A stretch of 20,000 nucleotides of DNA, from positions 1,731,245 through 1,751,244 of the forward strand of contig JAPETS010000001.1 of NCBI GenBank assembly GCA_026023565.1. The letters are read 5' to 3'. The stretch's first letter is position 1; each line of letters starts with the position of its first letter. A program made the position numbers and the translations under genes. The notes beneath the pieces were generated by a model. The model ran no database searches. It was not told the origin of the DNA and saw nothing but the letters and a program-made list of their open reading frames with translations. The DNA is from Cirrosporium novae-zelandiae. Taxonomy: Eukaryota. This document shows positions 1-20,000 of this stretch, piece by piece.

Positions 1-107
1 GTTTGAGTAGCGATTGCAATAACATGCTTATATTAAAGAGAATATCGTTGGCTATATAAAATATGTTATTATCGTAAACCTAGAATATACCTAGGTAGGT
101 AGGGATA

Positions 108-440
108 GGCTACATCAACAGTTTAGTTGATGGACTAGACTGACTAGACCGACTCCCTTGGTTTGGTCGGTCTATTAAAAATTGAGGCCTGGTCTGATCT
201 ATAGACTGTTGGTTATATAGTATCACGTGGAAATAAAATAAGGTGTACGAAATGAAATACCGAGCTCCGATACTCTAAAATATATCCCCCCCACTCTATA
301 ATTCGTATTTATATAGACCATATAGACTTTGGGCAATCAAAATCTGATCGGTCTATCAAAAAACTCGGTCTGGTCGGTCTGGTCTATCCAAAAGTTTGGT
401 TTGGTTGGTTTAAGGTCTATAGACGGTCTATGGTAGCCCC
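108..440. repeat. Degenerate inverted/direct repeat block built of TAGAC/GTCTA motifs; possible MITE or transposon relic
   Basis: 133-152 (gactagactgactagaccga) is the reverse complement of 365-384 (tcggtctggtcggtctggtc) apart from three transitions. ggctac (108-113) and gtagcc (432-437) bound the block as a short inverted pair. There is an imperfect direct repeat, tggtcggtctattaaaaa at ~165 and tgatcggtctatcaaaaa at ~345. No ORF. Confidence 0.4.
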
Positions 441-623
441 AAGCTCCTCAGCTCTTAAGCCATGTCTATAAATGAACGCATATTAAATTTCCCCCTTCTT
501 TTATTATACATTAGGCAATCCTAAGTTCACATGTCATGCATCAATCAAAAACACCAGCCATAGACTTTTTCTACTCCATCTCTTGACCTCCCTGTCAAAG
601 ATCTGCGACATTACCAACGCTTC

Positions 624-2727
624 ATGGAAAGAAACAAAGCCAACCAAATAACTGCTGCGGCTGTAGATGAAAAATTTGTGGAGAAATATTCCTTTTCCAG
701 CCCTCTCTTCGACCCTGGACTCTCCGATACCTCATCAGTTTCTTGTCGGTTGAAATCTAATTACACGTCCTCCAAGTCTGCGTCGTTGCAGGTCCTAGAA
801 ATCGCAAATGGGGAATGCAGTAAGAATCTATGATAAAGAAGCAATGAAGATATTAGCTTATTTATATAAGGCCTTCAGGAATGTTCAGCCCTTGAGCTAA
901 TTGATTCGAGTTTGGATGGCTCTTTTAACTCGGTCGAGAATACGGTACAGATGAGAATAATATAGTGCGTAAATAGCTAATGAGATGGGACATAGGATTT
1001 CTCAGGTCGTTCACGAATCGTGTAATGCCTAGCCTGAATACGAGATGGATGATCATAATACTAACATGAAATCTATAGATTTCTTCAACAAAATCCTGAA
1101 GATCAACCTAAAGTCCCTCAAACGGCGATTGATTTAGTTCGGATATTTGAATTCCTGAGGATACCCCCAGCTTATCTCGAAGTGCTGACAGCATATAATG
1201 GGATTCATTCAGCCGTCACTTCATATTCGGAGCATGAATCCACACCTGAACTATTCGGTCCGTCTTGCATATCCTCATATGAACTCCATATATAAAAGAA
1301 AGCCCCATTGCTTAGACCTCTCCTCCTTAGAACTCCTCATTTCAATGCCCGCCATATTCTGCATCATCGGATCGATTTATTTCCGCTACGTCATCCTTAC
1401 CAACACCACCACCCTCTTCATCTTCACCCCTTACACCACCAAGCTAATCACTGCTCTAACTCAAATCTACCGCCCATCTCCTGCTTCTCATTCCAACCCC
1501 TCCACCCCCACTGACCTCTTTACCATCTTCGCAATCATTCTCACCCAGTTCCGCACCTCCCTGGATGAAGAACACAAGAGCCTCCACCAGGAAATCTGCG
1601 ACTTCGAATCTCAGACAGGTCTCATATTTTACCACGGTGGGAAAAGTCTCCCAGAGACCTTGCGGCAGGAATATGGCCAGCTAAAGAGAGGTCCATATGA
1701 GTACGACGGAAGCATTTTGCTATTGGAGTGGATTACTAGGTTTCAGATCGGGTTAACGGAGTTTCTGTTGGAACAACATAAAGTACTCATAGGATTGATT
1801 AGCGAACACGCTTCCTCCCCTTCTCCCCTAAAACTAGAAACAGAAACTAAAACAGCCTGTACCCCCTCCTCTCCTCCTTCTCTTCCACCACACACCACGC
1901 AAAAAACAATCTCCTCCCTAACCCTCCACTTTTCATTCTTAACGCACAACCTCACCCATGTCCTGCGCCTGCGCAATCGCGCCCGCATCCAGCTAAATGT
2001 AGTGGAAAGTTCCATTACCCAAAACGAAAACCTGACCAACATCTCGATTGCTGAATCCACACGGAAGGATGAAGTGGCGATGAAGGAGATTGCTGAATCT
2101 ATACGGAGGGATAGAGTGGCGATGAAGGAGATTGTGGCGGTGACGATGGCATTTTTGCCGGCTACCTTTGTTGCTGTAAGTAAAGTCTCCTTTACTATTT
2201 CCGAAGGAATGGCTATCTATTATCAAAAAAGCGCAGAAAAAAACCTAGCTTGGCTTTTTTTTTCATATTCATCACCACATATCATCCATCCATCCATCCA
2301 TCCACCAACCCATACCCAAACACCCCAAAAACCAACCCGTAGCCTTATTTACCCACACTCACACCCATACTCATCCAAAAACCACAAACGGACCTTCTTC
2401 TCCATGTCCTTTTTTCACAATGGTCCCGAAACCTCCCAATCCGCAATCCACTCCACCGTTTCCAAAAATCGGTATCTCTATCTCGCATTTACGATTCCGC
2501 TTACGCTGGTTGTCGTTGTCGTTTGGATTGGCTGGATTAGATGGAAGGATGAAGGGAAAGGGGTGGGAAAGAGGGGGAAAGAAAGAAGGAGGAGACAGGG
2601 GGGGGATGTGGATGTTGGTGTGGATTCGGAGTGTACGGGGATAGAGGGAAAGGAGAATGGGGATGGGAGTGGGGATTGGGTGGTGGTAGAGGGGAGGAGG
2701 AGGATGAAGGTCGTTGTTGGTGGATAG
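624..2727 (+). CDS. Fungal CorA-like (Mg2+ transporter superfamily) membrane protein; last intron acceptor is non-canonical, so possibly impaired
   Basis: Exons join in frame: 624-819, 871-944, 996-1021, 1079-1257, 1331(or 1316)-2175, 2392-2727, giving about 551 aa. Introns 820-870, 945-995, 1022-1078 and 1258-1330 are GT..AG. The C-terminus has the fungal CorA-like signature: a coiled coil ending in ...RRDRVAMKEIVAVTMAFLPATFVA|TFFSMSFF, then a second TM segment YLYLAFTIPLTLVVVVVWIGW. Confidence 0.75.
2047..2130 (+). repeat. 42-bp in-frame tandem duplication in the CorA-like gene
   Basis: 2047-2088 encodes IAESTRKDEVAMKE and 2089-2130 encodes IAESIRRDRVAMKE; the DNA copies share gtggcgatgaaggag exactly. 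Confidence 0.9.
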
Positions 2728-3379
2728 TAGAATCAGAATCAGAATTAGAATTAAAAAAAACCTAGAAACTAGAAGCAGCTAACAACTAGAGGTATAGGAA
2801 TGGGAATAAGGATTGATTATACGAAGAGCAATCAATAAAGCAAAAATCAATTAAATAAACCATCATAATCCCCAGCATCACATGGTAAACCCCGTAAAGT
2901 AAAGGAATAGATATTATTACTATATTATTACCATACCATACCATACCATACTGTATCCCCCACGTTCTTTTCTTGGCTTTGGCCTTTTTAGCTTTTTTTG
3001 GCTTAATTGTGTTAGGAAGGGAAAAAAAAAGTATAGAAGATATCACGATATCAAGATGTAAAAGGATATCTATCTATCGGTAAAGACGATTAAATCCTTT
3101 TTTTTTTTTTTTCGGTCCTTCTATTTCTCTCATATATAAAGAAGGGTTGTTGTTGTTGTTGGAGAAAGGGAAAGGAAAGGGAATGGGGTTTGGATTTGGG
3201 ACATGGGGTATGGGATATAGGGTATCATTGATTTTTTTCCTGAGAGAGGGTCGGGGAGGTAGAGCTTAGGTGTATTTACACAATTACATCCCTCTTCCTA
3301 TATCCTATATCATATCACGCACAAATAAAAAAACCAACTCCCAAAGACGCCCCCCCCAACCCCCAACCCCGTTTCCCAC

Positions 3380-5127
3380 TCAATAAGTATACCTAAACCC
3401 CTCATTCTCCCCATCTGTCCTATCCTCCCTATCCACATCCAACCCTACCATCACCACTTCATTAACCCCTCCCACCCCCACCTCCCCAAACACCCGATCC
3501 CTCCGCTTATTTTCAAAGAAGCAGATGGCCCAGTACGCTAATCCGCAGGCGGCCATAACGGCGAAAGAAAAAAGCATGGCGCCGATTCCTAAAGAGTAGG
3601 TTGGTGATTGGCTGTCGAGGAAGAATTGGGGGCCGATTATGTTGCCGACGGCTGTGGAAGAACGGGAGAGGGAGGTTAGTTTAAGAGAATGTGGGCGTGG
3701 GTATGGGAGGGAAGGATGAGGTTGAGAGGCTTACCGTAGAAAACGGCCGTGGAGACGGAGACGAAGCTTTTTTTCGTCATGCCGGCGGTATTGGAGGTTT
3801 GGAGGCTTAGCATTAATACCCAGGGAACGTTGTAGAAGCCCATCAGATAGACTCCCGCGAGAGAGGCGTCCCTGGAGGTGGTGGCGTCAAGCAGGTGAAC
3901 CATGATTGCCCCTGCGAGAGCAACCAGGCTTGAGAGCACCCAGAAAATGCAACGAAGGTTTGGTACGAAGAAGGTGATTGTGGTGAGGATTGTTTGGGAA
4001 ACCATGGCCACGGCGGCTTGTGGGGTTGCCATCAGGGTGGTTTTGGCGGTTGAGAAGCCGTAGCCGGCTATGATGAGGGGGTTGAAGTTCGTCACGCCTG
4101 CGTTGGTGATTGCTTGGGCGATGATGAAGATGGCTACGGTCCAGTATTTGAGGTCCTGGAGGGCTTCGATGACTTGCGATTTTTTCCAGGCCTGGAGTGT
4201 CGAGAAGGTTAGTGAAAGGTGGATGGGAGGGATGCGTAATGGGCGTTTATACTTTCTTATTCTCAACACCAGTCTGGTTTACTGCGGTCCTGAGCACAGC
4301 AAGTTCCTTTTCTTTCTCGCTCAAGAACCATGCCTTTGCCGGGGAATCAGGCAATAAAAATATGACGGCGATTCCCACACCTATCGTAACGGATCCATAT
4401 ATTATGAAAATATACTGGTCCAGTTAGCCTGAATTCTATCTGGACTGGCGCATTCGGCCTGCTCAATACTGACCCTCCAGGTTGACAGGGCGCCATGGAT
4501 GTTTTTACCGATAGCATAACTAAGAATTCCTCCAAACACTCCGGCAAACGTGTTATACCACAATGCCGTTCTCAATGGTTGCTCCTCTTTGCAATACCAC
4601 ATGGAGTTCAGAACCATGAAGCAGGGTAACATCCCGGCTTCAAAAACACCGAGAAGAAATCGAATAGTAGCGAGGCCCGCGAAATTGCTACAAGCTGCCA
4701 TACAGCAGAGAGCAATTCCCCAACATGTGAGTGAGCCACCTACCCACTTTCCAATCGGGACCCTCGAAAGCAGCCATAACGTGGGGAATTCCATCCCAAG
4801 GTAACCAAAATAAAAGATGGACCCAAGCCAGCTGTATTCTTGACCTTTCAGATGCGCGTCAGTCTTCATTCCCCATACTGCTGCATAGGCCATGCCATTC
4901 TAGATTTCTTTTAGCAATAGCTCTGTAAATGAAATCTGGAGGCTCACCTTGTCGAGAAATGCAAGAGTCATGGCAACTATTAAGATTGGCATAATGACGG
5001 CATCGGTTTTTCTCAGGATCCGTCTATTCACCGCAGGCGACAGATCTTCAAAAGGAACAGCTTCAACAAATCGAGAGTCGGAGCCCTCAATGTCCTGTTG
5101 GACACCATGTTTATCATCCGTTGCCAT
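3380..5127 (-). CDS. MFS transporter, allantoate permease/anion:cation symporter (Dal5-like) family
   Basis: Exons (minus strand) 5127-4948, 4899-4474, 4414-4253, 4191-3735, 3651-3380 total 1497 nt, or 498 aa. All four introns are GT..AG. Family motifs: RILRKTDAVIMP, AFLDK|NGMAYAA, YSWLGSIFYFGYL, RFLLGVFEAG, WYCKEEQPLRTALWY, LPDSPAKAWFL, SNTAGMTKK, GNIIGPQFF, ENKRRD, DRTDGENEGFRYTY. Confidence 0.95.
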
Positions 5128-5300
5128 TATAAAACCTAGCTAGTTGGTATATGCGGGAAGCAATGAGATGAAGCAGCCAGCACCCTGAGTCTATTTTGGC
5201 AGACCCAGGGTATTTGTAAGTTGTTCTGACAATCCATTGCTATGAAGAAAGGGTAGATATCGCAAATAAGTCAGGATTAGCACGTAATTGTGAGATTCGT

Positions 5301-5348
5301 AGATAACTATATCAAGATAGGACAGGTCCGAAGATATTAACAAGATAG
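5301..5348 (+). promoter_or_regulatory. Cluster of three HGATAR (GATA factor, AreA/NIT2-type) sites in the divergent promoter
   Basis: AGATAA at 5301, AGATAG at 5315 and AGATAG at 5343; a further AGATAG at 5708. These are short motifs, so some may be chance matches. Confidence 0.45.
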
Positions 5349-5413
5349 GTTGTCATAAATTTGGAGAAATGCCAATGGCAAGATCTTATTTGCCCGGCAA
5401 TGTGGTTTGACTT

Positions 5414-5427
5414 TCGGTAGCGTCCGA
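5414..5427. promoter_or_regulatory. TCGG-N6-CCGA inverted CGG site (UaY/Ppr1-type Zn2Cys6 binding consensus)
   Basis: The sequence tcgg-tagcgt-ccga lies in the 682-bp intergenic region between the divergent MFS (ATG 5127) and PLP enzyme (ATG 5810) genes. Confidence 0.55.
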
Positions 5428-5809
5428 GGTGGATCCCTGTGCCTGAAATGTGGGCTACTAGTTCCAATGCCAAGAGTATCCAGCTTGCATCACCTTCTGG
5501 TCCAATCACTTGTCAATAAAATCCATGTTTTTTTCACATTCTAAAAGATCCCATGTAATGTGGGAGACTGATGTGCGCTTGTATGAAGATCAAATCCACT
5601 CGAGTATTCCCATTATTTGGTTCCCCATTCAACATTAGCTCAAGGGACCTGACCGAAATACCGGCCTAATGTCATGCCCTGTAGCATCATCTCTAGTATA
5701 TATAAGTAGATAGGAAATTCTCTTTAGATATATATCGACAACTCGGCCACTTCTAACGTTGTAAAATCTGCGACAACGACCACCTTAAACTTCAGAGAAA
5801 TCACAAATT

Positions 5810-6926
5810 ATGAGCTCGGATAAAAGCAACGGGGCCATTGGCTCAGGTGCCACGCATGCTGTCATACACAATGACAAAAATAATACTGTTCTAGTAAAGC
5901 CTTCAACAATACTCAGGGGTCCTCCTTAGCTGACCGGGATCTTGCAGATTGGAATGCGGGATGGAGTGAGCGGAAAGTTCGAATTGTTTCCCCGAGACCA
6001 AGCAAAGATCTCAGTATTCGACTCCAACTTTCTAATCGGAGACGGCATATGGGTAAGCCTTGTCTTGTCTTGTCGAATACCAGACTAACCCTAACCAGGA
6101 AGGCTTACGTGCTTACAAAGGACGCGTACAATTCGCCCGGGAGCACATAAATCGTCTCTTCCAAGCAGCCAAGGCAATGTATATGGACCTGGGAATCTCA
6201 AAGGGAGGATTGCTTGATCTTATCCACAATACGTTGGATGCCAATGAGATGCAGGATAGTACCGATATTCACATTCGACTTGTTGTGAGCCGGGGCCTTA
6301 AATCGACACCCTACCAGAACCCTTCTGTGAATATCGGACTTCCTCTAATTGTCATCATGCCCGAATATAAAGCTGTAGATCCCCTGGCAAAAACCAAAGG
6401 ACTTCGACTTGGAACCTCGCACATTCGTCGTGGCCCTCCCGATGTCAAGGATGAGATGTGGAATCATATTTCCAAGGCTACCGATGTTCAGGCGTGTATA
6501 GGAGCAAATATCAACGGAGTGGATGAAGCCCTCATGCTAGATCCGCATGGATTTGTCAAGACTTGTAATTCCACCAATTTCTTCATCGTCAGAGAAGGTG
6601 TAGTATGGTCACCAACAAAATCCTATCAGATGCAAGGCATCACTAGGCAAAGGATTATTGATATCTGCCGAAAATCTGGAATACCAGTGTTGGAAATTGA
6701 TTTCTCTTTGACAGAAGCCTATGGCGCAGATGAAGCGTTCTGCACGGGAACATTTCCATCTCAGATTTATGTCAAACAGATCGATGGAAGGACGATTGGG
6801 GATGGTCAGATGGGTCCTATCACAAAAAGGTTAATTCAATTGTATGCGGCAGCTGTTGCTAGAGATGCTAGTCGATCGCGAGAAGAGATACGCGCTGAAG
6901 TAGTGAAATCGCAATGGCGTTTGTAG
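5810..6926 (+). CDS. PLP-dependent fold-type IV (aminotransferase class IV, BCAT/D-AAT-like) protein with atypical active-site residues
   Basis: Exons 5810-5893, 5948-6052, 6099-6926 encode 338 aa; introns 5894-5947 and 6053-6098 are canonical. Motifs: AKISVFDSNFLIGDGIW|EGLR, HINRLFQAA, HIRLVVSRG, GVDEALMLDPHGFV, TNFFIVREG, GITRQRII, ADEAFCTGT, IDGRTIGDGQMGPITKRL. Confidence 0.93.
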
Positions 6927-7084
6927 AATGTGAGGGTAGGAATTAATTAATTGTTGTTCAAATGTGAAATAAGGATGAAACCTTAAATGTTGCCCTCCAA
7001 TTGTGCCGAGGCTGTTCTGCTCGTACCTAGTTTATCCACCGAGATAGTAATTCTGTCAGCTTGCATCTTGTAGCGTTATGGACC

Positions 7085-9315
7085 ATGGCTGATCCTATGC
7101 TGGCTTTTACGCCTGCTACTTCACGAGCTTGCAGCCGTTGTCATAGTCGCAAAGTTAAAGTACAGTATTGTGCTACTATCCTGTGCATTGATCTTGACTA
7201 ATCTTCGCAGTGTGATTATAGACTTCCGCAGTGTACAGCATGTCAACGCCATGGAGGACAGTGCAATATTACCGAGTGCCTATCATATTCCTACCACGTA
7301 GTCGCATCCCTTCAAGAACGTATACAGACACTCGAAGCCGAGCTTCAAAGCTATCGACTAGGATTTGGCCAAGAAAAAGCGCCACCACCATTAGGACATG
7401 AAAATAGTATACCTCAAGATGCGGAAGATATAAGGAGCTTGGCAGAGGAGGTCGGAAGCCTAGCTCTAGGAGGGAATAGAAATGCAACCATGGAATACGG
7501 TGAGCTAGAATCATTCAAGTATAAAGAGCATAGGCTCAGTTTATATCTGATTCCTTTCATTTGGCATTCATCAGTTTCCAGCATGGAACGGCCGTCGATT
7601 GACAAATCATGTTAATAACCTAACTCGCAGTCGGAAGTGCTTCGGGAGCCACTTTTACAAAGATATTTTTTCGGCAGCTTGGGTTCAAAAGGTCCAATCT
7701 TCTCAACGATCCAGAGTATCCTGAAGCTATACCGCAATCTGGGCTTGACGACATGGTCATACGAGCAGGTCTGCCAAGCCCGAAGGTTGCAGAATTTCTC
7801 CTGTCTAGCTATATATCAAACATCCACATCTGGTGGCCGCTATTAGATCTTTCGACCACTAGAATCTGGCTCAGACAGATGTTCAAGGAACCAGCAAGAT
7901 GTCATGCCCAGATCAAATTTTTCATTTTCATAATCTTCGCATTAGGGGCCCACGAGAGCGCAACCGATCCCGAGTATTTAAAAATGCGTGATATTTATTC
8001 TCCAAAAGAGTATTTTGCAACCTGTTCCCAGTATTATGAGAACATCTCCTATACGGGACGGGACTTGAGGAATGTGCAGGCATGCCTGCTTCTGACACTG
8101 TGGATGCTACGCTCTTTGGATAATATGAACTATAATAATTTGTGGCAAATGAGCCGTCTGACAATGAGTATTGCAATTGAAATTGGCTGTCATCGCAATA
8201 ATCCTCGGTGGAAACTTGGTACAGCAGAACAGGAGTTGCGCAATAGGGTATTTTGGTGCACATTCGGGATGGAAAGGTAATGTCATGGCTGCCTTGGTTG
8301 ATGGAGCTAACAAAGAACAGAATGATAGCAGTATTTACGGGGCGCGTCCTGTCTATCCGGAACCATGCTATTGATGCTCCATTTCCGCGCGCTATGGATA
8401 GTGATACCTTAACTAGATCCCAGGCAAGAGGATCGCCAACTTTAGAATTGAAAGGCCTCCTTCCTGCTATCCACATGTTCCGACTGAGGCGGATAGCGGG
8501 TGATGTGCTCGAATCCGTTTATATTGCACGACCCGCTGCGAATTCCAAGATGGACCAGATATATAGCACCGTAGATAGGTTACGGGGGGAACTAATTGAG
8601 TGGATGGCTAATACAGACAAGGCCGCCACCCCAGGATCTAAAGAACACATGGAATTGGTTATTGAACATTCTCTAACTGTTCTCATCCTGAATCGGCCTT
8701 CCCCAACATTTATAATACCTTCTCCTACAATGCTTGCGGCTTGCCAGGAGGCATCAGACATTGCTTTAAAATTGTGGACAAAACTCCTAATATCTAGTAC
8801 CTCGACATCTGTTATTAATTTTCGGACGTTTAAAGACATCCTTATTACTGGAGTTGCAGGACTATATTGCGCTTGGTAAGTCCATTCCATAACCCAACCA
8901 AAGAAACCTATCCGGTTGTTAATCTCCTGTGCCTATTAGGAGATCACCAAACCCCAGCTCTGCCAATATATCAGACACCTCAACAATGTGTTTAGATTTA
9001 CTTGATAGAGCTTGTCGAGAGAGACCTAGTCTTATTAAATATAGACATCTCTATGCCGCCCTTGTGGAAGCCACCATGGCGGCTTGTGAGAAGCAAGCCG
9101 TCTTGAAGCAATCTCATCAAGATCTTACGATGATGCTTGAACCACTTGATGCACAATCTGCAAATGCTGTTGATGCTGTTCTTGGAGATGTATCATCTGT
9201 AATGGGCTGGAATACAGCAGATTCCTCTTTGGATGACTGGCTATCAGCTTTGATGGCGGACCCTAATGACCTTGTATCCACAAGTTTAGATTCCCCAGGT
9301 CACCAGTTCATGTGA
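7085..9315 (+). CDS. Zn(II)2Cys6 transcription factor with fungal middle homology region (UaY/Ppr1-like)
   Basis: Exons 7085-7159, 7211-7499, 7631-8276, 8321-8875, 8940-9315 encode 646 aa. Zinc cluster ACSRCHSRKVK|CDYRLPQCTACQRHGGQC is followed by a coiled coil (VASLQERIQTLEAEL), YVGSASGATF, the MHR motif AIEIGCHRN...ELRNRVFWCTFGMER|MIAVFTGRVLSI...IDAPFP, and an acidic C-terminal tail. Confidence 0.93.
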
Positions 9316-11007
9316 TAAAGTGTATCCTTGGGAATTTATTTTCTTGCTTTGAACTTCCAACATAGAAGTATAGGCTCCTGAGGTTGGAGTAAAAATATTC
9401 TACCCAGTAATCTTACTACAAGGCAAAGTTGCTCATTCATTACTGGCGAAGCAACTGAAACAGAAAACTCAAACACACTGCAGTGCAAATAAAGCCTACT
9501 CATGCAGCAGCAACTAGCCCGACTTCGAGTTTGACCCGGCGAACAGCTGTCATCCCCAGATTTGATCGACAATCAGGGCCCTGATCTTTTCCGGTATCGG
9601 AATGCTGGTCCGACTAAAGTATACTGTACAGTACATGTACCTAGCAACCTAGGCTATTAAGAGCCTCTCGAAGCAAACATATTTGGATTGCCTTGGGGGG
9701 GCCTTTAAACTAAATGAGGTTTCGGTCAAAACTAGGATTAGGAGTAGGATTAGAATTTGATATATTCAGGAGAACTGTAGATCTCGTTCTTATATACCTT
9801 TGGTCCCTTTTAATTGATTTTTTTATCTTGTTATTGTTGTTGCAGGCAGTGTTGGTAATGATGGAGAAATTGAAGTATTGGTAACGGACGTTATCTCTCG
9901 ATACTACTTCCATGATCCCTAGGGTATCTTAAGCGCACTGTCGCGGGATGCTTGAGGTCAGAATCTGGTCCGTGGTGATGAAAAAAACCTAGTGGGTTCG
10001 TCAAGCTGGACGCTTCTACTGCAAAGTGGGCTGTGCTGGTATGGAAAGCAAATTTCAACGAATCCACCGAGGTAGGCAAAACGACGAGACTGGAGTAAAA
10101 ATTACTTGATAAATTGTCATTTTCGGAATTTCAGAGCTGACGCGATCGTTGTCGACATTAGCAAGAAAAAAGGCATAAGTAAAGGGACCTGGAAGACGTT
10201 AGACAATAGTACGGATGACTAGACGCGTGGGGTGGTATCCTTGGCGGTCGGGGAATTTACCATCTGCAGCGATAGGAACGAGAAGGAAGCTTAAAACAAA
10301 TGGTACGACAGAGATAGCCTTCTTTGCTCCAGTTCGTCCGTTTCTGCATCATGGTATTTCAGCTATTTGATGGTGTTTGACCTGTTATTCATTAAATCAC
10401 CTAACCAATCAATCCTCACAGATTGCATCTTGCCAAGATCCAGACATTACTTTTGTCGGGTTATAGCTTGAGCAGATAGTCAAGTCGAACTAAGCACATC
10501 TGGGCGACACCTAGACAATTCTTGTCTCGTGGCCGTTGCATCGAAGGAAGCTAGATGGTAGCTAGAAGATAAGAAATCCCTAGGTGAATGGGGACCTTCC
10601 TGTCTGATCCTGGAGTAGCAAAAGGCTTCACCACCGTCAAGCAATGATCCGCTCCCACCATCAGAAAACAATCCACCAATCGTCCGTTGAATTGCACGGT
10701 CACTCCGGACGGGGGAAATCAATACGACCAGATAGATAGGCCATGAACCATGGCATTGGTGACCAAACCTTTGTCCTTTGGAATGTTTAGGAAGGAAATC
10801 CATGACCCCATTTGCCTTGGCGCTTAATGCAACCTCAGGAAACGCCCGTCCGTTGTTGATGGTGCAACCCTCACTCGACCTTGTCTTGGTGGTGATCTTC
10901 CCGCCACGAGAGGACTGCATATTTATTTATGTGTTCCTACCCGTCTCCATGGTCTCTTTACTTCTACTCTTTTTTCATCCAGGTTCCTGAGTTCCCAAGT
11001 CCCTGAA

Positions 11008-11035
11008 CCCCCCCCCCCCCCCCCCCCCCCCCCCC
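11008..11035 (+). repeat. Poly(C)28 homopolymer just upstream of the PTR2 start codon
   Basis: 28 consecutive C ending 27 nt before ATG 11063. Confidence 0.9.
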
Positions 11036-11062
11036 AGGAGGTTTTCTATTACCTGTGTCACC

Positions 11063-13427
11063 ATGAATCCTGTCAATGCGCTCGAGAGCCAGGAGTTGGC
11101 AAAGGGACATGAACCCAAACTGGCAACTCCAGTTCTGGAAAAAGAGCTGGAGTTGAAGGCCAATGATCATCCATCAATAACCGAGGTTGATCCGGACAAA
11201 CCATCGCCGACCGAGGAGGAACTCCAGACTTTGCATCGAGTTCCTGGAAAGGTCCCTTGGCAAGCTTACAGTGTTGGCTTTGTCGAATTTTGCGAGCGTT
11301 TCTCCTACTATGGATGTACTGCCGTTTGTATGTCCACTGTCACTCCAACTAGATTATAAGGTGCTAATAAATATGTCTAGATGTCAATTTCATTCAACAG
11401 CCACTGCCAGATGGGTCCTCCACTGGCGCAGGTTTTTCTGGCCAGTCTGGTGCATTGGGTATGGGTCAGAGAGCTTCAACCGGATTGACAACTTGTAAGC
11501 AAATCCAAACTAATATATTGAGGGTGGTGGGGGACCGGATATTTTCGTACCATGACTTGAGCGAATCGTACATGTCTTTTCACCGCCCTCAACCTCAACC
11601 ATAACGATACAACACTCTCATGCTCACTCATGTATAGTCAACTCGTTCTGGTCATACACAATGCCCCTTGCGGGTGCATATGTAGCTGATCAATACTGGG
11701 GACGCTTCAAGACAATTCAATGTGGTATTGGTCTTGCGCTTCTCGGCCATTTGATCTTGGTCATCTCCGCAATTCCACCTGTCCTCAAGAATCCTCATGG
11801 AGGCCTAGCTGCCTTTACAATTGGATTAGTAATCATGGGCCTTGGAACCGGGGCTTTCAAGCCCAATGTCTCTGTCCTGATCTCAGAGCAGTACAGAGAG
11901 ACAAGGATGTATGTCACCACAGACAAAAAAGGACAACGTGTCATTGTAGACCCTTCATTGACAATCTCCCGAATTTACTTGTGGTTTTATCTGATGATCA
12001 ATATCGGCTCTTTGATTGGCCAGATTACAATGGTATATGCGGAAAAATACGTTGGTTTCTATCTTGCGTTTCTTCTCCCGACACTCATGTTTACCATGGC
12101 CCCCATCGTCTTATTCATATGCCGACACAAGTATATCCTTGCGCCCCCAACCGGTTCCGTTCTTGGAAAGGCCTTGCATTTATGGGCGTTCGCAGCCAAG
12201 GGCCGTTGGTCATGGAACCCAGCAACGACAAGGTATCTAGAAACGCTACAGAGCCTTTGAACATTCAGGTCAGCTAATGGTATTATAGGAAGAACATGTT
12301 GGCCGACGATTTTTGGGAAAAGGCGAAGCCAAGCAACGTAGCGATCAAGCCGAAATGGATGACCTTTGACGATGCCTGGGTAGACGAGGTTCGTCGTGGA
12401 TTGATGGCATGCAGGGTGTTTCTTTGGTATCCGCTTTACTGTAAGTTTTTTACTCTTATCTAATATGGGACCGGTGATTGGTATTTAGCTATTTGTAAAT
12501 TTGAGCACCGAGAAGCTCTCGGTTGGAAATCAATGCCAATGTACTTGGCTAGGGGCTAAATACTAATGACCTGGGACTGTATTTATAACCTAACTGGAGG
12601 CTCACTATTTTATAGGGCTGTGCTATGTCCAGATTAACAACAACATCACATCTCAGGCCGCTACAATGGAGCTTCACGGTGCCCCTAATGATCTGATCCA
12701 GAATCTGGATCCTTTGGCCATCATTATCCTCATTCCTATCCTCGACATCTGGGTTTACCCTGCCATGCGAAAAGCAGGAATCAGATTCACACCATTGAAA
12801 AAGATTGCCTGCGGTTTCTTTGTTGCCGCATGTGGCATGGTGTCAGCAGCCGTGATTCAGTACTATATTTACCACACAGGTGCATGCGGACACTACATGA
12901 ACTCCTGTGATACAGTTGGTAAGCATCTCCAATCCAAGTATCCTCCCATCCCAAACATCATTTCAATCAACCTAAGTTAGATAGAACTAACAAACTATAT
13001 AATTCTAGCTCCAATCAATGTGTGGGTCCAAACAGTGCCATATGTCCTCGTGGCCATGTCCGAGATCCTAGCTTCTGTAACGAGCTTGGAATATGCCTTC
13101 ACCAAAGCACCTAAAAACATGCGATCCACCGTCCAAGCCGTCGCTCTCTTCATGAATGCAATTTCCTCTGCCATTGCCCAAGCCTTTGTCTCCCTGTCAG
13201 ATGACCCCCTTCTCATCTGGAACTATTCTGTCATCGCCATCCTCGCCTTCATCGGTGGCTGCGGCTTCTGGCTGAATAACTATAAGCTGGATAGGGAGGA
13301 GGATAAGCTCAACATGCTTCCGGCGGCGAGCTATTCGGGAAAGACGAGAGACGAAACCAGAGTAGAGGAGGAGGGAGCCGAGATAGTGGGGTCTTCTGTT
13401 GAAGGTGAAATCAACGAGAAGAAGTAA
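11063..13427 (+). CDS. PTR2: POT/PTR family proton-dependent di/tripeptide transporter
   Basis: Exons 11063-11327, 11381-11494, 11638-12232, 12289-12440, 12616-12918, 13009-13427 encode 615 aa. Motifs: VEFCERFSYYG (ExxERFxYYG), GAYVADQYWGRFKTI, GLGTGAFKPNVS, FYLMINIGSL, LEYAFTKAPKNMRS. Confidence 0.96.
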
Positions 13428-14351
13428 TAGGGGATGAGTAGATGGATTGATACAGTACTGTGTATCTGTTAGAGTAGGATAATTAATACAGCGACTCTGT
13501 ATTTATCTACACATTGTATTTATTGCATGTGATTGGTATTGATATTGATGAAACCACAACGTTCTCCTTCAGCAACCAGATCCTAGCTAAGCTGAGAGGT
13601 CCATTTTTTCCATGGTAGTGGTGTGTTATACAAGCATTCCAATCCTACAATCCTAGAACTCCATATACCCCAGCCAGTTTCTTATCAACACCCATCCCAA
13701 TCTCGCCACCAAAAAGTAAACTAAAACACATGCCTGCAACATTTCCCTCTTTTACCCCTGCACGAGCGATAACAAACACTAATTAAGGTTGTCAACCTAC
13801 TACAGTACATACAGTACAAGTCTCAGCACTCCCTGGACTACAACTCCTGAATATCCTATTATTAAATGTCCCCTATTATAATAAGCTTTTTGTCCTGTGG
13901 TATTGATAGATATTTGTGGCGATAAGTACAGCCGTAGCAAGCTGGTTTTTGTTTAGACTTGGTACAGTACAGTGCCGAAACTCTACATGAAATACCGAAA
14001 CCTACACTTCCCGAGGCTGACAATAATAATGACAATGTTACCTCGAATATTTTTTTATCTATTTGGACAAATCAGGATTAGGGAGTTAATCAGCCGTACT
14101 TTGCAAAAAATTCTACGAAATAGCCTACATAGAACATCACCATCTATCTATTAAATCTTAGGAACCCTAATTTTACAATATCATTACGCACACAAAAATG
14201 TAAAAAAATATTTTATTTTATTCCTTTCCTCCCCCCTCTTTACTTTACTTTACTTCGCTTTTGCCACTCCATCACTTACTTAATCCACAACCCCATCCAA
14301 ATCTTCAGCCAACCACACAAGACCTTCTTCTGATCCCAAAGAAAAAGAAAA

Positions 14352-14519
14352 GCGGGACTGGCGCAATGGTAGCGCACCAGACTGTTCGTTTTCCCCTGTT
14401 TTCCCCTGTTTTCCCTTGCTTCCTTAACGTCATCTTTCTTTCTTCCAATTAAAAACTAACGAATGTGTTTGTTATATAGTCTAATCTGGGGGTTGTGAGT
14501 TCGAGTCTCACGTTCCGTG
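14352..14519 (+). tRNA. tRNA-Arg(UCU) gene interrupted between positions 33 and 34 by a 96-nt spliceosomal-type intron (14384-14479)
   Basis: Exons 14352-14383 and 14480-14519 join to a 72-nt cloverleaf. Acceptor stem gcgggac/gttccgt with discriminator G; D arm gcgc-aatggta-gcgc; anticodon arm ccaga-CTTCTAA-tctgg; variable loop gggtt; T arm gtgag-TTCGAGT-ctcac. A-box TGGCGCAATGG and B-box GTTCGAGTC are intact. Confidence 0.88.
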
Positions 14520-14529
14520 CTTTATATTG

Positions 14530-14536
14530 TTTTTTT
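14530..14536 (+). terminator. Oligo-T RNA polymerase III-type terminator of the tRNA gene
   Basis: A T7 run lies 10 nt after the discriminator base, followed by further T runs. Confidence 0.7.
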
Positions 14537-14791
14537 GGTTTTTTTGTTTTGAGTGTGTGGGTTTGATTAGATTAGATTAGATGGAATTTTGTGCGGTTAA
14601 GTATATGTAGGTGTCATTTTTATTGTGTTTGAATTAATTTCAATAATTCCTTGGAGGGTTCCAAGCAGGATGAAGTGGGCAATATACTCGACTTTCCATT
14701 CCCAACATCGCCCTCTTCCATTCTGGTGATAGTGCTGTTGGAAGCATTCAATGAGGAAGGATGCTGACTAAGTGCCGCCAAGGATCTAGGA

Positions 14792-16270
14792 ATGACAACA
14801 GTTCTGTTCGATACAAGACATGATACGAATACATCCGCCATGTCTCACAAAATCTCGGTGGAATTGTCACATTCCACTTGCAATCACGATACCCTGATAT
14901 TAGAATCTTCTGGTTATGTCTCCAAGGTGGATTATACAAGGCCCGCCGAGCAACAACGAGCGGCGGCCACGACAGCACAAGGACGCATCAATTCAAATCC
15001 AAAAGGTAAAAGGAAACGAGGAGTAGAGAACGCGCCTGAATTTTTATTATCAGAATTGTTTCCTGCTCCATTGGTGCTACCCGGGGATGATCTGGCACTA
15101 GATCCTCAATATCCCTCCCAGAGTCTACGCTCATGGGTACGGGAGAAGGAACGCAACAAAGTAACATCTGAGAGGAACACTGTCTATGTGGCAGCGTCTC
15201 CGGAAGTGGGAGCTGACGTTAATTTCATTCGCGCCTGGAGCGAAGTGCAACAACAGGATAACGAGAATCATCCTCCATACCCAACGCAACCTCAGGTGCA
15301 GGATGTTGTAGATTACCTATCTGCTTTCTATTATGGATTGCCCGTCAAGAAGCTCTCTGCGAAGCTCCACTTTACAAGCTGGGATGATGGCCATTCAAAA
15401 ACTAAGAAAGCCAAAACCCGTGCTTCAACACCAAACTTCATTGGACTCAATACCTCTCTTGAATGCGTGCGCATCCGCACCCGACCCTCTAGGGATGACA
15501 TATTTCCTCGCCAACTTAATTTGGATGATCTTCTAGATGCAGCAATAAGTGTATTGCCGGACGATGCGTACGCATTACTAATGCTTGTGCAGCATGACCT
15601 CTTCGAAGAGGAGGACGACCTATTTGTATGCGGTCGAGCATATGGAGGCAGCCGTGTAGCAGTCATCTCTACCGCAAGATACAACCCGGAGCTAGATAGT
15701 GTACAAGACGTAGAGCGAGACCATGCTTGGCCCGCATCACACTGCGAGGAGTATCTACAGGAACGCTGTGCGAGCACCTCGAAACAAATTGGACGACCTA
15801 AAAAGAAGACCAAGACCTCAGCTGCTGCTTCAGACAAGCATAATTCCTCATTCTCGATTTCCATGGATGGTATCACGATTTCCCCGCTGCAGGCTGCCGT
15901 ATCCGCCCACAGAGCTTTACCCTCATTAATAGAAGCACCCTCCACCGCAGCGCTCTCAGGCTTGTGGCTCGGTCGCGTATGCCGCACCTCGAGCCACGAG
16001 CTCGGCCACTGCTTTGGCATGGATCACTGTGTATATTATGCCTGCTCCATGCAGGGCAGCGCATCGCTCACGGAGGATGCCCGACAACCACCATACCTCT
16101 GTCCCGTTGATTTGGCAAAGATGCTACGAGCTACGGGGGCAGATGCGGGGGATCGCTTAGAGGCGCTTCTGGCCTTCTGTGGGCACCGTGATCATGAAGA
16201 TGTTCATTTGTTTAAGGCGTTTGCGGCATGGATTCGGTGTCGGTTGGCAATAATGAAAAACTTGGACTGA
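14792..16270 (+). CDS. Archaemetzincin-like (peptidase family M54) zinc metalloprotease
   Basis: Intronless 492-aa ORF (alternative start ATG 14840). It has the HEXXHXXGXXH motif followed by the archaemetzincin Cys pattern (HELGHCFGMDHCVYYACSMQG...YLCPVDLAK), plus RQLNLDDLLD, DLF...FVCGRA and RVAVISTARY. No obvious signal peptide. Confidence 0.9.
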   Translation: MTTVLFDTRHDTNTSAMSHKISVELSHSTCNHDTLILESSGYVSKVDYTRPAEQQRAAATTAQGRINSNPKGKRKRGVENAPEFLLSELFPAPLVLPGDDLALDPQYPSQSLRSWVREKERNKVTSERNTVYVAASPEVGADVNFIRAWSEVQQQDNENHPPYPTQPQVQDVVDYLSAFYYGLPVKKLSAKLHFTSWDDGHSKTKKAKTRASTPNFIGLNTSLECVRIRTRPSRDDIFPRQLNLDDLLDAAISVLPDDAYALLMLVQHDLFEEEDDLFVCGRAYGGSRVAVISTARYNPELDSVQDVERDHAWPASHCEEYLQERCASTSKQIGRPKKKTKTSAAASDKHNSSFSISMDGITISPLQAAVSAHRALPSLIEAPSTAALSGLWLGRVCRTSSHELGHCFGMDHCVYYACSMQGSASLTEDARQPPYLCPVDLAKMLRATGADAGDRLEALLAFCGHRDHEDVHLFKAFAAWIRCRLAIMKNLD

Positions 16271-16689
16271 AGCTTTAGTAATGATTTAAGAGGATTGGAT
16301 AGATGTATGTGATATGATATTTGATATAGAAAGTCGGCAAAAGAGAGGAATTAGGTTTTTTAAGAATATGCAAAGTGAGATAATTAGATGTTCGCCATTG
16401 CCCATTTCCCGAAGAGCGACATGTGCGGACAATATAAAATGAAATCATCATCATGATCATCAAGAAGGATATATGTGATTCATTGATATACAAGTCTCGT
16501 CGGCGGCAACAGAATTAAAGTTTCAATAAAACCATCAGCCTTGAATCACGACAGCCTTGGATTGATTTTGTTATTTAGCCTAGGGAACAAACCGGTTTCT
16601 TCGGCGTCCTTTTCTTTTCTTTTGCTTCATCCTGGAGAAAGGACTATTCAATACCTTAATACCCACATACATACCTAGTGTACCCGTCA

Positions 16690-19660
16690 AGCACTTCACT
16701 CACTCACACTTACGAATAAACAAATATCATCATCATTCCATCCCTTACCCCAACTTCAGGAAACCCCAGGAAACCTCAGACCTTAGCCCTCCTCCCTCCC
16801 CCCCCCCCACATACAAAAATACTTCAAGAGAGGTTCTTCTCAATAAGTACCATGATGATGATGTACCGCCATCATAGCTCAAAGGTGACATGCGGATAAT
16901 AAAATGAATTATCATTATAACCAACATGATACTATGATTACTATATACATGTACCTCAGCTTCAGAAGGGAGTATGAAGTATGAAAACCAAACCAAACCA
17001 AAACCAAACTTCCTTCTCCTTTCTCCCTTCTCTTTTCTCCTTTCTCTTTTCTCCCTTCTGGGGTAGAATCACCTACTCACCCACTCACTCATCCACTCAC
17101 TCACTCATTCACTCACTCATTTACCCACTACAAATAAGAATGAATGGAATATCCTAGGTTTTCGGCGAATCGGCGTGTGTGTTCCTATTTCTGATAGATT
17201 GATAGATAGTGAAAGCGAGAAAGTGAGCGAGCGAGGGGGGGGGGAGTGAGGGTTGAAATCGGTCGGTGGATCGGGATGTTCGAATTGAAATGTATGGATT
17301 GTGTTGATTCGCCACGGAGAAATAGGGGAAACAGATAGGAAATGGGTAATTATAAAAGAAAAACCGCCATGGTTAATCTAATCGTAAAATCACATACCAA
17401 CACTTTGCCCAACTTCTTCCCCAGACTCTCCTCTCATTCTTCCCCTTTTTGACGTAAGCTACCTAGCCAACAATCTTCTTAACTCTTAACTAAATTAGAT
17501 AAGGAAAAGATAATAAATAAAGAATATACACACACATATATATATATACTCCTCGTTCCCTGAAGCAAAAAAAAAAAAAAAAAATTAAAATGTTGCTATC
17601 CCTATCACTAATTCCTATTACTATCCATCCTAGCATCATCCTGTTTATTTGTTTCAATAATTTTTTTACTCTATTTACTTGATTCCCTTTATTATATTCT
17701 CTATTTAATTCTCGGACTTGATAGATAATAGGTAATAATGTCGATAATAATACTTGAAGTGATTTTTTTAAATTATTTTAAATTATTTTTATTTTTTTAA
17801 GAGGGGGTTAGGAATAAGGGATTGGGAAGTGATGGTGGTATGGAAGATGGGAGGTGGGAAGTAGAAGGGAGGGGAGGTAAGGAGAGGTAAGGAGAGGTAA
17901 AGAGATAAGGGAAAACCAAATAATTCAAACTGATATTTAGCTTAGCCTTGCTGTCCATATCTTTCCTCCCTCCTATCTAGCCCACCCCAACTGTACATCC
18001 CAACACCTCTCCAATTGTTGACTCCCAACTCCCAACTCTTAAATCAAATGCACGACCCTCTTCACCAACCCTCTTACCACTCTCACTCTCACGCCCCCCC
18101 TATACACCCATACACCCATACACCCATACACCCATACACCCATACCCACACCTAGAACACAAAATCCAAAATCCCAAAATCCAAAAACTAAAAACCAGAA
18201 GCATTCCTAACCCCCTTCTTCCAAACCTTTTCAACCTTTTAAGACTTTTTCGGAATTTTTTAAGAGTTTTATGGGTAGTATAGTAGCTATTACAACAGAT
18301 ATAGATGCGACAAACTTGTAGATTTTTTTCTTATGTGTGGGAATTCGATAGCTGAATAGTGGGGGTGGTGCTACGTTACTGGTTTATAACTCTAATGGTG
18401 GCTAAGGGGATTGGTTTTGGGGGATGGGTGTGGGATAAACAATGTGGGATTTGAGGGATAAGGAACGAGGGGGGGTGGGAATGAATAAATAAGGGATGGG
18501 GGAAACTGGAAGAGGTAGATAGATAGGTAGACAGACAGACAGACAACTAAAATAAACCATATAAACCAACCAACCAATCAAGGAAAGAAAATAATTAGTA
18601 GAATCGGGATAGAAAAAAAAGAAAAAAAAAAGAAAAGGTCATTATATCCCCCCCCTCCCCCTTTCACCTCCAAAAAATACCTATCTCAACATTAAAAGAT
18701 TTTCGGATTTTGAAAAAAAAAAAAGGAGTGTTGGGTATTTGGTACGTGGGGAGATAGTAGTAGTAGTAGTAGTAAGGTGTAGAAAATTTTATATATTTAT
18801 TTTTTTTGTTCATCTTTTTTTTGGTTTTTGGTTGGAGGAATAGGGGTTTGTTGGGAAGAGTTTGAATCTTAAAACGCATGTTTTGTTATATTATTCATGT
18901 ATTATATCTTGTATGTTTTTTGTTATTTGTGTGTTATTCCATTCATCTATATCGTACGGGAGGGGTGGGTAATGGGATTTTATAATGTTGAGGAAAGAAA
19001 GGGTGTAAGAGGAGAGGAGAGGAGAGGATTGGATAGGGTATGTATGTATGGATGGATATATATGAAAAAGGGGGCATGAGATGGTATGGTATGGATAAAT
19101 AAAGGTAAATCCTTATTACTCGGGTACTTTTGATCCCCTCCTCTTCTTTTTTTATTCTTTTCCCCCCCCTCCCCCCCTCAAAATAAATTTACAAGATATA
19201 TTAGTGTGTACAAGGCAAGTGTAAACAAGGGATATTATAACTAATATATTTCCATTTCCCATTTCCTTCTCCCCTCCATTTTTTCCCTCCCTTCCACACT
19301 CTCTCTCTCTCTCTATACAAGGCCAAAAAAGGCGGGGATCGTATGTTTAAATAATGCCCACTACTCTAAATTACACAGACCACATTTACAACATATTCAC
19401 CTTCCCTTGACCCCTTGACCCTTTGGCTCTTTCAACCCCCAGATCCTCTCAGACCCTCTCAGACCCTCATTCTGCAAACCAGCGCCAAAGAAATATATAG
19501 TAACTTTTTTTTGGTTTTTTTTTAAAAAAAAATATCCAAACCCAAACCCATTTCATTTAGTTTTATTTTTGTTTTTACTTTGACTTATTCTTACATACTC
19601 GTATTCTTTAACTATAAAACGATATATTTTTTTTTGCAAACTCAACTCTCATAGAAAAGA
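16690..19660. repeat. Microsatellite- and homopolymer-rich non-coding region
   Basis: (CACT)n at ~17077-17120, poly(A)18 at 17567-17584, (GGAGAGGTAA)x3 at 17871-17900, (TACACCCA)x5 at 18103-18142, (TAG)n at ~18754-18773, and alternating purine and pyrimidine tracts. The short ORFs here are low-complexity artefacts. Confidence 0.85.
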
Positions 19661-19668
19661 TGGAATCC

Positions 19669-19747
19669 ATCCAAAAAGATTGTTCTAGTCTTTGGGGATA
19701 AAATCCAAAAAGAATGTTCTAGTCTTTGGGGTTAAAATCAAAAAAGA
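19669..19747 (+). repeat. 34-bp tandem repeat, about 2.3 copies
   Basis: atccaaaaagattgttctagtctttggggataaa at 19669, atccaaaaagaatgttctagtctttggggttaaa at 19703, and a partial third copy at 19737. Confidence 0.9.
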
Positions 19748-19767
19748 AAGGGTGCTTCGCTCGAAAG

Positions 19768-19890
19768 AGTTTTGGAGTAAAAACTGGTAGCTCAACTACT
19801 ACTAAATCAGGTAGTAGAGTTCAATTAAGATTCTCAATAGGATTACATATTAGAGACCTCGAGGTAATCAGAGGTATTATTGCTTTTTAT
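19768..19890 (+). pseudogene. Fragment of a mitochondrial-type LAGLIDADG homing endonuclease (probable NUMT)
   Basis: It translates to SFGVKTGSSTTTKSGSRVQLRFSIGLHIRDLEVIRGIIAFY, resembling the segment after the LAGLIDADG helix (xF.....S.T.K.G.RVQLRFxIxxHxRDxxLxxxIxxYF). Codons are mostly A/T-ending (tta, aga, ggt, ata), as in fungal mtDNA. The LAGLIDADG helix itself is missing. Confidence 0.7.
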
Positions 19891-19969
19891 TCGGGTTATT
19901 ATGATTCGAACATAACAAATCCTCAGCCCAAAAGAGGCGCCTAACCAACCCGGCTCTAACCCGTATACC

Positions 19970-20000
19970 CAGAGAATATCCGATTCGAACGGATGTGGTC
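19970..20000 (-). tRNA. 3' half of a tRNA, truncated by the window edge; resembles fungal mitochondrial tRNA-Ser
   Basis: The minus strand reads gaccac-atccg-TTCGAAT-cggat-attctct-g: a perfect 5-bp T stem with TTCGAAT loop, a 7-nt acceptor strand and discriminator G. No oligo-T terminator follows. The anticodon is outside the window, so the identity rests on recalled similarity only. Confidence 0.6.

Follow-up and report, generated by a model that had tools for sequence, protein, structure and literature searches.

A fungal fold-type IV protein with asparagine at the Schiff-base lysine position, encoded between a transporter gene and a regulator gene in Cirrosporium novae-zelandiae

The window, which is the whole 20,000-nucleotide stretch of Cirrosporium novae-zelandiae DNA that was analysed, contains a gene for a fold-type IV protein flanked by a transporter gene and a regulator gene. 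The fold-type IV gene consists of three exons (5810–6926, plus strand), and its spliced product of 338 residues is identical in every letter to the database protein P0003. The features of the locus are listed below.

3380..5139 (approximate), minus strand: MFS transporter gene of the anion:cation symporter type, several exons, divergent from the fold-type IV gene
5140..5809, no strand: intergenic region shared by the MFS and fold-type IV genes, with CGG/CCG half-site pairs
5810..5893, plus strand: exon 1 of the fold-type IV gene, residues 1–28; ATG at 5810, GTAAAG donor at 5894
5948..6052, plus strand: exon 2, residues 29–63; CTTGCAG acceptor ending at 5947, GTAAGC donor from 6053
6099..6926, plus strand: exon 3, residues 64–338 and stop; most of the PF01063 domain
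7085..8879 (approximate), plus strand: Zn2Cys6/fungal-specific transcription factor gene, several exons

Splicing of the fold-type IV gene was judged by GT-AG sites and by colinearity with homologues. Both introns have GT..AG borders, the join between exons 2 and 3 is colinear with P0003, and the exon 3 product is 100% identical to P0003. Exon 1 carries a family-specific N-terminal stretch (G-A-T-H-A-V-I-H-N-D-K-N-N) that aligns with ‘GTH..V.D.RN’ in bacterial and algal relatives; it also aligns with chain 7z79_B from residue 9 of that chain (model range 12..325). The first-pass annotation of this DNA was confined to 6420–6590, which is only the middle part of the gene. At locus L082, intron 2 is missing and exon 2 is continuous with exon 3.

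The exon 3 product matches PF01063 (Aminotran_4) with an E value of 2.2e-32 and a score of 113.2 bits, against a cut-off of 28.5. An AF2 model of the fungal protein (pLDDT 89.2) superposes on branched-chain aminotransferases (BCATs) and D-amino-acid transaminases (D-AATs) with Z of 33–36 and rmsd of 1.6–2.2 Å over 276–292 residues. The modeled fold is intact and consists of two domains, as in BCAT and D-AAT. The canonical fold-type IV enzymes used for comparison (BCATs 5mqz and 1i1k; D-AAT 1daa; (R)-amine transaminases 4ce5 and 4chi; ADC lyase 1et0) have the same fold (Z 31–36) and share PF01063 and the phosphate-binding Arg/Thr residues with the fungal protein, which is 34–35% identical to archaeal BCATs. 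When the product without its first 63 residues was compared with the NCBIfam BCAT, D-AAT and ADC-lyase models, all 17 of the 17 matches fell under the curated cut-off (for example, 185.5 against 363, 167.6 against 245.55, and 105 against 277.45). Two full-length bacterial relatives likewise score under these cut-offs.

Residues around the cofactor site were mapped with a HMMER alignment to 5mqz, the holo BCAT of Archaeoglobus fulgidus, which is ungapped across both motif stretches. The relevant positions, all on the plus strand, are as follows.

6144–6158, plus strand: HINRL, retained, with the phosphate-cup arginine Arg82 at 6153..6155
6462–6464, plus strand: Asn185, at the position of the Schiff-base Lys (alignment to 5mqz)
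6474–6476, plus strand: Lys189, in place of the Tyr that contacts PLP O3' (alignment to 5mqz)
6561..6578, plus strand: T218-C219-N220-S221-T222-N223, replacing the E-G-x-x-x-N motif
6561–6563, plus strand: Thr218, at the position of the Glu that faces pyridine N1 (alignment to 5mqz)
6636..6647, plus strand: G-I-T-R, with Thr245, a retained phosphate-binding turn
6744..6752, plus strand: T279-G280-T281, a retained phosphate/carboxylate-binding turn

The fungal N-H-I-S-K is placed on K-S-L-N-Y of 5mqz, with Asn on Lys and Lys on Tyr, and G-F-V-K-T-C-N-S-T-N is placed on G-Y-V-S-E-G-S-G-D-N, with Thr on Glu. The three substitutions had been proposed from a manual alignment and are confirmed by this ungapped one. 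All three contacts to the PLP ring, which the canonical enzymes possess, are thus replaced in the fungal protein. The phosphate cup, by comparison, is kept, as had also been noted earlier: the fungal protein has the conserved Arg82, Thr245 and Thr279/281, and it also retains Arg123, the carboxylate arginine. Where the substrate pocket of BCATs has Tyr and Trp, the fungal protein has His121 and Glu152. The loop that contains Asn185 (residues 181–190) is the part of lowest confidence in both structure models (pLDDT 43 and 68), and Lys189 directly precedes helix 190–201 in the predicted model. Since the three ring contacts are replaced, the protein is not an ordinary transaminase, and the earlier suggestion to that effect agrees with the 17/17 NCBIfam matches below cut-off; the protein would be unable to run a normal transaminase cycle.

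Conservation was counted in 199 sequences, comprising the 119 closest database matches (P0004–P0122) and 80 bacterial loci. Asn185, Lys189 and Thr218 are each found in 119/119 of the closest matches, and Asn185 is also found in 80/80 of the bacterial loci; because of this constancy, the unusual residues at these positions are neither chance nor sequencing error. In the bacterial loci, position 189 is divided equally between Lys (40) and Arg (40) and position 218 between Thr (41) and Ser (39), so that position 218 is Thr or Ser in all 199 sequences. His121, Arg123, Asn185, Ser188, Asn220, Thr245 and Thr279 are unchanged in 199/199. Cys219, Asn220, Glu152 and Lys154 each occur in 80/80 bacterial loci, as does Arg82, which is present in 102/119 of the fungal-like matches, the remaining 17 being gaps in proteins that are cut off. 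Thr281 is found in 119/119 and 77/80, respectively. A new family-invariant set of polar residues is made up of His121, Glu152, Lys154, Ser188, Cys219 and Asn220. The fungal clade adds Lys180, His186 and Lys217; at the first of these positions, bacteria have F/L/Q/I and algal fusion proteins have Q, and at the last, bacteria have A/S/N and the algal fusions have A/V.

The top PDB match to the fungal protein by sequence (E 2.9e-60) is 7Z79, an ‘aminotransferase-like protein’ of Variovorax paradoxus released in 2022, which bears out the earlier impression that the motifs belong to a poorly characterised bacterial-type subfamily. Chain 7z79_B is also the top structural match to the AF2 model (VIA Z 39.7, rmsd 1.5 Å for 304 residues, 42% identity), and Foldseek gives a TM score of 0.90. 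Common to the two proteins are Asn in place of the Lys, a hydroxyl residue in place of the Glu with C-N-S-T-N after it, the phosphate cup, and an N-terminal extension without counterpart in canonical BCATs. The structural alignment of the model starts at residue 12 with 7Z79, compared to about 22–27 with BCATs and D-AATs, and the extension has a structural counterpart only in 7z79 and 9j32. They differ in that 7Z79 has Arg and Ser where the fungal protein has Lys189 and Thr218, and in the fungal additions Lys180, His186 and Lys217. Entry 9J32, released in 2025, is the N174K mutant of the 7Z79 protein, and N174 occupies the column of Asn185; its title suggests that the wild type is without a working lysine. 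The V. paradoxus protein reportedly does not bind PLP, a statement that is given no weight here.

The fungal protein combines Asn in the Lys column with Ser/Thr in the Glu column and C-N-[SA]-[TV]-[NH] directly after it, and 7z79 and the 80 bacterial loci show the same pattern. The best explanation is that the fungal gene belongs to a lysine-less, glutamate-less branch of the fold-type IV superfamily, of which 7Z79 is the sole solved member. Proteins of this type, with Asn at the Lys position, form one clade both in a quick tree with canonical sequences as outgroup (100) and in a careful tree rooted on a group with His at that position (100/100). Among bacteria and archaea, no fewer than 588 species genomes encode a member, and the family extends to many fungi as well as to green algae and land plants; the best 120 matches alone include over 30 named genera of Ascomycota and Basidiomycota.

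Bacterial members are often associated with a gene for PF19798 (Sulfotransfer_5), which was counted among neighbours by HMM. A PF19798 gene lies within 300 nt in 34/40 loci of the Lys/Thr type, compared to only 7/39 loci of the Arg/Ser type to which 7Z79 belongs. Other Arg/Ser-type loci have ABC or NhaC-type transporters and GntR-type regulators as neighbours, and the 7Z79 subtype adjoins ABC-type amino-acid transporters. Positions 189 and 218 therefore co-vary with gene context in bacteria, and the fungal Lys189/Thr218 combination is the subtype typical of the PF19798-coupled members. In eukaryotes the two domains are also found in one protein: PF19798 is fused to PF01063 in 15/16 long representatives and in 23/34 long matches, in which every named source is a green alga. 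These algal fusions are the closest non-fungal relatives (48–57% identity) and have the same N/K/T residues, but carry a sulfotransferase domain at the N-terminus, whereas the fungal protein (338 residues) has no extra domain. In another fused group, the Lys column is occupied by His and the N1 Glu is retained (16 representatives with H/L/E, and a few more with H/Q/E and H/M/E). Fusions of PF19798 and PF01063 also exist in land plants; the green algal and land plant fusions go by the name ‘branched-chain-amino-acid aminotransferase-like protein 1/2’, and the available text of one study mentions a plant BCAT-family member that carries a PF19798 domain (PMC13725701).

In the careful tree, the fungi form a single clade (100/100), which joins the sulfotransferase-fused eukaryotic proteins in a larger clade (100/99); of the fused proteins, P0123 and P0125 are closest to the fungi. 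The eukaryotic clade as a whole falls within proteobacterial sequences (94/84, 95/87 and 99/90), the genes of which mostly adjoin a PF19798 gene. A horizontal origin of the fungal gene had been raised previously. Its bacterial ancestry is supported by this nesting; acquisition by fungi is not, since the fungi lie inside the fused eukaryotic clade, and therefore there was no fungus-specific bacterial transfer. Judged from the tree, the bacterial ancestry is old and common to fungi and green algae, and the fungal clade most likely descended from PF19798-fused forms, with loss of the sulfotransferase part in fungi. A PF19798 profile search across the 20-kb window gave no match (best E 0.71). When an algal PF19798 domain was compared with shorter proteins, no fungal name appeared among the best 120 of 7693 matches, and a protein atlas has only bacterial and plant clusters among those listed for PF19798, neither of which amounts to absence from fungi.

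The transporter gene matches PF07690 (MFS_1; 5.3e-16) and, on two exons, TIGR00893 (2A0114; 4.3e-27 and 2.1e-07). On three independent contigs (L081; L082/L083, which are the same; L085), pieces of its orthologue precede the fold-type IV gene in divergent orientation, with 39–80% identity by piece and 65–74% over the main exon at 4402–4899. The same adjacency is seen in a mis-fused Didymella gene model that joins PF01063 with PF07690. On the other side, the regulator gene matches PF04082 (1.9e-14 on 7624–8277) and has a C-x2-C-x6-C ... C-x2-C-x6-C stretch that is split by an intron around 7165–7210. Its orthologue adjoins the fold-type IV gene in L082/L083, and eight mis-fused Colletotrichum gene models join PF00172, PF01063 and PF04082. 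The MFS transporter, the fold-type IV gene and the Zn2Cys6 regulator thus constitute a conserved fungal unit. The intergenic region contains CGGTAGCGTCCG at 5415 and CCGAAATACCGG at 5653, and the equivalent region in L081 and L085 contains four CGGACNNGTCCG-type palindromes; one such site per 670 bases is about what is expected by chance, but the fourfold repeat in L081/L085 is not. From conserved adjacency alone, we infer that the three genes may be co-regulated.

We give an even chance to the reading that the fungal protein acts on, or binds, an organic anion taken up from outside, probably without covalent PLP. The protein would hold no PLP through a lysine; Lys189 would bind an anionic group of the ligand instead of serving as the Schiff-base residue, and the former PLP phosphate cup would hold a phosphate-like or sulfate-like group. 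The fold-type IV protein may thereby convert or tightly bind a small organic anion, which in fungi would be imported by the neighbouring MFS transporter under control of the neighbouring regulator; in bacteria and algae, the coupled sulfotransferase would either produce this anion or use it up.

It is still conceivable that PLP or PMP is held non-covalently, as the phosphate cup is intact and a Ser or Thr opposite N1 is usual among fold-type II PLP enzymes. It is somewhat unlikely that the cup, with its invariant residues, holds PLP or PMP non-covalently and that the amine or keto group of a substrate reacts with it directly. Such a protein would resemble the ColD/E1-type sugar dehydratases, PMP-dependent enzymes of fold type I in which histidine takes the place of the lysine. 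The PF19798-fused sister group, with His at the Lys position, retains the N1 Glu, which hints that the common ancestor of the Asn-type and His-type fused groups was still a cofactor enzyme. However, the Asn-type proteins have lost all three ring contacts and not the lysine alone, and an invariant Cys and Asn occupy the place beside the would-be ring nitrogen.

A non-catalytic role is unlikely. The protein would in that case sense a ligand, or would once have been a partner subunit of the sulfotransferase, and fungi would have kept it for binding or regulation. The catalytic residues of the parent family are indeed lost, the relatives are tightly coupled or fused to PF19798, and the fungal gene adjoins a regulator. 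Nevertheless, the invariance of His121, Glu152, Lys154, Ser188, Cys219 and Asn220 from bacteria to fungi points to a rebuilt site rather than a decaying one. Moreover, the fold-type IV gene is the sole enzyme-like gene beside the transporter and regulator in the Arg/Ser-type bacterial loci and in the fungal loci, which is how small catabolic units are usually arranged.

The sulfotransferase partner raises a further, more specific possibility. The nearest solved relatives of the PF19798 profile are the activating sulfotransferases CurM ST (E 5.8e-08) and OLS ST (9.8e-07) (4gbm, 4gox), which are related to the PF19798 partner and not to the fungal gene. By sulfating a hydroxyl, these enzymes turn it into a leaving group. 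The match is weak, extending only over profile positions 60–193 of 241, and the downstream enzyme in those systems is a thioesterase, not a fold-type IV protein. By analogy, the pairing of PF19798 with a fold-type IV protein suggests an activate-then-eliminate logic. It is improbable, although conceivable, that the fold-type IV protein is a PLP-free sulfate-ester lyase acting on a substrate first sulfated by PF19798, and that Dikarya fungi kept the lyase half alone. The PLP phosphate cup would then have been turned into a sulfate-ester site, and the pair would activate by sulfation and then eliminate or substitute, as in the logic of CurM ST-TE. This would be a new kind of lyase on a transaminase scaffold, perhaps acting through Cys219, His121, Glu152 and Lys154. 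Dikarya without the sulfotransferase might live on a metabolite from other organisms that is sulfated or anionic in some other way, with the lyase half served by its own anion transporter and regulator.

The first-pass annotation had proposed that Lys189 is a displaced Schiff-base lysine. This idea is weakened because position 189 is Arg in 40/80 bacterial relatives, as it is in 7Z79, and Arg cannot form a Schiff base. In its broader form, with PLP covalently attached to Lys189 or a nearby lysine and the chemistry being elimination, aldol cleavage or racemisation, the proposal is very improbable. Taken alone, the invariance of Lys189 in the 119/119 fungal-like sequences is also what a catalytic lysine would show; the phosphate cup is intact; and Lys180 and Lys217 are further invariant lysines near the site in the fungal clade. 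A hydroxyl side chain at N1 is characteristic of the beta-eliminating enzymes of fold type II. Lys180 and Lys217, however, are replaced in bacteria and in the algal fusions, and with position 189 either Arg or Lys, no lysine of the region is conserved family-wide. The title of 9J32, in which a lysine is restored at the Asn position, hints in the same direction. Lys180, in ‘PDVK’, was also considered as the catalytic lysine with a one-residue shift, and was ruled out as it occurs in fungi only.

That the protein is an ordinary BCAT or D-AAT, its odd residues being an artefact of alignment or annotation, has next to no probability despite the overall fold, the 34–35% identity to archaeal BCATs and database entries labelled, for instance, ‘branched-chain amino acid aminotransferase’, given the high-confidence ungapped HMMER alignment at both motifs, the same residues in 119/119 relatives, the separate clade at 100/100 and curated BCAT, D-AAT and ADCL models that all stay under cut-off.

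The lysine-less fold-type IV family is large and strongly conserved, and no function for it was found in the published literature. In the available texts that mention PF19798/Sulfotransfer_5, the domain is merely listed and its function is given nowhere; searches for the plant loci At5g27410/At3g05190 found nothing, and an aminotransferase-evolution preprint and the DtolTA paper contain nothing on the family. The fungal members separate the fold-type IV protein from its usual sulfotransferase partner, and the three-gene unit occurs in tractable moulds (Fusarium, Penicillium, Aspergillus and Colletotrichum). The adjoining transporter and regulator genes offer a practical route to function and could name the substrate family-wide. 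Genes of the family are widely labelled ‘branched-chain amino acid aminotransferase’, a label that the sequence contradicts. BatA-F of Aspergillus nidulans were considered as possible family members; according to the available text of PMC8262921, all six keep the catalytic lysine, and therefore none of them belongs to the lysine-less family.

The fold-type IV gene has three exons joined across GT-AG introns, and its spliced product of 338 residues is identical to database entry P0003, which is annotated as hypothetical and comes from a metagenome-assembled genome (MAG) of Cirrosporium novae-zelandiae; this species belongs to the class Xylobotryomycetes of the Pezizomycotina. The gene and its altered codons are located as follows:

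5810-5893, 5948-6052 and 6099-6926, forward strand: exons 1 to 3
6462-6464, forward strand: codon of Asn185, at the Schiff-base lysine position
6474-6476, forward strand: codon of Lys189, at the O3' tyrosine position
6561-6563, forward strand: codon of Thr218, at the N1 glutamate position

The exon-3 product matches PF01063 with 113.2 bits (Pfam cut-off 28.5), and all 17 matches of the product to the NCBIfam models for BCAT, D-AAT and ADC-lyase were below the curated cut-offs. HMMER pairs N-H-I-S-K with K-S-L-N-Y, and G-F-V-K-T-C-N-S-T-N with G-Y-V-S-E-G-S-G-D-N, in the holo BCAT from Archaeoglobus fulgidus (PDB code 5mqz). Since both motifs align without gaps, the ring-contacting lysine, tyrosine and glutamate are indeed replaced by Asn, Lys and Thr, as the first-pass annotation had proposed. 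Its codon positions agree exactly with the spliced gene model, and the HINRL, GITR and TGT elements that it described as retained are all present in the product. These observations therefore stand, whereas the interpretation placed on them holds only in part.

The odd residues are a family trait and no accident. Identity to the query is 64-100% in the best 120 of 6071 database hits, and the named ones among them represent more than 30 genera of Ascomycota and two of Basidiomycota (Sporobolomyces and Pseudohyphozyma). When the 119 fungal-like hits (P0004-P0122) were aligned by means of a profile made for the family in fungi, N185, H186, S188, K189, K217, T218 and N220 were found in every one. 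A prokaryote scan with one genome per species returned at least 588 confirmed stretches, of which the best 80 loci, examined here, span Pseudomonadota, Actinomycetota, Chloroflexota, Bacteroidota, Balneolota, Gemmatimonadota and Trueperaceae. When these 80 loci are combined with the 119 fungal-like hits to a set of 199 sequences, H121, R123, N185, S188, N220, T245 and T279 are unchanged. R82, E152, K154 and C219 are present in all 80 bacterial loci and almost all fungal-like sequences, the exceptions being gaps in incomplete entries and three glycines at 219. Position 189 is Lys in 119/119 fungal-like sequences and is divided between Lys (40) and Arg (40) in the bacterial loci; position 218 is likewise Thr in 119/119 and either Thr (41) or Ser (39) in bacteria. 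By this pattern, the parent enzymes' phosphate cup and carboxylate arginine survive, with all pyridoxal-ring contacts lost.

Among PDB entries, 7z79 ('Crystal structure of aminotransferase-like protein from Variovorax paradoxus') is the closest in sequence (E 2.9e-60), along with its variant 9j32 ('mutant N174K'); in the HMMER alignment the lysine column is occupied by Asn in the former and by Lys in the latter. Like the fungal protein, 7z79 has C-N-S-T-N after a hydroxyl residue at the 218 column, but it carries Arg at the Lys189 column and Ser at the Thr218 column. An AlphaFold model from a 52-sequence alignment reached a pLDDT of 89.2 and a pTM of 0.88; a first model, from 34 fungal sequences, gave 80.6, with low confidence at residues 50-58 and 175-188. 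The 52-sequence model superposes on 7z79_B with Z 39.7 and an rmsd of 1.5 Å for 304 residues, the alignment starting at model residue 12. The archaeal BCATs follow at Z 35.5-36.0, aligned from about residue 26, then E. coli IlvE (33.8) and Bacillus D-AAT (32.6). The N-terminal segment G-A-T-H-A-V-I-H-N-D-K-N-N is a mark of the family, common to bacterial and algal relatives.

In the window, the fold-type IV gene is flanked by two genes:

about 3380-5139, reverse strand: multi-exon MFS gene (PF07690; TIGR00893), divergently upstream
about 7085-8879, forward strand: Zn2Cys6/PF04082 regulator gene, downstream

The MFS gene scores 4.3e-27 against TIGR00893, a model (2A0114) for anion:cation symporters. 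A metagenome scan yielded five fungal-like loci (L081-L085), of which L082 and L083 are identical in sequence and L084 is too short for its neighbours to be judged. In all three independent contigs with sequence on the upstream side (L081, L082 and L085), an MFS orthologue lies divergently beside the fold-type IV gene, with 65-74% identity over the main exon, and in L082 a convergent regulator orthologue lies on the other side. Among 34 hits in a search of longer proteins, PF01063 is joined to Zn2Cys6 regulator domains in eight models from Colletotrichum and to an MFS domain in one from Didymella; these two kinds point to neighbouring genes that annotation has run together. From these neighbours and mis-fused models, the transporter, fold-type IV and regulator unit is conserved across several classes of Pezizomycotina. 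Introns vary within the fungi, since the L082/L083 orthologue (8001-8912) lacks the second intron (window 6053-6098). Pairs of CGG/CCG half-sites are typical of Zn2Cys6 regulators; the window's intergenic region contains one CGG-N6-CCG and one CCG-N6-CGG, at 5415-5426 and 5653-5664, and four near-identical CGGACNNGTCCG-type palindromes are found in each of the corresponding regions of the closely related L081 (896-1064) and L085 (1791-1959). These pairs are candidate binding sites for the neighbouring regulator. A family with a crystal structure was already known; what is new is a stand-alone fungal protein of the Lys/Thr type in a transporter-regulator unit, which makes the function of the family testable.

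Cluster representatives were searched exhaustively, with 15823 hits at E <= 0.001, and 149 representatives (P0123-P0271) were typed by their residues at the Lys/Tyr/Glu columns. N/K/T occurs in 37 and N/R/S in 10; the canonical K/Y/E is found in 29 and H/L/E in 16, with a few further H/Q/E or H/M/E, while 12 have gaps at all three columns and the remainder are scattered or partial. An N-terminal PF19798 (Sulfotransfer_5) domain precedes PF01063 in 15 of 16 long representatives, in both N-type and H-type groups. Such fusions also account for 23 of the 34 longer-protein hits, with 48-57% identity to the fungal protein; those with names are all from green algae (Micractinium, Chlorella, Myrmecia, Parachlorella, Tetraselmis, Scenedesmus, Auxenochlorella, Nannochloris and Chlamydomonas). 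The PF19798-fused H-type sister group (P0145, P0151, P0153, P0162, P0163, P0167 and P0168) replaces the lysine by His, retains the glutamate at N1 (S-K-I-H-H-N-N ... E-T-N-A-T-N) and shares His121, Glu152 and Lys154 with the Asn-type group. By analogy, its Lys-to-His change recalls the PMP-dependent sugar dehydratases.

In the bacterial loci, PF19798 genes were counted with an HMM derived from four of them. One lies within 300 nt, mostly directly downstream on the same strand, in 34 of 40 Lys/Thr-subtype loci; five of the other six lack it despite at least 1 kb on both sides and one is short-flanked. For the Arg/Ser subtype the count is 7/39 (the other 32 comprise one at 659 nt, 26 with none and five short-flanked), and the single Arg/Thr locus has it. 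Arg/Ser-type genes mostly follow an ABC transporter of the polar-amino-acid type, accompanied by a regulator of the GntR or a similar kind; one is preceded by an NhaC-type carrier, and in Pectobacterium polonicum (L019, 4218-5672, reverse strand) and Rhizobium rhizogenes (L029, 8690-10294, forward strand) an MmgE/PrpD-family protein adjoins the gene and ABC transporter. Beyond the pair itself, no flanking genes common to the Lys/Thr-type loci were found among the best 80. The closest solved relatives of the PF19798 profile, over part of its length only, are CurM ST (E 5.8e-08) and OLS ST (9.8e-07), and the family retains a G-P-R-N-x-S-T loop and an R-x-P...S stretch, which we take to be PAPS-binding motifs. 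A profile search found no PF19798 match anywhere within the 20-kb window.

A tree built from 70 sequences by PMSF under LG+C20+F+G4, with the His-type group as root and without eight canonical rows of a quick tree, unites the 12 fungal sequences of Ascomycota and Basidiomycota in a single clade (100/100), within a clade of 30 that includes PF19798-fused algal and other fused proteins (100/99). The fused proteins P0123 and P0125 are the nearest neighbours of the fungi (91/81, 88/79). This eukaryotic clade nests amid proteobacterial sequences of the Lys/Thr type (94/84, 95/87, 99/90). Arg/Ser-type sequences form their own clade (99/94), and the quick trees gave the same picture. Fused proteins without a species name are assumed to be eukaryotic from their architecture and similarity. 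The eukaryotic branch probably came from bacteria, and in the simplest reading the sampled fungal clade would have lost the sulfotransferase domain. The horizontal, bacterial-type origin suggested earlier is upheld as to the family and its nesting among Proteobacteria, but the event predates the fungal clade and is common to green algae.

A PLP transaminase cycle is probably beyond this protein. Our preferred reading, to which we give about an even chance, is that it converts or binds an anion brought into the cell and works without covalent PLP. Since the phosphate cup and Arg123 are kept, 189 is Lys or Arg and the transporter is of an anion type, the ligand would be a small organic anion, probably a carboxylate as well as the bearer of a group resembling phosphate or sulfate. 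The invariant His121, Glu152, Lys154, Cys219 and Asn220 have the look of a catalytic or binding site built anew. Non-covalent PLP or PMP chemistry in the retained cup is unlikely. A non-catalytic role for the protein seems improbable, and comparably doubtful is a PLP-independent sulfate-ester lyase that would be paired with the sulfotransferase in an activate-then-eliminate scheme. The shifted Schiff-base lysine of the first-pass annotation, Lys189, is the least plausible of these, chiefly because this position is Arg in 40 of the 80 bacterial loci, an exchange that would suit anion binding rather than a Schiff base, and no lysine near the old position is common to the family: K180 and K217 are Lys in the fungal clade alone, bacteria having F/L/Q/I and A/S/N and the algal fusions Q and A/V.

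Elsewhere in the window, a 512-residue open frame rich in Ser, Pro and Thr, with hydrophobic stretches near its end (1189-2727, forward strand), has no Pfam or NCBIfam match. A 500-residue frame (14768-16270, forward strand) contains a C-terminal archaemetzincin-like (Peptidase_M54) stretch, its matches to PF07998 (1.6e-07) and NF033823 (2.3e-17) being below full-length cut-offs or partial. A multi-exon gene at 10991-13427 (forward strand) encodes a PTR2/POT peptide transporter, with PF00854 matched on three ORF pieces.

Follow-up and report, generated by a model that had tools for sequence, protein, structure and literature searches.

A proposed spliceosomal-type intron in the anticodon loop of an ascomycete tRNA-Arg(UCU) gene, probably one of a recurrent class

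The plus strand of the window, i.e. the whole stretch of 20,000 nucleotides analysed here, carries a tRNA-Arg(UCU) gene at 14352-14519 which, as read from the sequence, is split between U33 and U34 by an insert of 96 bp at 14384-14479. We consider it probable, at roughly 60%, that this is a real nuclear copy of the gene which has acquired a spliceosomal-type intron and that it represents a recurrent, apparently undescribed class of split tRNA genes. The window is ascomycete nuclear DNA; it contains a Fungal_trans domain, PTR2 and further genes, and the nearest protein clusters are from Ascomycota.

With introns allowed (option -i) ARAGORN placed a tRNA-Arg(tct) at 14352-14520 and located an intron of 96 nt behind its position 33. 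Excision of 14384-14479 by a script yielded a 72-nt sequence that the program folded into a perfect Arg(tct) cloverleaf. After splicing in silico the molecule had an anticodon stem of 5 bp and a loop of 7 nt with U33, the anticodon UCU and A37, as well as a G1.U72 pair and G73. Its body resembles that of other eukaryotic Arg(UCU) genes, and its D arm and anticodon arm match those of 31 metagenome Arg(TCT) genes among the matches listed (see below). In default mode ARAGORN missed the split gene, its sole call in the window being a tRNA-Pro elsewhere, and Rfam reported no tRNA in the window at the gathering score and none in 14000-20000 at E values up to 10. An earlier note on this DNA had supposed that tRNA software might report a tRNA-Asn; this did not happen, as the default searches were silent and ARAGORN with introns allowed gave Arg.

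The limits of the exons were taken from ARAGORN -i and from the cloverleaf after excision. The 5' exon (14352-14383, tRNA positions 1-33) comprises the 5' strand of the acceptor stem, the D arm, the 5' strand of the anticodon stem, C32 and U33, and includes the A-box region at about 14359-14370. The 3' exon (14480-14519) starts with the anticodon (14480-14482), followed by A37, A38, the 3' strand of the anticodon stem, the variable loop, the T arm and the 3' strand of the acceptor stem; the B-box region lies at about 14498-14508 and G73, at 14519, is the last base. RNA polymerase III (Pol III) terminates transcription at T runs, and two terminator-like runs of seven T are located at 14530-14536 and 14539-14545, the first beginning 11 nt past the gene. 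Both box regions are intact, with the distance between them stretched by 96 bp. Tandem repeats were present upstream of the gene (CTTTA, 3.6 copies, 14238-14261), at the terminator (T-rich 8-9-mers, 14529-14550) and further downstream (GATTA, 3.6 copies, 14565-14582).

The insert opens with the 5' splice-site-like hexamer GTTCGT (14384-14389), which fits GTNNGT. A branch-site-like ACTAAC follows at 14455-14460; its putative branch A (14459) precedes the end of the insert by 20 nt. The 3' splice-site-like TATAG at 14475-14479 closes the insert, as indicated by the sequence and by the joint in a paralog. The terminal AG is the first one past the branch site, none being found between 14460 and 14478. 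These three motifs and the gene at 14352-14519 were present as the earlier note had described them. The base composition is A17 C24 G11 T44 with three runs of four T and none longer, and Tandem Repeats Finder detected 2.8 copies of GTTTTCCCCT at 14388-14415 (100% matches, score 56). That it has no run of five or more T carries no statistical weight: 33% of shuffled inserts also lacked such a run and 67% had one. Of the 39,808 segments of 96 nt on both strands of the window, 3 combined GT and AG with a CTAAC located 8-40 nt before the end, and with the additional demand for GTNNGT the insert itself was the single segment left (1/39,808). Its 5' border, branch site, 3' border and exact excision make a spliceosomal-type (U2-type GT-AG) intron the best reading of the insert.

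The insert had been said to share the architecture of the mRNA introns in the window, a comparison that extends to two frame-checked introns only. One of 90 nt at 12919-13008 has GTAAGC, ACTAAC 18 nt from the end and CTAG, the other of 44 nt at 8277-8320 has GTAATG, GCTAAC 10 nt from the end and ACAG; both were defined by the reading frame and Pfam coordinates, and Pfam mapping of the PTR2 fragments revealed no further mRNA introns in the window. Length class, branch site and 3' end of the insert agreed with this claim, but the 5' start did not: GTTCGT departs from GTAAGC and GTAATG at +3/+4 and is the weaker 5' hexamer.

Contigs of the DNA run X1, which is probably derived from the source organism of the window, were aligned to window positions 13400-15300. 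The runs X2 and X3, which belong to the study of X1, gave no match in this region. One contig covered 13400-14509, intron included, with zero differences, a match to be read with the possibility in mind that X1 is the window's own source. A second contig of 11,320 nt matched 14357-14383 and then 14480-14509, skipping exactly the 96 nt from GT to AG. This paralog contig had a depth of 362 compared to 355 for the intron-bearing contig and was unrelated to the window upstream of 14357. Between the window copy and the paralog 14357-14383 and 14480-14514 were identical, while acceptor positions 4 and 5 were G in the former and A in the latter. A 35-nt unitig of X1 corresponding to 14480-14514 had a depth of 650 versus about 350 in its neighbours, which implies that it is common to two gene copies in the sample. 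The shared unitig breaks off immediately ahead of position 69, which pairs with position 4, and the acceptor-stem differences between the copies fit a compensatory change with pairing kept. The X1 sample contains two genes of one Arg(UCU) isodecoder, one uninterrupted and one split.

Because the paralog contig skips just those 96 bp, the borders of the insert are fixed exactly at 14384-14479. ARAGORN -i, the excision and the paralog contig together support what the earlier note had proposed, namely the Arg(UCU) identity, the insertion at 33/34 and the spliceosomal-type signals. Its dismissal of a canonical tRNA-Asn(GUU) with an intron at 37/38 was upheld as well, since the uninterrupted paralog shows the original loop with UCU. 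It had also suggested a search for another tRNA-Arg(UCU) gene, and the intronless copy in X1 is such a gene. Yet its further claim that this AGA-decoding tRNA needs the spliceosome in order to mature finds no support as it was written: with an intronless isodecoder copy in the same sample AGA decoding need not rest on the split copy. The earlier note had itself named intronless copies among the conditions that would refute it, a condition that counts only if the split copy is silent. The two copies should be distinguishable as mature tRNAs because their acceptor stems differ, with G4, G5 and C69 in the split copy and A4, A5 and probably U69 in the intronless one.

A pyrimidine-rich insert of low complexity with a short tandem repeat could be filler DNA, a fragment of a mobile element or a mis-assembly that happens to resemble an intron. 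The perfect agreement of the X1 contig over 13400-14509 argues against an artefact, though with the reservation about the origin of X1 given above, and so does the rarity of the signal combination in the window (3/39,808). No second copy of the insert was detected in the window or, at 80% likeness, among the X1 contigs, and there was no target-site duplication, zero letters being shared across the joint in the paralog; on the same grounds an introner-like or otherwise multicopy mobile insert was rejected. Furthermore, the pattern recurs in independent loci. Chance or artefact is hardly credible as an explanation.

The position in the anticodon loop raises the question whether the insert is a tRNA intron of the kind removed by protein enzymes, either a non-canonical BHB intron or the canonical 37/38 intron of a tRNA-Asn(GUU). 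According to the available part of PMC4090602 endonucleases of some algae cut BHB introns at unusual sites, and ARAGORN can be forced to report Asn(gtt) with other cut points. However, in strict register 1 of the 4 central-helix pairs of a BHB could form, the flanking helices reached 1/4 and 2/4 pairs, and the minimum free energy fold did not contain the motif. The 37/38 reading by TSEN requires C37, and the C located 3 nt ahead of its 3' site stands opposite C32 and leaves no anticodon-intron pair. It is also at odds with the original UCU loop of the paralog and with an insert of exactly 14384-14479. Finally, canonical introns are present in 17 of the 31 comparison genes listed, in each case directly after TCTA and with lengths of 7-43 nt, 96 nt being more than twice the length of the longest. 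We consider removal by a protein enzyme highly improbable.

A group I intron was likewise rejected. Bacterial and organellar group I introns of tRNA genes share with the insert the position directly after U33, but 96 nt are too short for a ribozyme, the context is nuclear, and Rfam gave no match at the gathering score or at E values up to 10. The same tool identified a group I intron in the metagenome locus L036 (minus strand, about 199-409), where a bacterial-type tRNA has a 207-nt insert after position 33 that matches Intron_gpI with 74.5 bits. In another locus, L070, the 5' half of a bacterial-type tRNA on the minus strand, downstream of the pattern match, is followed by a long AT-rich insert after U33; Cys/His-rich motifs seen by eye may point to a homing endonuclease in this tRNA intron.

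A metagenome scan with a pattern of the D arm and the anticodon stem gave at least 122 loci with at least 123 pattern matches; it was aimed at one D-arm sequence, and its counts are not generalisable as frequencies. Among the 123 matches listed 31 continue with TCT, i.e. Arg(TCT). In this listed set 14 of 31 had no insert in the anticodon loop, 17 of 31 had a canonical insert directly after TCTA, and an insert at 33/34 was not found. GT-start inserts outside the anticodon loop were present in 3 of the 31 Arg(TCT) matches listed, L073, L077 and L095, and a chance find in the flank of L043 was a split tRNA-Leu(UAA) gene. Beyond the window there are, among the metagenome matches listed, at least five inserts with GT..AG and a branch site in four tRNA genes, at four other non-canonical positions, and four of the inserts are complete. 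Over all loci, the window included, the positions are 7/8, D arm, 33/34, T stem and T loop.

The tRNA-Arg(UCU) gene of L073 has a T-stem insert of 53 nt that runs from GTGAGT via TTGAC, 10 nt from the end, to TTAG, and in addition a canonical intron of 9 nt. In the tRNA-Arg(UCU) gene of L077 an insert at the same place of the T stem opens with GTTCGT, the same hexamer as in the window insert; the contig stops 31 nt into it. L095, again tRNA-Arg(UCU), has two inserts, one of 56 nt at positions 7/8 (GTACGT, TCTAAC 13 nt from the end, ACAG) and one of 72 nt at 59/60 in the T loop (GTACGA, GCTAAC 12 nt from the end, TTAG). The tRNA-Leu(UAA) of L043 is interrupted in the D arm by 69 nt at 261-329 (GTGAGT, GCTAAC 14 nt from the end, TAAG). 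Excision by script led to perfect cloverleaves in ARAGORN for all four complete genes, i.e. those of the window, L073, L095 and L043. Some insert borders can slide by 1-5 nt due to a repeated G, with GT..AG always being an allowed position. G1.U72 and G73 are common to the window gene, L073 and L095.

In the three other complete introns examined for a BHB, i.e. the T-stem intron of L073 and both introns of L095, the motif was absent with 0-2 of 4 pairs. None of the five complete introns contains a run of five or more T, and T runs are located 3' of the window gene, L073 and L095. Between L073 and L077 the exons are identical at 50 of 51 positions and the intron starts at 20 of 31, a score reached by 14 of 2000 shuffles, whereas the 5' flanks are unrelated. 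The 7-nt first exon of L095 equals the acceptor strand of L077.

A brute-force test, in which all GT..AG pairs 35-250 nt apart were excised from all loci and the window before ARAGORN was run, did not discriminate: GT..AG produced 32 'new' tRNAs compared to 18-40 for nine control dinucleotide pairs, from the same few loci. ARAGORN tolerates imprecise excisions, and the output was used only as a list of interrupted genes. Two candidates did not hold up. L112 was rejected as a spliceosomal case; its insert of 76 nt and the canonical intron of L084 are homologues, CTAAC is located 3 nt before AG, and TCG followed by T replaces TCTA, which may mark a decaying copy or an anticodon-shifted gene. The other, an intron-containing tRNA-Thr(ggt) called by ARAGORN in L043, proved to be a tRNA-Leu(TAA) that the program had modelled wrongly.

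Some further properties of these loci were noted. L112 and L084 are Arg-like genes from one metagenome with long homologous inserts at the canonical place, 76 and 43 nt in length. In L043 (237-464) the split tRNA-Leu(TAA) adjoins an intronless tRNA-Arg(TCT) with zero spacer like a dicistronic pair; it has no T run close to its 3' end, and the flank contains GTAAGT..AG intron-like stretches in coding-looking DNA. L039, L050, L062 and L103, which share this D arm with the Arg(TCT) genes, are Arg(TCG) or Arg(CCT) genes and have canonical introns of 12-33 nt. As predicted from these sequences, canonical introns are common across the Arg isoacceptors of these environmental eukaryotes.

Splicing of the U6 intron of fission yeast is proven, whereas the window intron is known from DNA. 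The available part of the U6 review (PMC5855946) reports spliceosomal introns in U6 of fission yeast and other fungi, in U2, U5 and U1 of Rhodotorula hasegawae and in ascomycete rRNA, and calls the determinants of intron insertion into non-coding RNAs unclear. The window intron is similar in combining GT..AG with a branch site in the gene of a structured, abundant non-coding RNA; the U6 intron has a Pol III gene as host. The introns of snRNA and rRNA genes are species-specific and thought to originate from reverse splicing, and an intron-bearing paralog may occur beside an intronless one. In contrast to them the host here is a tRNA, which is not a part of the spliceosome and is absent from the list in the available part of PMC5855946. 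Moreover, the window intron is in the anticodon loop, and in the other loci the acceptor stem, the D arm or the T arm is affected.

Canonical TSEN introns also reside in the anticodon loop of nuclear tRNA genes, as in 17 of the 31 Arg(UCU) genes listed. The window insert is different in its position at 33/34 instead of 37/38, in its length of 96 nt compared to 7-43 nt, and in having GT, a branch site and AG but no anticodon-intron pair. BHB-dependent non-canonical tRNA introns occur in Archaea, Cyanidioschyzon merolae and nucleomorphs according to the available parts of PMC4090602 and PMC13578239. Like the introns described here, they are spread over many non-canonical positions, and a gene can have two or more of them, as L095 has. 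Unlike them, the four introns tested lack a BHB, the borders are GT..AG with CTAAC-like sites, and the host of the window intron is an ascomycete.

Searches of the full-text literature outside subscription journals and supplements revealed no published spliceosomal intron in a tRNA gene, in line with the statement of the earlier note that no tRNA case is well described. In the available parts of reviews on tRNA introns (PMC4090602, PMC13578239, PMC3978253) the string 'spliceosom' is absent or has one unrelated mention. The kind of intron is thus known and the host is new; as a class in tRNA genes it appears to be undescribed.

A serious rival to a spliced gene is a dead copy, where the intron or its cDNA landed in a redundant Arg(UCU) gene and created a young, unspliced pseudogene, with AGA being read by the paralog. 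The intronless paralog is present at equal depth in the same sample, which would make the loss of the split copy harmless. The available part of PMC4090602 states that eukaryotic tRNA genes interrupted at odd sites in most cases have further synonymous copies beside them and are 'supposed to be pseudogenes'. In addition, GTTCGT is a weak 5' splice site beside those of the local mRNA introns, the three T4 runs inside the insert might weaken Pol III transcription, and the perfect 10-nt tandem repeat suggests unconstrained, recent change. Yet the exons are flawless, form a perfect cloverleaf and match the paralog in 14357-14383 and 14480-14514, the acceptor differences preserve pairing, and the terminator is retained. 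L073 and L077 keep such an intron together with conserved exons, and two of them in one still-perfect gene, as in L095, are unexpected if the genes are dead. We consider a dead copy unlikely. The conserved exons of L073 and L077, the cloverleaf of L095 that is intact despite two separate gains and the acceptor change of the window gene appear as signs of selection, while gene conversion by intact copies could be an alternative source of the exon conservation.

We favor the view that the window gene gained an intron and may be spliced, and the following sequence of events would account for it. The intron would have entered as RNA: a tRNA transcript would have taken it up by reverse splicing, and reverse transcription and recombination would have followed. 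A gain by reverse splicing can reasonably be inferred because the insert extends as a complete unit from GT to AG and no target-site duplication accompanies it. Transcription of the split gene by Pol III would continue, as suggested by the intact A and B boxes and the T7 terminator 3' of the gene. The precursor would give rise to a tRNA only if the spliceosome removed the intron, similar to the U6 snRNA of fission yeast, which is made by Pol III. After splicing the tRNA would be completed by RNase P and RNase Z and by the addition of CCA.

Alternatively, the insert may be an intron of a Pol II transcript spanning the tRNA gene, either the 5' UTR of the downstream gene or a non-coding RNA, so that the position within the tRNA is incidental or the tRNA is released from this transcript. 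The ATG of the downstream gene (14792) is 273 nt away from the tRNA gene, and both neighbours share one strand. The first exon of L095 is 56 nt upstream of the A box, which is hard to reconcile with the usual placement of a Pol III start; because of this misfit a Pol II host transcript stays in play. The lack of a T run close behind the tRNA pair of L043 is in accord with it. On the other hand, every one of the six such introns interrupts the body of a tRNA, and a single gene of 72 nt contains two, which would not be expected of bystanders; moreover, T runs of the Pol III type are located behind the window gene, L073 and L095. We regard a Pol II host transcript as clearly improbable. Extending the spliced-gene reading, we tentatively suggest that spliceosomal introns have repeatedly entered nuclear tRNA genes at many positions, in some ascomycetes as well as in at least one further eukaryote (L043), and that these genes may still function via Pol III pre-tRNAs spliced by the spliceosome.

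Spliceosomal introns are usually assigned to Pol II transcripts and a few snRNA and rRNA genes, endonuclease/ligase introns to position 37/38 of tRNAs. According to the available part of a 2025 paper (PMC12530127) no relationship at all is apparent among the three types of nuclear introns. True introns with GT-AG and a branch site in tRNA genes would blur the boundary between the types. If our reading is correct, there would be a third eukaryotic route of tRNA splicing beside TSEN/ligase and organellar self-splicing, and abundant Pol III transcripts other than U6 could encounter the spliceosome. Such genes would also provide examples of intron gain with the 'before' and 'after' alleles in one genome, rare material for the debate on reverse splicing. 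Furthermore, the tRNA gene sets of such genomes would be under-counted, as standard finders would be blind to the split genes. tRNAscan-SE 2.0 seeks non-canonical introns in archaeal mode only and with BHB models, as stated in the available part of PMC8450103. Because of this mode and the misses by default ARAGORN and Rfam, split tRNA genes are likely missing from fungal annotations.

Finally, some other features of the window were recorded. The tRNA-Pro(tgg) called by ARAGORN at 19891-19963 on the minus strand had no Rfam match at E values up to 10, although Rfam found tRNAs in the metagenome loci; it may be a degenerate or tRNA-like sequence. An open frame of 512 aa at 1189-2727 (plus strand) had no Pfam match, and its nearest ESM Atlas clusters were ascomycete, some of them CorA-like (score 0.95). 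The open frame of 500 aa that adjoins the tRNA gene (14768-16270, plus strand, first in-frame ATG at 14792) showed a partial match to Peptidase_M54 of the archaemetzincin type in residues 398-446.
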